Source: Phenylobacterium sp. RIFCSPHIGHO2_01_FULL_69_31 | Lineage (GTDB): Bacteria; Pseudomonadota; Alphaproteobacteria; Caulobacterales; Caulobacteraceae | DNA length: 64,000 nt | Direction of reading: 5' to 3' | Assembly (NCBI RefSeq): GCF_001824475.1 | Contig: NZ_MHXN01000011.1 | Coordinates: 7,918-71,917 of the forward strand | In this document: positions 1 to 64,000 of the stretch, one piece after another | How positions within the stretch are numbered: position 1 is the stretch's first letter | Layout: the number at the start of each line of letters is the position of its first letter | Notes under the pieces: model-generated | The model's input: only the letters and a program-made list of their open reading frames with translations | What the model was told of the DNA's origin: nothing | Database searches by the model: none | Position numbers and translations under genes: made by a program

Positions 1-555
1 GCCCATGCCGACGACCACGATGTTCTTGCCGCGCATGTCCACGGGATCGAACGGGTCGCGGTAGTCGTGCGCGTGGAAGGCCGGGCCGTCGAAGGCGCCC
101 GGATAGTCCGGGATGCGCGCGTCCCAGTGGTGGCCGTTGCAGACGAACAGGACGTCGCAGAGCCGCCGCTCGCCGGTCGAGAGGGTCACGGCCCAGAGGC
201 CGTCGGCGGTGCGCTCGGCCAGCTCGACCCGGGTATTGAAGGTGATCTTCGGACGCAGGCCGAAGTGGTCCACGTAGTCGCGGAAATACTGCAGCAGCTG
301 GGCGTGGTGGGGAAAGTCGGGCCAGTCGGCGGGGACCGGGTAGTCCTCAAAGGCGAGCCGCCACTTCGAGGTGTCGATGTGCAGGCTCTCGTAGCAGGCC
401 GACAGCCCGTTGGGGTTCTTGAAGTACCAGTTGCCGCCGATGTCGTCCGACATCTCGAAGCAGTCGAAGGGCACGCCAAGATCCTGCAGCCGCTTGGCGG
501 TGGTGAAGCCGGAGCAGCCGGCCCCGATGATGCAGGCCTTGGGCAGGGCGGTCAT
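1..555 (-). CDS. Flavin-containing monooxygenase (FMO family), truncated by the window edge
   Basis: Hand translation from ATG at 555: MTALPKACIIGAGCSG (FAD-binding GxGxxG), GGNWY, FHAHDYRDP (FMO fingerprint FxGxxxHxxxY) and NIVVVGMG (NADPH-binding start). Absent from the ORF track because it runs off the edge. Confidence 0.9.
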   Translation of the reverse strand, partial: MTALPKACIIGAGCSGFTTAKRLQDLGVPFDCFEMSDDIGGNWYFKNPNGLSACYESLHIDTSKWRLAFEDYPVPADWPDFPHHAQLLQYFRDYVDHFGLRPKITFNTRVELAERTADGLWAVTLSTGERRLCDVLFVCNGHHWDARIPDYPGAFDGPAFHAHDYRDPFDPVDMRGKNIVVVGMG

Positions 556-623
556 GGAACGCTCCGTCAAATCAACGAAGCGATCCTGGCTGGCCTTACC
601 TCACGTCCGGCAACCGGCTGCGG

Positions 624-3380
<2,757 letters not shown>

Positions 3381-3451
3381 AGGGAATGTCCGTGAGGCGG
3401 CGATAAGGCCCTTCGCCCGCCTGGAAGAAGCGCTCTTTTGGGGCGTGGGTG

Positions 3452-3479
3452 ACTTAAGGACTGCCCCCGCTCAAGTCAA
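3452..3479 (-). promoter_or_regulatory. Putative housekeeping sigma70-type promoter of secA
   Basis: Minus strand reads TTGACT-N16-TTAAGT about 70 nt upstream of the secA ATG. Confidence 0.5.
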
Positions 3480-3623
3480 CGCGGCGCCCCTGTCAGGGGA
3501 GGGTTCATTGCGGCGCGTGCCCTGGGTTTTGGCGGTTCGAGACGGGCTGACGGCGGTTGTAGGGGGCCGCAAGGCCCGGTCGATACGGACGGATCGACCG
3601 GGCCAGGCCAGGCGTCGGCGGCC

Positions 3624-4535
3624 TTAGCAGAAGGCGGGGGCGACCTGCTCAAGACGGGCGCGAGCGGCCGGGCTCACCTTGCCCATGGCGCCCAGGAAGC
3701 CCTCGTTGCGCAGCGCCGAGCCCAGGAAGGTCCAGCGCTGGGCCTGGTGCTGGACCTCGACGAAGCGCGCCCGCTCGCGCTCGGACAGCGTCCGGCTGAT
3801 AGCCGCCTCCAGGGAGGCGAGATCGAGCTGGGTCTGCTGAGCGAGGCCGCCATCGAGGAAGGCGCCGATCTCCAGGAACTCCTCCACCGCTTGCTCGACC
3901 TGGTCGGGCCGGGCGCGGGCGGCGAGTTCGAAGAACACCAGGGCGTCCAGCTTGGCGTGCTGGGATTCCTCCATCCAGTGGTGCTTCAGCAGGCTCTTGA
4001 ACTGCGGATCCAGGGTGTCGTCGTCGTGGACGCTGTCCAGATAGTGCCGCTGCGTCGCCCACTCGATGCCGAGCACGAAAATCGCCAGGCTGAGGGGGCT
4101 GTGCGCCCGCACGGCGGCGCCGATCTCGTCGGCCGGGCCGATGAAGCCGCACTCGCCCGCGAAGCCTTCGGTGAAGGCCTGGCGGAAGCGCACGAACAGC
4201 TCGATGTGCTTGGCCTCCTCGGCGGCGAACTGCAGCAGCGCCGGCGTGCGGTGCGTGTCCTGGCCGGGGGCCGAGGGCGCCAGGTCCTCGATCACCGGCA
4301 GGATGCAGCGCTCGACCAGCTCGAACATTCCGAGGTAGCCGAAGGCCCGGATGTGGTTGAGCTTGAGACGCTCGGCCGCGGTCAGGAAATCGAGCTCGCC
4401 GGTGCGGGCGAAGCTCTCCGGCAGGAACGGCTTGGAGAAGTCCATGCGCTTCTCGGGGCCGATGATGTCCTCGATGCGCCAGTTGACGCGCTTGGACATC
4501 TCCATGAGCCGTTCGTAGTTGGGTTCCATTTTCAT
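3624..4535 (-). CDS. Ferritin-like diiron protein, AurF/CmlI-like ligand set (303 aa)
   Basis: C-terminal part of the track ORF 3624..4949. The real start is MKMEPNY, preceded by GAGGAGAACGTCAA. Motifs FELVE, EEAKH (ExxH), GIEWATQ and HHWMEESQH (HxxxExxH). Confidence 0.75.
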   Translation of the reverse strand: MKMEPNYERLMEMSKRVNWRIEDIIGPEKRMDFSKPFLPESFARTGELDFLTAAERLKLNHIRAFGYLGMFELVERCILPVIEDLAPSAPGQDTHRTPALLQFAAEEAKHIELFVRFRQAFTEGFAGECGFIGPADEIGAAVRAHSPLSLAIFVLGIEWATQRHYLDSVHDDDTLDPQFKSLLKHHWMEESQHAKLDALVFFELAARARPDQVEQAVEEFLEIGAFLDGGLAQQTQLDLASLEAAISRTLSERERARFVEVQHQAQRWTFLGSALRNEGFLGAMGKVSPAARARLEQVAPAFC

Positions 4536-4603
4536 TTGACGTTCTCCTCGCACGGCCCCGCGCCCCCCGGGCGCAGTCCGCGACGGGTGAAGCGTGCCGC
4601 CGC

Positions 4604-4888
4604 TCAGTTGTTGGCGGTGGTTGGATCGATGATTTGCGAGATCTCGGTGATGTTCGTGACCGGGAACCCGCTCAGTTCGGCGTGGGCGTAGATCGCGTCC
4701 TCGCCATCCGCGAGGTAGATGCAAAACGTCCGATCGCCGGCGACATAGCTGTGCTGCCACTGGACGCTTCGGCCGATCTTTTCGATCGCCTGGTTCGAAG
4801 CGCGAGCCGCCCCGCAAAGCTCGACGATGGACATACCGCCGACGCCGGGCATCTCTCGCTCGACCAGGTAACGTTTGAGTTGGCCCAT
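4604..4888 (-). CDS. DUF4242 / SCO4226-like putative nickel-binding small protein
   Basis: 94 aa with the pattern YLVERExPG...QWQHSYV..DRTFCIYLA..E.AI..HA..SGFP...I.EI, which I recognise as DUF4242. Confidence 0.8.
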   Translation of the reverse strand: MGQLKRYLVEREMPGVGGMSIVELCGAARASNQAIEKIGRSVQWQHSYVAGDRTFCIYLADGEDAIYAHAELSGFPVTNITEISQIIDPTTANN

Positions 4889-4996
4889 GGCGCCGCCCCC
4901 ACATCACCCTTGGAATGATTGAAGTGTCGCCCCGTCGGCCCGGGCGCACAATCTAAACAATCTGGCGCTGACTAAAGGTTTTGCTTAGGATAAGGG

Positions 4997-5950
4997 ATGG
5001 TCGCCCCGACATACCTGCGCTCGCTCCAGGCCCTGGAGCTGGCGGTGCGCGAAGGCTCCTTCGCGGCGGCGGCGGCAGGGCTTGGCATCACGCCCGCCGC
5101 CGTCGGCCAGCGGGTGAAGGCGCTGGAGGACTATCTCGGCGTCGAGCTGCTCCTGCGCGGCCGGTCGGGGATCCAGCCCGCGCCGGGCCTGACCGCCGCC
5201 CTGCCGCACCTGAGCCTGGCCTTCGCGGAACTGGAGGCCGCCGCGCGGGAGCTCGAACTCCAACGCGGCCACGAACTCCACATCGCCGCGGCGTCGGACT
5301 TCGTCGAGCTATGGCTGGAGCCGCGGCTGGCGGCCTTCCGCGAGGCGCATCCGAACATCCGCTTTTGCATCAACGGCGAGGGCGACGCGCCGCTGCGCCT
5401 GGGTCGCGTCGACTGTGAGATCAGCTTCGGCCCCGCGCGCGCCGACGCGCCGACCGACCTGCTGTTCCGCGACTACGTCCTGCCGGTGGCGTCTCCCGAG
5501 AACACGCGGCGCACGGCGCAGCAGACGGCGCGGGCCCAGCTGGAGGGGTTCCCGCTCCTGCACCTGGACTTCTACAAGGACGATCCGGCGGGGCTGTCCT
5601 GGCCGGACTGGGTCGCGTCCAACGACGTGGACCGCAGCGCGCCCGAACGGGGCATGCGCTTCCGCCGCATCACCGCGGCCCTGGACGCCGTGGCGGCCAA
5701 CGCGGGCGTCACCCTCTGCGGGCTGGCGCTGCTGGACGCTCATCTGGCGGCCGGCAGGATTGCGCTGCCCTATCCGCTGGCCATGGGCCGCTGGAGCGAG
5801 CACGGGTTCCGCGCCCGGTTCCGCGCCGACATGGAAGGCCGCCGCCACGTGCAGCGGTTCCGCGACTGGCTGCTGCAGGAGAGCCGCGCCACGGCCGCGT
5901 CGCTGCGCGGGACGGCGGGACGCGAGCCGCCGACGATCGCGGCGGAATGA
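4997..5950 (+). CDS. LysR-family transcriptional regulator (GcvA/AmpR-like)
   Basis: N-terminal HTH LRSLQALELAVREGSFAAAAAGLGITPAAVGQRVKALEDYLG plus a LysR substrate-binding domain. Divergent from the DUF4242 gene. Confidence 0.95.
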   Translation: MVAPTYLRSLQALELAVREGSFAAAAAGLGITPAAVGQRVKALEDYLGVELLLRGRSGIQPAPGLTAALPHLSLAFAELEAAARELELQRGHELHIAAASDFVELWLEPRLAAFREAHPNIRFCINGEGDAPLRLGRVDCEISFGPARADAPTDLLFRDYVLPVASPENTRRTAQQTARAQLEGFPLLHLDFYKDDPAGLSWPDWVASNDVDRSAPERGMRFRRITAALDAVAANAGVTLCGLALLDAHLAAGRIALPYPLAMGRWSEHGFRARFRADMEGRRHVQRFRDWLLQESRATAASLRGTAGREPPTIAAE

Positions 5951-5987
5951 AAAGGGCGGCCGCAAGCCCGTCGCTTGCAGCCGCCCT
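5950..5987 (-). terminator. Intrinsic terminator after the thiolase gene
   Basis: Stem AGGGCGGC-c-GCAAGC / GCTTGC-a-GCCGCCCT, followed on the minus strand by TTTTC. Confidence 0.65.
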
Positions 5988-6043
5988 GTCCTGTCCAGAG
6001 GACGGGATCCCCGCTTCCGTCGGACGGGAGCGGGGCTACCCGA

Positions 6044-7213
6044 CTAGAAGACTTCGAAGAGGCCGGCGCCGCCCATGCCGCCGCCGATGCACATGGAGAC
6101 GACCACGTGCTTGGCGCCGCGGCGCTTGCCTTCCTGCAGGATGTGGCCCGCGAGGCGCGCGCCGGTCATGCCGAAGGGGTGGCCGATGGCGATCGAGCCG
6201 CCGTTGACGTTGTACTTCGCCGGGTCGATGCCAAGCTTGTCGCGGCTATAGAGGCACTGGCTGGCGAAGGCTTCATTCAGCTCCCACAGGTCGATGTCGT
6301 CGACCTTCAGGCCGTGGCGTTCCAGCAGACGCGGGATGGCGAACACCGGCCCGATGCCCATCTCGTCGGGCTCGCAGCCGGCCACGGCCCAGCCCTTGAA
6401 CACGCCCAGGGGGTTGAGCCCGCGGCGCTCGGCTTCCTTGCCTTCCATCAGCACCACGGCGGCGGCGCCGTCCGAGAGCTGGGAGGCGTTGCCCGCGGTG
6501 ATGAACTTGCCCTCGCCCATGACGGGCTGGAGCTTCTGCAGGCCTTCCAGCGTGGTGTCGGGGCGGTTGCACTCGTCGCGGTCGACCACGTAGTCGACGA
6601 TGGACTCTTCCTTGGTCGCCTTGTCGACCGTCTTCATCTTGGTCTTCATCGGGACGATCTCGTCCGCGAACTTGTTCGCCTGCTGGGCGGCGGCCATGCG
6701 GCGCTGGCTCTCCAGCGAATACTCGTCCTGGTACTCGCGGCTGACGTTGTAGCGCTGGGCCACGATGTCGGCGGTGTCGATCATCGCCATGAAGATCGCC
6801 GGGTGCATCTTGGTCAGCTCGGGGTCGAAGTTGTTCGGGCCCGTGCCCATGTTCGGCATCGAGATCGACTCCACGCCGCCGGCCACGACCACCGGGGCGC
6901 CGTCGTTGCGGACGTGGTTCGCCGCCATGGCGATGGTCTGCAGGCCCGACGAGCAGAAGCGGTTCACGGTCACGCCCGAGGCGGTCACCGGCAGGCCGGC
7001 CAGCAGGCCCGCCTGGCGCGCGATGTTGCCGCCGCCGTGGGCGACGTTGCCCATGAACACGTCCTCGATGTCGCCGCCGTCCACGCCCGCCTTGGCCACC
7101 GCGTGCTTCACCGCGTGCGCGGCGATCGACACGGTGGGCGTCATGTTGAAACCGCCGCGGCCGGATTTGGCCAGGCCGGTGCGGGCATAGGAAACGACGA
7201 CGGCTTCACGCAT
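6044..7213 (-). CDS. Acetyl-CoA C-acyltransferase (thiolase)
   Basis: NRFCSSG, NEAFA, GHPFG and MCIGGG catalytic motifs. Start MREAVVV follows a GGGAGG RBS. Confidence 0.96.
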
Positions 7214-7461
7214 TTGGAATAGTCCTCCCAACGAAATGGATTTTTGAGCCCTCGGTCGGGGCCCGGAAAACTCGCCGGCACCTTTGCATCCCGGCGGGAA
7301 AATGGCCAGCCGGGCGAAGCGAATTCTGGTTCCGGTTTGCGGCGCCTGCGGCCGCGGGCTCGCGCCGGATGCGAAAGGGCTTCCCCTTTCCAGGGTCGCG
7401 CACTAGGGGGACGGGCGGTGTCCGCTGACGCCGCGTCTCCGCCCCCCGCAGGGATGACCCG

Positions 7462-8400
7462 ATGGCCTCAGGTCCCTTCCGCATCGCGATGATTGCCGCC
7501 CTGGCGCTGGTCGCGGCCGCCTGCGACCGCGGCGGCGACAGCTCGAGCCCGCCGGAGCGCGGCGACAAGGCGGTGGCCCGGGTCGACGGCAAGACAGTGT
7601 GGGCCTCGGACGTGAAGCGCGAGGCGATCGCCCAGGGCCTGATCGGCGAGGGGGAGCCGCTGGACACCTCGTCGGACCTGTTCCGCCAGATGATGGACCA
7701 GGTGATCGACCAGAAGCTGCTGGCCGCGGAGGCCCAGCGGCGCAAGCTGGACAAGGACCCCCTGGCCCAGCGCCGGCTGACCGCGGCCCAGGATCGGGTG
7801 ATGGGCGACATGCTGGTGGAGACGACGGTCGCCGACGCGGTGACCGAGGACAACATCCGCGGGCTCTACGAGGAACAGCAGAAGCTGGCGCGCCGCTCGG
7901 AAGAGATCCGCGCCCGCCAGATCGTGTTGGCCACCGCGGCCGAGGTGGACCAGGTGAAGAAGCTGCTGGCCGCCGGCGCCAACTTCGAGGCCCTGGCCAT
8001 GGAGCGGTCCCGCGACGCCGCCACCCGCTTCAACGGCGGGGATCTCGGCTACTTCACCACCGACGTCATGCCGGAGGCCTATGAGGCGGCGCTGAAGGGC
8101 GCCAAGCCGGGCCAGCTTATCGGACCGGTGCCTACGCAGGGCGGGTTCGCGCTGGTGAAGGTCGAGGACGTGCGGCAGGAGCAGCCGATTCCGCTGGACG
8201 CCGCCCGCCCTCAGATCGTCCGTTTCCTGACCTACGACCGGATCCGCGACCTGCTGGAGAAGCTGCGGGCCAAGGCCAAGGTCGAGACCCTGATCAAACC
8301 CGAGGCCGGGGCGCCCAAGCCCGTTCCGCCGGCCGACGCCCCCAAGACCGTAGCGCCCCCGGCGCCGGTGACCTCGACCCAGAAGGGAGCTGCTCCATGA
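7462..8400 (+). CDS. PpiC/parvulin-type peptidyl-prolyl isomerase lipoprotein (PrsA-like)
   Basis: Lipobox AAAC, RARQIV, FEALAMERSRD, GGDLGYF, GPVPTQGGF. Its stop overlaps the argJ start (ATGA). Exact start uncertain. Confidence 0.92.
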   Translation: MASGPFRIAMIAALALVAAACDRGGDSSSPPERGDKAVARVDGKTVWASDVKREAIAQGLIGEGEPLDTSSDLFRQMMDQVIDQKLLAAEAQRRKLDKDPLAQRRLTAAQDRVMGDMLVETTVADAVTEDNIRGLYEEQQKLARRSEEIRARQIVLATAAEVDQVKKLLAAGANFEALAMERSRDAATRFNGGDLGYFTTDVMPEAYEAALKGAKPGQLIGPVPTQGGFALVKVEDVRQEQPIPLDAARPQIVRFLTYDRIRDLLEKLRAKAKVETLIKPEAGAPKPVPPADAPKTVAPPAPVTSTQKGAAP

Positions 8401-9860
8401 GCCGCAAGCCCAGCACGCCCGCGGCGAAGGCCGCCGCGCCCAAGCCCGCCGGCAAGGCGTCCAAGCCTGTCGAGGCCGTTGGCGAAGCGCTCGAACGCGC
8501 CCTCGATCCCCTGACCACGGCCCTCAAGCGCGCCGGGCTGAAGCGCGCCGACAAGGCGGCCCGCGCCTTCGACGACCGAACGGCGCAGCCTGCGCCGGCG
8601 GGCGCGGGCAAGGTGGACAAGTCGGCCATGCCGGTCTCGCCGCTGGCCGTGCCGTTTCCGCGGATGAAACCGATCCGGGGCCTCACCATGGCGACCGGCC
8701 GGGCCGGATTCTACAAGCACGACCGCGACGACCTTCTGGTCATGAGCTTCCCCGAGGGCGCGAGCTGCGCCGGCGTCTTCACACGCCACGGCGTGGGATC
8801 CGCGCCCGTCGACTGGTGCAAGCGCCACCTGGAGGCCACCAAGGGCGAGGGCGTGAAGGCGCTGGTGGTCAACGCGGGCTGCGCCAACTCCTTCACCGGT
8901 CGGCCGGGCGCCGATGCGGTCCGCCGGGTCGCCTCGGCGGTGGGCAAGCGCTTCGACTGCCGCCAACGGGACGTAATGGTCGCCTCCACCGGGGTGATCG
9001 GGGTGCTGCTGGACGACACCAAGATCGTGAACCGCCTGGCCGACGTGGAGCACAAGCTGAGCCCCGACGGCTGGGGCGGCGCGGCGCGGGCGATCATGAC
9101 GACGGACACCTTCCCGAAAGGCGCCTACGCGGAAGCCGAGATCGATGGCGTGAAGGTGCGGATCGGCGGGATCTGCAAAGGCTCGGGCATGATCGCGCCG
9201 GACATGGCGACGATGCTGGCGTTCGTGGTGACGGATGCGGCCATCTCGCCGGGCGCGCTGCAGAACCTCTGCAACCTCTACACCCGCAACACCTTCAACG
9301 CCGTGACGGTGGACGGCGACCGGTCCACCAACGACACCCTCCTGCTGTTCGCCACGGGCCAGTCCGGGGCGCCGAAGATCAGCCGCGCGGGCGATCGGCG
9401 CCTGGCCGACTTCCGCGACAAGCTCGAGCAGGTGCTGATGAACCTTGCCCACCAGCTCGTCCGCGACGGGGAGGGGGCGACCAAGTTCATCAAGATCACC
9501 GTGACGGGCGCCGAGAGCGCCGCCTCGGCCCGCAAAATCGCGAAATCTGTGGCCGACAGCCCCCTGGTGAAGACCGCCTTCGCCGGCGAGGACGCCAACT
9601 GGGGCCGCATCGTCATGGCGGTGGGCAAGGCGGACGAGCCGGTCGACCGGGACTCCATGAGCGTGAAGTTCGGGCCGCACTGGGCGGCCCAGGACGGTCT
9701 CATCGCCGGCAGCTACGACGAGGCCAAGATGAGCGACTACATGAAGAAGCAAGAGCTGGAGGTCAGCGTCGATGTGGGCGTGGGCCGGGCCGCCGCCACC
9801 GTCTGGACCTGCGACCTCACCAAGCGGTACGTCGAGATCAACGGCGACTACCGCAGCTAG
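8397..9860 (+). CDS. argJ: Bifunctional ornithine acetyltransferase / N-acetylglutamate synthase with N-terminal extension
   Basis: [28 protein letters not shown] (autocleavage Thr), [37 protein letters not shown]. Confidence 0.98.
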
Positions 9861-10786
9861 CGGCGCAGGCGACCCAGGAGCGCGCGCAACGGCGCCGTCG
9901 CGCGCCAGATCGTCGAGTTCTCGATGGCGTCGGCCCGGGCCAGGGCCGCGCGAGCCTGGGCGTGCAGGACCGCGGCGTCGCCGCCGGTCCCGGCGTCGTC
10001 GGGCGGGTCGAGGCGGGCCGCACTGGCCGTGAAGGCCTCGCGCCGCGCCGCTGGGGGCATCGCCTCCGGCAGCCGTCGCAGGGCCACCAGGAACTCGTCG
10101 GTCCCCTGCTCCAGGTGGGCCAGCTCGAAGGGCAGCAGGTCCAGGCGGCTGGCGAGGTCCAGGGCGTCCACGAGGCTGGCCGGCGTGAACACCCAGCAGT
10201 GGGCGTCCAGGTACTCGGCGTCGGTCCGACGGGCGAGGTCCAGCCCCTGCCGGGCGCGCTCCGTCAGGGCGGCCTCGTCCAGCGGCGGGGCCTTCAGGTC
10301 GCGGGTATCGTAGACGTGGTTGAACACCTGCCGCGCATCGGGCCGGCGCAGGCGGCGTAGATGGGCGTCGACGAACTCCCCGCCCGTGCTCACCGGCCGC
10401 CGGGCGTCGAAGGTGTAGCGCTTGTCCGGCACGAAGAAGACCGCCAGCCCGCCGTCGGCCAGGACGCTGGCGATCTCGCCCAGCCAGCCGAAGACGTCGG
10501 GGACGTGCTCGATCACGTGGCTGGCCAGGACGTAGTCGTAGGCCCGGGCGCCGCCGACACAGTCCAGCAGGCTCTGCTCGCCCCAGACGTGGTCGATCTC
10601 GGGGATGCGGGCCCGATCCACGTCGTGGCCGTCGTAGGCCGCCACCAGGCCTTCACGGCTTGCGCGGTCGACGTACTCCACCGGCCCCATCGCCCGGGTC
10701 ACCATGGGCCGGTCGAGAGGGCCGATCTCCAGTCCCCGCTGGCGGGCCGGGTCGATCAGGGCGGCCAGGGCCTCAGCGCGGTCCAT
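9857..10786 (-). CDS. Class I SAM-dependent methyltransferase (glycan-modification type)
   Basis: GLEIGPLDRP motif I, YDYVLASHVIEHVPD, FFVPDKRYTFD. Overlaps the upstream GT2 gene by 14 bp. Confidence 0.85.
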   Translation of the reverse strand: MDRAEALAALIDPARQRGLEIGPLDRPMVTRAMGPVEYVDRASREGLVAAYDGHDVDRARIPEIDHVWGEQSLLDCVGGARAYDYVLASHVIEHVPDVFGWLGEIASVLADGGLAVFFVPDKRYTFDARRPVSTGGEFVDAHLRRLRRPDARQVFNHVYDTRDLKAPPLDEAALTERARQGLDLARRTDAEYLDAHCWVFTPASLVDALDLASRLDLLPFELAHLEQGTDEFLVALRRLPEAMPPAARREAFTASAARLDPPDDAGTGGDAAVLHAQARAALARADAIENSTIWRATAPLRALLGRLRR

Positions 10787-12689
10787 CGGCGACCTTCCAG
10801 GGCGGCGTGCGGTTCGGCGGCTCGCCCAGGCGGTAGTTGGTGTAGCGCCGGTCGAACACCGGGCCGTAGAACGGGTCGGCGTCCAGCACCGCGCCCCAGC
10901 GGTCGCGCATCACGCGCACCTCGCGCTGGAACCGCGCGGCCGCCGCGGGGGCGAGGTCGGAGCCACGGCTGGCGCTTTCATGGTGATAGAGCTCGGCGTG
11001 GGGCGTCCAGACGATGTCGTAGCCGGCCTCCCGCACCTTGAGGCACAGGTCCACGTCGTTGAACGCCACCGCCAGGTGCTCGGCGTCCATCCCCCCGACC
11101 TGGTCGTAGACCGCCTTGCGGATCGCCAGGCACGCCGCGGTCACCGCCGAGACGTTCCGCGCCAGCGCCAGGTGGCCCTGGTAGCCCGGATGGTTGGCGC
11201 CCGCGCCGGCGTAGAGGTGTCCCGCCACGCGCTCGGCCACGTCGCCCACGCCCAGGACGACGCCGGCGTGCTGCAGGGTGTCGTCGGGGTAGTAGAGCTT
11301 GGCGCCTACGGCCCCGACATTGGGCCGGACCGCCTGGGCGATCATCTCGTCCAGCCAGTCGGGCCGGATCATCGAGATGTCGTTGTTCAGGAGGACGAGC
11401 ACCTGGCCGCGGGCCTGGCCGGCGGCGAGATTGTTCAAGGCCGCGAAGTTGAAGGGGCCGGGCGCGTCCAGGATGCGGACGCGGGGGTCGGCCTTCAGGA
11501 ACTGGAACAGGGCGAGGGTGGCCGGCTCGACGCTGCCGTTGTCGACGATCAGCAGCTCGATGGGCCCGTAGGCGGTCTCCGCCAGCACGCCCTCGGCGCA
11601 GCGGGCCACCAGGTCGGCGCGGTCGCGGGTGGGCACGATGAGGCTGACCAGCGGCTTTGCCTCGGGGACGGCGCGGCGCACGCGCAGCCATCGGGCCGCG
11701 ACGTCCATCTGTTCCACGGCGCCGCCTTGGGCGGTGCGTTCCAGATGTTCGCCCACGGCCCGCGCCGCGGCGGCGGCGCACTCGGCGGCCCGGGCGCGGG
11801 AGAACGAGCCCGGCCGGCTGTGCTGGCGCCAGTGATAGAGCACCCAGGGAATGTGGCGGATGCGAGCCGGCGTCGCCCGCTCGGCGGCTCTGAGCACCAG
11901 ATCGTGGTCCTGTGCGCCGTCGAAGCCGCCGCGCAGGCCGCCGAGGGCGGTCAGCAGGCTGCGGCGGATGACGGTGAAGTGGTTGACCGCGTTCACGCCC
12001 AGCATCAGCTCGGCGTTCCAGTCGGTCTTGTGGTGCGGCTGGGAGCGGCGGCCCTTGTCGTCGACCTTGTCCTCGTCCGAGTAGAGGAGGTCGGCGTTGG
12101 GATGCCGCTCCAGTTCGGCGGCCACCTCGTAGAGCGCCCGCTCGGCCAGCAGGTCGTCGTGGTCCAGAAAGGCGACGAACGCGCCGGACGCCAGCTCCAG
12201 CGCCGAATTGGTGGCCGCGGCGATGCCGCCGTTCGCCTCGCGCCGGACGATGCGGATGCGGGGGTCCGTGGCGGCCAGTTCGGTGAGCGCCTTCCACGTG
12301 GCTTCGCCGGGCGAGCCGTCGTCGGCGATGCAGAGCTCCCAGTGCGGATAGAGCTGGGCGCGGACCGAGGAGACCGCCTCGTGCAGCAGGTAGGGATCGG
12401 ATCGGTAGGCGGCCATGACCACCGAGATCGTCGGCCGGCGGCGGAAGCCCGCGATGTGATGGCGGATCGCGTCGCGGTCCTCATCGGACAGTGTGTCGTG
12501 CGCCAGGATCCAGGCCCGGTATTCCTTGTCGGTCTGGGCCTGGGGGCCGACCACGCCGCGCACGAAGCGCTCGCCCCACGGCGTCTTGATGATCTGCAGG
12601 GCCGCCTGATGCACCACCCAGTGCACGGGTGGAAAGCGCCGGACGACGCCGAGGGCGGCTGCGGTGGTGGCGCGAAGCGTCGGCGGCAT
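10773..12689 (-). CDS. Glycosyltransferase family 2 with two GT-A domains
   Basis: ISVVMAAY...ELCIADDGS...FLDHDD, then SLIVPTRD...VDNGS...LLNND...FNDVDLCLK...HHESASRG. Confidence 0.93.
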   Translation of the reverse strand: MPPTLRATTAAALGVVRRFPPVHWVVHQAALQIIKTPWGERFVRGVVGPQAQTDKEYRAWILAHDTLSDEDRDAIRHHIAGFRRRPTISVVMAAYRSDPYLLHEAVSSVRAQLYPHWELCIADDGSPGEATWKALTELAATDPRIRIVRREANGGIAAATNSALELASGAFVAFLDHDDLLAERALYEVAAELERHPNADLLYSDEDKVDDKGRRSQPHHKTDWNAELMLGVNAVNHFTVIRRSLLTALGGLRGGFDGAQDHDLVLRAAERATPARIRHIPWVLYHWRQHSRPGSFSRARAAECAAAAARAVGEHLERTAQGGAVEQMDVAARWLRVRRAVPEAKPLVSLIVPTRDRADLVARCAEGVLAETAYGPIELLIVDNGSVEPATLALFQFLKADPRVRILDAPGPFNFAALNNLAAGQARGQVLVLLNNDISMIRPDWLDEMIAQAVRPNVGAVGAKLYYPDDTLQHAGVVLGVGDVAERVAGHLYAGAGANHPGYQGHLALARNVSAVTAACLAIRKAVYDQVGGMDAEHLAVAFNDVDLCLKVREAGYDIVWTPHAELYHHESASRGSDLAPAAAARFQREVRVMRDRWGAVLDADPFYGPVFDRRYTNYRLGEPPNRTPPWKVADGPR

Positions 12690-12695
12690 GACCCG

Positions 12696-12730
12696 AAAAG
12701 GAAAGGGCGGGCGGATCAGTCCGCCCGCCC
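12696..12730 (-). terminator. Intrinsic terminator of rhlE
   Basis: Perfect 11-bp stem GGGCGGGCGGA-tcag-TCCGCCCGCCC followed on the minus strand by TTTCCTTTT. Confidence 0.8.
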
Positions 12731-12746
12731 CGTTGTTAGTCGCGCC

Positions 12747-14186
12747 CTAGCGGTTCGACCAGACCCCGGTCGACCCTGACGAGCGGGCGCTGCCGCCGCT
12801 GGCGCCGCTGCGGCCACCGCCGCTGCGACCGCGACCCGCGCCGCGGCTGGGGCCCTTGAAGGCGGGCTTGTCGCCGGCCGGACGCGCGGGCGCGCCCTCG
12901 TGGCGGTGTCCGCCCTGGCCGCCGCCGCCGTGGTTGCGGTTGCGCTTGGCCTGGTGCTGGCCGCGGTGCGGCTGCGCCGAGCCGCGGGTGTCGGGACGCT
13001 CGGGCTTGCCGCCCACGTCGGGCATGGCCGCGGTGGCCGCGCCCAGGTGCTTGTCGTTGCGGCGATCGAACGAGGGGATCCGCTGGCGGGTCACCTTCTC
13101 GATGTCCTTCAGCAGGTTGCGCTCGTCGTCGGCGCAGAACGCCACGGCCGAACCATCCGCCCCGGCGCGGGCCGTACGGCCGATCCGGTGGACATAGGCT
13201 TCCGGCACGTTGGGCAGTTCGTACTGGACCACGTGGCTGACCGCGTCGATGTCGATGCCGCGGGCGGCGATGTCGGTGGCCACCAGGGCGCGGACCTCAC
13301 CGGCCTTGAAGGCGGCCAGGGCGCGCTCGCGCTGGCCCTGGCTCTTGTCGCCATGGATCGAGACGGCTTCGACGCCGGCCTGCTCCAGGCCGCGGGCCAC
13401 GCGGTCGGCGCCGCGCTTGGTGCGGGTGAAGACGATCACGCGCTTGAAGCCGCCGTCGTCGAACAGCTCGCTCAGCAGGGCGCGCTTGCGCGACTGCTCC
13501 ACGAACAGGACGCGCTGGTTGATCCGCTCGACCGTGGTGGCCTGCGGGGTCACCGAGACCTTCAGCGGGTTGGGGTTCAGGATCTCGCCCGACAGCTTCT
13601 CGATCTCGGCGGGCATGGTGGCCGAGAAGAACAGGTTCTGGCGCGGCGCCTTGGGCAGGAACTTCACGATCTTCCGGATCGGAACGATGAAGCCCATGTC
13701 CAGCATCTGGTCGGCCTCGTCGAGCACCAGGATCTCGACGCCTTCCAGCGTGATCGACTTCTCGCCCAGGTGATCCAGCAGGCGGCCGGGGGTGGCCACC
13801 AGGATGTCGACGCCGGGCGCGAGGGCCCGCATCTGGCCGCCGTACTTCACGCCGCCGAACACCACGGCGACGGAAACGCCCATGTGCTTGCCGTACGACT
13901 TGAAGCTTTCGCCGATCTGGGTGGCGAGTTCGCGGGTAGGGGCGAGCACCAGCACCCGGGCGCTGCGGCGCGGGGCGGGCTTCTTGTTCTCGGCCAGGCG
14001 ATGCAGGATCGGCAAGGCGAAGGCGGCGGTCTTGCCGGTGCCGGTCTGGGCGATGCCCAGCAGGTCGCGGCCGGTCATGACGCCGGGGATGGCCTGCGCC
14101 TGGATCGGCGTCGGCTGGGTGTAGCCCTCGTCGGCCAGCGCCTTGAGCAGCGGCTTGGCCAGGCCAAGGTCAGTGAATTGGGTCAA
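12747..14186 (-). CDS. rhlE: DEAD-box RNA helicase, RhlE-like
   Basis: AQTGTGKT, PTRELA, DEAD, SAT and HRIGRTAR motifs with a Gly/Arg-rich C-terminal tail. Probable TTG start (MTQFTDLGL). Confidence 0.9.
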   Translation of the reverse strand: MTQFTDLGLAKPLLKALADEGYTQPTPIQAQAIPGVMTGRDLLGIAQTGTGKTAAFALPILHRLAENKKPAPRRSARVLVLAPTRELATQIGESFKSYGKHMGVSVAVVFGGVKYGGQMRALAPGVDILVATPGRLLDHLGEKSITLEGVEILVLDEADQMLDMGFIVPIRKIVKFLPKAPRQNLFFSATMPAEIEKLSGEILNPNPLKVSVTPQATTVERINQRVLFVEQSRKRALLSELFDDGGFKRVIVFTRTKRGADRVARGLEQAGVEAVSIHGDKSQGQRERALAAFKAGEVRALVATDIAARGIDIDAVSHVVQYELPNVPEAYVHRIGRTARAGADGSAVAFCADDERNLLKDIEKVTRQRIPSFDRRNDKHLGAATAAMPDVGGKPERPDTRGSAQPHRGQHQAKRNRNHGGGGQGGHRHEGAPARPAGDKPAFKGPSRGAGRGRSGGGRSGASGGSARSSGSTGVWSNR

Positions 14187-14504
14187 AAGATATTCTTTCG
14201 CGTATGCGCCGAACACGACCTTCGCGGGGCTTCCGCGGGTCGACTGGCGCCGGTCTTTGGAGAGACGCCCCGCGTGATGGGCGCATCGGGTGAGAAAGCC
14301 TCACGGCGCTCGACAGGCTGAGCCCCCAAGGAGGCCCCACGCGGCTGGAACGCAGATAGCGCTCCGAAGAACGCAGGGGGCACATCGGGCTTTGCGACGG
14401 TGAAGTCAACCCACGGGGGACGAATACCGCCAGGAGTTGCCTTTTGGCCGCAGGGCGTGGGAAGCCTTCGAACAGGCGAATCCAGTGGTCCGGCGGGGGA
14501 TGGG

Positions 14505-15719
14505 ATGCGGTTCCTGACGAGCATCGTCGCGGCGGCCTGGCTTCTGGCAGGCGGCGCGTTCGCGGCGCCGTCCGCGACCGATCTCGCCGCCATCGCCGCC
14601 GTCGAAAGCCGCATCGCGCCGATCGGCTCGACCGAGGGCAAGACCTTGGCCGCCCGGATGGCGGAGCTGAAGGTCCCCGGTGTCAGCGTCGCCTTCATCG
14701 AGGACGGCAAGGTGAAATGGACCCGGACCTACGGCGTGGCCGACGCCTCCGACGGCCGGCTTGTGAGGCCCGACACGCTGTTCCAGGCCGCCTCGATGAG
14801 CAAGGCGGTGGCCGCGGCGGGGGCGCTGCGCCTCGTGGAGCAGGGGCGGCTCGATCTCGACGGCGATGTGAATGCGCGGCTCAAGACCTGGCAGGTCCCC
14901 GCGAGCCCCCATACCGCCGCCGAGAAGGTGACGTTGCGCCGCCTTCTCAGTCACACCGCCGGGCTGACCGTCAGCGGCTTCCCGGGATATGCGGCCGGCA
15001 AGCCGATCCCCAGTGACGTGCAGATGCTGGACGGCAAGCCCCCGGCCAACACGCCGGCCGTTCGATCGTTCGAGCCGCCCGGGCAGGGCTATGCCTATTC
15101 CGGCGGCGGCTACACCGTGGCGCAACTGCTCATGACCGAGGCGGGTGGGCAGCCCTTCCCGAAGCTGCTGGATCGGCTGATCCTGCGGCCGGCCGGGATG
15201 CGCAGCTCCACCTTCGTTCAGCCGTTGCCGCAGGCCGTCGTCCAGAAGGCGGCCAGCGCGCACGATCCGAAGGGCGCGGTCATTCAGGGCGCGCGCCACA
15301 CCTACCCGGAGTATGCGGCCGCCGGCCTCTGGACCACGCCATCCGACTATGGGCGCTTCCTGATCGCGCTGCAGAGAGCATATTCAGGCGAGCCGCGCGC
15401 GATCCTCGATCGGGCCTCGGCTCGGGCCATGCTGACGCCAGTCCTGAGCAGCTATGGCCTGGGCATGATCATCGAGCCGCGCGGCCAGCGCCTCGCCATC
15501 CAGCACAGCGGCGGGAATGAGGGCTTCCAGTGCCATTCGTTCGCGTTCCTGGACGGATCGCGGCAGGGAGTGGTGATCATGACCAACGGGAGCGGGGGCT
15601 GGCGGCTGGCCCGCGAAGTCCTTGCCGCCACGGGCAGCGCGTATGGCTGGCCCCCGGCGGAGAAGTCGCCCGAGGGTTCGAACCGTCGCGCGCCTCTCGT
15701 CGCGGCGACCGCGCCATGA
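14505..15719 (+). CDS. Secreted serine hydrolase, beta-lactamase/AmpC-like family
   Basis: Signal peptide MRFLTSIVAAAW, SxxK (ASMSK), LLSHTAG, YSGGGY, HSGGNEGF. Confidence 0.9.
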   Translation: MRFLTSIVAAAWLLAGGAFAAPSATDLAAIAAVESRIAPIGSTEGKTLAARMAELKVPGVSVAFIEDGKVKWTRTYGVADASDGRLVRPDTLFQAASMSKAVAAAGALRLVEQGRLDLDGDVNARLKTWQVPASPHTAAEKVTLRRLLSHTAGLTVSGFPGYAAGKPIPSDVQMLDGKPPANTPAVRSFEPPGQGYAYSGGGYTVAQLLMTEAGGQPFPKLLDRLILRPAGMRSSTFVQPLPQAVVQKAASAHDPKGAVIQGARHTYPEYAAAGLWTTPSDYGRFLIALQRAYSGEPRAILDRASARAMLTPVLSSYGLGMIIEPRGQRLAIQHSGGNEGFQCHSFAFLDGSRQGVVIMTNGSGGWRLAREVLAATGSAYGWPPAEKSPEGSNRRAPLVAATAP

Positions 15720-16123
15720 CGGAAAAGCGCATGGTCCTGGTCGCCGCGGCGGCCCTGGTGGACGTGGACGGACGGGTGCTCCTCTGCCAGCGGCCGGAGG
15801 GCAAGCAACTGGCCGGGCTCTGGGAATTTCCGGGCGGCAAGGTGGAGGCGGGCGAGACGCCCGAGGCCTGCCTGATCCGCGAGCTGGAGGAAGAGCTGGG
15901 CATCAGGGTCAGCCACGCCTGCCTGGCGCCCTTCGTGTTCGCGAGCCATGAATACGACAGCTTCCACTTGCTGATGCCGCTCTACCTGGTGCGCCGGTGG
16001 GAGGGGCAGGTGACCAATCGCGAGCACAAGGCGATGGCCTGGGTCCGGCCCATCGACATGGACAGCTATCCGATGCCCCCGGCGGACGGGCCGCTGGTGG
16101 CTTGGCTGCGGGACCTGATCTGA
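15716..16123 (+). CDS. mutT: 8-oxo-dGTP diphosphatase (Nudix)
   Basis: Nudix box WEFPGGKVEAGETPEACLIRELEEELG. Start MTEKR at 15716 overlaps the upstream stop. Confidence 0.93.
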   Translation: MTEKRMVLVAAAALVDVDGRVLLCQRPEGKQLAGLWEFPGGKVEAGETPEACLIRELEEELGIRVSHACLAPFVFASHEYDSFHLLMPLYLVRRWEGQVTNREHKAMAWVRPIDMDSYPMPPADGPLVAWLRDLI

Positions 16124-16539
16124 TGCGCCAGGCGGCCCGGACGCTCACGCTCCAGACGCCGGGCCAGGGCCTGCACGAGATCACCCGCGAGGTCTGCGGC
16201 TGGGCGTACGGACAGGGGATGAGCACCGGCCTCCTCACCCTGTTCTGCCGCCACACTTCGGCATCCCTCGTCATACAGGAGAACGCCGGCCCCGACGTCC
16301 GCCGCGACCTGGAGGACTGGGTGGCCGCTGTGGCGCCCGAAAGCGCCGCCTATCGGCACCAGGACGAAGGCCCCGACGACATGCCGGCCCACCTGCGGGC
16401 GGCGCTGACGGGGGTGCAGCTGTCGATCCCCCTGTTCGACGGACGGCTGGTGCTGGGGACCTGGCAGGGGATTTATCTGTTCGAACATCGGCGCCGCCCG
16501 CACCGGCGCGAGGTGGCGCTGCACCTGCTGGGGGACTGA
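16123..16539 (+). CDS. YjbQ/UPF0047 family protein
   Basis: CRHTSASL, HQDEGPDDMPAHLR, LGTWQGIYLFEHR. Confidence 0.93.
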   Translation: MRQAARTLTLQTPGQGLHEITREVCGWAYGQGMSTGLLTLFCRHTSASLVIQENAGPDVRRDLEDWVAAVAPESAAYRHQDEGPDDMPAHLRAALTGVQLSIPLFDGRLVLGTWQGIYLFEHRRRPHRREVALHLLGD

Positions 16540-16541
16540 CG

Positions 16542-17549
16542 ATGCTGCGAACCCTGCTGGCGGCCGCCCTGCTGCTTGCGCCTCTACCCGCACAGGCGGC
16601 ATGGAAGCGGATCGACTTGCCGAAGGATGTCACCCTGCGCGCCATCGCCACGGTCGGGGCCGGGATCGTGCAGGTCTCGGGGGCGAAGGGGACCTACGCG
16701 GTGTCGGAAGACGGCGGGCGGACCTGGCGCTTCGCAGCGCCGCCGGAGGGGGCGGAGCTGGATTTCCGCGGCCTGGCGGCGCTGGACGCCAAGACCACGG
16801 TGCTGATGAGCGCTGGGGAAGGGCCTAAGGGGCAGGCGAAGCTGTTCCGCACGGCCGACGGCGGACGCAGCTGGACGCAGGTGTTCGAGACCAGCTTGCC
16901 GAGCAGCTTCCTGGACACGGTCGCCTTCCGTAACGGCCGCGTGGGCTACGTGCTCGGGGATCCCATCGACGGACGCTGGTTCCTGTTGCGTACGCAGGAC
17001 GGCGGCCGGACCTGGCGGCGGTTGCCGGGACCGCCGGTCCAACCGGGCGAGGCGGCCTTCGCGGCCAGCAATTCGGCGCTTTTCCTGGGCGAGCGATCGG
17101 ACGTGTGGATCGTCTCGGGCGGCCTGAGCAAGGGACGCGTCCACCATTCGGCCGACGACGGCGGGACCTGGACCGTGGCCGAGACGCCGCTGGCCGGCAG
17201 CGGCAGCGCCGGCCTGTTCGGCGGCCTCAGCCTGGGCGGCGGCCGAGCGGTCGTGGTGGGGGGCGACTACAAGGACGAACTGGCGGACATGCCGTCCATT
17301 GCGCTCGGCGATGGCAGCGGCTGGAGGCTGGCGCCCCACGCTGGAACGCCGCGCCTGTTGGAAGGCGTCGGCCGGCTCGACGCCCGCACCCTGCTGGCGG
17401 TGGGACCCCGGGGCTCGTCGATCAGCGAGGACGACGGCCGAACCTGGCGACAGACGGACACCGAGGCCTTCCACGCCATCGCCTGCCGTGCCGGGACCTG
17501 CGTCGCCGCCGGCGGCAAGGGTCATGTAGGGATTTGGGTGGGGGAGTAA
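16542..17549 (+). CDS. Secreted BNR/Asp-box beta-propeller protein (Ycf48-like)
   Basis: Signal peptide and repeated Asp-box motifs (SEDGGRTW, TADGGRSW, TQDGGRTW, SADDGGTW, SEDDGRTW). Confidence 0.88.
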   Translation: MLRTLLAAALLLAPLPAQAAWKRIDLPKDVTLRAIATVGAGIVQVSGAKGTYAVSEDGGRTWRFAAPPEGAELDFRGLAALDAKTTVLMSAGEGPKGQAKLFRTADGGRSWTQVFETSLPSSFLDTVAFRNGRVGYVLGDPIDGRWFLLRTQDGGRTWRRLPGPPVQPGEAAFAASNSALFLGERSDVWIVSGGLSKGRVHHSADDGGTWTVAETPLAGSGSAGLFGGLSLGGGRAVVVGGDYKDELADMPSIALGDGSGWRLAPHAGTPRLLEGVGRLDARTLLAVGPRGSSISEDDGRTWRQTDTEAFHAIACRAGTCVAAGGKGHVGIWVGE

Positions 17550-17551
17550 CC

Positions 17552-17579
17552 GCTCCGCCCCCGTGAACGGGGGAGGAGC
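17552..17579. repeat. REP-like GC hairpin between convergent genes
   Basis: GCTCC-g-CCCCCG-tgaa-CGGGGG-a-GGAGC. Confidence 0.6.
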
Positions 17580-17587
17580 TCGGGAGG

Positions 17588-18490
17588 TTAGTCCAGGCTC
17601 GCCCGTCGCATGGTTTTGGCCGGCTTGGTGGCGTCGACGACGCATTGGCCGGGGTCGCGCATGGCGTGGACGCCCAGGCAGTAGATGTCCTCGTAATGGG
17701 TCCCGGCCGCGGCCAGGCACTGGTGGTAGTTGAGCTTGGCGGTGCGCAGGCACTGGCCGCTCTTGAACTCGCTGAGCAGGGGCCGGGCGGCGGCGTCCTG
17801 GCCCAGGACCGTGAGGGCGGCGAGGGCGACGCCGCGGGCGACGACGGGGCTCGGCCCGCCGCGACGGCCGCCTTCGGAGATCGCCGCAGTGAGGCGGGCG
17901 CGGTCGGCGGCCTCGGGCCTGTAGCCCGCGGCTTGCTTCACGGCGGCCAGGCGTTGCGGACCGTTGGTGAGCCGGGCGCGCGACCAGGCCTGGTGCTGGA
18001 TGCTGTAGGACGTCTTCTTCACCCGGGCGCCGGCGTCGGCCAGGGCCTCGCCGCGCCGGGCCAGGGCCGCGTTGGCTCGCTGCGCCGCCGCCTGGCCGCC
18101 GGGCAGATCCAGGGCCGCGGCCGGATCGGTCGCCAGCCGGCGGGAGACGTCGCGGCCCTTCGCCCGCACGCCGGCCACGAACGCGGGTTCCTGCATGGCG
18201 GCGAGGGCGGCGTAGGCGATCATGCCGGCCTCCAGCTCCTTGGGCTCGTAGCCGGCGGCCGTGCGCAGGCGCTCGGCGATCTGGCCGGGACCGGAGAACG
18301 AGGCGTCGATGGCGGTGGCCTTGCGCGTGAAGGCCTCGAAGGCGCTGGCGCGGCTGGCCAAACCCCCGTCGATACCGATGTACGGCCCCTTCTTCGGCGG
18401 CGGCGCCTTGGAGGGCGCAGATCCGGTGGCGCAGCCCGCCAGGGCTACGGTGGCGGCAAGGGCCGCGAGCTTGAGCTTTTTCACGATCAT
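17588..18490 (-). CDS. Hypothetical alanine-rich lipoprotein
   Basis: Lipobox LAGC. Four Cys near the C-terminus (GQCLR, HQCLA, IYCLG, GQCVV). Codon usage fits the genome. Confidence 0.75.
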   Translation of the reverse strand: MIVKKLKLAALAATVALAGCATGSAPSKAPPPKKGPYIGIDGGLASRASAFEAFTRKATAIDASFSGPGQIAERLRTAAGYEPKELEAGMIAYAALAAMQEPAFVAGVRAKGRDVSRRLATDPAAALDLPGGQAAAQRANAALARRGEALADAGARVKKTSYSIQHQAWSRARLTNGPQRLAAVKQAAGYRPEAADRARLTAAISEGGRRGGPSPVVARGVALAALTVLGQDAAARPLLSEFKSGQCLRTAKLNYHQCLAAAGTHYEDIYCLGVHAMRDPGQCVVDATKPAKTMRRASLD

Positions 18491-18554
18491 CTTGGACCCC
18501 CGCAGGCAGGAGCCCCCCGGGCGTCAGTGTCCGCCCCGGATGGTTGACGGAATC

Positions 18555-19382
18555 TTACCCGGCGGGCGTGGCAGCCGGCGCCCAACCCGTCAGGGTCAGG
18601 ATCTCGAACGTCGCCGGCACGCGGCCGTCCTCGCCGCCGAATCGTTCGGCGTAGATCTCGAAGGTCCGGTGGAGCAGGGCGCGGGTCAGGGGCTTGGGAT
18701 GCCGGTCTGCCAGCACGCTCGTCTCGCCCATCTGGCGCAGGTCGGTGAGCAGCTTGAGCGGATGCTCGTAGCGCACCGTCACCGTGTCGACGTCGCTGAC
18801 CGGCTGCACGAAGCCGGCCCGTTGCAGCAGGTTGGCCGCGTCCTGCGCATCGGCGAAGGGCGAGACACGGCTGCCGGCCCCGCCCAGGATCTCGCTCTCG
18901 GCCGCCACCAGCGACTGGCGCAGCTCGGTGAGCGTGGTCCCGCCCAGGAAGGCGCCGATGAAGAGGCCATCGGGCTTCAGCGCCCGGCGGATCTGGATCA
19001 GGGCTCCGACGACGTCGTTGGTCCAGTGCAGGCCCAGGGTGGAGACGATCAGGTCCAGGCTGCCATCGGCGAACGGCAGCCGCTCCTCGTCGGCGGCTAG
19101 GCGCAGGCCGTGGCGGCCAGTCAGCATCCGGTGCGAGAGGTCGGCCTCGATCAGGGTGTCGACCCGACCCGGAGCCTCCGCGGCCAGCGCCTCGGCGAAG
19201 GCCCCGCCCCGCGCGGAGAGGTCGACGGCCAAGCTGAAAGTGCGCAGGATGGGCCCCAGGCGCTCGGCCACGTCATAGGCAGCCCGGCGCTGCAGGAAGT
19301 CGGCGTTCGCAAAGCCGGGAGCCGCCCGGTCCAGGCGTTTGCGGTGCAGGACTCGGTCGAAGAGGCGCGGGGGGGCGGGCAT
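18555..19382 (-). CDS. SAM-dependent methyltransferase (BioC/NDUFAF5-like)
   Basis: LFDR...FL...A, ADEERLPF..SLDLIVSTLGLHWTND, RVSPFAD..D...LLQRAGF, PATFEIL. Confidence 0.9.
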   Translation of the reverse strand: MPAPPRLFDRVLHRKRLDRAAPGFANADFLQRRAAYDVAERLGPILRTFSLAVDLSARGGAFAEALAAEAPGRVDTLIEADLSHRMLTGRHGLRLAADEERLPFADGSLDLIVSTLGLHWTNDVVGALIQIRRALKPDGLFIGAFLGGTTLTELRQSLVAAESEILGGAGSRVSPFADAQDAANLLQRAGFVQPVSDVDTVTVRYEHPLKLLTDLRQMGETSVLADRHPKPLTRALLHRTFEIYAERFGGEDGRVPATFEILTLTGWAPAATPAG

Positions 19383-20155
19383 TGAGCGCGGAAGATGGCG
19401 ATTTCGCCGCCAGTTGGAAGCCTAGAGTTCGGGCGGCCTGGCGCGTGACCCTGGACATGCTGTTTCCGCCCCAGACCCTGGACGGCGGGCCGCGACCTCT
19501 GGCGGGCGGGTTCTCGGCCGACGCCTGGAGCCGGATCCGGTTCCTGGACGGGCCGGTCTGCGACGGCTGTGGGGCGCCGTTCGACTTCGATCCGGGGGCG
19601 CGATGCGCCGCGTGCCTCGCCAAGCCGCGGGCGTTCGACGCGGCGCGGGCGGCGTGCCTCTACGACGAGACGTCGCGAAACCCGATCCTGCAGCTCAAGC
19701 ACGCCGACCGGCTGGACCTGGCGCCGCTGTTCGCCCGCTGGCTGTCGCGCACGGCGCGCGAGCTGATCGAGGAGGCGGACGCCATCGCGCCGGTGCCGCT
19801 GCACCCGCTGCGCCTGCTCCGCCGCCGCTACAACCAGGCCGCCGAGATCGCCCGGCCCCTGGCCGCCATGACGGGGACGCCCTACCTGCCGGACGCCCTG
19901 GTCCGCCGCCGCGCCACCGCCACCCAGGGCGGCAAGTCCGGTTCCGGCCGCAAGCGCAACGTCGCCGGCGCCTTCGAGGTCCCTGAAGCGCGGCGGACCC
20001 AGATCGAGGGCCTCCGGATCCTGCTGATCGATGACGTTCTGACCACCGGCGCCACTGCGGAGGGCTGCGCACGGGCGCTCAAGGCCGCCGGCGCCGCCCG
20101 CGTCGATTTGGCCGTGGTCGCCCGGGTTCAGGCTGCGGCAGGACTCACCATATGA
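19382..20155 (+). CDS. comF: ComF family phosphoribosyltransferase-like protein
   Basis: PVPLH..RL..RRYNQA, LLIDDVLTTGAT and one zinc ribbon (CDGC, CAAC). Start uncertain. Confidence 0.88.
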   Translation: MSAEDGDFAASWKPRVRAAWRVTLDMLFPPQTLDGGPRPLAGGFSADAWSRIRFLDGPVCDGCGAPFDFDPGARCAACLAKPRAFDAARAACLYDETSRNPILQLKHADRLDLAPLFARWLSRTARELIEEADAIAPVPLHPLRLLRRRYNQAAEIARPLAAMTGTPYLPDALVRRRATATQGGKSGSGRKRNVAGAFEVPEARRTQIEGLRILLIDDVLTTGATAEGCARALKAAGAARVDLAVVARVQAAAGLTI

Positions 20156-20187
20156 AGCTGAACCGAGACGTGTTTCGTTAGAGCGCC

Positions 20188-20451
20188 ATGAGCCAACCCG
20201 TCACCATCTACACCAAGCCGTTCTGCCCCTACTGCATCCGCGCCCTGTCGCTGCTGGAGCAGAAGGGCGTCCCGTTCACCGAGATCGAGGCCGCCTTCGA
20301 TCCGGAGAAGCGCCAGGAGATGATCCAGCGCGCCGGCGGCCGGGCGACCTTCCCGCAGATCTTCGTCGGCGACCGCCACATCGGCGGCTGCGACGACATG
20401 ATGGCGCTCGAACGCTCCGGCCAGCTCGACCCGCTGCTCCAGGCGGCCTAG
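20188..20451 (+). CDS. grxC: Glutaredoxin 3
   Basis: CPYC active site, TFPQIF, HIGGCDD. Confidence 0.96.
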   Translation: MSQPVTIYTKPFCPYCIRALSLLEQKGVPFTEIEAAFDPEKRQEMIQRAGGRATFPQIFVGDRHIGGCDDMMALERSGQLDPLLQAA

Positions 20452-20469
20452 CCGCGGTATAGGTCGGCG

Positions 20470-21285
20470 ATGAAAGTCGGCCTGATCCAGACCCGCACGC
20501 CCGCCACCCACGCCGCAGCGCTGGCGCACGTCCTGCCGCTGGTCCGAGAGGCGGCGGCGGGCGGGGCGCGCCTGATCGTGACGCCCGAGGGCACGAACAT
20601 CCTGCAGAAGGACCGTGAGGCCCTGCTGCCGCAGCTGACCGCGCTTGAGGACGATCCGGTGGTGCTGGGGCTGCGCGAGGCGGCCCGGGACCTCGGCGTC
20701 TGGATCGACGTGGGCTCAGCCCTGGTGAAGCGCGAGGACGGCAAGGCGGCCAACCGCCAGGTCCTGATCCGCCCCGACGGATCGATCGCGGCGACCTACG
20801 ACAAGCTGCATATGTTCGACGTGGACCTGCCGACCGGCGAGACGGCGCGGGAGTCGGCGACCTATGAGCCCGGCGACCGGGCCGTGGTGGCGGAGGTGGA
20901 CGGCGTGAAGCTGGGCCTGACCATCTGCTACGATCTGCGCTTCCCGGCCCTGCACCGCGCGCTCGCCCTGGCCGGCGCCACGGTCATCACCATCCCGGCC
21001 GCCTTCACCCGCCCCACCGGCGAGGCGCACTGGGAGGTCCTCATGCGCGCCCGGGCCATCGAGACGGGAAGCTATGTCCTGGCGCCGGCCCAGGGTGGTT
21101 TCCACGAGGACGGCCGCGGCACCTGGGGGCGATCGCTGGTCGTCGAGCCCTGGGGAAAAGTCGTTGCAAAACTTGACCATGACGAGCCCGGCGTGCTTCT
21201 GGCCGACCTCGATCCGGACGCGCCCGCCAAGGCGCGGGCGGCCATTCCCGTGCTGACCAACGCGCGGGCGTTCACAGGTCCCTAA
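20470..21285 (+). CDS. Carbon-nitrogen hydrolase (Nit1-like)
   Basis: Catalytic triad motifs TPE, YDKLHMFD and ICYDLRFP; RARAIE. Confidence 0.95.
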   Translation: MKVGLIQTRTPATHAAALAHVLPLVREAAAGGARLIVTPEGTNILQKDREALLPQLTALEDDPVVLGLREAARDLGVWIDVGSALVKREDGKAANRQVLIRPDGSIAATYDKLHMFDVDLPTGETARESATYEPGDRAVVAEVDGVKLGLTICYDLRFPALHRALALAGATVITIPAAFTRPTGEAHWEVLMRARAIETGSYVLAPAQGGFHEDGRGTWGRSLVVEPWGKVVAKLDHDEPGVLLADLDPDAPAKARAAIPVLTNARAFTGP

Positions 21286-21293
21286 GCGCCACG

Positions 21294-21725
21294 ATGATCC
21301 GCTACGCCCTCACCTGCGACCATGACCACGAGTTCGAGGGCTGGTTCGGCTCGTCTACCGACTTCGACGACCAGCAGGGCCGTGGCCTTCTGGAATGCCC
21401 CCTGTGCGCCTCGAAGGCCGTGCGCAAGCAGATCATGGCGCCCGCCGTGGCCGGCACGAAGCGCACCATGCGCGAGGAACTGCCCGCCAAGGCCCAGGCG
21501 ATGATGATGGAGGCCGCCGGCCGCATCCGCCGGCACGTGGAAGAGAACTTCGACGACGTGGGCGACGCCTTCGCCTCGGAAGCCAGGGCGATCCACGAGG
21601 GGCGGGCCGAGGATCGCGGCATCTACGGCCAGGCGACACCCAAAGAGGTCCGCGACCTGATGGAGGACGGCGTGCCCGTCGCGCCCCTGCCGCCCGAGCC
21701 GCTGAAGAAGTCCGAGGTCAACTAA
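21294..21725 (+). CDS. DUF1178 family protein
   Basis: MIRYAL.C...HEFEGWF.SS.DFD.Q...LLECP.C...V.K.IMAP, FA.EARAIH.G, IYG.AT..E...L.EDG. Confidence 0.92.
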   Translation: MIRYALTCDHDHEFEGWFGSSTDFDDQQGRGLLECPLCASKAVRKQIMAPAVAGTKRTMREELPAKAQAMMMEAAGRIRRHVEENFDDVGDAFASEARAIHEGRAEDRGIYGQATPKEVRDLMEDGVPVAPLPPEPLKKSEVN

Positions 21726-21772
21726 CGCGCGCTTGCGGCGCGCCCGGCCGCTTGGCAATCTCGGATTGCATC
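21726..21772 (+). repeat. 47-bp exact direct repeat, copy 1, upstream of S9 peptidase 1
   Basis: CGCGCGCTTGCGGCGCGCCCGGCCGCTTGGCAATCTCGGATTGCATC, identical to 23715..23761. Confidence 0.95.
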
Positions 21773-21789
21773 AGGTGGGGGCCTGTCCA

Positions 21790-23712
21790 GTGATCCGTTT
21801 TCCGCGTTTCGTTGTCGCGCTTGCGCTGGCGGCGACCTTTGCGTCCTGGACGGCGGCTGCAGCTCCGCTCTCCGCCTACGGCAAGCTGCCCACCATCGAG
21901 GCCGCGTCGGTCTCACCCAGCGGCCATGCGGTGGCCCTGGTCCTGACCGACGGCGAGGATCGGCTGATCGTGGTCCAGGACCTGGCCAGCAAACAGATGA
22001 CGCTTCGCGCCGGCACCGGCCGGGCCAAGGTGCGCCACGTGCGGTGGGCGGGCGATGGCCACCTCCTGATCATCACCACCGTGACCGCCAATCCGATGGA
22101 CGTCCGGACGACACAGCGCGAGTGGGCCATGGGTTTCAGCATGGACCTGAAGACCAAGAAGGTCCTGCCGCTGCTGCGCGACGCCGAATACGCGATGAAC
22201 ACGATCTACGGCCTGCCCGTCGTGCGGACCTACAACGGCGAGCCGACGGTCTTCGTCCAGGGCATCAAGTTCGTGAACAACGAGGGGCGCGTCTCGCTCT
22301 TCCGCATCGACCTGGATCGGGCCAGCAGCCGCATCGTCGAGGTGGGCGGTCCCGACACCCGGGACTGGGTGGTCGGCGTGGACGGCGAGCCGGTGGCGCA
22401 GGAACTCTACGACTTCAGGACGGGCCGGTGGGCGATCAAGCTGAGGGCCGGCAACGGCAGTTGGCGGGAGGCCCTCGGGGTGATGGCGCCGCTCGACCCA
22501 CCCTCGATGATGGGCCTCGGGCCGGACGGCAAGTCCGTCCTGTACGAGACGATCGACGGCGAGAAACTGGTCTGGAAGGAAGCGCGTTTCGACGATGCGC
22601 CGGCAGCGGCGCCGGTGCCCGTCTCGGGCAGCCAGGGCGCGCTCTACGATCCGCAGGACGGCCGCCTTTCTGGCCACTATGCCCTGGTGGGCGAGCAGGG
22701 CCGCTATACGTTCCTGAACCCCCAGGACCAGCGGATCTGGAAGGCCGTCACGGCGGCGTTTCCGGGCGCGATCGTCTCGCTGCAGTCGTGGTCCGGCGAC
22801 CGCAAGAAGATCGTCGTCCGCGTGGATTCGCCCGACGAGGGGCCGGCTTACGCCCTGGTGGACCTGAACACCCGCCAGGCGACGTGGCTGGGGCCCGAGT
22901 ACATGGGCGTCAAGGCGGCGGATGTGGCGCGCCAGACGCCGATCCGGTTCAAGGCCCGCGACGGGCTGGAACTCACCGGCTATCTGACCGTGCCCAAGGG
23001 GCGCGAGGCGCAACGCCTGCCGCTGATCGTCTTCCCGCACGGCGGTCCGGCCTCCCGGGACACGCCCGGCTTCGACTGGTGGGCCCAGGGCATGGCTTCG
23101 CGCGGCTACGCCGTGCTGCAAGTGAACTTCCGAGGCTCCGAGGGCCTGGGCGACGCCCTGCTCGAAGCCGGCTATGGCCAGTGGGGTCGCAAGATGCAGA
23201 CCGACCTTTCGGACGGCGTCCACTACCTCGCCGCCGAGGGGCGGATCGATCCGAAGCGCGTCTGCATCGTGGGCGCCAGCTACGGCGGCTATGCCGCCCT
23301 CGCCGGGGCGGCCCTGGACACCGGCGTCTACCGCTGCGCCGCCTCCTTCGGCGGCCTGTCGGACCTCGGACGGTTCGTATCCTGGTCGAGGGCGAAGCGC
23401 GGCCCGTCCGCCTTCCGCTACTGGACCCGCTTCATGGGGGCCGAGGAGGATCGCAAGGTCCTGGCCGAGATTTCGCCTGCAGCCCACGTCGACAAGGTGA
23501 CGATCCCGGTCCTGCTCATCCACGGCAAGGACGACAGCGTGGTTCCGCTGGAGCAGAGCCAGATCATGGCCGACGCGCTCCGCGGGGCGGGCAAGCCCGT
23601 CGAGCTGGTCGTCCAGAAGGGCGAGGACCACTGGCTCTCCCGCGGCGAGACGCGCCTGCAGACCCTCGAGACCACCATGGCCTTCATCGAGAAGCACAAC
23701 CCGCCGGATTAG
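21790..23712 (+). CDS. Secreted S9 family (prolyl oligopeptidase / acylaminoacyl peptidase-like) peptidase, catalytic triad intact
   Basis: GTG start and signal peptide. PHGGP, GASYGG (Ser at 23278), HGKDDSVV (Asp), EDHWLS (His at 23629). Confidence 0.93.
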   Translation: MIRFPRFVVALALAATFASWTAAAAPLSAYGKLPTIEAASVSPSGHAVALVLTDGEDRLIVVQDLASKQMTLRAGTGRAKVRHVRWAGDGHLLIITTVTANPMDVRTTQREWAMGFSMDLKTKKVLPLLRDAEYAMNTIYGLPVVRTYNGEPTVFVQGIKFVNNEGRVSLFRIDLDRASSRIVEVGGPDTRDWVVGVDGEPVAQELYDFRTGRWAIKLRAGNGSWREALGVMAPLDPPSMMGLGPDGKSVLYETIDGEKLVWKEARFDDAPAAAPVPVSGSQGALYDPQDGRLSGHYALVGEQGRYTFLNPQDQRIWKAVTAAFPGAIVSLQSWSGDRKKIVVRVDSPDEGPAYALVDLNTRQATWLGPEYMGVKAADVARQTPIRFKARDGLELTGYLTVPKGREAQRLPLIVFPHGGPASRDTPGFDWWAQGMASRGYAVLQVNFRGSEGLGDALLEAGYGQWGRKMQTDLSDGVHYLAAEGRIDPKRVCIVGASYGGYAALAGAALDTGVYRCAASFGGLSDLGRFVSWSRAKRGPSAFRYWTRFMGAEEDRKVLAEISPAAHVDKVTIPVLLIHGKDDSVVPLEQSQIMADALRGAGKPVELVVQKGEDHWLSRGETRLQTLETTMAFIEKHNPPD

Positions 23713-23714
23713 CG

Positions 23715-23761
23715 CGCGCGCTTGCGGCGCGCCCGGCCGCTTGGCAATCTCGGATTGCATC
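23715..23761 (+). repeat. 47-bp exact direct repeat, copy 2, upstream of the S9 paralogue
   Basis: Identical to 21726..21772. Confidence 0.95.
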
Positions 23762-23781
23762 GCGTGGGGCCTGTCGAAGTC

Positions 23782-25686
23782 ATGAGTATCAAGCGTTTCG
23801 CCGTCGCCCTGGCGCTCGCGTGGGGGCTGGCGGGGGCCGTGCAGGCTGCGCCGCTGGAGGCCTATGGCCGGCTGCCGGCCATCGACGCGGCCACGCTGTC
23901 GCCGAGCGGCGGCCAACTGGCGGTGATCGTGACCGACGGCGAGCGGCGCTCCGTCGCGGTCCAGGACCTGGCGACGAAGGCGGCCAAGGCGAGGGTGGAC
24001 TTCGGCGAAGTGCCTCTGGGCGGGGTCCGCTGGGTGGGGGAGCGGCACCTGCTGATCTACACCAGCGTCGAGTTCGACCCCGGCGACGTCACGGGTGGAA
24101 CGCGAAGCTGGCTTCGGGCCCACCTTCTCGATGTGGAGTCCTCGAAGCTGACGCCGCTGATGTCCGATGCCGCGGTGGGCATGAACAACATCGTTTTCGC
24201 CCCCATGGTTCGCACAGTCGGCGGCCGGCCGGCTGTCTTTCTGCAGGCCATCGAGTTCGTGAACCGCCGTGGCTACGTGGGTCTATTCCAAGTCGATCTC
24301 GCGACGGGCCGGGCCCGGGTGATCGAGCCGGCCGACGAGGGGATCCGGCGCTGGCTCGTGGATGTCGACGGCCGTCCCATCGCCCACGAGCGTTACCTGC
24401 CCAAGTCGGAGCGGTCGGAGCTTAGGATCAAGGACGGCAAGGGCTGGCGGGTCGTTCATTCGGCGGAGGGTTTCGCCGCCCGCGCTCGGATCCTCGGACT
24501 GGGGCGCGACGGACGGTCGGTGATCTATGCGGTCGGCGATCCGGCGACCGGAACGACATGGAACGAGGCCCGCACGGACGGGGCCCCGCCGGCGCCCCCG
24601 GTAGCGGTTCCTGCGCACCAGGTCCCGCTGAGCGACCCCTACGAAGGGCGGCTGCTGGGGCATTGGCAGCTGGACGGCGACGTGGACCGGGTGACCTACC
24701 TCGACCCGGCCGACCAGAAGGTCATCGACACCGTCACCTCGTCCTTCCGGGCGCTCACGGTCGAGATGAAGTCGTGGTCGCAGGATCGGCGGAAGGTGGT
24801 GGCCTGGGTCGACCAGCCGGGTGAGAGCCCGGCTTTTGCGCTCCTGGACCTCAAGGAGGGCACGTCGGCCTGGATCGCCTCGACCTACCCCGGCCTCACG
24901 CCTGCGGACATCGGTCCCAAGAGCCGGGTGCGGTTCAAGGCGGCCGACGGTCTCGATCTCGTGGGCTACCTGACCCGGCCGCCCGGGACGTCCCAGGCCA
25001 AGGCCCTGCCGCTGGTGGTGCTTGCGCACGACGGGCCGGCGGACCGTGACACGGCGAACTTCGACTGGTGGTCGCAGGCGCTGGCGTCCCGCGGGTATGC
25101 GGTCCTGCAGGTCAACTATCGCGGCTCCTCTGGACTTGGCGGGGCGCTGCGAACGGCCGGCGACAGGGAATGGGGGCGGAAGATGCAGACCGACCTGTCC
25201 GACGGCGTAAAGTCGCTGGCCAACGGCGGTCTGGTCGATCCGAAGCGGGTATGCGTCGTCGGCAAGGGGTTCGGGGGCTACATGGCCTTGGCCGGGGCGA
25301 CCATGGAGCCGGAGGTCTACCGCTGCGCGGTGTCGGTCGGCGGCATATCGGACCTGCGCAGGCAGGACTCCTACGCCAAGGCCGACAACGCCTCGGCCTG
25401 GCGGGGACTGGGCGAGGTGAAGGACGTCGAGGCCCTGGCGCGCTACTCGCCGATACAACACGCCGGCGACGCCCAGGCCGCGGTGCTGCTTATCCACCTG
25501 AAGGACGATGCGGCGGTTCCGGTCTCGCAGACCCGCGACATGGCGGCGGCGCTGCGCGCGGCCGGAAAGCCGGTGGAGGTCGTGGAACTGCCGGGGCAGG
25601 ACCGCTGGATGGCGCGGGCGGATACGCGGCTCGGAATGCTGACCGCGACGGTGAACTTCCTGGAGAAACACAACCCGCCGAATTGA
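23782..25686 (+). CDS. Secreted S9 peptidase paralogue lacking catalytic Ser and His (putative pseudo-enzyme)
   Basis: Collinear with the upstream peptidase, but GASYGG becomes GKGFGG, EDHW becomes QDRW and HGGP becomes HDGP. The reading frame is intact and full length. Confidence 0.88.
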
Positions 25687-25701
25687 TCCGGCTCAAGGTC
25701 T

Positions 25702-25730
25702 CTTGTGTGGCCTCAATGCCACACTACATC
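25702..25730 (+). promoter_or_regulatory. Putative RpoH (sigma32)-type promoter of clpB
   Basis: CTTG-N18-CTACAT resembles the alphaproteobacterial heat-shock consensus CTTG-N17/18-CYTATNT and lies upstream of clpB. Confidence 0.55.
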
Positions 25731-25795
25731 GGGGTGGCCGGCGACCGTGCTTCTGTGGAGGCGGCCGCCGCGTTCCGCCTACCGAGGGGACCCGA

Positions 25796-28381
<2,586 letters not shown>

Positions 28382-28389
28382 GGAGCGCG

Positions 28390-28419
28390 CTTCCCCTCCC
28401 GTTGCGGCGGGAGGGGAAG
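28390..28419. repeat. REP-like hairpin / bidirectional terminator after clpB
   Basis: Perfect 12-bp stem CTTCCCCTCCCG-ttgcgg-CGGGAGGGGAAG. Confidence 0.7.
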
Positions 28420-28421
28420 GC

Positions 28422-28991
28422 TCAGAGCGTCACGGGCGTCGTGCGGCCGCCACGGACCACGACCCGCTTCATCAGCGCGACGGTCTGGCCGGCCCCGCCG
28501 GCGGGCCGGGCCACGGTGATGGCGTACCAGGCGCCGTCCGGCAGGCCGCCGAAGGCGAACTGGTCGGCGTCGTCGCAGGTGGTCCGCTTCACGAAGGGGC
28601 CGGCGTCGCCCGCCGGCGCATTGGGCGTCCGGGCGCGAACCTCGTCGGCCGGCAAGGCGGCCCGTTCGGTGGAACCGTAGAGCGCCGCCATGCGGCGGGC
28701 GGACCAGCGGGTTTCCGGGGTGAGCACCACCGCCGCGCCGGCGCAGGTGTAGCGCGTCGGGCCCTGCCGATAGGCCACCCGGCCGGCGATGATGTTGCCG
28801 CCGGACCGTTGCGACCAGGCGAAATCCGCCGCCGAAAAGTTCGCGCTGCCGCTCATGGGCGGAGGCGGCGGTGGGCGCGAGACGGGGCCGCCGGGCGGCG
28901 GGGGACCCAGGCTGGGCGCGCAGGCGGAGGCGAGGAGGGCGGCGGAGACGGCGCCGAGGATCGGAAGGCGGGGGGCGAGCATGATGGTCAT
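28422..28991 (-). CDS. Hypothetical lipoprotein with proline-rich linker
   Basis: Lipobox ASAC, poly-Pro linker, then a beta-rich domain with two Cys. Start probably MTIMLAPR. Confidence 0.7.
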   Translation of the reverse strand: MTIMLAPRLPILGAVSAALLASACAPSLGPPPPGGPVSRPPPPPPMSGSANFSAADFAWSQRSGGNIIAGRVAYRQGPTRYTCAGAAVVLTPETRWSARRMAALYGSTERAALPADEVRARTPNAPAGDAGPFVKRTTCDDADQFAFGGLPDGAWYAITVARPAGGAGQTVALMKRVVVRGGRTTPVTL

Positions 28992-29080
28992 CTTATAGGC
29001 GAATGCGTCCAAAGCTTGCCATAGCGCGGTCATCGTCGCTGGCCTAAGCTTTGCCTCCCAACCCCAGAGCGGAGGCTTCG

Positions 29081-29257
29081 ATGGCGCACAAGTTCGAGAT
29101 CTACAAGGACAAGGCCGGCGAGTTCCGGGTCCGCTTCAAGTACAATTCCGAAGTGATTTTCTCGACCGAAGGCTACGCCTCGAAGTCCGGGGCCAAGGAC
29201 GCCATCGAGAGCATCAAGAAGCACGTCGGCGCCGCCGAGGTCACCGAGGCGGAGTAA
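29081..29257 (+). CDS. YegP/DUF1508 family small protein
   Basis: FEIYKDKAGEFR.RFK...E.I..SEGY.SK..A..AIESIK pattern with a GGAGG RBS. Confidence 0.88.
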   Translation: MAHKFEIYKDKAGEFRVRFKYNSEVIFSTEGYASKSGAKDAIESIKKHVGAAEVTEAE

Positions 29258-29266
29258 CGCCGCCGC

Positions 29267-29695
29267 TCAGTCCTCCCCCCGCGGCTTGCCCCGCATCGCC
29301 TTTACGCTGGACCGCTTGGTCTTGCCCTCGAGCCGCCTGAGCTTCGAGGCGTAGGTCGGCTTGGTCTTCTTCCGCGGCGGGGGCGGGGGCTTGGCCGCCT
29401 CGCGAATCAGGTCGAGCAGGCGCTCGACCGCCGCTTGGCGGTTCATCTCCTGGCTCCGGTGTTCCTGGGCCACCAGCACCAGCACGCCGTCCATGGTCAG
29501 GCGGTTGCCGGAGAGCTTGTAGAGCCTGGCCCGAACCGGTTCCGGCAGCGAGGGTGAGCCGCGGACGTCGAACCGCAATTCGATGGCCGTCGAGACCTTG
29601 TTCACATGCTGCCCGCCGGGTCCGGAGGCGCGGACGGCGCGCACCTGCACCTCGTCGTCGTCCAGCCACAGGCTCTGGGTCACCTCGATCGGCAT
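29267..29695 (-). CDS. arfB: Alternative ribosome rescue peptidyl-tRNA hydrolase ArfB
   Basis: RASGPGGQHVNKVST (GGQ motif), RSQEMNR, and a basic C-terminal tail RRLEGKTKRSSVK. Confidence 0.96.
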   Translation of the reverse strand: MPIEVTQSLWLDDDEVQVRAVRASGPGGQHVNKVSTAIELRFDVRGSPSLPEPVRARLYKLSGNRLTMDGVLVLVAQEHRSQEMNRQAAVERLLDLIREAAKPPPPPRKKTKPTYASKLRRLEGKTKRSSVKAMRGKPRGED

Positions 29696-29756
29696 CAGCT
29701 TCGAATGCCACGCTTCGGCCTAGCCGACGAGAGTCCCGCCGTGCTAAAGCGCAGGC

Positions 29757-29834
29757 ATGCGTTCGTTCCGCATCCAGCTCGTAAACCTTCTTCCGACCGC
29801 CTCCGGCGGGCCGGTGAGGGATGTCGTGCGCTAG
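29757..29834 (+). CDS. Putative Ile/Leu/Val attenuation leader peptide (25 aa)
   Basis: Hand-translated MRSFRIQLVNLLPTASGGPVRDVVR*, with an I-Q-L-V-N-L-L cluster, directly upstream of a terminator that precedes the GNAT-ilvC genes. Confidence 0.75.
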   Translation: MRSFRIQLVNLLPTASGGPVRDVVR

Positions 29835-29864
29835 GACCTGGAAGCGACCGCAGACCGCCACACC

Positions 29865-29897
29865 AGCCCCGCCGGGATCCGGACGGGGCTTTTTCTT
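29865..29897 (+). terminator. Attenuator terminator upstream of the GNAT gene and ilvC
   Basis: AGCCCCG-c-CGG-gat-CCG-ga-CGGGGCT followed by TTTTCTT. Its 5' arm is complementary to GGCGGGCCGGTG at 29805..29816. Confidence 0.85.
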
Positions 29898-29933
29898 GGC
29901 CTCGATCCGCCCGCCCAACCGGAGACGAGACCG

Positions 29934-30440
29934 ATGGACCCACGCAGTTCCGATATAGTCGTCCGCGCGATGGAGCCGGCCGACATCCCCGCCGTGACCG
30001 AGGTGCTGGGCCAGCCGCGCGCGGTCTGGGGCACGCTCCAGCCGCCGTTCGTATCGGTAGACGCGCGGCAGAAGCGGCATGCGGAGACCGGTCCCGGCGA
30101 TGCGGGGCTCGTGGCCGTGCTCGACGGCCGGGTCATCGGCTCGATCGGCCTGCACCGCGATCGCCCCCACAGGCGCAGCCATGTGGCCAGCCTGGGCATG
30201 GCCGTCCACGACGCCTACGCGGGCCGTGGCGCGGGTGCGGCGCTGCTCGCCGCCGTCATCGACCTGGCCGAGCGCTGGTGGAACATCAAGCGGCTGGAAC
30301 TCAACGTCTACGCCGACAACACCCGCGCCATCGCCCTCTACGAGCGGTTCGGCTTCCAGCGCGAGGGCCTGCACCGCGCCTACGCCTGGCGCGACGGCGC
30401 CTATGTGGACTCGCTGAGCATGGCGAGGCTCGCCCTGTGA
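29934..30440 (+). CDS. GNAT N-acetyltransferase, YhhY/AaaT-like
   Basis: QP..VWGTLQ.P, RRSHVASLGMAV, GRGAGAALL, W.NIKRLELNVYADN..AIALYERFGF..EG...YA.RDG.YVD...MARL. This matches my recollection of E. coli YhhY. Confidence 0.85.
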   Translation: MDPRSSDIVVRAMEPADIPAVTEVLGQPRAVWGTLQPPFVSVDARQKRHAETGPGDAGLVAVLDGRVIGSIGLHRDRPHRRSHVASLGMAVHDAYAGRGAGAALLAAVIDLAERWWNIKRLELNVYADNTRAIALYERFGFQREGLHRAYAWRDGAYVDSLSMARLAL

Positions 30441-30455
30441 CGGCCCGTCCCTTGA

Positions 30456-31565
<1,110 letters not shown>

Positions 31566-31593
31566 TCCGTCGCGAGCCCAATCGAACGACGGG

Positions 31594-31629
31594 AACGGCC
31601 CGGGAGCGATCCCGGGCCGTTTTTCGTTT
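31594..31629 (+). terminator. Intrinsic terminator after ilvC
   Basis: AACGGCCCGGGA-gcga-TCCCGGGCCGTT followed by TTTCGTTT. Confidence 0.88.
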
Positions 31630-31736
31630 CGGGACTGTCACGAGACCATGCGAAATGGCCCCGACACACCGGTGTCACCGACTCCACGCAACCTTGGGGC
31701 CGATCAACCGTTGCTGTCACGATCGGGGAGGCCGCC

Positions 31737-31853
31737 ATGCACGTCGCACGCATCATGCTGAAGTTCCTGGGACTGGGCGTCCTGGTCACCCTCGACCTGC
31801 TGCGTCCCAGCCGCCCCGAGTACCGGCTGCCCGCGCGGTGGCTCGCGCGGTAG
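31737..31853 (+). CDS. Putative small membrane protein (38 aa), not in the ORF track
   Basis: GGGGAGG RBS. MHVARIMLKFLGLGVLVTLDLLRPSRPEYRLPARWLAR*. Upstream GCAAC-N16-CGTT at 31688..31712. Confidence 0.55.
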   Translation: MHVARIMLKFLGLGVLVTLDLLRPSRPEYRLPARWLAR

Positions 31854-31862
31854 GCTCCGGGA

Positions 31863-33710
<1,848 letters not shown>

Positions 33711-33811
33711 GCGATCCCCCGGGACAAAACGAACTGTGCCCGGAGTCTGACGGCGTCCGGCGCACCCCACCTCCCCAATCTGGGGGAGGGAGGGCGCGAC
33801 CGGCGGCAGGC

Positions 33812-34897
33812 TTAGCCGTCGTCCCCCCGCTTGGCCTTCATCCGAGCCCGGCCGGCCTTGTGGCGGCTGATCCAGAGCTTCTTGTTTTCCATGGCCGCGC
33901 GGGGGTCTTCCTTGCGGCGCTCGAAGGCCAGTTCCGCCTGCAGCTTCTCGAAGCTCTTCAGTCGCGCCGGGTCGAGGTCGCCCGCCTCGATGGCGGCGCG
34001 GACGGCGCACCCTGGCTCCGCGCCGTGGCCGCAGTCCCGGAACCGGCACTCCTCGGCCAGGGCCTCGATGTCGGCGAAGGTCTGGGCGACCCCCGCTTCC
34101 GCCTCCCACAGCCCCAGCTCCCGCATGCCCGGCGTATCGAGGATCAGCGCCCCCGACGTCAGCCGAACCAGTTCGCGGTGCGTGGTGGTGTGGCGGCCGC
34201 GCTCGTCGGCCTCACGGATCTCGCCCGTGTCCATCTTCTCCTCGCCGGCGAGGGCGTTGAGCAGGGTGGACTTGCCAGCCCCCGACGATCCCAGGAGCAC
34301 GGCCGTCCGCCCCGGCCGCAGATGGGTTGCGAGGGCGTCCAAGCCCTCCCTCGTCTTCGACGAGATGGCCAGCACCGGCGCGCCGAACGCGATGGCCTCC
34401 ACCTCCGCCACACGCGCGGCGACGTCGGGGGTCAGGTCGGCCTTGGTCAGGACGATCACCGGCTCGGCGCCGCTTTCGTAGGTGGTGGCCAGGTAGCGCT
34501 CCAGCCGCCGCAGGTTCAGGTCGGAGTTCAGGGACGCGACCAGCAGGGCGACGTCCACGTTGGTGGCCACGGCCTGTGCGCCGCCCCGGGGGCCCGACGC
34601 CTTGCGCACGAAGGCCGTGCGGCGCGGCAGGATGTGGTGGACCAGGGCGGTGGTCTCGCCCGGGCGAGCCTCCACGGCCACCCAGTCGCCGGCGGTGGGG
34701 CGGCCGTCCTCGGCGGTCGCCTTCATCAGGGCCCCGGAGGCGCGGGCGTCGATCTCGCCGCCGGGGGTGACGAGGCGATAACCGCCCCTCTGCTGGACGA
34801 TGATGCGGCCCGGGATCAGGCCTTGGGTCGCGAAAGGTTGGAAGTCGGCCTGGAGCGCTTCGGTCCAGCCGTAGTCGGAGAGTGCTGTGGTCAGCAA
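33812..34897 (-). CDS. rsgA: Ribosome small subunit-dependent GTPase A
   Basis: Circularly permuted GTPase (LTKAD, GSSGAGKST, GRHTT, DTPGMRE) with a C-terminal CxFxDCxHxxEPGC zinc site. Probable TTG start. Confidence 0.95.
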   Translation of the reverse strand: MLTTALSDYGWTEALQADFQPFATQGLIPGRIIVQQRGGYRLVTPGGEIDARASGALMKATAEDGRPTAGDWVAVEARPGETTALVHHILPRRTAFVRKASGPRGGAQAVATNVDVALLVASLNSDLNLRRLERYLATTYESGAEPVIVLTKADLTPDVAARVAEVEAIAFGAPVLAISSKTREGLDALATHLRPGRTAVLLGSSGAGKSTLLNALAGEEKMDTGEIREADERGRHTTTHRELVRLTSGALILDTPGMRELGLWEAEAGVAQTFADIEALAEECRFRDCGHGAEPGCAVRAAIEAGDLDPARLKSFEKLQAELAFERRKEDPRAAMENKKLWISRHKAGRARMKAKRGDDG

Positions 34898-35124
34898 CGG
34901 AGGTGTCCTTGATGTCGAGAGCCAAACAGGCGTCGACCGCGGATCATCCCCGTCGGGGAAGGGTGGGCTGTCAGGCAGCCGCCAGCGGGACGACGCAGCG
35001 GAGGGCTGCGCGGGCAATGGGCGACATGTGATCCTCTCCTCTGCTGGTGGCCTCGCCGGATGCGCGGGACCTTGGCGGCGGCCTCGCGCCGCGTCAAGAA
35101 GAGCCGAGCACGAGGAGCATGCCC

Positions 35125-35430
35125 ATGGCCGAGGTCGATGTCGTCAACAACACCGAAACCAGCCGCTTCGAGGTGAAGCTGGACGGTCACACGGCCTTTG
35201 CCGAGTATCGCCTGAAGCCGGGACAGATCGTCCTGCCGCACACGGTGGTGCCGCCGGAGTTCGAGGGAAAGGGCGTGGCCAGCGCCTTGGCGCGCGCGGC
35301 TTTCGGCTATGCGCGCGAAGCCGGCCTGAAGGTTGTCCCGACCTGTCCCTTCATGTCGGCCTGGGTGAAGAAGCACCCCGAGCAGCACGACATCGTCGAT
35401 CCGAACTGCCGCGAGACGCTGGGGATCTGA
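35125..35430 (+). CDS. Small GNAT, YjdJ / Acetyltransf_CG family
   Basis: RFE, HTVVP.EFEGKGVASAL, VVPTCPF. GAGGAG RBS. Confidence 0.88.
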   Translation: MAEVDVVNNTETSRFEVKLDGHTAFAEYRLKPGQIVLPHTVVPPEFEGKGVASALARAAFGYAREAGLKVVPTCPFMSAWVKKHPEQHDIVDPNCRETLGI

Positions 35431-35469
35431 CGGCGCGTCGACGCCCGACGACCTGCGATGTCGACCTCG

Positions 35470-36168
35470 CTAGGTCGCGCGCGCCGCCTGCTTCCGGCGG
35501 AGGGCCGCGCCTGCCGCGCCGAAGCCCAGGATCATGAGGGCCCAGGTCTGGGGTTCCGGGACGACGCCGCTCAGCGTGAAGGCGCGGTTGTTGCTCCGCA
35601 CGTAGGTGGAGTCGTTGGTGAGTAGGGTCTGGAAGGTTGAGCCGCCCGTCGAGCCGCTCCAGCCGAAGACCGGGTAGTAGTCGGACTGGTTCGAGAACGG
35701 AGAGAACCAGTAGGTCGTGCCTGCCGCGACGGCGAACTCCGTCGGCAGGACGGCCGAGAACTCCCAATAGTTGACCGTCGTGCCGGCCAATCCCCCGGTT
35801 CCCAGGAAAATCCGGCTGACGTCGGCGTCGGCGATGTTGGCCGTGTAGAGCTCCGCCCCCGGCGTGCCGGCGGCGTCGGCGAAGAATCCGAGGTCCCAGG
35901 ACAGGGTGTCCAGGTCCTGCAGGTTGAGGCCCTCGGCGAAGGCGACGCCCCGCCAGGTGACGGTCGTCACCCGGGCGTCCACCCCGATGGTGAAATCATC
36001 CCAGGTCCTGAAGGCATAGTCGGGCGAGCCGCCGCTGGCCCAGCATCCGGCGGCGCAGGCCACGTCGGTCCCGGGGTTGCTGAACAGCAGGTCCGCGCGG
36101 GCCGGCGCAGCGGCCATCCCGGCCATGAGAAGAATCCCTGCGCAAACGGCGGCCTTCACCTGAGACAT
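35470..36168 (-). CDS. PEPxxWA-CTERM sorting-domain surface protein
   Basis: Signal peptide plus C-terminal VPEPQTWALMILGFGAAGAALRRK. Confidence 0.92.
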   Translation of the reverse strand: MSQVKAAVCAGILLMAGMAAAPARADLLFSNPGTDVACAAGCWASGGSPDYAFRTWDDFTIGVDARVTTVTWRGVAFAEGLNLQDLDTLSWDLGFFADAAGTPGAELYTANIADADVSRIFLGTGGLAGTTVNYWEFSAVLPTEFAVAAGTTYWFSPFSNQSDYYPVFGWSGSTGGSTFQTLLTNDSTYVRSNNRAFTLSGVVPEPQTWALMILGFGAAGAALRRKQAARAT

Positions 36169-36283
36169 CGGCAATCCCTCCAACCCATCGCCTGCGCGAC
36201 CAATGGTCAGCGAACAAGATCGACGAATGCTCCGTCAAGGGGTGGAGGTCTTAAGGTTGAATTCGCGGAGTGAGATGCAAGTT

Positions 36284-37027
36284 TCACGGGCGCCAGGGGA
36301 GTGCGGCCTCGCCCCGGAGGATGGCCTCGACCTCCGGTCGATGCTTGCCGCCGTTGCGGTCGTGGAGCACGAGCGGCGGCAGCAGTTGCAGCGGCGCCTT
36401 GCCGGTCTTTATCGCCCGCACCAGCACCCGCTTGGCCGGCTCGTCGGCGAAAGGGTGGATCGGCCGAATCTGGATCGAACCGGCCTTGGGAGCCAGCAGC
36501 GCCAGTATGTCGCCCAGACGGTCGGCGCGGTGAACGATCGTGATGGAGCCGCCCTCGCGCACGGCCTTGGACAGGAAGCCGATCCAGGCCTCCAGGCCAT
36601 CGTCGGCCATCCACGCCCCACGCCGTTCGGGCGCCGGGCCGCGCAGGGCCCCGGGGTCGTCGAAGAACGGCGGATTAGCCATGGCCGCGTCGAAGGGCGG
36701 GAGCTCGAGCCCTGCAAAGCGCAGCGCAACATCGCCCTCGACGACCGTGACCCGCTCGCCCAGGCGGTTCAGCGCGATGTTCTCCCGCGCCAGGGCGGCG
36801 GCGCGCGGATCCCGCTCGACGCCGGTGAAGCTGGCGCCGGGCCGCCGGGTCGCGGCCGCCAGGAGAGCGCCCCCGGCGCCGCAGCCGGCCTCGATCACCC
36901 GTTGCCCGGGTCCTGCGTCGCAAGCGGCCGCCAACAGGGCCGCATCCAGTCCGGCGCGGTACCCGCGGGCGGGTTGCCGCAGGCGGATGCGCCCGTCCAG
37001 CAGCCCGTCTTCAGTGATTGCATCCAT
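36284..37027 (-). CDS. tRNA1(Val) A37 N6-methyltransferase (YfiC/TrmN6-like)
   Basis: QP..GYRAGLDA.LLA, EAGCGAG, NPPF, KRVLVRA.K. Confidence 0.88.
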   Translation of the reverse strand: MDAITEDGLLDGRIRLRQPARGYRAGLDAALLAAACDAGPGQRVIEAGCGAGGALLAAATRRPGASFTGVERDPRAAALARENIALNRLGERVTVVEGDVALRFAGLELPPFDAAMANPPFFDDPGALRGPAPERRGAWMADDGLEAWIGFLSKAVREGGSITIVHRADRLGDILALLAPKAGSIQIRPIHPFADEPAKRVLVRAIKTGKAPLQLLPPLVLHDRNGGKHRPEVEAILRGEAALPWRP

Positions 37028-37165
37028 CGGGCCCGGCCTTGGTGTAGAAGGGACTGAACGTGTTCGGCTCTGGTCGCTTGACCGTGCCCTGTCGCGTCAC
37101 CATTGTCCCGGCGAATGGCGACCGGTCGGGGGCCGGGCGCCTGTTGATATAGGAATAGTTCTCTC

Positions 37166-38170
37166 TTGGAAGCCGCCCAGGCTATCGCCGCTCCCCCCTC
37201 GCTGGACCTGCTGCTGAAGCTGGCCGGTCCGGACATGCGCGCGGTGGACGCCCTGATCCGCGAGCATATGGACAGCCCCGTGCCGGTGATCCCGGCCCTG
37301 GCCGACCACCTGATCGCCGGCTCCGCCAAGCGCCTTCGCCCCCTCCTGACCATCGCCGCCGCCCGCCTGTGCGGCGCGCGCGACGACGCCTGCTTGAAGC
37401 TGGCGGCCGCGGTGGAGTTCATCCACACCGCCACCCTCCTGCACGACGACGTGGTCGATTCCTCGCAATTGCGCCGGGGCCGCGTGGCGGCGCACCTGAT
37501 CTGGGGCGCCCCGGCCAGCGTTCTGGTGGGCGACTTCCTGTTCGCCCGTGCGTTCGAGCTGATGGTCGGCGCGGGGTCGATGCCGGCGCTGGAGATCCTG
37601 GCTCGGGCCAGCCGCGTCATCTCCGAGGGCGAAGTGCTGCAACTCACCCGCAGCCACGACCTGGACCTCAGCCAGGACGTCTACATCGAGATCATCAAGG
37701 CCAAGACGGCCGAGCTGTTCGCCGCCGCGGCGGAGGCCGGCGCGGTTTCGGCCGGGGCGCCGGCCGATCGGTGCCGCGCCCTGCGCAAGTTCGGCCAGGA
37801 CCTGGGCCTGGCCTTCCAGCTGATCGACGATGCGCTCGACTACTCGGGCGATGCCGAGACGCTGGGAAAGAACCCTGGCGACGACTTCCGAGAAGGCAAG
37901 GTCACCCTGCCGTTGCTGCTGGCCATGCAGCGGACGGCCGCCTCGGAGCGCGATTTCTGGATCCGGACCGTCGACCGGCGCGAGCAGGAGGACGGGGACC
38001 TGGACCACGCCCGCGAGCTCATGCGAGAGACCGGCGCGCTGGAGGAGACCCTGGCTCTGGCCGGCCGCTACGCCGAGACCGCCAAGGCCGCCATCGCCGA
38101 CTATGGCTCCAATTCGTGGCGGCCGGCGCTGCAGGATCTGGCCGACTTCGCCGTGATGCGGCGGGCTTAA
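37166..38170 (+). CDS. ispB: Polyprenyl diphosphate synthase (octa/decaprenyl)
   Basis: KRLRP, EFIHTATLLHDDVVD..LRRG, GDFL, FQLIDDALDY, GKN.GDD.REGK.TLP. Confidence 0.92.
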   Translation: MEAAQAIAAPPSLDLLLKLAGPDMRAVDALIREHMDSPVPVIPALADHLIAGSAKRLRPLLTIAAARLCGARDDACLKLAAAVEFIHTATLLHDDVVDSSQLRRGRVAAHLIWGAPASVLVGDFLFARAFELMVGAGSMPALEILARASRVISEGEVLQLTRSHDLDLSQDVYIEIIKAKTAELFAAAAEAGAVSAGAPADRCRALRKFGQDLGLAFQLIDDALDYSGDAETLGKNPGDDFREGKVTLPLLLAMQRTAASERDFWIRTVDRREQEDGDLDHARELMRETGALEETLALAGRYAETAKAAIADYGSNSWRPALQDLADFAVMRRA

Positions 38171-38235
38171 CAAAGCTAAGCCTCAGGAACTCCAACGCAT
38201 TTCGCGCGCTCCTCCGCGTCCGAGGGAGTATCCGC

Positions 38236-39168
38236 ATGCTTGCTGCCGACCGTCTCGCCCGCGTGGGCGTTTTCTCACCCGAGTTTCCGGACGCCGAAGC
38301 GCTTCACCAGGGGCTGGCTCGGTGGAACCGGCGCCGGCTGGCCGTCCAGACGCCGGACGCCGACTGGTCCATGACCCTGAACAACGATGTCCGCATGATG
38401 CGGCTGGAAGGCGCGTTCATCGAAGCTTTCCGCGCCGAGATCGCCCCGCTCGTGGCGGCCGTCCCGAGCGATCCCGAGGGGTTCATCGCCTGGTTCGAGG
38501 ACCTCAAGCAGTCTGGTCCCGGCCAATACGACCCCCTGTTCGCCTGGCTGGAGACCGAAGCCAGCCTGGAACAGATCAAATGGTTCCTGACCCAGGAAGC
38601 GGCCGGGGAGGCCGGCTTCGACGATCTGGTCGCCATGACCCAGGTGAAGCTGCCTGCCCGCCCTAAGCTGGAGCTGGCCCGCAATTATTGGGACGAGATG
38701 GGGCGCGGCAAGGAAGCGGGCATGCACGGCCCCATGCTGGACCGGACCGTCGAAGGCCTCGGTCTGACCCCCAGCATCGAGGGCACGCTCTGGCAGTCCC
38801 TGGCCCTGGCCAACACCATGACCGCCTTCGCCACCACCCGACGATATGTCTACCAGTCGATCGGAGCGCTTGGCGTGGTGGAGCTGACCGCGCCGACCCG
38901 CGTCGCTTGCGTGGACGAGGGCCTGAAGCGGCTGGGCGTGGCGCCCGAGCAGCGCAAGTACTTCGCCCTGCATGCCCAGCTCGACATCGAGCACTCCCGG
39001 GCCTGGAACGCGGAAGCCCTGATCCCGCTGGTTGAGGCCGCCCCCGACTGTGCGCGGCACCTGGCGGAGGGCGCCGTCATGCGCCTCATCTGCGGCGAGC
39101 AATGCTTCGAGGCCTACCGCGCCCACCTCTGGGCCCACGCCCACCCGGTGGTCTACGCGGCGGAGTAG
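38236..39168 (+). CDS. Iron-containing redox enzyme, heme-oxygenase-like diiron (HDO) family
   Basis: C-terminal part of track ORF 37369..39168 with its own GAGGGAG RBS. Motifs NYWDEMG...H, GVVELTAP and YFALHAQLDIEH. Confidence 0.82.
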   Translation: MLAADRLARVGVFSPEFPDAEALHQGLARWNRRRLAVQTPDADWSMTLNNDVRMMRLEGAFIEAFRAEIAPLVAAVPSDPEGFIAWFEDLKQSGPGQYDPLFAWLETEASLEQIKWFLTQEAAGEAGFDDLVAMTQVKLPARPKLELARNYWDEMGRGKEAGMHGPMLDRTVEGLGLTPSIEGTLWQSLALANTMTAFATTRRYVYQSIGALGVVELTAPTRVACVDEGLKRLGVAPEQRKYFALHAQLDIEHSRAWNAEALIPLVEAAPDCARHLAEGAVMRLICGEQCFEAYRAHLWAHAHPVVYAAE

Positions 39169-39169
39169 A

Positions 39170-40561
39170 TCAGCCCGGGCTGATCATCTTCTCCGGGCGG
39201 ACCCACTCGTCGAACTCCTCGTTCGTCAGGTAGCCGCCGCCGACGGCCTCCTCGCGCAGGGTGGTGCCGTTCTTGTGGGCTGCCTTGGCGATCTTGGCGC
39301 AGTTGTCGTAGCCCAGCTTGCCGTTGAGGGCGGTGACGAGCATCAGCGACCGCTCGAGGTTCAGCTTGATGTTGTCCTCGCGGGCCTCTGTCCCCGCCAC
39401 CATGTTGTCGGTGAACGAGACCGCGGCGTCGGACAGCAGCCGACAGGACTGCAGGAAGTTGTAGGCCATCACCGGGTTGAACACGTTCAGCTCGAAATGG
39501 CCCTGGCTGCCGGCGAAGGCCATCGCCGTCTGGTTGCCCATGATGTGGGCGCAGACCATGGTCAGGGCCTCGGCCTGGGTGGGGTTGACCTTCCCGGGCA
39601 TGATGGACGACCCCGGCTCGTTCTCGGGCAGGGCCAGCTCGCCCAGGCCGGCGCGGGGGCCGGACCCCAGGAACCGCAGGTCGTTGGCGATCTTGAACAG
39701 GGCGCCGGCCGCGGCCGTGAGGGCGCCGTGGCTGAAGACCATGGCGTCGTGCGCGGCCAGGGCTTCGAACTTGTTCGGCGCGGTGATGAACGGCAGCTTC
39801 GTGATGCCGGCGATCTTCTCGGCCACCAGCTCGGCGAACCCGATGGGCGCGTTCAGGCCAGTGCCGACCGCCGTGCCGCCCTGGGCCAGTTCATAAAGGC
39901 CGTAGAGCGTCTGCTTGATCCGCTGCACCGACATCGAGACCTGGTGCGCGTAGCCGCCGAACTCCTGGCCGAGGGTCAGCGGCGTGGCGTCCTGGGTGTG
40001 GGTGCGGCCGATCTTGATGATGTGGTCGAACTGGACCGCCTTGGCCTTCAGCGCCGCGTGGAGGTGTTCCAGCGCCGGCATCACCGAACGGGCCACTTCC
40101 TCGGCGGACGCGATGTGCATGGCCGTCGGATAGGTGTCGTTCGACGACTGGCTCATGTTGACGTGGTCGTTGGGATGGACCGGCTTCTTCGAACCCATCA
40201 CCCCGCCCATCATCTCGATGGCGCGGTTCGAGATCACCTCGTTGGCGTTCATGTTCGACTGGGTGCCGGACCCCGTCTGCCAGACCACCAGGGGGAAGTG
40301 GTCGTCCAGCTTGCCGTCGATCACCTCCTGGGCGGCGGCGACCACGTACTTGCCGATCTCCGGGTCCAATTTGCCCAGCTGCATGTTGGCCTCGGCCGCG
40401 GCGCGCTTCACCACGCCCAGGGCCCGGATCACCGGCTGCGGCTGCTTCTCCCAGCCGATCTTGAAGTTGCCGAGCGAGCGCTGGGTCTGGGCGCCCCAGT
40501 AACGGTCGGCGGCGACCTCGATCGGGCCGAAGGTGTCGGTCTCGGTGCGGGTCGCGCTCAT
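39170..40561 (-). CDS. fumC: Class II fumarate hydratase
   Basis: [50 protein letters not shown]. Confidence 0.99.
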
Positions 40562-40643
40562 CGGAAATCCCCAGTCTGTTGGCGGGTGACGGTTTACCGC
40601 CACGGCGCGAGACTGCAAGGCCGCCCGCCGCTATGAGGGCGGG

Positions 40644-41000
40644 ATGACCGAGACCTGGACCCAGCACGGCAAGGTGCGCGCCCGCGAGGGCGACGGGGTG
40701 CTGGAAGTGAGCGTCGACGGTCTCACGACCCAGGCGAAGTACTACAAGCCGCTGATCTACGAGTTCTTCCGCAAGGCCTGGCGCGGCTCACGGCCGGCCT
40801 GGGGGGAATACGCGGTCGAGATCGCGATGGAGTATGTGGGCGAGCCGCCCTGGCTGGACCTCGACAACCTCGCCAAGGCGCTACTGGACGCCATCAAGGG
40901 CTACGCCTTCCACGACGACGCCCAGGTGGCGCGGCTGCTGGTCGAACGGAAGCCGGGCGAGCGCGAGCGGATCACGATCCTCGTGCGCAGGCTGTCCTGA
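40644..41000 (+). CDS. RusA-family Holliday junction resolvase-like protein
   Basis: DLDNLAKALLDAIKGYAFHDDAQV fits the RusA DxDNxxK...D...DD signature. Confidence 0.75.
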   Translation: MTETWTQHGKVRAREGDGVLEVSVDGLTTQAKYYKPLIYEFFRKAWRGSRPAWGEYAVEIAMEYVGEPPWLDLDNLAKALLDAIKGYAFHDDAQVARLLVERKPGERERITILVRRLS

Positions 41001-41007
41001 AAGACCG

Positions 41008-41044
41008 AAAAGCCGGCCGCGCCAGGGAAGGCGCGGCCGGCTTT
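41008..41044. terminator. Bidirectional intrinsic terminator
   Basis: AAAGCCGGCCGCGCC-agggaa-GGCGCGGCCGGCTTT between convergent genes. Confidence 0.85.
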
Positions 41045-41068
41045 CGAGCCAGCCCTATGCAGGGTTGG

Positions 41069-41356
41069 TTAGCGGTACTGCTGCAGCCGCGTGGTGCGCA
41101 GGCCGGCCATGCCGTGACGTTCGATCGAGCGCTGCCAGGACAGAAACTCGTCGTTCGTCAGGGAGTAGCGCTCCAGAGCCTCCTCAAGGGTGATCAGCCC
41201 GCCGCGGACGGCGGCGACCACCTCGGCCTTGCGGCGGATGACCCACCGGCCCGTGTTCGGGGGCGGCAGGTCGTTCTTGGTCAGGGGCGCGCCCGTCGGC
41301 CCGATAACATAGGCCTCGCCACGGCTGTTCGTGCGCGTCTGTTGTTGTTGAAGCAT
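41069..41356 (-). CDS. sciP: CtrA inhibitor SciP (DUF1153)
   Basis: VIGPTGAPLT..DLPPPNT.RWVIRRKAEVVAAVRGGL, G..GLRTTRLQQYR. Lies downstream of flgE as in Caulobacter. Confidence 0.96.
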   Translation of the reverse strand: MLQQQQTRTNSRGEAYVIGPTGAPLTKNDLPPPNTGRWVIRRKAEVVAAVRGGLITLEEALERYSLTNDEFLSWQRSIERHGMAGLRTTRLQQYR

Positions 41357-41434
41357 GGGCTTTCTAGCGCCTCACCATCACTGTTCGACGGGAAGCATAT
41401 CCAGCGGCCCCTAACAGCCGCTGAATCGCCTTAG

Positions 41435-41450
41435 TAAAGAAACACCTAAC
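41435..41450. promoter_or_regulatory. Putative CtrA binding site upstream of sciP
   Basis: TAAA-N7-CTAAC has two mismatches to TTAA-N7-TTAAC, lies in an AT-rich gap, and sciP is a known CtrA target. Confidence 0.5.
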
Positions 41451-41524
41451 CATGGGCTCCCCCGTGTACCAATTTAATACAGTTGAGTTCAGGTAGAAGT
41501 TTCTCACTCGGTTAACGGTCAGTA

Positions 41525-42778
41525 TTAGCGCTTGATGTTGATAAGTTCTTCAAGCATCTGGTCCGCCGTCGTGATGATCTTCGACGATGCGGAGTACGCT
41601 TTCTGGGTTTGGATCAGGCCGGTGAACTCTGCCGACAAGTCGACAGTCGACGCTTCCAGGCTCGACGGCGAGATCAGACCCGCACCGCCGACGCCCGCCT
41701 GCTTGATCACCATTTCCCCTGCGGCAGTGGTGGGCCGGTAGGCGTTGCCGCTCACCTGGGCCAGGCCGTCCGGGTTGGGGAAGGTGCCGATGCCGATCTT
41801 GGCGACCTTGCGCACCTGTTCGTTGTCATAGATCGCCGAGACGATCCCTTCCTCGTCCACCTCGATAGCCACCACGTTGCCGGCGCCGGCGCCGTCCTGG
41901 CTGATCGAGCCCACCGAGCTCGGTTCGTCGAACTGGGTCAGCTTGCCGAGGTTCAGGGCGATGTCCTGGGCCGGCAGGCCGAGGGCGGCGGCCCAACCGA
42001 CGTTCAGGGAGAAGGCGTCGGGCGCGACGCCGCCCACCGTGTTGATCGAGCCGTCGGTGTTGAAGACGACGGGGATCGGGCTGGCGGGCGTGATCGGCCC
42101 GTCCGCCGCCGTCGGATAGATCGCGGCCGTCATTTCCCACTGGTTGACGGTGGCCGTCTCGACGAAGCTGAGGCGCAGCGTGTGGCGGCCGCCGGCGGCG
42201 TCGACGATGTTGACGTCGATCGGTTCGGGCGCCGTGGCGTTGTCCTTGTCGACGTTGGCGCTGATGGCGATGTTGGCGGTCGGCGAGACCGCGGCGCCCA
42301 GGTTCTTGACGTTGATCGAGTTCATGGCCGTCAGGTCGGACGGCGGCGTGACGAAGGAGCCGTCGGCCTGGATCGGCCAGCCTTGCAGGTAGAGGCCGGA
42401 ATCGTTCTTCAGATAGCCGTCGGCGTCGACGCTGAACGACCCCTGCCGGGTGAAGGACCGGGCATCCGCGGCGGTCAGGCCGGCGCCCTTGTTCGTCACG
42501 ACAAAGAAGCCGTCGCCGGAGATAGCGAGGTCGGTCGTCGAGCCGGAGGCCTGGATCAGGCCCTGGGTGCTCACGAACTGCCGGGTGATGCCCTGGACGC
42601 CGCCGGCGGAGTACTTGCCCTTCACCGCCTGGGCGGTGACGACGTTGGCGAAGTTCACCTGGTTGCGCTTGTAGGCGACGGTGTTGACGTTGGCGATGTT
42701 GTCCGAGATGGCGGCCAGGGCGGACGAGTTGGTGACCAACCCGGAAACGCCGGCGAGCAGGGCTGAATTGATGGACAT
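41525..42778 (-). CDS. flgE: Flagellar hook protein FlgE
   Basis: ISDNIANVNTVAYK, TDLAISGDGFF, FTRQGSF, LEASTVDLSAEFT.LI..QKAY.ASSKII. Confidence 0.96.
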   Translation of the reverse strand: MSINSALLAGVSGLVTNSSALAAISDNIANVNTVAYKRNQVNFANVVTAQAVKGKYSAGGVQGITRQFVSTQGLIQASGSTTDLAISGDGFFVVTNKGAGLTAADARSFTRQGSFSVDADGYLKNDSGLYLQGWPIQADGSFVTPPSDLTAMNSINVKNLGAAVSPTANIAISANVDKDNATAPEPIDVNIVDAAGGRHTLRLSFVETATVNQWEMTAAIYPTAADGPITPASPIPVVFNTDGSINTVGGVAPDAFSLNVGWAAALGLPAQDIALNLGKLTQFDEPSSVGSISQDGAGAGNVVAIEVDEEGIVSAIYDNEQVRKVAKIGIGTFPNPDGLAQVSGNAYRPTTAAGEMVIKQAGVGGAGLISPSSLEASTVDLSAEFTGLIQTQKAYSASSKIITTADQMLEELINIKR

Positions 42779-42831
42779 GACTTAGTTCCGTTCTCCTGAA
42801 GCGGGGTCGCGTGCTGCGTGGGTTCGGCCGG

Positions 42832-43569
42832 TCAGGCCGCCGCTGGAGACGACGTTTTGTCGTCCGAGTTGTCGGTTGAACCGGTGTCCGTGGCCGCCGT
42901 GGCGGTCTCCTCGGGCTCTTCCGGCTGGCGGATGCTGACGAGCTGATCCCAGGGGATCTGCACGCCGTTGACGGTGATGAAGGTCAGGCCGTCCTGTTGT
43001 TCGACGCCGGTGACCAGGCCGTCGACGTAGACGTTCGAGGTCACGGTCGAGCCTTCGCTGTCCTTGGCGGTGACCCTCAGGGTGTAGGTCCCGTCCGCCA
43101 GTTCGCTGCCGCCCTGGCCCTTGCCATCCCAGGTCAGGGTGTGCTCGCCGGCCTTGTTGTCGGTCGGGGCGATGGAGCGGACGACGCGGCCCTTGGAGTC
43201 CAGGATGTCGAGCTGGACGGTCGAGGCGTCGCGGCCCAGGGAATAGGTCCACTCCGCCTGGCCGTCCTTCAGGGCGGCGGCGTCGGAGTCGGCGCGAACT
43301 TCCTTGCCGATCAGGCTGACCGCGGTCGCGACGCCGGTGCCGGTGTTCGAGACGAGCTTCTCCAGCAGATCGTTGGTGAGGAGCTGCTGCTCCACCCCGG
43401 TCATCTGCACCAGCTGCTGGGTGAACTGGGTGGAATCCATCGGCGACAGCGGATCCTGGTTCTGCAGCTGAGTGGTGAGCAGCGTCAGGAACGTGTCGAA
43501 GTTCTCGGCGAGGCGAGCGCGTCCGGTGGCGCTGGCTCCGCTCGCGGTTGTGACGGCGTCGACGGCCAT
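42832..43569 (-). CDS. flgD: Flagellar hook capping protein FlgD
   Basis: FLTLLTTQLQNQDPLSPMDSTQFTQQL, WDGK...G...DG.Y. Confidence 0.97.
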   Translation of the reverse strand: MAVDAVTTASGASATGRARLAENFDTFLTLLTTQLQNQDPLSPMDSTQFTQQLVQMTGVEQQLLTNDLLEKLVSNTGTGVATAVSLIGKEVRADSDAAALKDGQAEWTYSLGRDASTVQLDILDSKGRVVRSIAPTDNKAGEHTLTWDGKGQGGSELADGTYTLRVTAKDSEGSTVTSNVYVDGLVTGVEQQDGLTFITVNGVQIPWDQLVSIRQPEEPEETATAATDTGSTDNSDDKTSSPAAA

Positions 43570-43573
43570 GGCG

Positions 43574-45136
43574 TCAGATCCTGAGGTCGAGGCCGGAGTT
43601 CACACCCCGGCGCAGGCGCAGAGCGCCCTGGTTGGCGGCGTCGGCCGCATCGCCCGCGGTCTCGAGCGCTGCGCGGAAGGCCCGGCCCTGGAAGGCGCGG
43701 CCCGCATCGCCCTGATCCTGCCAGGCCTGGTTCTGCTGCTGCGGATGGCCGCGGTCGCCGGCCACGTCGAAGCTGATACCGCCGGAGAGGTCGAAGCCGG
43801 CTTGCTCCAGCACGCGCTGCAGCTCGGCGGCGCGCGCCTTCACGTCGGCCGCGGCCTGCGGGTTCTCGAAGGTCATGCCCGCGGTGATCCGGCCCTGGGC
43901 GCCGATCTCGATGCGCACGTCGACCTTGCCCAGGCCGTGCGGATCCAGCTCGACGTCGAAGCGGGTCGACTTGCCTTCCAGCTTCTTGACGATCTGGGCG
44001 GCGAGGTTGGCGACGGTCTCGGGCGATCCGCGGACCACCTGACCCGCCTGCGCGGATGCCGGGGTGGAGGCCGCGGCCGCGGCGCGGGTCTCGCCCTGGC
44101 CGGTCGCGTCGGGCGACTCCGCAGTGGTCTCGGCGTCCTGCGGCTTGGCCTCGGCGGCTTCGACGCTCGCCGCGGCGGCCTTGGCGGCCCCCTGGGCGGC
44201 CTTGGCGTGGACCGGTTTGTCGGCTGCTTCGGTGGGCTTCAGTTCGTCGGGCGTCTCGGCGGACGGGGCGTCGGCGCTCTTGACGCGCTCGGCCTTGGCG
44301 GGCCGCAGGGGCACCGCTGCGGCGGCGGCCGCTTCCGGCCGGGCAGACATGCTGGCGGCGGCGGCCGTGGCGGGCGTCTCGACGGTCTCGACCGCCTTCG
44401 TGTCGACGGCGGGCTCGCTCGGCGACGGGGCCGCCGCGGGCGATTCAGGCTGAACGCCGGGTGCGACCGCGGGGATCGGGCTGGCTGTAGGGGCCGGATT
44501 GGCCGGCGGTTGTGCGGCGTTGCGGGCCGCGGGTGCAACTTGCGGAGCCGGCTCGGGAAGGTCGCCGACCGGCGCTTCGCCTGCCATCGGCGTCTCGTCC
44601 CCCGTCTCGGCGGCGAGTTCGGCCTTCTCGACCAGTCCGGCCTTGGGGTTCGCCGCCAGGATCGCCGGCATGGCGGGGGCGCCTTTGGCCTTGTCGCGGC
44701 CCCAGGCCGGGGGCGCGGCGTCGACATCCTTGCCGGCAGCGCCCTTCGCCGTGGTCACCTGCGTCTGGACGGACGTAGTCTGGGCGGCGGCCAGGCTGGC
44801 GGCGAGCGCGGCGGCCGCATCGCCAGGAGCGGGTTGCCCTTCCGCCGCGACCGGGGCCGCGGCGTCGCCTTCGACCTGACCCTGCGCGTCGCCCTCGCCG
44901 TCGCCTTCGCCGGTCTGCGCCAGCAGGTCCGGGCTGACGGCCGCGCCCGTCAGGGTCGACGGCGCCTGCACATTGGGCTGGGCCGCCACCGCATTGGGAT
45001 CGGTCGTGGGGAACAGGGCGCCCATCAGCGTTTCAAAGCCGGCGAGCGCGCCCCCGGCCGCCGGGTTCGCAGCGGCGCCGACGCCCGTCGGGGCGCCGGG
45101 AGTCATCGAGGCGATGTTGAGCGCGGACGCAGTCAT
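43574..45136 (-). CDS. fliK: Flagellar hook-length control protein FliK
   Basis: Long Ala/Pro/Glu low-complexity region and a C-terminal FliK domain (ELDPHGLGKVDVRI...ELQRVLEQAG). First gene of the fliK-flgD-flgE operon. Confidence 0.92.
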   Translation of the reverse strand: MTASALNIASMTPGAPTGVGAAANPAAGGALAGFETLMGALFPTTDPNAVAAQPNVQAPSTLTGAAVSPDLLAQTGEGDGEGDAQGQVEGDAAAPVAAEGQPAPGDAAAALAASLAAAQTTSVQTQVTTAKGAAGKDVDAAPPAWGRDKAKGAPAMPAILAANPKAGLVEKAELAAETGDETPMAGEAPVGDLPEPAPQVAPAARNAAQPPANPAPTASPIPAVAPGVQPESPAAAPSPSEPAVDTKAVETVETPATAAAASMSARPEAAAAAAVPLRPAKAERVKSADAPSAETPDELKPTEAADKPVHAKAAQGAAKAAAASVEAAEAKPQDAETTAESPDATGQGETRAAAAASTPASAQAGQVVRGSPETVANLAAQIVKKLEGKSTRFDVELDPHGLGKVDVRIEIGAQGRITAGMTFENPQAAADVKARAAELQRVLEQAGFDLSGGISFDVAGDRGHPQQQNQAWQDQGDAGRAFQGRAFRAALETAGDAADAANQGALRLRRGVNSGLDLRI

Positions 45137-45202
45137 GGTCGTTGGGCAGACTTTGGTGTGAGGAAGGCGCGTCCTGCGCCGGGCTCATTCGGCCTCCTCC
45201 TG

Positions 45203-45218
45203 AGCAACCCGCGGGCCA
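45203..45218 (-). promoter_or_regulatory. Sigma54 promoter of the fliK operon
   Basis: Minus strand TGGCCC-GCGGG-TTGCT (-24/-12). Confidence 0.88.
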
Positions 45219-45219
45219 G

Positions 45220-45248
45220 TTTATCAACGCGCTGTTTTCATTGATAAA
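45220..45248. promoter_or_regulatory. AT-rich dyad, probable IHF site(s)
   Basis: TTTATCAA-N13-TTGATAAA. Each arm contains WATCAA, just upstream of the sigma54 promoter. Confidence 0.6.
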
Positions 45249-45282
45249 AGACCGGGAGTCCTGTCGGCGCGCCACCCCGCTG

Positions 45283-45299
45283 CGGATGAATTTGCCGGG
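45283..45299 (-). promoter_or_regulatory. ftr-like enhancer (FlbD site)
   Basis: Minus strand CCCGGCAAATTCATCCG resembles Caulobacter ftr elements in the fliK-flgK intergenic region. Confidence 0.55.
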
Positions 45300-45389
45300 C
45301 CGCGGCGGGCGCCGGGGGGCGTTCCCTGCCGCCTTACCAAAACCCTAACCGTCACCGTGCAGACTACCGGGCAGCTTCCGCTTCCGGAC

Positions 45390-45405
45390 TGGCGCCGGAC
45401 TTGCG
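45390..45405 (+). promoter_or_regulatory. Sigma54 promoter of flgKL
   Basis: TGGCGC-CGGAC-TTGCG (-24/-12). Confidence 0.85.
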
Positions 45406-45496
45406 CCATTGTTTTCGACCCCATCGGGCCCTCAGAGGGACCAATGTTGAAAATGTTGAAGAATTTCCGGCCTGACGCACGCGCGTTCACCAATGC

Positions 45497-45513
45497 CCCG
45501 GCAGAATCCGCCG
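45497..45513 (+). promoter_or_regulatory. ftr-like element in the flgK leader
   Basis: CCCGGCAGAATCCGCCG dyad downstream of the flgK promoter, as described for Caulobacter flgK (flaN). Confidence 0.6.
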
Positions 45514-45551
45514 GGTCGTGCGTCAGCCTTTGCCGGGCGGAGCCTTAACCG

Positions 45552-47648
45552 ATGTCGCTAACGGCCACTCTTCTCACCGCATCGTCCGGCCTGAACGCCG
45601 CGCAGGCGTCCCTGCGCGCGATCTCGGACAATATCGCCAACGTCAACACCCCCGGCTACGTCCGCAAGGCGGTCAACCAGAGCTCTCTGGTCGTCGACGG
45701 CGCCGGCATGGGCGTGAAGATCGACGGCGTCCAGCGGATCACCGACCAGTACCTGCAGATGGCCTCGCTGACCGCGTCCTCGGACGCCTCACGCTGGTCG
45801 GCGGTCTCGCAGTACCTGGACAACGCCCAGAGCCTGTTCGGCGACCCCAGCAAGGACGGTTTCTTCTTCAACCGCCTCGACAAGATCTTCGCGTCCTTCG
45901 CCACGGCGGCCGACGATCCGTCCTCCACCCTGCTGCGCAGCCAGGCGCTGTCGAACGTCGAGGACTTCCTGACCGAAGCCGACCGGATCAACAGCCAGAT
46001 CGTCGCCCTTGGCGATACGGTCGAGACCCAGATCACGGCCAACGTCGATCGCGTCAACAACCTGCTGAGCGAGATCAGCAAGCTCAACTCGGACATCACG
46101 CGCGCGACGCTGGTGGGCGCCGACGCCTCCGGGTCGGCCAACATCCAGAGCCAGATGCTCGATGAACTGGCCAGCCTGGTGAACGTGCGGATCTCGCCGC
46201 GCACGTCGGGCGGCGTTGACGTGCGCTCGGCCGAAGGCGTGCTGCTGGCCGGCGACGCGCCGGCGAAGCTCACCTTCAACGCGACGGACTCGACCCCCGG
46301 CTATATCTCCGCCCAGCTGCCGGGCAGCCCCTCGTCGACGCCCATCAACATCAGCAGCGGCGAGCTGAAGGGCCTGCTCGAGCTGCGCGATGTCGAGCTT
46401 CCCAAGATCTACGACCAGCTCGGCGAATTCGTCAGCAAGGCCGTGGACCAGCTCAACGCGGCCAACAACGACGCGGCCGCCTATCCCCCGCCCACCACCA
46501 TGGCCGGCCGCGATACCGGCCTCGACCTGCCGACGGCGGTCACGGGCTTCAGCGGGACCTCGACGCTCGCGATCGTCAGCCCGACGGGCGTGCTCCAGCG
46601 CAAGATCGACATCGACTTCACCGCCGGGACCATGTCGGTGGACGGCGGACCCGCCGCCGCGTTCACGCCGGCCAACTTCCTGACGAACCTCAACACCGCC
46701 CTGGGCGCCACGGGCAGCGCCACCTTCACCAACGGAGCGCTGACGCTGAACGCCGCCGGCGGCAACGGCCTGGCCATCGACGAAGGCACCTCGCAGAAGA
46801 CCGGCCGCGGCTTCTCGCACTTCTTCGGGCTGAACGACCTGGTCAAGGCGTCGGGCCAGACGAACTACGCCACGGGCCTGACGGCCGCGAGCCCGCACGG
46901 GTTTACGCCTGGCGACCAGATCAACCTGCAGCTCTCCTATACGGACGGGCGACCGATCTCGAGCGTCGCGGTCACCGTCCCGGCGGCCGCAAACATGAGC
47001 GACCTCCTGGCCTCGCTGAACAGCCCGGCGACGGGCGTGGGCCTCTACGGCTCGTTCGGTCTGGACGCGAACGGCGTCCTCAGCTTCACGTCGAGCGCGG
47101 CGCTGGACGCCAAGGTCTCGGTGATCACCGACAATACCCAACGCGGCGCGGGCGGCCCCTCGATCAGCCAGCTGTTCGGACTGGGCGTGCAGGAGCGCTC
47201 GACCCGCGCCGGCCGCTTCTCCGTGTCTTCGATCTTCAGTTCCGACCCCACCAAGATGGCGATGGGCAAGGTCGACACCAGCGTGGCCGTCGGCCAGGTG
47301 GCCGTGCGTCCGGGCGATGGGCAGGGGGCCCTCGACCTCTCCGCCGCCGGCGAACGGAGCACGCTGTTCCAGCCGGCCGGCTCGCTGGGCCAGGTCACCA
47401 TGACCGTCTCGCGCTACGCCGCCGAGTTCGGCGGCGCCATCGGCCGCGGCGCCGCGGCCGCGGAAACCCGCAAGGCGAGCGCCGAAGCCGTCGCCGCCGA
47501 AGCCAACAACCGGCGCCAGTCGGTCGAGGGCGTGAACCTCGACGAGGAGCTGGTGAACCTCACCACCTATCAACAGGCGTTCAGCGCCTCCGCCCGAATG
47601 ATCCAGGCCGCAGGCGATCTCTACGACGTCCTGCTGAACATGGTCTGA
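45552..47648 (+). CDS. flgK: Flagellar hook-associated protein FlgK
   Basis: ISDNIANVNTPGYVRK; C-terminal SVEGVNLDEELVNL..YQQAF.ASARMI. Confidence 0.97.
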   Translation: MSLTATLLTASSGLNAAQASLRAISDNIANVNTPGYVRKAVNQSSLVVDGAGMGVKIDGVQRITDQYLQMASLTASSDASRWSAVSQYLDNAQSLFGDPSKDGFFFNRLDKIFASFATAADDPSSTLLRSQALSNVEDFLTEADRINSQIVALGDTVETQITANVDRVNNLLSEISKLNSDITRATLVGADASGSANIQSQMLDELASLVNVRISPRTSGGVDVRSAEGVLLAGDAPAKLTFNATDSTPGYISAQLPGSPSSTPINISSGELKGLLELRDVELPKIYDQLGEFVSKAVDQLNAANNDAAAYPPPTTMAGRDTGLDLPTAVTGFSGTSTLAIVSPTGVLQRKIDIDFTAGTMSVDGGPAAAFTPANFLTNLNTALGATGSATFTNGALTLNAAGGNGLAIDEGTSQKTGRGFSHFFGLNDLVKASGQTNYATGLTAASPHGFTPGDQINLQLSYTDGRPISSVAVTVPAAANMSDLLASLNSPATGVGLYGSFGLDANGVLSFTSSAALDAKVSVITDNTQRGAGGPSISQLFGLGVQERSTRAGRFSVSSIFSSDPTKMAMGKVDTSVAVGQVAVRPGDGQGALDLSAAGERSTLFQPAGSLGQVTMTVSRYAAEFGGAIGRGAAAAETRKASAEAVAAEANNRRQSVEGVNLDEELVNLTTYQQAFSASARMIQAAGDLYDVLLNMV

Positions 47649-47659
47649 GGAGACTAAAG

Positions 47660-48589
47660 ATGGTCACGCGCGTCACCACCCCCGGCAACTACTCGGCCGT
47701 CCTCGCAAACCTTCTGACCGCCCAGAAGAATCAGATGGAGGCCGGCGACAAGGTCGCGACCCAGAAGAACGGGCAGAACCTGAAGGACTACGCCAAGTCC
47801 TCGGAACTGCTGACCGCCATGCGTTCGGTGCAGACCCGGCTCAGCGTCTACGAGGATCAGAACAAGCTGCTGACCGACAAGCTGGACACCCAGAACACCG
47901 CGATCACCCGGGTGGCCGACGCCGCGCAGGCGGTCCGCCAGCTGTTCGCCGAAGCCCTGGCCTCGGGCCGCGCCGACACCCTGGTCGAGGACGTGCAGGG
48001 CCAGCTGCGCAATGCCGTGGAGGGGATGAACGCCCGCTATGGCGGCAAATATGTCTTCGCCGGCGGCCAGGTGGACACCCGCCCCGTGACGGCGACGTCC
48101 CTGGCCGACCTCACGGCCGGGCCGCCCATCGCCAGCTTCTTCCAGAACGACCAGTTCAAGGTCACCGCCAAGCTCGATGAGGCGACCACCGTCACCACCG
48201 GCCTGCTGGCCGGCGACATGGGGACCGACCTGCTGACGGCGTTCCAGACCTTCCAGGCCTTCAACGAAGGCGCCTCGGGGCCGTTCGGCGGCCAGCTCAC
48301 CGCGGCGCAGCAGACGTTCCTGGAGAACCAGCTGTCGACCTGGGACGGCGTGCGCGCCGACGTGACCCAGATGGCGGCCTACAACGGGGTGAACCAGAAG
48401 CGCCTGGAGACCATCGCAGACGACCTCAAGACCCGGCAGAACTCGCTGGCCGGCATGCTGGGCGACATCACCGATGCCGACATGGCCGAGGCTGCGGCCC
48501 AGCTGCAGCAGGCCCAGCTTTCGGTGCAGTCGGCCGCCTACGTCTTCCAGTCGCTGCAGGAATCCTCGCTGATCAACCTGCTGCGGTAG
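47660..48589 (+). CDS. flgL: Flagellar hook-associated protein FlgL
   Basis: Flagellin-like termini, GKYVFAG, DADMAEAA...QLSVQS. Directly follows flgK. Confidence 0.93.
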   Translation: MVTRVTTPGNYSAVLANLLTAQKNQMEAGDKVATQKNGQNLKDYAKSSELLTAMRSVQTRLSVYEDQNKLLTDKLDTQNTAITRVADAAQAVRQLFAEALASGRADTLVEDVQGQLRNAVEGMNARYGGKYVFAGGQVDTRPVTATSLADLTAGPPIASFFQNDQFKVTAKLDEATTVTTGLLAGDMGTDLLTAFQTFQAFNEGASGPFGGQLTAAQQTFLENQLSTWDGVRADVTQMAAYNGVNQKRLETIADDLKTRQNSLAGMLGDITDADMAEAAAQLQQAQLSVQSAAYVFQSLQESSLINLLR

Positions 48590-48645
48590 CGCCTGGGGCC
48601 ATCTGTCCCTCCCCAAAGCGGGGTCGGAGGACTACATAGGCCGCC

Positions 48646-49827
48646 ATGAACGCCCCGGTCCTCGTCCCCGACCGCCTGAGCGACGGCCTGATCGAGGCCG
48701 CGCGGGAAGCCGTGCGTCTGCCGGCCGGGACCCGGATCGTGGCCGCCATGTCGGGCGGGGTGGACTCCACCGTCACCGCCGCCGTGCTCGCGCGGGCCGG
48801 CTACGACGTGGTGGGCGTGACGCTGCAGCTCTATGACCACGGCGCTGCGATCCAGAAGAAGGGCGCCTGCTGCGCGGGCCAGGATATTCACGACGCCCGG
48901 ACGGCGGCGAACGCCATCGGCATTCCGCACTACGTCCTGGACTACGAGAGCCGCTTCAAGCAGCAGGTGATCGAGGATTTCGCCGACAGCTACCTGCGCG
49001 GCGAGACGCCGATCCCCTGCATCCGCTGCAATCAGACGGTGAAGTTCCGCGACCTGCTGGACGTGGCGCGCGACCTGGGCGCCGAGGCCATGGCTACCGG
49101 CCACTACGTGCGGCGCGAGGTCGGGCCGGCGGGGCCGGAGCTGCACCGGGCGGCGGACCCCGCGCGCGACCAGTCCTATTTCCTGTTCGCCACCACGGCC
49201 GAACAGCTCGCCTACCTGCGCTTCCCGCTGGGGGCGCTGCCGAAGCCGGCCGTGCGGGCGGCGGCGATGGAGCTGGGGCTGGCGGTGGCCGACAAACCGG
49301 ACAGCCAAGACATCTGTTTCGTGCCGGAGGGCCGGTACACCACGGTCATCGACCGCCTGCGCCCGCACGGCGCCGAGCCGGGCGACATCGTGCACCAGGA
49401 TGGCCGCGTGCTGGGCCGCCACGAAGGCGTGACCCGCTATACTATCGGCCAGCGGCGCGGGCTGAACGTGGCCGTGGGCGACCCGCTGTTCGTGGTGAAG
49501 ATCGACGCCGACAAGCGGCAAGTGATCGTGGGGCCGCGCGAGGCGCTGCTGACCCACGCGCTCAGCCTGAAGGAAACGAACTGGATCGGCGATGGACCGT
49601 CGATCGAGGCGGCCTGCGACGCGGGGCGCCCCGTTCTGGCGCGCGCCCGCTCCACGCGCGAGCCGGCCGCCGGTCGGCTAGCCTGGGTGGACGGCCAGCC
49701 GGGGCTGGTCTTCGACGCGGCGGAAGAGGGCGTGGCGCCCGGCCAGGCCTGCGTGCTCTATGCGCCCGAGGCGCCGACCCGCGTGCTGGGCGGCGGCTTC
49801 ATCCAGGGGACGGTCCGCGACGTCTGA
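48646..49827 (+). CDS. mnmA: tRNA 2-thiouridine(34) synthase MnmA
   Basis: [53 protein letters not shown]. Confidence 0.98.
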
Positions 49828-49881
49828 GGTTGACGCTGCGTCCGCTGGTTTTCGACAACCGGTGAAATTATATCGACAGCC

Positions 49882-51075
49882 ATGACCCAAACCTCCTCAG
49901 ACCCCGTCGTCATCGCCGCCTACGCCCGCACGCCCATGGGCGGCTTTCAGGGCGTCCTTTCGGGCGTGAAGGCCACCGAGCTCGGGGCGACCGCCGTCAG
50001 GGCCGCCGTCGAGCGCTCGGGCGCCCCGGCCGAGGCCATCGAGCAGATCCTGATGGGCTGCGTCCTGCCCGCGGGCCTGGGCCAGGCTCCGGCGCGACAG
50101 GCCGCGCTCGGGGCCGGACTGCCGAAGTCGGTGCAGGCCACGACCGTCAACAAGATGTGCGGCTCGGGGATGCAGGCCGCGATCCTGGCGCACGACGCCC
50201 TGGCGGCCGGCTCGGTCGACGTGATCGTCGCAGGCGGCATGGAGAGCATGACCGGCGCCCCCTACCTGATGACCAAGCACCGCGGCGGCGCGCGGATCGG
50301 CCACGACACGATGTACGATCATATGTACCTGGACGGTCTGGAAGACGCCTACGAGCCGGGCCGCCTGATGGGCTCGTTCGCCGAAGAGACCGCCAAGACC
50401 TACCAGTTCACCCGTGAGGCGCAGGACGAATACGCCATCGCCAGCCTGACCAAGGCGCGCGCGGCCACGGAGAGCGGCGCCTTCGCCCGCGAGATCGTCC
50501 CGGTCACGGTCACCGACCGCAAGGGTTCCACCGTGGTGGACAAGGACGAGCAGCCGCTGAAAGCCGACCCTGCCAAGATCCCGACCCTCAAGCCCGCCTT
50601 TGCCAAGGACGGCACGATCACGGCGGCCAACGCTTCGTCGATCAGCGACGGCGCCGCGGCCCTGGTGATGACCCGCGAGAGCGTGGCCCGGAAGCTGGGC
50701 ATGAAGATTGTAGCGAGGGTAGCCGGCCACGCGGCCCACGCCCACGAGCCGGGCCTGTTCACCACCGCGCCCGTGCCGGCGGTCCAGAAGGCGCTGAAGC
50801 GCGCCGGCTGGAGCCTGGACGATGTCGACCTGTTCGAGATCAACGAGGCTTTCGCCGTGGTCGCCATGATCGCCGAGCGGGACCTGGGCATCGACCGGGC
50901 CAAGCTCAACGTCAACGGCGGCGCCTGCGCCCTGGGCCACCCGATCGGCGCGAGCGGCGCCCGCATCCTGGCCACCCTGCTGTCGGCGCTGGAAGCCCGC
51001 GGCGGCAAGCGGGGCGTGGCCTCGCTCTGCATCGGGGGCGGCGAGGCCACGGCGATGGCGGTGGAACTGGCCTAG
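49882..51075 (+). CDS. Acetyl-CoA C-acyltransferase (thiolase, AtoB-like)
   Basis: NKMCGSG, NEAFA, GHPIGASG, LCIGGGE. Confidence 0.96.
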   Translation: MTQTSSDPVVIAAYARTPMGGFQGVLSGVKATELGATAVRAAVERSGAPAEAIEQILMGCVLPAGLGQAPARQAALGAGLPKSVQATTVNKMCGSGMQAAILAHDALAAGSVDVIVAGGMESMTGAPYLMTKHRGGARIGHDTMYDHMYLDGLEDAYEPGRLMGSFAEETAKTYQFTREAQDEYAIASLTKARAATESGAFAREIVPVTVTDRKGSTVVDKDEQPLKADPAKIPTLKPAFAKDGTITAANASSISDGAAALVMTRESVARKLGMKIVARVAGHAAHAHEPGLFTTAPVPAVQKALKRAGWSLDDVDLFEINEAFAVVAMIAERDLGIDRAKLNVNGGACALGHPIGASGARILATLLSALEARGGKRGVASLCIGGGEATAMAVELA

Positions 51076-51133
51076 CCCCCTCTCGCTTCGCGAACTCCCC
51101 CCTTCAGGCGGAGGTCCCGGAGCGGGAGGGGGC
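51075..51133. repeat. REP-like compound hairpin between convergent genes
   Basis: Outer arms GCCCCCTCTCGCT / AGCGGGAGGGGGC enclosing an inner CTCC...GGAG hairpin. Confidence 0.6.
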
Positions 51134-51144
51134 TCAGCCTCGGC

Positions 51145-51633
51145 CTACAGGGTCTTGGCGATCGCCTCGCACTGCTCGGCGCAGATGCCCCAGCCTTCGT
51201 GGAAGCCCATCTGCTCGTGCTGGGCCTTCTTCTCAGGGGTGGGGTGCCCGCAGCGGGCAAGGTAGAGGGTCTTGCCGTCTGCCTGACGCTCGAAGGTGAG
51301 CACGCAGGTCATCATCCCGCCGTCGGCGGCCGGAACCCAGCCCTCGGTGAAGGCGTCGGTGAAGACGAGCTTCTCGTTCGGCACGACCTCCAGGAAGACC
51401 CCCTGGTTCTCGAACCGCTCGCCGTCCGGGCCGTACATGACGTTGTTGCTGGCGCCGCCCGGGCGCAGGTCCATCTTCGTCACCTCGGCCCGCCAGGGCT
51501 TGGGGCAGAACCATTCGGGGTAGCGTTCGGGCGTCGTCCACACCTTGTAGAGCTGCTCCGGCGTCGCATCCATGATGCGGGCCAGGACCAGCTCGTTGTC
51601 GTGGTTCGGGGCGATGTCGATCTTGGTAGCCAT
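51145..51633 (-). CDS. SRPBCC / AHA1-like family protein
   Basis: ELVLARIMDA.PE.LYKVWT.P...WF.PKPW, DLRPGG, G.FLEVVP.EKLVFTDAF, HE.MGFHEGW. Confidence 0.92.
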   Translation of the reverse strand: MATKIDIAPNHDNELVLARIMDATPEQLYKVWTTPERYPEWFCPKPWRAEVTKMDLRPGGASNNVMYGPDGERFENQGVFLEVVPNEKLVFTDAFTEGWVPAADGGMMTCVLTFERQADGKTLYLARCGHPTPEKKAQHEQMGFHEGWGICAEQCEAIAKTL

Positions 51634-51694
51634 GTCCAGTCTCCTCTGTTGGCCCTAGGACGCGGCGCCCCACCCGGTCCCGACACGGCCGCGA

Positions 51695-52273
51695 TCATTT
51701 TTTCGCGGCCATCGCCTCCATGTTGATCTTCATGCCGCCGGGCAGGGTCACGTCGCCGCCTTTCATGCCGGCGGGGCAGGCGCCTTCCCATTTGGCGGTC
51801 AGGGTCATGTCGCTGGTGGTGTTGGCCTGCGGCATGGAGGAGCCGGTGGTCGTGCTGGTGGTCTTCACGGTGTAGGCCGAGGCGAAGTCGCCGGTGACCG
51901 TGCCCTTGGACACCACACGGCCCATCTCGCCCATGTCGCATTCGCTCTCGAAGGCGTAGCCGCCCGGCGCTGCGGCGAAGCTGTTCTTGGCGCACATGTC
52001 CTTGCTCACCGCCTGACCCCAGACGCTCATCTTGGAGTCGGTGTCGGCGTCGATGCAGACCTGCATGGTCTGGTTCGCGCCCTCGGCGGCGATGGTGTGG
52101 CTCCAGAGGCCCGGCTTGCGCTTCGGCATGGCCACGGGGCCGGCCGTGGCGCTGGCGTTTCCGCCCGAGGCCGACGCGGACGCCGCCGCGTCCGGGGCGG
52201 CGGCCTTGTCCTCTTTCTTGGAGCAGGCCGCGAGGGCCAGGGCGCCCAGCGCCACAACCGCAAAGACACGCAT
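51695..52273 (-). CDS. DUF3617 family lipoprotein
   Basis: Lipobox LAAC, KPGLW...., C.D, C.....GG.....C, A.W.GAC. Confidence 0.82.
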   Translation of the reverse strand: MRVFAVVALGALALAACSKKEDKAAAPDAAASASASGGNASATAGPVAMPKRKPGLWSHTIAAEGANQTMQVCIDADTDSKMSVWGQAVSKDMCAKNSFAAAPGGYAFESECDMGEMGRVVSKGTVTGDFASAYTVKTTSTTTGSSMPQANTTSDMTLTAKWEGACPAGMKGGDVTLPGGMKINMEAMAAKK

Positions 52274-52333
52274 CTTGATCTCTCCGAGCACGTTCCCCAG
52301 CTTCGAACCCTAACCGCCTGAGGAGCCCGATCA

Positions 52334-52600
52334 ATGTCCGAACTGCGCGATACAGGCGAACGCTACGAGATGGACGAGGAGGGGCTGACCTCCTACGCCG
52401 ACTACCGGAAGACGGGCGACCGGCTCTACATCGACTATGTCTTCAGCCCGGTTCCCCTGCGCGGCACGGGCGCCTCGGGCCGGCTCATGGCCGCCCTGGC
52501 CGCCGACGCCCGGGCCAAGGACCTGAAGATCACCCCCATCTGCGGCTATGCCGCCGCCTGGCTGCGGCGCAGCCACGAGTTCCGCGACCTCGTCTCGTAG
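52334..52600 (+). CDS. Small GNAT, YjdJ / Acetyltransf_CG family
   Basis: RYE, YVFSPVPLRGTGASGRLM, KITPICGYA. GAGGAG RBS. Confidence 0.85.
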   Translation: MSELRDTGERYEMDEEGLTSYADYRKTGDRLYIDYVFSPVPLRGTGASGRLMAALAADARAKDLKITPICGYAAAWLRRSHEFRDLVS

Positions 52601-52756
52601 GGTGAGCCTAGGGCGAGGCCCAGCGGCAACTCACGATCACTGCGGCGACAGGCGGCGGCCCCGCCAGGATCGTGGCCATAAGGGCGCTTGAAGAGCGGGT
52701 CGCCCTTCGCTGAACAGCGCGTCCCCGGCGCCGACGCCGGGGACGCGCCTCAGTGT

Positions 52757-53395
52757 CTAGAGGCTCTGGAGCACCAGGCGACGCCGGCGCATCATCGCGC
52801 CGGCTCCACCAAGGCCCATGATCATCATCGCCCATGTGGCCGGTTCCGGCACCGCGGCGCCGCCGATGGCCAGGTTGTCGATCTCGAAGGAGTTGCTCGA
52901 CGAGGTCAGGGTGATGCTCTGGAACGTCTCGCCGGCGTCACCCCACACGGTGAAGAGACCATTGGTGCCCGGAGACACCTGGTTGCCGTTCGCCGCATTT
53001 ATGAAGTTGCCCCCGGGGATGATGATCTTTTCCGGGCCGGTCGAGTCGATGGTCAGGGTATTGTAAGTGTCGATTGAGCCCCAATCGAACTGGAAACGGT
53101 TGACGGCCGCGCCGAAGTCAATGGTGGCGCTACCGCCTCCGAGAACGGACAGATAGGGCGTGCCGGCCGGAATGGAGTTGGCCGGGGGAGCCCCCTCGCT
53201 GTCGGCCGGTGGCGTCTTGATCAGAAAGCCCGAGCCGTCGATCCCCGCCGTGGTGTCGAAGGTGTTGATCACCGTGTAGCCGGTGCTAGGCGAGGCCATA
53301 CCGGGCTGGAAGGACCATACCACGGCGGCGCTGGCTGGGAGGGCGGAGAGGAACAGAGGCGCCGCAATGGCGGCTCCGAGGAGGCGAAATCTCAT
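52757..53395 (-). CDS. PEPxxWA-CTERM sorting-domain surface protein
   Basis: Signal peptide plus C-terminal VPEPATWAMMIMGLGGAGAMMRRRR. The body contains F..WGSIDTYNT and SNSFEIDN motifs. Confidence 0.92.
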   Translation of the reverse strand: MRFRLLGAAIAAPLFLSALPASAAVVWSFQPGMASPSTGYTVINTFDTTAGIDGSGFLIKTPPADSEGAPPANSIPAGTPYLSVLGGGSATIDFGAAVNRFQFDWGSIDTYNTLTIDSTGPEKIIIPGGNFINAANGNQVSPGTNGLFTVWGDAGETFQSITLTSSSNSFEIDNLAIGGAAVPEPATWAMMIMGLGGAGAMMRRRRLVLQSL

Positions 53396-53798
53396 GTGAT
53401 TGGTGTCCAGCCCTCGCGCGTTCGAAATACTCGAAACGCCATATGCAGGCGGCGAATAAGGGCGCGGCGAAATCGAAGGTTCCAGGATCTGAAAATTAAA
53501 CCCTCCGCGGCCATCCCTCAGTATTCGTTCATAATTCCCCTATTTGGGGGAACGCTAGTCTTCCGGTTGCAGGACCAGGAGCTGGGCGCGCGGCCAGCCG
53601 CTGTCGGCCTCTGTCCAGAGGCTCGGTCGCGAGTGAAGTACGAAGACAAGCGCGCTTCGGATGCGCACGCTTCGGCGTCGGCTCCGCAGTCTGTCGCCGG
53701 CGGCTCAGTGTCCCCATCTGGCGCCGTCCGCCACCAGCAGTCGCCGCAACTTCGCCGTAGGGCGGGCGTTCTAAAACCGTCAGCAGAGGGAGGTCTTC

Positions 53799-54098
53799 AT
53801 GCAAATTCGCAACGCCGATGAATACGAGGCCGCGCTTGAGGACGCCGTGCAACGGATGGACGCCGGCTCGCGCGGCCAAGAGGCCGACCCCACACTTTTC
53901 GAACTGCTCGCAGCGATCGAAGCCTACCAGCCCACGTTCCAGGCGCCGCCGGACGTCGCGCCCGGGCTTTCCGGTCGGGCCGGGGACCTCGTTGCTCGGG
54001 CCCGCGATCTCAAACGGGTCTACGAGGAGCACACCGGCGCCTCGTGGAACAGCCTGCCCATAGATGGCCGCGGGATCGGGCCGACGACTGGCGTCTAG
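53799..54098 (+). CDS. Hypothetical 99-aa protein with a HigA-like N-terminal helical hairpin
   Basis: GGGAGG RBS. IRNADEYEAAL...LFELLAAIEAYQ. Upstream GCAAC-N16-CGTT at 53746..53770. Confidence 0.7.
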   Translation: MQIRNADEYEAALEDAVQRMDAGSRGQEADPTLFELLAAIEAYQPTFQAPPDVAPGLSGRAGDLVARARDLKRVYEEHTGASWNSLPIDGRGIGPTTGV

Positions 54099-54196
54099 GC
54101 GTCCGTCGACCCTTCAGGTTGCCCGGGATCGCCCTTCGGCGGCAGGGGATCGTCGCCCGCCGATGGCCGGATCATGCACAACCTTGTAGCGGCCGC

Positions 54197-54484
54197 TCAG
54201 GTGCGGGCGGCGATGGCTTCCAGGGTCTGGACGCGGCTGTCCAGGTCCTCGACGAGTTGGCGGGCCACCTCGCGAATGCCGGGCGCGTAGGCGTCGCCGC
54301 CCTCTGCGATCTCGGCGGCGAGCTGCTCCAGCTCGACCATGGCGCGCGACAGCGACTTCACGTGATCCTTGGCCAGTTGCTTGGCTTCGGCCTGCAGCCG
54401 GCGCACGCGCTCGGAGACGGTTTCAGTCTTGGTGGGAACGATCTTCAGTTCGTTATCGGCGACAACGGAGAGAGACGGAGACAT
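54197..54484 (-). CDS. Hypothetical 95-aa coiled-coil protein
   Basis: MSPSLSVV...ETVSERVRRLQAEAKQLA...EIAEGGDAY..GIRE.ARQL. Preceded by GAGGTACACGAAG. Confidence 0.75.
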   Translation of the reverse strand: MSPSLSVVADNELKIVPTKTETVSERVRRLQAEAKQLAKDHVKSLSRAMVELEQLAAEIAEGGDAYAPGIREVARQLVEDLDSRVQTLEAIAART

Positions 54485-54727
54485 CTTCGTGTACCTCAAT
54501 TGGATCCCCAAGGTCGTTACGGCCGCGGACCCGTTTCGGATCACGCTACAGCCGACCTTGCTGCTAGAACTTACGTCCCAAACACAGCAGAGGTTCCCTG
54601 TCTCCAGCATGAACGGCGCCAGTTAACTCTGCTGGGGAGAGACGTGGGGATTCGGCGCCACGGTGTTTAGTTAAGGCCGCGGCGCAAGAGTGCTTCCGGA
54701 GCGGAAGAAGTGGGCGGCGTCGGGCGC

Positions 54728-55051
54728 CTAGCCGCCCTCTGCCAGTTCAATCTTCGCGCCCGGGATCTCGATCAGCCGATAGCGCGCCCCGGCCTTGAGG
54801 GGGCCGAAGCGCAGCGCCTTGGCGCGGTCGCAGACCAGCAGCAACTCGCGGCGCGGGTCGAAGCCTTCGGACCAAGTCTTGCTGGGGCGGATCGCGAGCT
54901 TGGTGCGGGCGCGCCCGTCGACCAGCAGGGTGCAGTAGGCGACGCGCTCGGCCTGGGTGTTGGTGACGGAAACCAGGGGCAGCTCTTCGGCGGCCGCGGC
55001 GGGTGCGCTCACGCAGAGGGCGGCGATCACGCCTCGGACCATCGTGCGCAT
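54728..55051 (-). CDS. Hypothetical secreted protein (107 aa)
   Basis: AAGGAG RBS, signal peptide MRTMVRGVIAALCVSAPAAA, two Cys in the mature part. Confidence 0.7.
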   Translation of the reverse strand: MRTMVRGVIAALCVSAPAAAAEELPLVSVTNTQAERVAYCTLLVDGRARTKLAIRPSKTWSEGFDPRRELLLVCDRAKALRFGPLKAGARYRLIEIPGAKIELAEGG

Positions 55052-55232
55052 GCATTGCTCCTTTGCAGCGAGGCGCGGAGCGTCGCGAGGCAGGGCAACG
55101 GCTGTCAAGCTTACGGCCGACGGATTGCGACGAGCGGTCAGGCGCGGTTGCGCGTCGCTCACGCTACAGCCTGCTGTTGACCGAGGCACTCGGTCCTGGC
55201 TCATTCGAAGCCGTGCAGTGGGGGCGTAGGCG

Positions 55233-56027
55233 ATGGTGGCGGTTGCGGCGGATGTCGAGGCGCGAGGGGCGGACCCCAGAGCGCGGATTGGGACGATAAC
55301 GCAGCTGCGCGGTGCCGCGGCGCGCGCGCGCGCGGCGGGCTGGCGGGTGCTGGTTGTCTGGCTGGGCCTGGCGGCAGGCGGGCAGGTGGTACAGCACGGC
55401 TTCGCCCTCATGGGCGTGGATGCGGCAGCGGCGCAGGCCGCGCCGGGCTATCTGGCCTATGCACTGGCCGCCTCTGGGATTTCGGGCCTGGGCGCGGCCT
55501 GGGCGATGCGGGTGATGAGCGAGCCGGCTCGATGGCTGCGGTTCGACAGGCCGCTCTTGGAGGGCGCTTTGATTACGGCGGGCATGGTGCTTTGCCTGAT
55601 GGCGCTAGGCCTGTTGAACGTCCTGGTGGCCCAATCGGTCACCGAGCCGGGCATGATGGTGGTCGCGGGATCGAGCGTCGTGCTGCTGGCTCTTGTGCTG
55701 ATCTGGGTCGGCATGCGGTTGACCCTTTGGCCGATGGCGCGCGTGGCGGGTCGAAAGGATATCACGCCGGCGATGTCGTGGCGGCTGATGCGGCGAGCGA
55801 CGCGAGGCATGCTCCTGGGTTATGCTGTGCTCCTGATCCCGTTGATTGTGCTGCTGGTTCCACTGATGGTGGAGGCGGCCGCGGCGGGCGCACCGCCGAG
55901 CAGTGGGTCGTTGCTGGCGTCTCAGGCCGCGAGCGGTCTCTTCACTGTGCTGGCCTATGGGTTGGTGGCAGCCGTGTACACGCTAAGGGTGGAGAACCCG
56001 GCGACGGTGGCGGACGTGTTCGACTGA
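55233..56027 (+). CDS. Hypothetical multi-pass membrane protein
   Basis: About six hydrophobic segments and atypical codon usage. Start uncertain. Confidence 0.65.
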   Translation: MVAVAADVEARGADPRARIGTITQLRGAAARARAAGWRVLVVWLGLAAGGQVVQHGFALMGVDAAAAQAAPGYLAYALAASGISGLGAAWAMRVMSEPARWLRFDRPLLEGALITAGMVLCLMALGLLNVLVAQSVTEPGMMVVAGSSVVLLALVLIWVGMRLTLWPMARVAGRKDITPAMSWRLMRRATRGMLLGYAVLLIPLIVLLVPLMVEAAAAGAPPSSGSLLASQAASGLFTVLAYGLVAAVYTLRVENPATVADVFD

Positions 56028-56046
56028 AGGCGCGCTTCGCGCGGAA

Positions 56047-56110
56047 CACGGACCAACGCGGATCATCAGAGGACGGGCTCTGCTGCCTTGCAGGTCCGTG
56101 ATGGTCCGTG
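56047..56110. repeat. Long imperfect inverted repeat between convergent genes
   Basis: CACGGACCA-a-CGCGGAT ... GTCCGTG-a-TGGTCCGTG, with an inner CAGAG/CTCTG stem. Confidence 0.6.
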
Positions 56111-56131
56111 GCTCTTCCGCCGCTTTACATC

Positions 56132-58369
56132 TTAGAGCCGCCCTTTGCGGAAGCGTTCCGCCGCTTCCGCACGCGCCTCGGCCTTCACGCGTTTCACGGC
56201 GCCCTTGTCGGCCGTCTCGCCCTCCGGGGTCAGCATCTCGTTGGCGAATTCGAGGTCGAGCATCTTCAGGCGCTTGATCTCATCGCGCAGGCGGGCGGCG
56301 GTCTCGAATTCCAGGTTGGCGGCGGCCTCGCGCATGCGGGCTTCCAGGTCCTTGAGCGTGGTCTTGAAGTTGTCGCCCATGAAGGGCTTGCCATCCTCGG
56401 CCACGCCGACCGGCACGGTGACGCGGTCGCTCTCGTAGTGGCTGGCCAGGATGTCCTTGATCTGGCTCTTCACGCTCTCCGGCGTGATGCCGTGCTCGAG
56501 GTTATAGGCCTCCTGCTTCTCCCGGCGGCGCTTCGTCTCGGCCATGGCCCGTTCCATGGAGCCGGTGACGCTGTCGGCGTAGAGGATGACCCGGCCGTCC
56601 ACGTTCCGGGCGGCCCGCCCGATGGTCTGGATCAGGGAGGTCTCCGAACGCAGGAAGCCCTCCTTGTCGGCGTCCAGGATGGCGACCAAGCCGCACTCGG
56701 GGATGTCCAGGCCCTCGCGCAGCAGGTTGATCCCCACCAGGATGTCGAAGGCGCCCAGGCGCAGGTCGCGGATGATCTCGATCCGCTCCAGGGTGTCGAC
56801 GTCCGAGTGCATGTAGCGGACCCTCAGGCCCTGCTCGTGCATGTATTCGGTGAGGTCCTCGGCCATCTTCTTGGTGAGGACGGTCACGAGGGAGCGGTAG
56901 CCGCGGGCGGCGGTCTCCCGCACCTCGGCGATCACGTCGTCCACCTGGCTGAAGCCGTTCTTGGCGACGGGGCGCACCTCCACCGGCGGGTCGATAAGGC
57001 CGGTCGGGCGGATCACCTGCTCGGCGAAGACCCCGCCGGTGCGGTCCATCTCCCAGCCGCCGGGGGTGGCCGAGACGAATACGCTGTCCGGCCGCATGGC
57101 GTCCCACTCCTCGAACTTGAGCGGGCGGTTGTCGATGCAGGAGGGGAGGCGGAAGCCGTACTCCGCCAGGGTGAACTTGCGGCGGTAGTCGCCCCGGTAC
57201 ATGGCGCCGATCTGCGGCACCGTCTGGTGGCTCTCGTCCACGAACAGCAAGGCGTTGTCGGGAATGTACTCGAAGAAGGTCGGCGGCGGTTCGCCCGGCC
57301 GGCGGCCGGTGAGGTAGCGGCTGTAGTTCTCGATGCCGGCGCAGGAGCCGGTGGCCTCGATCATCTCGATGTCGAAGGTGGTGCGCTGTTCCAGCCGCTG
57401 CGCCTCCAGCAGCTTGCCGTTGGCCACCATCCAGTCGAGGCGTTCCTTCAGCTCGACCTTGATCTGGTTGATCGCCTGGCGGAGCGTCGGGCGGGGCGTC
57501 ACATAGTGGCTGTTGGCGTAGATCTTCACGCCGGCCAGGTCGTTGGTCTTGCGCCCCGTGAGCGGGTCGAACTCGGTGATGGCCTCGATCTCGTCGCCGA
57601 AGAGGGAGATGCGCCAGGCGCGGTCCTCGTAGTGGGCGGGGAAGATCTCCAGGGTGTCGCCCCGGCGGCGGAACGTGCCGCGCTCGAACGCCTGGTCGTT
57701 ACGCTTGTACTGTAGCGCCACCAGGTCGGCCATCAGCCGCTTCTCGTCGATCCGGTCGCCCGGAGTCAGAGAGAAGGTCATGGCCGAGTAGGTTTCGACC
57801 GAGCCGATGCCGTAGATGCAGGAGACCGAGGCCACGACGATGACGTCGTCACGCTCCAGGATCGCGCGGGTCGCCGAGTGGCGCATCCGGTCGATCTGCT
57901 CGTTAATCGAGGAGTCCTTCTCGATGTAGGTGTCGGTCCGAGGGACGTAGGCCTCCGGCTGGTAGTAGTCGTAGTAGCTGACGAAGAACTCCACCGCGTT
58001 GTCGGGGAAGAAGCTTTTGAACTCGCTGTAGAGCTGGGCGGCGAGGGTCTTGTTCGGCGCGAGGATCAGGGCGGGACGCTGGGTCTCCTCGATGATCTTG
58101 GCCATGGTGAAGGTCTTGCCCGACCCGGTGACGCCCAGCAGCACCTGGTCGCGCTCGCCGCCCTCGACGCCGGACACCAGCTCGCGGATCGCGGTCGGCT
58201 GGTCGCCGGCCGGCTGGTAAGCGCTGGCCAGCTTGAACTTGCGCCCGCCCTCGCTCTTGTCCGGCCGCACGGGGCGGTGCGGCTTCCAGAGCATGGGCAT
58301 GGTGTTTTCGTCGTAGTCGAACGCGGCCGACATGTCGGCGACGCCGGTTGGCTCAGCGGGGCGAGGCAT
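56132..58369 (-). CDS. uvrB: Excinuclease ABC subunit B
   Basis: [54 protein letters not shown], and a C-terminal UVR domain. Start approximate. Confidence 0.99.
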
Positions 58370-58463
58370 GGCGTCCAAGGTAGGCGCTCCGGGGCAGGTT
58401 CGCCACATCCTGCGCAGAGGGCTGCTGACAGCAGAGTGTCAGCAGCCGGGCGCGAGGCGCCGA

Positions 58464-59261
58464 TCAGAGGGCGAAGGAGAAGCCGCCATTGACCGGATAG
58501 ACTTGGCCGGTGATCCAGCTCGACGCGTCCGAGGCCAGGAACTGGACCATGTTGGCGATGTCGTCGGGACGGCCGGGCCGCCGGATGATGTATTTTTCCA
58601 GCGTGCGCTTGAGCCGCTCGGGATCGCCGTTGAGGGTGCGCTCCACGGCGGGTGTCGCGGTGAGGGCGATCGCCACCGAGTTGGCGGTGATGCCGTAGCG
58701 GCCGAGCGAACGGGCGACCGAGCGCATGAAGCCCGCCGCGCCCGCCTTGGCTCCGGCATAGATTTCCAGGCCTGCGTCGCCCCACCGGCTGGCGTCGGAA
58801 ATGACGGTGATGATCCGTCCGGGCGCCTGGCGCTCCAGCATGCCGGGGATCACCGCGGCGGTGCAGTTCATCACGCCGTAGAGGTTGACGCCGATGAAGC
58901 TGTTCCAGACCTCCGGCCCCGTCTCCCAGAACGGCTTTCCGAGCTCGGCGGAGGGATTGGCGCCGGCGTTGCCGGCGTTGTTGACCAGGATGCCGACGGC
59001 GCCGAGGTCGGCCGCCGCCTTAGCCACCATCTCCTTCACCGCCGCGTGGTCGGAGACGTCGCATTGCAGCGCCAGGGCCTTGCCGCCGGCGGCGCGGATT
59101 TCCTCGGCCACGGCCTGCGCACGGTCCAGAACGTAGTCGTTGACGACCACGCCGCCGCTGCCCTTCGCGTCGGCCAGTTGGAGGGCCACCTGCCGCCCGA
59201 CGCCCTGGCCGGCGCCGGTCACGAGGGCGACGCGTCCGCCCAGGTCGAGGATATCGCTCAT
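58464..59261 (-). CDS. SDR family oxidoreductase
   Basis: VTGAGQGVG, LVNNAG, YAGAK catalytic motif, VNGG. Confidence 0.93.
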   Translation of the reverse strand: MSDILDLGGRVALVTGAGQGVGRQVALQLADAKGSGGVVVNDYVLDRAQAVAEEIRAAGGKALALQCDVSDHAAVKEMVAKAAADLGAVGILVNNAGNAGANPSAELGKPFWETGPEVWNSFIGVNLYGVMNCTAAVIPGMLERQAPGRIITVISDASRWGDAGLEIYAGAKAGAAGFMRSVARSLGRYGITANSVAIALTATPAVERTLNGDPERLKRTLEKYIIRRPGRPDDIANMVQFLASDASSWITGQVYPVNGGFSFAL

Positions 59262-59416
59262 TCGCTTCACTCCCGGTGTGTAGTCCTTGCCGGGAAGGCT
59301 ATCCGGGCTGACGTGGCGGACGGCGAGGGCGTTTCGAGGCTGACCCGGCGGCGGCTTGCGGGCGCGGCGCGGGCAGTCCAGTACAGTGTAAACGTCGAAG
59401 CCCAAGGAGGACGCCC

Positions 59417-60409
59417 GTGAAGACCCGCATCACCGAACTGTTCGGCATCGAACACCCCATCCTCCAGGGCGGGATGCACATGGTGGGCTATGCCGAGATG
59501 GCGGCGGCGGTGTCGAACGCCGGGGGCCTGGGCATCATCACCGGCCTGACCCAGGGCACGCCGGAGAACCTGGCCAAGGAGATCGCCCGCTGCCGGGAGA
59601 TGACCGACAAGCCGTTCGGCGTGAACCTGACCTTCCTGCCGGCGGTGACCCCGCCCGATTATCCGGGCTTCGTCGAGGCGATCATCAAGAGTGGAGTGAA
59701 GGTCGTCGAGACGGCCGGCAACAATCCGCAGAAGTGGATGCCCAGCCTGAAGGAGGCGGGGATCAAGGTGATCCACAAGTGCACCTCCGTCCGCCACTCG
59801 CTGAAGGCCGAGGCGATCGGCTGCGACGCGGTCAGCGTCGACGGCTTCGAATGCGGCGGGCACCCCGGCGAGGACGACGTCGGCAACTGGGTGCTGCTGC
59901 CCCGGGCGGCCGAGGAGCTGAAGATCCCGTTCGTCGCCTCGGGCGGCTGCGCCACGGGCAGCCAGCTCGTCGCGGCCCTGGCCCTGGGCGCCGACGGGGT
60001 GAACATGGGCACCCGCTTCATCGCCACGACGGACGCCCCGGTGCACCAGAACGTCAAGGACGCCCTGGTCAAGGCCACCGAACTCGACACGCGCCTGATC
60101 ATGCGCCCGCTGCGCAACACCGAGCGGGTGCTGACCAACGCCGGCGTCGAGCGCCTGCTCGAGAAGGAGCGGACCCTCGGCGACAAGATCACCTTCGCCG
60201 ACATCGCGCCGGAAGTGGCGGGCGTCTATCCGGCCATCTTCAAGGAAGGGAAGATGGACGCCGGCGGCTGGAGCTGCGGCATGGTCGCGGGCCTGATCCA
60301 CGACATCCCGACGGTGCAGGCGCTGATCGACCGGATCATGACCGAGGCCGAACAGATCATCGCGCGGCGGCTCGCCGGCCTGGTGGGGAAGACGGCGGTC
60401 CCGGCCTGA
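59417..60409 (+). CDS. Nitronate monooxygenase / FabK-like flavin oxidoreductase
   Basis: PILQGGM, AAVSNAGGLG, PFGVNL, DGFECGGH, ASGG, GADGVNMGTRF. Confidence 0.92.
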   Translation: MKTRITELFGIEHPILQGGMHMVGYAEMAAAVSNAGGLGIITGLTQGTPENLAKEIARCREMTDKPFGVNLTFLPAVTPPDYPGFVEAIIKSGVKVVETAGNNPQKWMPSLKEAGIKVIHKCTSVRHSLKAEAIGCDAVSVDGFECGGHPGEDDVGNWVLLPRAAEELKIPFVASGGCATGSQLVAALALGADGVNMGTRFIATTDAPVHQNVKDALVKATELDTRLIMRPLRNTERVLTNAGVERLLEKERTLGDKITFADIAPEVAGVYPAIFKEGKMDAGGWSCGMVAGLIHDIPTVQALIDRIMTEAEQIIARRLAGLVGKTAVPA

Positions 60410-60470
60410 CGGCGCCACAGGGGACGCCGTCCTGCTGACAGCGTCCCCTCGGCGTGGAACAAGTGCCGCG

Positions 60471-61571
60471 ATGAACACGCCCGTGCAGAGCCTTCCCGCC
60501 TGGATGTACACCGACCAGGCCTTCTTCGAGCGGGAACGGGAGACCATCTTCCGCACCGCCTGGCAGGTCGTGTGCCACCTGAACGACATCCCCGAGGCGG
60601 GCGACTACCAGGCGTTCGACTTCCTGGGCGAGAAGGTGCTGACCGTTCGCGGCGACGACGGGCAGGTGCGCAGCTTCCACAACGCCTGCCGCCACCGGGC
60701 GTCGCGGCTGGCGGACGGGAACCAGGGCAACTGCGGCCACCGGATCGTCTGCCCGTATCACGCCTGGAGCTACGGCCTGGACGGGCGGCTGGCGCACGTG
60801 CCGCGCTGGCAGGGGTTCGACGGGCTGGATCCCGTCGAGTACGGCCTTAAGCCCATCGAACAAGAGATATTCCTCGGCTTCATCTTCGTGCGCTTCCAGA
60901 GCGGCCTGCCCAGCGTGGCCGAGATGATGGCGCCCTATGCCGACGAGCTGGCGCCGCACTGCCCGCCCGACCTCCAGCCCCAGGGCCGAGTGACGCTGCG
61001 TCCGCGGTCGGTGAACTGGAAGAACATCTCGGACAACTATTCCGACAGCCTGCACATCCCGGTCGCGCATCCGGGCCTGACCCGCCTGTTCGGCGCCAGC
61101 TACGGCATCGAGGCCGCGCCCTGGGTCGACAAGATGTGGGGCGACATCACCGAGACGCCGTCGCCCAACTGGGTGGAGCGCAACTACCAGGCCCTGCTGC
61201 CGAAGTTCGACCATCTGCAGGGGCGCGATCAGCGGCGGTGGAACTATTACAAGCTGTGGCCGAATGTGGCGTTCGACGTCTATCCCGACCAGATCGACTT
61301 CATGCAGTTCATCCCGATCTCGCCGACGGAGACCCTGATCCGCGAGATCGCCTATGTCCGCCCCGACGCCCGGCGGGAGGTGAAGGCCGCCCGCTACCTC
61401 AACTGGCGCATCAACCGGCAGGTCAACGCCGAGGACACGGTGCTGATCCAGCGGGTGCAGGATGGCATGGAGAGTTCGGGCTACGTTTCAGGGCCCTTGG
61501 GGCCGTCGGAGGTTTGTCTGAAGAGCTTCGCGGAGAAGCTCACCGCGATGATTCCCGAGGCCGCGGAGTAG
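60471..61571 (+). CDS. Rieske non-heme iron oxygenase alpha subunit (choline/carnitine monooxygenase-like)
   Basis: Rieske CRH...CPYHAW; mononuclear iron site NYSDSLHIPVAH and NAED. Confidence 0.92.
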   Translation: MNTPVQSLPAWMYTDQAFFERERETIFRTAWQVVCHLNDIPEAGDYQAFDFLGEKVLTVRGDDGQVRSFHNACRHRASRLADGNQGNCGHRIVCPYHAWSYGLDGRLAHVPRWQGFDGLDPVEYGLKPIEQEIFLGFIFVRFQSGLPSVAEMMAPYADELAPHCPPDLQPQGRVTLRPRSVNWKNISDNYSDSLHIPVAHPGLTRLFGASYGIEAAPWVDKMWGDITETPSPNWVERNYQALLPKFDHLQGRDQRRWNYYKLWPNVAFDVYPDQIDFMQFIPISPTETLIREIAYVRPDARREVKAARYLNWRINRQVNAEDTVLIQRVQDGMESSGYVSGPLGPSEVCLKSFAEKLTAMIPEAAE

Positions 61572-61609
61572 GCGCCGCGGCCGCCCTGCAGCGGGTGCGG
61601 CACCCTTCA

Positions 61610-61658
61610 ATACTGTTTGGCACATAGTATGCGATAGACACTGTGTACCGCACAGTGT
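61610..61658. promoter_or_regulatory. Two tandem 21-bp dyads, probable PadR operators
   Basis: ATACTGTT-N5-CATAGTAT (61610..61630) and perfect ACACTGTG-N5-CACAGTGT (61638..61658), which abuts the padR ATG. Confidence 0.72.
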
Positions 61659-62018
61659 ATGACGCACAGCGCGATGCCGAACGACGCCGACATCTTCGAG
61701 ACGCTGCGGCTGGAACTTCGGCGCGGGTCGCTGATCCTGGCCGTACTGGGACAGCTCCGCGGCGAGCACTACGGCTACACCCTGCGCAAGGCCCTGGCCG
61801 ACGCAGGTGTGGAGATCGACGAAGGGGCGCTCTACCCGATGCTCCGCCGGCTGGAGGACCAGGGCCTCCTGACCAGCGAATGGCGCGTGGAGGAGCGGCG
61901 GAACAAGCGCTTCTACCGGCTCTCGGAGGAGGGCCGGGTCGTGCTCGGGCGGCTGGTGGAGGAGTGGACCAGGCTGAACGCCTCGGTCGACGCGATCCTG
62001 AGGGGAGCGCCGAAATGA
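61659..62018 (+). CDS. PadR family transcriptional regulator
   Basis: ELRRGSL.LAVL, HYGY.L, EGALYP.LRRLE..GLL.S.W, RKR.Y.L..EG. Confidence 0.95.
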   Translation: MTHSAMPNDADIFETLRLELRRGSLILAVLGQLRGEHYGYTLRKALADAGVEIDEGALYPMLRRLEDQGLLTSEWRVEERRNKRFYRLSEEGRVVLGRLVEEWTRLNASVDAILRGAPK

Positions 62019-62956
62019 CCCATGACCTGATCGACCGCTACCTCGCGGCCATCGCCCGGGACCTGCCGGAACGCGAACGCACCGACATCGTGGCGGAACT
62101 GCGCGACGAGTTGATGTCGGGCGTCGAGGCGCGCGAGGAGGGCCTGGGGCGGCCGATGACGGAGGCCGAAACCGGGGCCATGCTTGTGGAGTTCGGCAAC
62201 CCGCTCGTGGTCGCAGGCCGCTATCGCAAGACCCAGCACCTGATCGGGCCGCAGGTCTTTCCGTTCTGGTGGGCGGCGATGAAGGCGACCCTGGTGGTGA
62301 TCGCCGCGGTGTACGTGATCCTGATCGTCGTGAAGCTCATCGGCGGCGGCGCCCTCAGCGCCAACGGGCTGGGCTCGCCCATCTCGACGATGGTGTTCGC
62401 GTTCGGGGTCGTGACCCTGGTGTTCGCGTTGATCGAGCGGTTCGGAGATCCGCAGAAGATGGCCCGGTGGCGGCCCGAGCGCCTGCCGCCCGCGGAGGGG
62501 AAGCGCGCCTCGCGGTTCGAGCTCCTCACCGAACTCGGAATGGGGATCGTCTTCCTGCTCTGGTGGACGGGCGCGATCCACTTCCGGGACGTCTTCGGCG
62601 ATATCGGCCTGCAGGTCGAAATGGCGCCGGTCTGGCAGCGGTTCTTCTGGTGGATCGTGGCCTATCTAGTGGTGGAGCTCGCCTCCAACGTCGTGGCCTT
62701 GCTGCGGCCGGACCGCGTCCAGCTCGTCCGGTGGATGGTGATCTGGCGCAGCATGATGGGTGCGGCGATCCTGCTGGGTGTGATCCAGGCCGAGCGGTTC
62801 CTGATCGTGAGCGGTCCGGCCGGCAAGGCGCAGGCGATCTTCGAGCTGTGGATGCGGGTCGGTCTTGGCATCGCCATCGCTGTGTTCGTGGCGCGGGCCG
62901 CGATCGAGGCATGGCGCCTGCGCCAGGACGGCCTGACCAGCCGCGCGTCAGCGTAA
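62015..62956 (+). CDS. Membrane protein with N-terminal HAAS-like domain, PadR partner
   Basis: ATGA overlap with padR. IDRYL.AI...LP...R.DI..ELRDEL...EFGNP..VA..Y followed by several transmembrane helices. Confidence 0.85.
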   Translation: MTHDLIDRYLAAIARDLPERERTDIVAELRDELMSGVEAREEGLGRPMTEAETGAMLVEFGNPLVVAGRYRKTQHLIGPQVFPFWWAAMKATLVVIAAVYVILIVVKLIGGGALSANGLGSPISTMVFAFGVVTLVFALIERFGDPQKMARWRPERLPPAEGKRASRFELLTELGMGIVFLLWWTGAIHFRDVFGDIGLQVEMAPVWQRFFWWIVAYLVVELASNVVALLRPDRVQLVRWMVIWRSMMGAAILLGVIQAERFLIVSGPAGKAQAIFELWMRVGLGIAIAVFVARAAIEAWRLRQDGLTSRASA

Positions 62957-62960
62957 GGCG

Positions 62961-63038
62961 CTAGAAGCCCCTCACGGCGTTCGCGGCCATCATCAGGACG
63001 CCCACCAGGGCGGCCACTGCAAGTAGAAGATTGCGCAT
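62961..63038 (-). CDS. Putative 25-aa single-pass membrane peptide, not in the ORF track
   Basis: GGGAGGG RBS. MRNLLLAVAALVGVLMMAANAVRGF*. Confidence 0.5.
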   Translation of the reverse strand: MRNLLLAVAALVGVLMMAANAVRGF

Positions 63039-63114
63039 TCGCGCCCTCCCATCGTCCTCGAGATGGGTACGAGCCGGAAGCTGCGCCAGATGCGTCAGGG
63101 CGCCGCGGATAAGT

Positions 63115-63294
63115 CTACTTGTCGACGCCCTTGCTGACGGCGGCGCCGATCGCGCCGCCAGCGGCCGCGCCGACCGGGCCGCCCACCACCGCGCCTGCGA
63201 TCGCCCCCGTCGAGGCGCGCTGTTCGACGTTGTGGCCGCAGGCGGAGAGCGCCAGCGCTGCGGTGGCCGAAAGCAGGATGAGCGGGACGCGCAT
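63115..63294 (-). CDS. Small glycine-zipper lipoprotein (59 aa), not in the ORF track
   Basis: GGAGGG RBS, lipobox LSAC, GAIAGAVVGGPVGAAAGGAIGAA glycine zipper. Upstream GGAAC-N16-TGTT at 63322..63346. Confidence 0.82.
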   Translation of the reverse strand: MRVPLILLSATAALALSACGHNVEQRASTGAIAGAVVGGPVGAAAGGAIGAAVSKGVDK

Positions 63295-63712
63295 GGGAAC
63301 CCTCCGTGTGTGCGCCTACAGAACAGCTGGGGTGCGCTACGGTTCCGCTTAAGGTTCGTGTGCGAAGCAATAAGGTAAACGAGGATCCTTGCAGAAGAAT
63401 TCGCGGTTAGGTGAAGACTAGATCGCCTGGAACCGGAACCGTCGTGAATTGCCGTGTGTTGTCAGCGTTCTGCCCGCGCAGATCACGTTATCCCAGCCTC
63501 GGCGAAGCTGCGACCGTTAATGCTGCGACGCAAAAAAGTGTTGCCAGCAGCGCTTCCAGCATTCATACACCCTTCACCATTTGCCGTCGCCTCGCCCAAC
63601 ACGGATCTCGGGCCAGGCCTGCCGGCGGACGCTACCAGCACGAGCAGGGGCGACCGCGGCGTCAATGAGTTGGGGGGCGCATCTGCCCTCGCCGCTGAGG
63701 ACCGTTCCCGTT

Positions 63713-64000
63713 TTGAAGTTCAGCACCAAGGTGCGCGCCGCATGGCGTGCGCCGATTAGCGCCGCTTTGGCGGGCGCAGGCGTCGGCCTGGGCCTGGGCG
63801 CCGTCTTTCTCGCCGCCGGCATGTCCGGCGAAGCTGTCGAACATACGCACGAGTTGCGTATGGCCGAGGCCGCGGCCAGCGGCTATGCCGGTTCGCGCCC
63901 CGAGGCTGGCGCGCCCGGACTGCGGTTTGGCTTGGAACGTTACGCGTTCAAGGCCGGCGCGGATGCGCAGACCGTGTCGGATCGCTTCGACAGCGACCGC
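63713..64000 (+). CDS. N-terminus of a membrane-anchored protein, possibly a cell wall hydrolase; truncated by the window edge
   Basis: Open frame from TTG after GAGGA: MKFSTKVRAAWRAPISAALAGAGVGLGLGAVFLAAG. No catalytic domain lies within the window. Confidence 0.5.
   Translation, partial: MKFSTKVRAAWRAPISAALAGAGVGLGLGAVFLAAGMSGEAVEHTHELRMAEAAASGYAGSRPEAGAPGLRFGLERYAFKAGADAQTVSDRFDSDR

Follow-up and report, generated by a model that had tools for sequence, protein, structure and literature searches.

A conserved LysR–DUF4242 unit with an AurF-like diiron protein as one of its variable cargo genes in Phenylobacterium

Analysis of a 64 000-nucleotide stretch of a Phenylobacterium contig (hereafter the window) confirmed the presence of a compact unit in which a GcvA-like lysR gene is placed divergently from the genes for a 94-aa DUF4242 protein and a 303-aa ferritin-like protein, exactly as described in the initial annotation (Table 1). 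The product of the last gene begins with MKMEPNY. A GTG-extended ORF of 441 aa spanning positions 3624-4949, which overlaps the DUF4242 gene in a different frame, was judged to be an artefact because the homologues of the diiron protein are 303 aa long and align from residue 1. The unit is flanked by secA, thiolase, PPIase and argJ genes. Its gene order is identical, at 99% sequence identity, in GCA_040960375.1 and recurs in many further genomes, and the three genes are a real and conserved unit controlled by a regulator. Neither NRPS, PKS or reductase genes nor genes of aromatic-amine pathways or biosynthesis were found near the locus, both in the window and among the genes listed for the 99% identical contig. 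The earlier statement that NRPS, PKS and reductase genes are missing was thereby corroborated and, as no such genes lie nearby, a catabolic or detoxification role remains more plausible than one in secondary metabolism. The literature searched on DUF4242, AurF-like diiron proteins, mddA and SCO4226 yielded no account of a LysR–DUF4242–diiron operon.

Table 1. Coordinates of genes and sequence features of the LysR–DUF4242–diiron unit in the window.
Feature	Position	Strand	Basis and remarks
GC-rich hairpin	3573..3604	-	just past the diiron-gene stop codon; probable 3' end of the operon, no clear U tract
Diiron CDS (ferritin-like, AurF-like, 303 aa)	3624..4535	-	ORF and sequence
DUF4242–diiron spacer, 68 nt	4536..4603	-	carries the Shine-Dalgarno sequence GAGGAG (4542-4549) of the diiron gene
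DUF4242 CDS (SCO4226-like, 94 aa), operon gene 1	4604..4888	-	PF14026
Divergent control region DUF4242/lysR, 108 bp	4889..4996		intergenic alignment
Second conserved block	4949..4965		column block of the intergenic alignment; putative function
Putative LysR recognition dyad	4972..4988		intergenic alignment and motif scan
lysR CDS (GcvA-like, 317 aa), divergent from DUF4242	4997..5950	+	PF00126, PF03466
Hairpin, 15-bp stem, between the convergent lysR and thiolase genes	5953..5987		terminator scan; right edge of the module

RNA folding of the minus strand between positions 3540 and 3626 gave −40.3 kcal/mol (z = −2.86), with 2 of 200 shuffled sequences being equally stable, and the hairpin behind the diiron gene was not called by the consensus terminator scan. 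The right-hand hairpin was assigned by the scan to the thiolase gene, its T-run being located on the minus strand, and it is presumably used by lysR as well. A sigma-70 consensus scan, which carries low weight in a GC-rich alphaproteobacterium, detected no promoter in the spacer between the DUF4242 and diiron genes; based on this lack of a promoter-like site the two genes are probably co-transcribed. The spacer measures 66-98 nt across related operons of the same type. A hairpin within it was dismissed, as its fold was no better than that of shuffled sequences (z = −0.5). A search for transcript evidence matched the sequence in DNA metagenome runs only.

The regulator contains an HTH_1 domain (PF00126, 53.7 bits) and a LysR_substrate domain (PF03466, 64.5 bits) which, together with the divergent gene and a conserved dyad, identify it as a LysR-type regulator. 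Its best NCBIfam model was GcvA with 141.5 bits against a cut-off of 288, followed by a choline-sulfate regulator with 135 bits, likewise below cut-off; judged by these scores, the protein is GcvA-like and not GcvA itself. The length of the region between the DUF4242 and lysR genes clusters at about 100–115 bp in 83 loci, and alignment of 78 unique intergenic sequences revealed two conserved blocks. The dyad, CTAAAGGTTTTGCTTAG in the window (consensus CTAAAG-N5-CTTTAG), is located 8 nt upstream of the lysR start codon and is kept in nearly all 78 sequences; it matched once in the 64-kb window, the number expected from 100 shuffles being 0. The other block reads CCAGATTGTTTAGATTG in the direction of DUF4242 (consensus AAGA-N4-TTTAGCTTG) and is a candidate activation site placed over the −35 region of the DUF4242 promoter. 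Given this dedicated divergent LysR and its conserved operator, the induction by a small molecule proposed in the initial annotation appears reasonable.

To define which genes belong together, the loci of DUF4242 homologues were surveyed. A divergent lysR orthologue (40-98% identity) was present in every one of the 71 loci with at least 600 nt of sequence upstream. The genes downstream were variable: among the 46 loci with at least 2 kb of sequence on that side, a diiron gene was found in 23, mddA in 12, both in 9 and neither in 20, a class that may hide missed small genes as genes in the related loci were called with an in-house heuristic based on ORFs and GC3, complemented by tblastn (GC3 was used since the longest ORF is often antisense in these GC-rich loci). 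MddA, identified by a score of 331 bits (equivalog cut-off, 270), is an H2S/methanethiol S-methyltransferase reported to detoxify both H2S and methanethiol (PMC11445057). Other cargo behind DUF4242 comprised an Rv2258c-like methyltransferase, an FAD/NAD flavoprotein, a ScyD/ScyE protein and a rhomboid protein. Marinicauda salina and other contigs have the LysR–DUF4242 pair by itself. LysR plus DUF4242 is therefore the fixed core, behind which the diiron gene is exchangeable with several other cargo genes. Operons of the MddA type, exemplified by Phenylobacterium montanum (CP073078, locus L084), share LysR, the operator, DUF4242 and the diiron subfamily with the window operon but carry mddA between the DUF4242 and diiron genes; mddA is absent from the window operon and from the whole 64 kb.

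The DUF4242 protein scored 62.4 bits against PF14026 (cut-off 28.5) and has 1840 homologues; the subfamily is spread over Alpha- and Gammaproteobacteria. The best 120 of the 1840 share 72–99% identity, in a range where the diiron protein drops to 51–56%. Residues C25, H46, C56, H69 and W44 and the C-terminal motif IDPxTANN are invariant in the alignment. Its AF2 model (pLDDT 89.9) has a beta-alpha-beta-beta-alpha-beta topology, and the best PDB fold match was SCO4226 of Streptomyces coelicolor, the founder of DUF4242 (4oi6; TM 0.69/0.78, rmsd 2.2 Å). The two proteins are alike in Pfam family and ferredoxin-like fold, but identity is 20%, phmmer found no match between them, and the window protein contains 2 His residues as opposed to 9 in SCO4226, besides two invariant Cys and a conserved C-terminal tail of its own; furthermore, SCO4226 belongs to the Pho regulon, whereas the window protein is an obligate partner of LysR. 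According to the published SCO4226 study, nickel is bound there with low affinity (Kd 10 µM) at surface sites including His76, Asp43 and Ser46, and the binding residues are kept only in Streptomyces. The idea of a nickel chaperone, suggested by the analogy with SCO4226, was set aside as improbable in view of these data and of the low His content of the present protein, which resembles SCO4226 in fold only.

GcvR is a small protein of ferredoxin-like fold that modulates GcvA. By analogy, DUF4242 might be an accessory sensor or co-regulator of LysR instead of an enzyme, binding the signal via its Cys and His residues and feeding back on the regulator, with the cargo genes acting as effectors. 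The obligate LysR pairing at fixed spacing, the very high conservation of DUF4242 including its extreme C-terminus, the occurrence of stand-alone units and the proximity of this LysR to the GcvA subfamily are all compatible with such a role. Yet DUF4242 shows no sequence relation to GcvR, the divergent gene in LysR systems is usually the regulated structural gene, and a stand-alone pair devoid of effectors would need distant targets; we hence consider a co-regulator role unlikely.

In the 303-aa protein, the predicted metal ligands E, ExxH, E and H-x3-E-x2-H reported from the single sequence proved to be conserved in 46–50 of 54 diverse representatives (27–54% identity), namely E75 (50), E107 (48), H110 (50), E158 (48), H186 (47), E190 (46) and H193 (50), the last three residing in the motif HHWMEESQH (residues 185–193). 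The candidate ligand of helix 1 is E75; E72 is kept in close relatives only, and an extra His, H164, is invariant (54/54). At the sequence level this set corresponds to the 3-His/4-carboxylate pattern of AurF (E, ExxH, E, HxxxExxH). Its intervals are 32/3/48/28/4/3, compared with 35/3/57/27/4/3 for AurF (E101, E136, H139, E196, H223, E227 and H230; PMC11775713) and 35/3/56/27/4/3 for DnfA. Modelled alone with AF2, the protein was predicted with a pLDDT of 92.6 to be ferritin-like, with extra helices in its ∼300 aa arranged round the four-helix core as in substrate-binding oxygenases, and H186, E190 and H193 share one long helix (177–206). In Foldseek searches of the model AurF (2jcd_A) was the best match by TM-score (0.67/0.64, prob 1.00) and CmlI (5hyh) was matched too; R2lox was best by E-value (7.5e-5), with TM-scores of only 0.46–0.48 and an rmsd above 8 Å.

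PF11583 (AurF) matched the protein over residues 16–196 only, and the score of 24 bits falls short of the 29.6-bit cut-off; some members of the family exceeded it (P0168, 39.9 bits; P0132, 29.7 bits); the clade is situated at the edge of PF11583. PDB sequence searches with the 303-aa protein, with a profile of the 54 representatives and with the more AurF-like relative P0168 did not reach AurF or CmlI and returned only weak matches to R2lox/RNR-R2 and EncC. Its more than 6150 homologues form 1129 clusters at 50% identity; the clade to which the protein belongs is large and uncharacterised. Compared with AurF and CmlI (PF11583; 2jcd, 3chh, 5hyh), it has the same ferritin-like helical fold, ligand pattern and near-equal ligand spacing, including the His one turn ahead of the second ExxH, but it differs in that identity amounts to only 14–16% in the structural alignment, the spacing between helices 2 and 3 is 9 residues shorter, H164 is additional, and the gene is located in a LysR–DUF4242 operon and not in a biosynthetic gene cluster. 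The AurF-likeness put forward earlier consequently stands as regards the ligand set and the fold, and not as regards family score or profile searches. These comparisons support a ferritin-like diiron protein with the extra His of the AurF/CmlI type; as the PF11583 score is below threshold, the arguments for a putative oxygenase chemistry are the ligands and the modelled fold.

Seen from the diiron side, pairing with LysR and DUF4242 was found in 8 of 81 loci, but in 8 of 10 loci of the window protein's own subclade, a sample chosen by similarity to the diiron protein alone. Neighbour-joining trees, built without support values, grouped the LysR/DUF4242-linked diiron proteins in one clade, within which a direct and an MddA type can be told apart; the DUF4242 tree, of the same kind, contained the same two types and was congruent at a coarse level. 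The conclusion from the 8 of 81 loci that the pairing is not conserved was dropped as too simple, since the trees place the pairing in one subclade where it is nearly universal. The conserved pairing anticipated in the initial annotation accordingly held for this subclade and not for the wider family.

These data also bear on the reading first proposed for the locus, in which the 303-aa protein would be an arylamine N-oxygenase like AurF and CmlI, and DUF4242 its dedicated metallochaperone or redox partner. Such an assignment would agree with the 3-His/4-carboxylate motif and AurF-like fold, with the diiron gene nearly always following DUF4242 in its own subclade, with the coarse congruence of the two trees and with the invariant Cys2His2 candidates of DUF4242, which could hold a metal or cluster. 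However, about half of the LysR–DUF4242 loci carry no diiron gene while LysR is always present, diiron genes of the sister clade have no DUF4242 beside them, the nickel sites of SCO4226 are weak, confined to Streptomyces and belong to a protein to which the DUF4242 protein of the window shows no pairwise similarity, PF11583 remained below threshold, and aromatic-amine pathway genes are lacking nearby. Nothing in the context points to an arylamine substrate, a dedicated partnership of DUF4242 with the diiron protein does not fit the distribution of the two genes, and we regard this reading as quite improbable.

In the wider diiron family, the most frequent same-strand neighbour was an OsmC gene, located downstream of the diiron gene in 21 of 81 loci, and diiron–OsmC fusion proteins exist. 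Further neighbours in the sister clade were ECF sigma/Ser-Thr kinase genes, a Cupin_6-AraC (RclR-like) regulator and a sigma-54 activator, and one representative each carried a fused PAS-histidine kinase or receiver domain, possibly through assembly or gene-call artefacts. With an OsmC-like peroxiredoxin, RclR-like AraC and ECF sigma/kinase regulators and the two signalling fusions in its surroundings, and with R2lox giving the best Foldseek E-values, the 303-aa protein could instead be a protective ferritin-like protein, i.e. a rubrerythrin-like peroxidase or oxidase or a protein of iron handling or O2/redox sensing, serving in oxidative or electrophile stress. Against this speak the third His, which among ferritin-like proteins of characterised function typifies the AurF/CmlI/DnfA N-oxygenases, the top TM-score obtained with AurF, a size of ∼300 aa with extra helices as in substrate-binding oxygenases, and the single occurrence of each fusion. 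The sequence likeness to R2lox (4xb9, 3ee4) was a weak one over helices 1–2 including the EEAKH motif, and the NCBIfam equivalog model, with 14.4 bits against a cut-off of 194, is far from including the protein. A purely protective function is thus improbable to us.

The AurF family is not limited to arylamines, as illustrated by the hydroxylamine oxidase DnfA of Alcaligenes and the trichostatin glutamine-amide N-hydroxylase, AurF-family diiron enzymes with an identical ligand motif whose reported substrates are small nitrogen compounds without an aromatic ring. With a motif and spacing as in DnfA, the 303-aa protein might likewise oxygenate a non-aromatic nitrogen compound, making or removing hydroxylamine-type compounds. 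The two systems are likened by motif only: their partner genes, such as those for the ferredoxin-reductase-like DnfB, an amidotransferase or a tRNA-synthetase-like protein, are missing at the window locus, and similarity is too low for an assignment at the level of PDB or Pfam. We therefore hold this to be very unlikely.

The reading we favour, with a probability of roughly 0.55, is that of a LysR-controlled, inducible two-gene operon built on a LysR–DUF4242 core and equipped with an O2-activating diiron enzyme as cargo. The GcvA-like LysR would bind the CTAAAG-N5-CTTTAG dyad in the 108-bp divergent region, sense a small molecule and activate transcription of a single mRNA covering DUF4242 and the diiron gene. 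DUF4242, highly conserved and with Cys25, His46, Cys56 and His69 invariant, would act in its own right, probably by binding a ligand or metal or else in a small enzymatic or sensing role. The 303-aa protein would be a cargo enzyme added behind the core in some lineages, others having MddA, another SAM methyltransferase, a flavoprotein or nothing in its place. This soluble protein most probably uses a diiron (or Mn/Fe) centre to activate O2 for the oxidation of a small nucleophilic substrate, and as the operon contains no reductase gene, electrons may come from a general cellular reductant. AurF-type enzymes need electrons, and an operon with neither a reductase nor a ferredoxin gene speaks against such an enzyme.

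In the same subfamily MddA is a recurrent companion, and in the sister clade OsmC, RclR-like AraC and ECF sigma/kinase genes are found; such company suggests that the operon responds to some toxic or reactive small molecule. It is best read as inducible and as serving in stress or detoxification, and a part in arylamine natural-product chemistry is unlikely. That the substrate is a small sulfur or nitrogen nucleophile would be a guess with the odds clearly against it, candidates being methanethiol or dimethylsulfide, volatile sulfur compounds that would be oxidised at sulfur, and a small amine or hydroxylamine. The link to sulfur is indirect, because the window operon lacks mddA and MddA occurs in only about one-quarter of the DUF4242 loci. 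More speculatively, and with little probability, LysR and DUF4242 could be a widespread and hitherto undescribed unit that senses volatile or reactive sulfur compounds and responds to them, in which DUF4242 would serve as a Cys/His sensor or carrier, the cargo would methylate and then oxidise, and the diiron protein would be a new sulfur oxygenase, for instance of dimethylsulfide or methanethiol, and not an N-oxygenase.

Both families are common in soil and groundwater bacteria, and neither the DUF4242 subfamily (about 1800 protein clusters) nor the AurF-like clade (more than 6000 sequences) has a studied member. The present analysis provides a defined regulon unit consisting of regulator, operator, core gene and interchangeable cargo. 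Among its hosts, Phenylobacterium montanum, Sphingosinicella terrae and Marinicauda salina can be cultivated. The analysis corrects annotation as well, as the label ‘nickel-responsive’ is probably not transferable to the LysR-linked DUF4242 subfamily. If the diiron enzyme acts on a substrate, 3-His diiron chemistry would be widened beyond the N-oxygenation of natural products, and if the link to MddA is true, a regulated oxidative step would be added to the bacterial cycling of methanethiol and dimethylsulfide.

The unit proposed in the initial annotation, a LysR-type regulator, a 94-aa DUF4242 protein and a 303-aa ferritin-like protein (hereafter the diiron protein), was found complete at 3624-5950. 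The regulator stayed below cut-off for both of its NCBIfam matches, GcvA (141 bits, cut-off 288) and a choline-sulfate regulator (135 bits). The ORF list also offered a GTG-extended 441-aa form of the diiron gene (3624-4949), which was rejected because the extension runs over the DUF4242 gene in another frame, and because homologues are 303 aa long and align from residue 1; together with a GAGGAG ribosome-binding site ahead of the ATG at 4535, this identifies the 303-aa reading as the correct one. The same genes in the same order, at 99% identity, are carried by a twin contig (GCA_040960375.1); among named organisms, Caulobacter and Phenylobacterium are closest, and the sequence is present in groundwater and soil metagenomes. 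The neighbours are housekeeping genes, with secA on one side and a thiolase/PPIase (SurA-like)/argJ block on the other (624-9860). Over 4501-5000, a stretch covering DUF4242 and the control region, GC content falls to 0.61, versus 0.65-0.74 around it.

Features of the module and its flanks, in window positions
Feature	Position	Strand	Basis or remark
secA	624-3380	-	Flank of the module
Stable hairpin	3573-3604		After the diiron stop codon; z = -2.86
303-aa ferritin-like protein	3624-4535	-	Sequence
DUF4242, 94 aa	4604-4888	-	PF14026, SCO4226-like, 62.4 bits
Second conserved block, AAGA-N4-TTTAGCTTG	4949-4965		About 8 bp from the dyad, on the DUF4242 side
Conserved dyad CTAAAG-N5-CTTTAG, window copy CTAAAGGTTTTGCTTAG	4972-4988		Beside the lysR start
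LysR-type regulator, 317 aa, divergent	4997-5950	+	HTH_1 and LysR_substrate
Hairpin, 15-bp stem	5953-5987		Between convergent lysR and thiolase genes; probably their shared terminator
Thiolase gene	6044-7231	-	Other flank of the module

The diiron protein belongs to a large family, with more than 6150 homologous sequences at E = 1e-3 in a 90%-clustered database and 1129 clusters in a 50%-clustered library (172 with E below 1e-30). When 54 full-length representatives (27-54% identity) were aligned, the ligand set proved conserved as E75 (50/54), E107 (48/54), H110 (50/54), E158 (48/54), H186 (47/54), E190 (46/54) and H193 (50/54). E75 was taken as the helix-1 ligand since E72, invariant in close relatives, is not kept more widely. 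A contact of H186 with the metal would follow from the motif. The intervals between these residues, 32/3/48/28/4/3, can be compared with 35/3/57/27/4/3 in AurF (E101, E136, H139, E196, H223, E227, H230; PMC11775713) and 35/3/56/27/4/3 in DnfA (E88, E123, H126, E182, H209, E213, H216; PMC9478400), and DnfA-like chemistry on small nitrogen compounds is accordingly a rival reading of the enzyme. Besides the start Met, an extra histidine, His164, is the sole residue invariant in all 54 of these diverse relatives; it lies on the same helix as E158, six residues later, and has no counterpart in the published ligand list of AurF. Its role may lie in the second sphere or in substrate binding.

An AlphaFold model built from 36 homologues (pLDDT 92.6, pTM 0.90) gave each of the four ligand groups a long helix of its own (53-85, 96-124, 147-169 and 177-206). 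Its best TM-score against the PDB was with AurF 2jcd (0.67/0.64, rmsd 5 Å), followed by CmlI, class I RNR R2 and acyl-ACP desaturases; R2-like ligand-binding oxidases gave slightly better E-values than AurF, but a TM-score of only ~0.46. Sequence-only searches of the PDB with the diiron family did not reach AurF or CmlI, the sole NCBIfam match was R2lox at 14 bits (cut-off 194), and the PF11583 (AurF) model scored 24 bits, below its cut-off of 29.6. Thus, the proposed AurF-like character stands in ligand set and fold, although not at the family threshold, and the 303-aa product is a ferritin-like diiron protein whose ligands are of the AurF type; its clade is uncharacterised and lies at the margin of PF11583. 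A less likely, rival view is that this product is a protective ferritin-like protein and no oxygenase.

Seen from the DUF4242 side, the gene is inseparable from its regulator. The DUF4242 subfamily comprised 1840 matches, the top 120 being 72-99% identical, and its context was examined through six look-ups of encoding contigs and 80 metagenome loci. A divergent orthologous LysR gene was present in 71/71 loci for which 600 nt or more of upstream sequence was available, and the spacer measured 94-115 bp in nearly all loci. Alignment of 78 distinct spacers revealed two conserved blocks, the dyad and the second block listed in the table; the dyad has a single match in 64 kb and none in 100 shuffles. 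The two blocks are arranged like a LysR recognition site and an activation site that overlaps the promoter of the target gene. A consensus promoter scan gave no match, and in the 68-nt spacer between DUF4242 and the diiron gene neither a promoter-like site (scan) nor significant structure (RNA fold) was found. Co-transcription of these two genes under LysR control is the natural inference.

Invariant in the DUF4242 alignment were C25, H46, C56, H69, W44 and the C-terminal IDPxTANN. These last eight residues are invariant to the final Asn and lie in a stretch of low model confidence (pLDDT ~49-75), which suggests that the tail docks onto a partner. That DUF4242 acts as a GcvR-like co-regulator is a rival explanation of its constant association with the GcvA-like LysR.

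The genes behind this core are variable. Among 46 DUF4242 loci with 2 kb or more of downstream sequence, a diiron gene followed in 23 and an MddA-type gene in 12, nine loci having both in the order DUF4242-mddA-diiron, and 20 had neither. The MddA-type product is a methanethiol S-methyltransferase (NF045656, 331 bits, equivalog cut-off 270). Across the loci surveyed, mddA separated DUF4242 from the diiron gene in L007, L009, L022, L036, L084, L108 and L129, and likewise in L134, L138, L153, L155, L157 and L163; these mddA-bearing operons form a sister group. Loci with neither gene carried an Rv2258c-like SAM methyltransferase, an FAD/NAD flavoprotein, a ScyD/ScyE beta-propeller or a rhomboid, while in others, e.g. 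in Marinicauda salina, DUF4242 was followed just by a convergent unrelated gene. The same operon types appeared as coherent clades in the DUF4242 tree, indicating that the architectures are stably inherited. Of the cultivable hosts, Phenylobacterium montanum has the DUF4242-mddA-diiron type, Sphingosinicella terrae the DUF4242-diiron type and Marinicauda salina DUF4242 alone. At L087 and L088, an integrase-core (rve) transposase gene lies upstream of LysR, adjoining one unit with ScyD/ScyE-family cargo, which hints that the LysR-DUF4242 unit is mobile.

A scan from the diiron side, with one genome per GTDB species, yielded at least 593 loci with a diiron relative, of which the best 80 were fetched and, with the twin contig, gave 81 loci. 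DUF4242 lay upstream of the diiron gene in 8/81, in each case together with a divergent LysR orthologue (58-98% identical). Other neighbours were a same-strand OsmC-like gene directly downstream (21/81), an ECF sigma factor with a Ser/Thr kinase-TPR protein (14/81; 36 for a looser kinase-gene cluster), a Cupin_6-AraC regulator with best NCBIfam resemblance to RclR (10/81), a set of PhyH dioxygenase, YceI and FAD oxidase (5-6/81), and a sigma-54 activator with a BBE-type FAD oxidase (3/81). When 110 diiron proteins were placed in a neighbour-joining tree, all LysR/DUF4242-linked proteins grouped in one clade and those linked to OsmC, ECF or AraC in the other. The sole first-clade members lacking LysR and DUF4242 are L005 and L006 (Hyphomonadaceae, Terricaulis); a divergent DJ-1/PfpI-AraC (GlxA/FtrA-like) regulator takes their place there, which means that the regulator was swapped and the enzyme retained. 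Within the window protein's own subclade, linkage to LysR and DUF4242 held in 8/10 (unbiased sample). Dependence is one-sided: the window-type diiron subclade requires the LysR-DUF4242 context, the LysR-DUF4242 pair can do without the diiron gene, and other diiron clades are independent of DUF4242.

The OsmC-linked clade includes L008, L010, L011, L019, L035, L050, L055 and others from Acidobacteriota and Alphaproteobacteria. In these loci, the OsmC-like gene follows the diiron gene, and a divergent ECF sigma factor (TIGR02999-type) and a Ser/Thr kinase-TPR gene precede it, an arrangement suggestive of a conserved diiron-OsmC stress unit under ECF control. Fusions of diiron and OsmC domains occur in the homologues P0126 and P0137 (522 and 505 aa); a PAS-HisKA-HATPase-diiron fusion (P0232, 848 aa) and a diiron-receiver fusion (P0207, 459 aa) are each known from a single representative and are possible gene-call artefacts.

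The initial annotation had suggested that DUF4242 may act as metal chaperone or redox partner of the AurF-like enzyme, and had pointed to reported nickel binding by the DUF4242 protein SCO4226. The DUF4242 model (pLDDT 89.9) has a beta-alpha-beta-beta-alpha-beta fold with SCO4226 (4oi6) as best PDB match (TM 0.69/0.78, 20% identity), and membership of the SCO4226 fold family holds at the level of the predicted structure. SCO4226, a member of the phosphate regulon, binds Ni at surface sites with a Kd of ~10 uM, and according to its authors the ligand residues are kept only within Streptomyces. It has nine histidines versus two in the window DUF4242 protein, and pairwise comparison of the two found no sequence similarity; the nickel property probably does not extend to the latter. 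The invariant Cys2His2 set could be a site for a different metal or ligand. The rival of a nickel-type DUF4242 chaperone serving an arylamine N-oxygenase is likewise unsupported, as DUF4242-LysR pairs occur without a diiron gene and other diiron clades without DUF4242.

Literature searches found no description of the operon, the DUF4242 subfamily or the diiron clade, and no mention of mddA in a LysR/DUF4242 context. The LysR regulator, the DUF4242 fold and the three-His ferritin-like diiron protein are of known kinds; the obligate LysR-DUF4242 unit with its operator, the interchangeable cargo and the link to MddA appear to be undescribed.

As to how the operon might work, a small molecule sensed by LysR would switch on DUF4242 and the cargo; the diiron protein would activate O2 and oxidise a small nucleophile, drawing electrons from a general cellular source, and DUF4242 would have its own function. 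H2S and methanethiol are both methylated by MddA, which reportedly detoxifies them (PMC11445057), in several operons a methyltransferase gene is followed by the diiron gene or a flavoprotein gene, and the sister clade brings OsmC and stress-type regulators. On these grounds we tentatively propose, at a probability of roughly one in five, that the operon responds to a small molecule that is reactive or toxic, perhaps a volatile sulfur compound.

Follow-up and report, generated by a model that had tools for sequence, protein, structure and literature searches.

The window analysed here, a 64,000-nucleotide stretch of Phenylobacterium DNA, carries two tandem genes for exported proteins of the S9 peptidase family, the second of which (copy 2) has lost most of the catalytic triad that the first (copy 1) possesses. 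Is copy 2 a duplicate on its way to decay, or is it kept for a task other than catalysis, and would such a task depend on the active neighbour? The analysis described below makes it probable that copy 2 is a selected pseudo-peptidase, an exported protein with a non-catalytic, binding or scaffolding role that it performs by itself or in loose association.

The Pfam Peptidase_S9 model (PF00326; gathering score 22.6) matches both gene products, copy 1 with 154.9 bits and copy 2 with 132.8 bits. They are collinear, encoded on the forward strand, 640 and 634 residues long and 48% identical over the whole length, and they end in EKHNPPD and EKHNPPN, respectively, as expected from the original prediction of two S9 proteins of about 640 residues with EKHNPP termini. 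All four marks of an active S9 enzyme (Ser497, Asp581, His614 and the HGGP motif) are present in copy 1. The signature of active peptidases, GxSxGG...D...H plus HGGP, is absent from copy 2: its nucleophile and general base are missing, its oxyanion-loop motif is altered to HDGP, and Asp575 (GAC 25504) is the sole triad residue left. The codons originally assigned to these positions are each in frame and read as proposed (Table 1). Translation likely starts at GTG 21790 in copy 1 and at ATG 23782 in copy 2; longer TTG-initiated reading frames are disfavoured because the extra stretch only translates a conserved non-coding element. Judged by eye, each N-terminus resembles a Sec signal peptide, with basic residues, a hydrophobic stretch and an A-x-A motif followed by a common mature start, APL.AYG. 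The base composition of copy 2 (GC 0.699, GC3 0.877) is close to that of copy 1 (GC 0.692, GC3 0.908), and the open frame, export signal and normal codon usage previously ascribed to copy 2 are upheld.

Table 1. Features of the S9 locus, all on the forward strand, in window coordinates
Feature	Position	Strand	Details
DUF1178 gene	21294..21725	+	Flanks the S9 array on the left; conserved
Element A, arm of the 47-nt exact repeat	21726..21772	+	TTGCGG 21733-21738 (-35-like), 17-nt spacer, CAATCT 21756-21761 (-10-like)
Perfect palindrome in element A	21755-21769	+	GCAATC-TCG-GATTGC
Copy 1, exported S9 peptidase, 640 aa	21790..23712	+	Pfam match, codons read in frame
Active site of copy 1		+	HGGP 23038-23049; GASYGG with Ser497 AGC 23278; Asp581 GAC 23530; His614 CAC 23629
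Element B, other arm of the 47-nt exact repeat, immediately ahead of the dead gene	23715..23761	+	TTGCGG 23722-23727, CAATCT 23745-23750, palindrome 23744-23758
Copy 2, exported full-length S9 homologue without catalytic triad, 634 aa	23782..25686	+	Pfam match, codons in frame
Active site of copy 2		+	HDGP 25027-25038 (Asp codon 25030); GKGFGG with Gly496 GGG 25267; Arg608 CGC 25603
Divergent-allele tract of copy 2	23880..25681	+	DNA about 83% identical to near-identical strain L001; flanks about 98%
clpB	25793..28381	+	Flanks the S9 array on the right; conserved

The AlphaFold2 model of copy 2 (mean pLDDT 91.1, pTM 0.90) consists of a β-propeller and an α/β-hydrolase domain. Residues 34–400 are all-β and the remainder is α/β, so that the propeller domain of S9 homologues is present; copy 1 aligns end to end with copy 2, for which this layout was modelled. 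The best matches in both sequence and fold are S9C-type peptidases of solved structure, namely acylaminoacyl peptidases (PDB ids: 1VE6, 2HU8, 5L8S), puromycin hydrolases (7C72, 3AZO) and S9 carboxypeptidases (8WT1, 5YZN). Foldseek superimposes the copy 2 model on such peptidases over the full length with a TM-score of about 0.7 (TMq 0.65–0.73), and phmmer relates the catalytic domains with E-values of 2e-23 to 1e-14, whereas DPP4-like chains are much weaker (about 1e-8 to 1e-14). Unlike copy 2, however, these proteins are all active enzymes, mostly cytoplasmic, and they are only 16–21% identical to it. Among NCBIfam models, the best for both copies is NF033523, which describes AtxE2-family lasso-peptide isopeptidases, S9 enzymes of Caulobacterales and Sphingomonadales. 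The scores of 86.3 and 60.2 bits are far under the curated cut-off of 400 bits and neither copy is a member of that family.

The clade that contains copy 2 comprises about 20 protein clusters and has been seen only in Phenylobacterium-type genomes and metagenomes. The trees, all built by neighbour joining, place copy 2 in one group of 28 tips, with Ser or His missing from 27 of these and HGGP and Asp from the remaining one; the bootstrap support is 100/100 once the basal member P0103 is left out. This dead clade is nested in an active S9 family that forms tandem arrays of one to three copies between DUF1178 and clpB. It is old and has a single origin. Its members are mutually only 47–58% identical with saturated dS, and relatives down to about 50% identity are full length throughout, with no frameshift. 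A profile of the clade scores its 20 clusters at 903–1069 bits versus 887 for the best active protein and, when run against 1.84 billion representative sequences, finds three clade clusters at 959–994 bits, with the next match at 721. The dead clade is rare among species-representative genomes: a scan of a genome collection gave 79 loci, nearly all of them with active copies, and the Ser was absent only in L070.

The active-site changes of copy 2 are not all of one kind. In almost all members of the clade HD.. replaces HGGP, with the Gly-to-Asp change 90% conserved, and Gly replaces Ser, whereas the triad Asp and His were lost piecemeal. The Asp that copy 2 retains is missing from most of its relatives; early-branching members still have His, for which Arg is merely the most frequent substitute. 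Of the three changes on which the original prediction was built, HDGP and the Ser-to-Gly replacement thus stand as mostly shared features of full-length orthologues that form one clade, but the His-to-Arg replacement is not uniform.

In pairwise Nei–Gojobori comparisons, made here in a genome whose GC3 is about 90%, the dN/dS ratios (omega) of dead copies are 0.175, 0.156 and 0.131, with bootstrap confidence intervals within 0.08–0.23, a range that indicates purifying selection; YN00 gives 0.063 for one pair. The propeller and hydrolase halves have similar omega values, that of the hydrolase domain being 0.17. Copy 1 and its orthologue in strain L001 are 99.2% identical with a dN/dS of 0.039. 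Measured from their common node, the dead clade has evolved about twofold faster than the active enzymes (0.64 vs 0.33 substitutions per site). Constraint has been dropped at the triad, at nearby residues of the catalytic domain and at several propeller residues that are invariant in active enzymes, and the dead clade has fixed charged positions of its own: Asp417 of HDGP, Arg111, Arg112, His114, Arg190, Arg382 and Arg399. The earlier view that copy 2 reflects selection and not decay is borne out by the intact orthologue clade and its omega values. As expected of a pseudoenzyme, the catalytic residues found in active homologues are absent and the intact orthologues are under purifying selection. 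Judging from its residues, copy 2 should be devoid of serine-protease chemistry, and purifying selection appears to have long preserved it for a non-catalytic function.

The dead gene is always the last S9 gene of the array, adjoining clpB, and an active copy lies directly upstream in 11 of 13 contexts. In two genomes (L088 and L091) it is the only S9 gene between DUF1178 and clpB, which holds for the locus only since the contigs are short and active paralogues could sit elsewhere. In L002 its neighbour is a different type of paralogue (60% identity, with GGSYGG). The number of active partners at the locus in natural genomes is zero, one or two. Another relative without the Ser, P0170, stands alone in an unrelated context.

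The history of copy 2 is also distinct from that of its flanks. Compared with L001, the window is 99% identical in copy 1 and 86% in copy 2, and dS is 0.44 in copy 2 vs about 0.09 in copy 1 and clpB. The edges of the divergent tract (Table 1) are sharp, one lying about 100 nt inside the coding sequence and the other at the stop codon, and the window allele of copy 2 is nearer to that of a more distant strain, L087 (94% nucleotide identity). The same asymmetry between copy 2 and its flanks was seen in contigs of two metagenome runs (X4 and X8), a comparison that used long contigs only, from samples in which several related strains co-occur. Between L004 and L006, clpB is 99% and the active neighbour 85% identical, with the dead copies only 47% identical. 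Alleles of the dead gene are exchanged by recombination, independently of the neighbouring genes. Since synonymous sites are equally divergent and omega is about 0.15, the excess divergence of copy 2 is attributed to recombination and not to positive selection. The S9 array as a whole is more variable than DUF1178 and clpB. Gene conversion between copy 1 and copy 2 was considered and rejected: their coding DNA is evenly about 60% identical, with third positions at about 50%, and the sole long exact match is the 47-nt element that precedes each gene. Exact matches to both genes occur in contigs from RNA libraries, a weak sign of transcription, as they could be due to DNA carry-over.

The pattern of conservation suggests that the 47-nt element is a promoter/operator. 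The blocks CTTG(C), a variable spacer of fixed length and GGCAAT.T...ATTG(C) are invariant in 15 upstream regions, and a ribosome-binding-like run, GGTGGGGG, comes after the palindrome of element A. Only the window, L001 and L087 have the element ahead of the dead gene; in most relatives, 7–40 nt without the element separate the dead gene from the previous S9 gene. A scanner for E. coli-type promoters did not call it. A σ54 promoter (TGGCA..TTGCA) was rejected on account of its GG-to-GC spacing, which exceeds the consensus by two bases. There is likewise no support for a riboswitch or leader RNA, with the folding of the repeat no better than that of shuffled sequences (z-scores of -0.3 and +0.3) and no Rfam match at E-values up to 1. 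The palindrome has no further copies in the 64-kb window, and a wider regulon is not apparent in metagenome contigs, where S9 genes follow only four of 17 exact 19-mer matches, all four in the CTTGCGG context; the remaining matches look like chance.

These features can be assembled into a tentative history. Copy 2 would have originated when an active S9 gene was duplicated in tandem. Its product would still fold and be exported to the periplasm, and in the window it would be co-expressed with the active gene, driven by a second copy of the cassette's promoter/operator. It could then serve in the periplasm as a binding or scaffolding protein whose cavity has been remodelled for a ligand other than the substrate of the enzyme, working alone or in loose association and not as an obligate subunit of its neighbour. 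Binding or scaffolding is the default role for pseudoenzymes and is suggested here by analogy. The idea that copy 2 binds the same peptide as the enzyme is weakened because residues invariant in active enzymes are lost in its clade.

An alternative that is possible, though doubtful, is that copy 2 forms a hetero-oligomer with the upstream active S9 protein in the manner of a prozyme, adjusting the activity or stability of that protein or the access of substrate to it. The adjacency of the two genes in most contexts, the fixed last place of the dead gene, the putative promoter/operator element and export signal common to both genes, and the purifying selection acting on the dead hydrolase domain all speak for such a partnership. 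So does the kinship with S9C-type peptidases, which are homo-dimers to homo-hexamers. Dead paralogues that activate an active partner are, moreover, on record (PMC5201418, PMC10211241). Nevertheless, the proposal that copy 2 is a regulatory subunit of a hetero-oligomer is weakened because L088 and L091 have no S9 gene other than the dead one at this locus and because alleles of the dead gene are swapped independently of the active neighbour (99% vs 86% identity between the window and L001, 85% vs 47% between L004 and L006). The other paralogue type next to the dead gene in L002 and the solitary P0170 point in the same direction.

It is quite unlikely that copy 2 serves as a decoy or sponge, absorbing an inhibitor, toxin or peptide that is aimed at, or destroyed by, the active enzyme, with an arms race as the source of allelic diversity. 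Between strains that are otherwise nearly identical, the divergence of copy 2 is five to eight times that of its flanks, its alleles are shuffled, the array is more variable than its borders, and the best NCBIfam model describes lasso-peptide isopeptidases of related alphaproteobacteria. However, the divergence is equal at synonymous sites, the isopeptidase scores lie far below the cut-off, and the cavity residues invariant in active enzymes are gone, which would make copy 2 a poor mimic of an active-site ligand target. A rewired enzyme, in which catalysis proceeds via other residues such as Asp417, is very improbable. The Gly-to-Asp change is strongly conserved, it recurs with Ser-to-Gly in other Ser-less relatives that retain Asp and His, and there are known pseudoenzymes whose catalytic residues have migrated (PMC10211241), but the His of copy 2 is Arg, most clade members are also without Asp and/or His, and many further residues of the active-site shell are unconstrained. 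Finally, three active-site changes and an accelerated rate could be expected of a neutral relic, i.e. a duplicate whose loss of activity is too recent for frameshifts to have built up. Short of errors in the analysis, this is already refuted by the intact reading frames, which persist in every member despite saturated dS, and by omega, the upper confidence limit of which is 0.23; the conserved residues proper to the clade also stand against it.

To our knowledge, eukaryotic pseudoenzymes are well documented, including DPP6 and DPP10 of the S9 family, and few bacterial pseudo-proteases have been characterised. No account of a catalytically dead S9 lineage in bacteria came up in the literature search. 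DPP6 and DPP10 are S9 propeller/hydrolase proteins without the nucleophile, and their role is non-catalytic, as subunits of Kv4 channels. DPP10 reads GKGYGG at the nucleophile (Ser to Gly) and DPP6 has Asp there (PMC4350108); copy 2 has GKGFGG, the clade members P0011 and P0014 have GKGYGG, and L070 has GEDYGG. The GKG(Y/F)GG motif shared with DPP10 is a case of convergence and not of kinship. DPP6 and DPP10 are S9B-subfamily, animal type II membrane glycoproteins that keep His and Asp and have an ion channel as partner, whereas copy 2 comes from a bacterium, has S9C-type relatives and an S9C-like fold, and is predicted from its sequence to be a soluble exported protein with a cleavable-type N-terminal signal and no anchor; it does not belong to the S9B channel subunits. 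A parallel in genomic setting is found in Clostridioides difficile, where the dead paralogues CspA and CspC accompany the active serine protease CspB, are required and under selection, and do not regain activity when the triad is restored (PMC7200643). These are, however, subtilisin-like (S8) spore proteins of a Firmicute with a germinant-sensing role, and the pairing of copy 1 and copy 2 appears not to be obligate. The AdoMetDC prozyme of Trypanosoma brucei, the model case for the hetero-oligomer alternative, is a dead paralogue that regulates the active enzyme (PMC5201418); it has an unrelated fold, belongs to an unrelated organism and is part of an obligate heterodimer, a kind of pairing against which the evidence at the S9 locus speaks.

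Other Ser-less relatives recur in the wider family, often with HDGP and GxGYGG. It is conceivable, albeit a long shot, that HDGP with GxG(Y/F)GG marks a recurrent, selected re-tooling of the S9 pocket in exported proteins of Caulobacterales-like bacteria, by which a peptidase would become a receptor in the periplasm or a protein that sequesters its ligand there. If so, the ligand would be a specific one, such as a peptide natural product cleaved by the active paralogues, and the swapping of alleles would be a diversifying exchange of ligand specificities. The locus offers a clean natural system, with an active enzyme and its old, selected dead sister behind the same element, a variable number of active partners, and further Ser-less relatives that carry both substitutions. 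Should a function be found, it would show how the propeller/hydrolase shell is used once catalysis is gone. The findings also call for caution in annotation: every database name seen for these proteins was 'S9 family peptidase' or 'dipeptidyl aminopeptidase/acylaminoacyl peptidase', which implies an activity that is impossible for the dead clade.

Two collinear S9 homologues lie side by side in the window: copy 1, which has the full catalytic triad, and copy 2, its dead paralogue. The two proteins align end to end with 48% identity, both match the Pfam model Peptidase_S9 far above threshold, and both end in EKHNPP. Read by eye, each N-terminus resembles a signal peptide (basic, then hydrophobic, then A-x-A), after which the mature proteins would share the start APL.AYG. 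The catalytic set of copy 1 consists of HGGP, GASYGG with Ser497 (AGC at 23278), Asp581 (23530) and His614 (CAC at 23629). The equivalents in copy 2 are HDGP (Asp codon at 25030), GKGFGG with Gly496 (GGG at 25267) and Arg608 (CGC at 25603); Asp575 (25504) is kept. The original prediction described this pair and the loss of Ser, His and HGGP from copy 2, and every codon it named is in frame and as stated. It also held that codon usage in copy 2 is normal, and both base composition and GC3 of the gene are ordinary. Long off-frame ORFs across the S9 genes (21913–24123 on the minus strand and 22044–24425 on the plus strand, 736 and 793 aa) have translations rich in Arg, Gly and Pro and are not genes; they are a chance product of the 70% G+C genome (the window is ~70% G+C).

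Coordinates of the S9 genes and of the repeats that precede them
Feature	Position	Strand	Length	Remark
Copy 1, S9 homologue	21790–23712	+	640 aa	
Copy 2, S9 homologue	23782–25686	+	634 aa	
Exact repeat before copy 1	21726–21772		47 nt	starts just past preceding stop codon
Exact repeat before copy 2	23715–23761		47 nt	starts just past preceding stop codon

Judged from its relatives, copy 2 is not decaying. Ser and His are both present in 101 of its 120 best homologues; about 20, all full length, read HD.. where HGGP is expected and have also lost Ser, in most cases to Gly. The dead proteins form one clade of 28 tips when 172 sequences are placed in a neighbour-joining tree; Ser or His is missing from 27 of these tips, and the remaining one lacks HGGP and the catalytic Asp. 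Bootstrap support for this dead clade is 100/100 without its basal member P0103 and 48/100 with it. A profile of the clade scores its own 20 clusters at 903–1069 bits and all active proteins, i.e. family members with catalytic residues, at 887 bits or less. An exhaustive search of 1.84 billion representatives found the clade in just three clusters at 50% identity (959–994 bits), with the next match at 721. Clade members are 47–58% identical to one another and full length, with saturated synonymous sites; neither general retention of Ser/His nor frameshifts, both looked for in the orthologues, was seen. Compared pairwise with the three orthologues closest to it, copy 2 gives dN/dS (omega) values of 0.131, 0.175 and 0.156, as selection predicts; the codon-bootstrap intervals all fall within 0.08–0.23, and the propeller and hydrolase halves are alike. 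Measured from the common node, the path to the dead clade is 0.64 substitutions per site long, vs 0.33 for its sister. With intact, diverged orthologues and low dN/dS, the reading of copy 2 as selected rather than decaying, and with it the main proposal of an enzyme/pseudo-enzyme pair under selection, holds.

The active site has degenerated unevenly. The change from HGGP to HD.. is common to nearly all dead-clade members and that from Ser to Gly to most. The His-to-Arg change noted earlier is correct for the window protein but does not extend across the orthologues: five (P0103, P0004, P0005, P0006 and P0021) keep His, and the others have Arg, Asp, Trp, Thr, Lys or Leu. The catalytic Asp, kept by the window protein, is Gly, Lys, Asn, Leu, Met or Gln in most other members. 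Asp and His were thus lost piecemeal. Set against the near-universal HD.. and the common Ser-to-Gly change, this is consistent with an early knock-out, after which constraint on the other triad residues relaxed. A comparison of column conservation between 20 dead and 99 active sequences (residues numbered as in the homologue P0033) extends this picture. In the catalytic domain, Trp436, Trp470, Asp530, Tyr549, Trp550, Phe553, Val589, Val590, Trp620, Gly624 and Thr626 are invariant in active proteins and unconstrained in the dead clade; in the propeller, constraint is lost at Lys85, Arg87, Glu116, Arg177 and Trp322. Conversely, Asp99, Arg111, Arg112, His114, Arg190, Arg382, Arg399 and Asp417 are 80–95% conserved inside the dead clade and almost absent among active proteins. 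Mean column entropy in the dead clade is no higher than in active proteins in the propeller, and approximately doubled in the C-terminal catalytic parts.

The AlphaFold2 model of copy 2, built with 120 homologues, is confident (pLDDT 91.1, pTM 0.90) and has a predicted all-β N-terminal part followed by an α/β part. Confidence is lowest at residues 531–550, a stretch in which copy 2 lacks 5 residues that copy 1 has. Foldseek groups the model with S9C-type enzymes (TM ~0.7, 16–21% identity), namely acylaminoacyl peptidases, puromycin hydrolases and S9 carboxypeptidases, and a PDB sequence search finds the same families. The best NCBIfam model is the lasso-peptide isopeptidase AtxE2, but with scores of 86 and 60 bits, where the cut-off is 400, the two copies fall outside that family.

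Almost all the named relatives of the two proteins come from Phenylobacterium or Caulobacterales, and the public runs that contain window DNA are metagenomes of groundwater, soil and rock. Genes at the locus follow the order methyltransferase (opposite strand), comF-like, glutaredoxin, C-N hydrolase, DUF1178, S9 array and clpB. This order is found again in Phenylobacterium-type contigs, where the array has one, two or three genes; in Caulobacter, Brevundimonas and sphingomonads, S9 homologues are located elsewhere. The dead gene is the last S9 gene in all 13 distinct contexts (the window, L001, L087, L002/3, L005, L006, L089, L090, L004, L007, the P0015 contig, L088 and L091).

Alleles of the dead gene differ in ways their flanks do not. 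The related strain L001 is ~98% identical to the window across 17.8–31.3 kb except at 23880–25681, the body of copy 2, where identity is ~83% with sharp edges; dS there is 0.44, vs 0.09 in copy 1 and clpB, and omega stays 0.175. Copy 2 is closer to the allele of L087 (94% nt), although clpB (93%) and copy 1 (88%) of that strain are more distant. This phylogenetic incongruence indicates that dead-gene alleles are swapped by recombination, independently of the flanks. Contigs from metagenomes are asymmetric in this way too: in X4, copy 1 has 1 mismatch over 1653 nt and copy 2 pieces differ by ~14%; in X8 the differences are 0.8% and 4.5%. The ClpB proteins of L004 and L006 are 99% identical, whereas their dead copies, from different subclades, are only 47% identical. 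Active array genes are likewise far more divergent than the flanks, and the whole array thus behaves as a variable island between conserved DUF1178 and clpB. L001 also has ~280 additional bases at window position 29697, within otherwise 98–100% identical DNA; its alignment stops at ~31300, probably at the end of the L001 sequence rather than through loss of homology.

The S9 coding regions are uniformly ~60% identical, with no conversion tracts found between them, in contrast to the exact repeat upstream of each. In fifteen upstream regions of relatives, CTTG(C) is invariant, and so is GGCAAT.T...ATTG(C), which comes after a spacer that varies in sequence but not in length; a G-rich run resembling a ribosome-binding site follows. 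The layout is TTGCGG-17 nt-CAATCT, with an invariant A (position 2) and T (position 6) in the second hexamer, and is overlapped by the perfect palindrome GCAATC-TCG-GATTGC. We infer that the element is probably a promoter for the cassette, overlapped by an operator. An E. coli-type promoter scanner does not call it, RNA structure within it has no support, and it was not found before other kinds of gene. In most relatives it precedes only the first S9 gene and later genes are spaced by 7–40 nt; a separate element precedes the dead gene in the window, L001 and L087, and each of two active genes in L013. Contigs from RNA-type libraries (X25–X28, including a soil metatranscriptome) match both genes exactly (window 21618–24373), one running from the end of DUF1178 across the element into copy 1. 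They are a faint sign that both genes are transcribed, DNA carry-over being possible.

Copy 2 might serve its active neighbour as the regulatory subunit of a hetero-oligomer, a role foreseen in the original prediction and modelled by the prozyme paradigm (PMC5201418). It is the obligate form of this idea that loses ground: in L088 and L091 the dead gene, directly preceded by the element, is the sole S9 gene between DUF1178 and clpB, and its divergence is uncoupled from that of its neighbour. Further S9 paralogues may sit elsewhere in these two genomes, but the sole-gene loci and the uncoupled divergence rank a stand-alone non-catalytic role above an obligate partnership. Our best guess is that copy 2 would work in the periplasm as a binding or scaffold protein, co-regulated with the active gene, and that its cavity has been remodelled. 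Pseudoenzymes in general act through allosteric regulation, scaffolding, competition or substrate trapping (PMC10211241). Animals supply the classic dead S9 proteins, of which DPP10 (GKGYGG) and DPP6 (Asp for Ser) are channel subunits (PMC4350108); a GKGYGG-type motif also occurs in the dead clade, but the animal proteins belong to a different subfamily and the likeness is convergence. The nearest bacterial parallel is the C. difficile protease CspB with the pseudoproteases CspA and CspC (PMC7200643), and inactive homologues go unmentioned in a recent survey of S9 proteins from bacteria (10.1101/2024.09.22.614393). On sequence grounds, the copy 2 lineage is a new, lineage-restricted bacterial case of a known pseudoenzyme theme.

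The catalytic Ser is also absent from 22 of the 141 other nearest full-length 50%-identity representatives (P0138–P0281). Half of these (11/22) have HDGP with GxG(Y/F/L/V)GG, and most keep Asp and His. They are scattered in a neighbour-joining tree and gain at most +1 bit from the dead-clade over the active-clade model, vs +246 bits for copy 2, and so do not belong to the Phenylobacterium dead clade. Among them, P0170 (L109 7001–8884; nearest relative 49%), is encoded between infC and rpmI-rplT-pheST with no S9 neighbour. In L070 (1–2003), a truncated contig of Phenylobacterium sp. SMAG_U1457, an HPGP/GEDYGG copy, in which Asp replaces Ser just as it does in DPP6, comes after the tail of an active copy (ASYGG...); its closest relatives are active proteins, not dead-clade members. 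Together with the scattered relatives, this copy suggests that nucleophile loss is recurrent in this family, often through one shared pair of single-transition changes. The finding would gain in importance should the recurrent HDGP/GxG state turn out to be a selected re-tooling. The profile matches P0165 (1351 aa, double the usual length) in two places, and this protein may represent two fused tandem S9 units or an artefact of merged gene calls.
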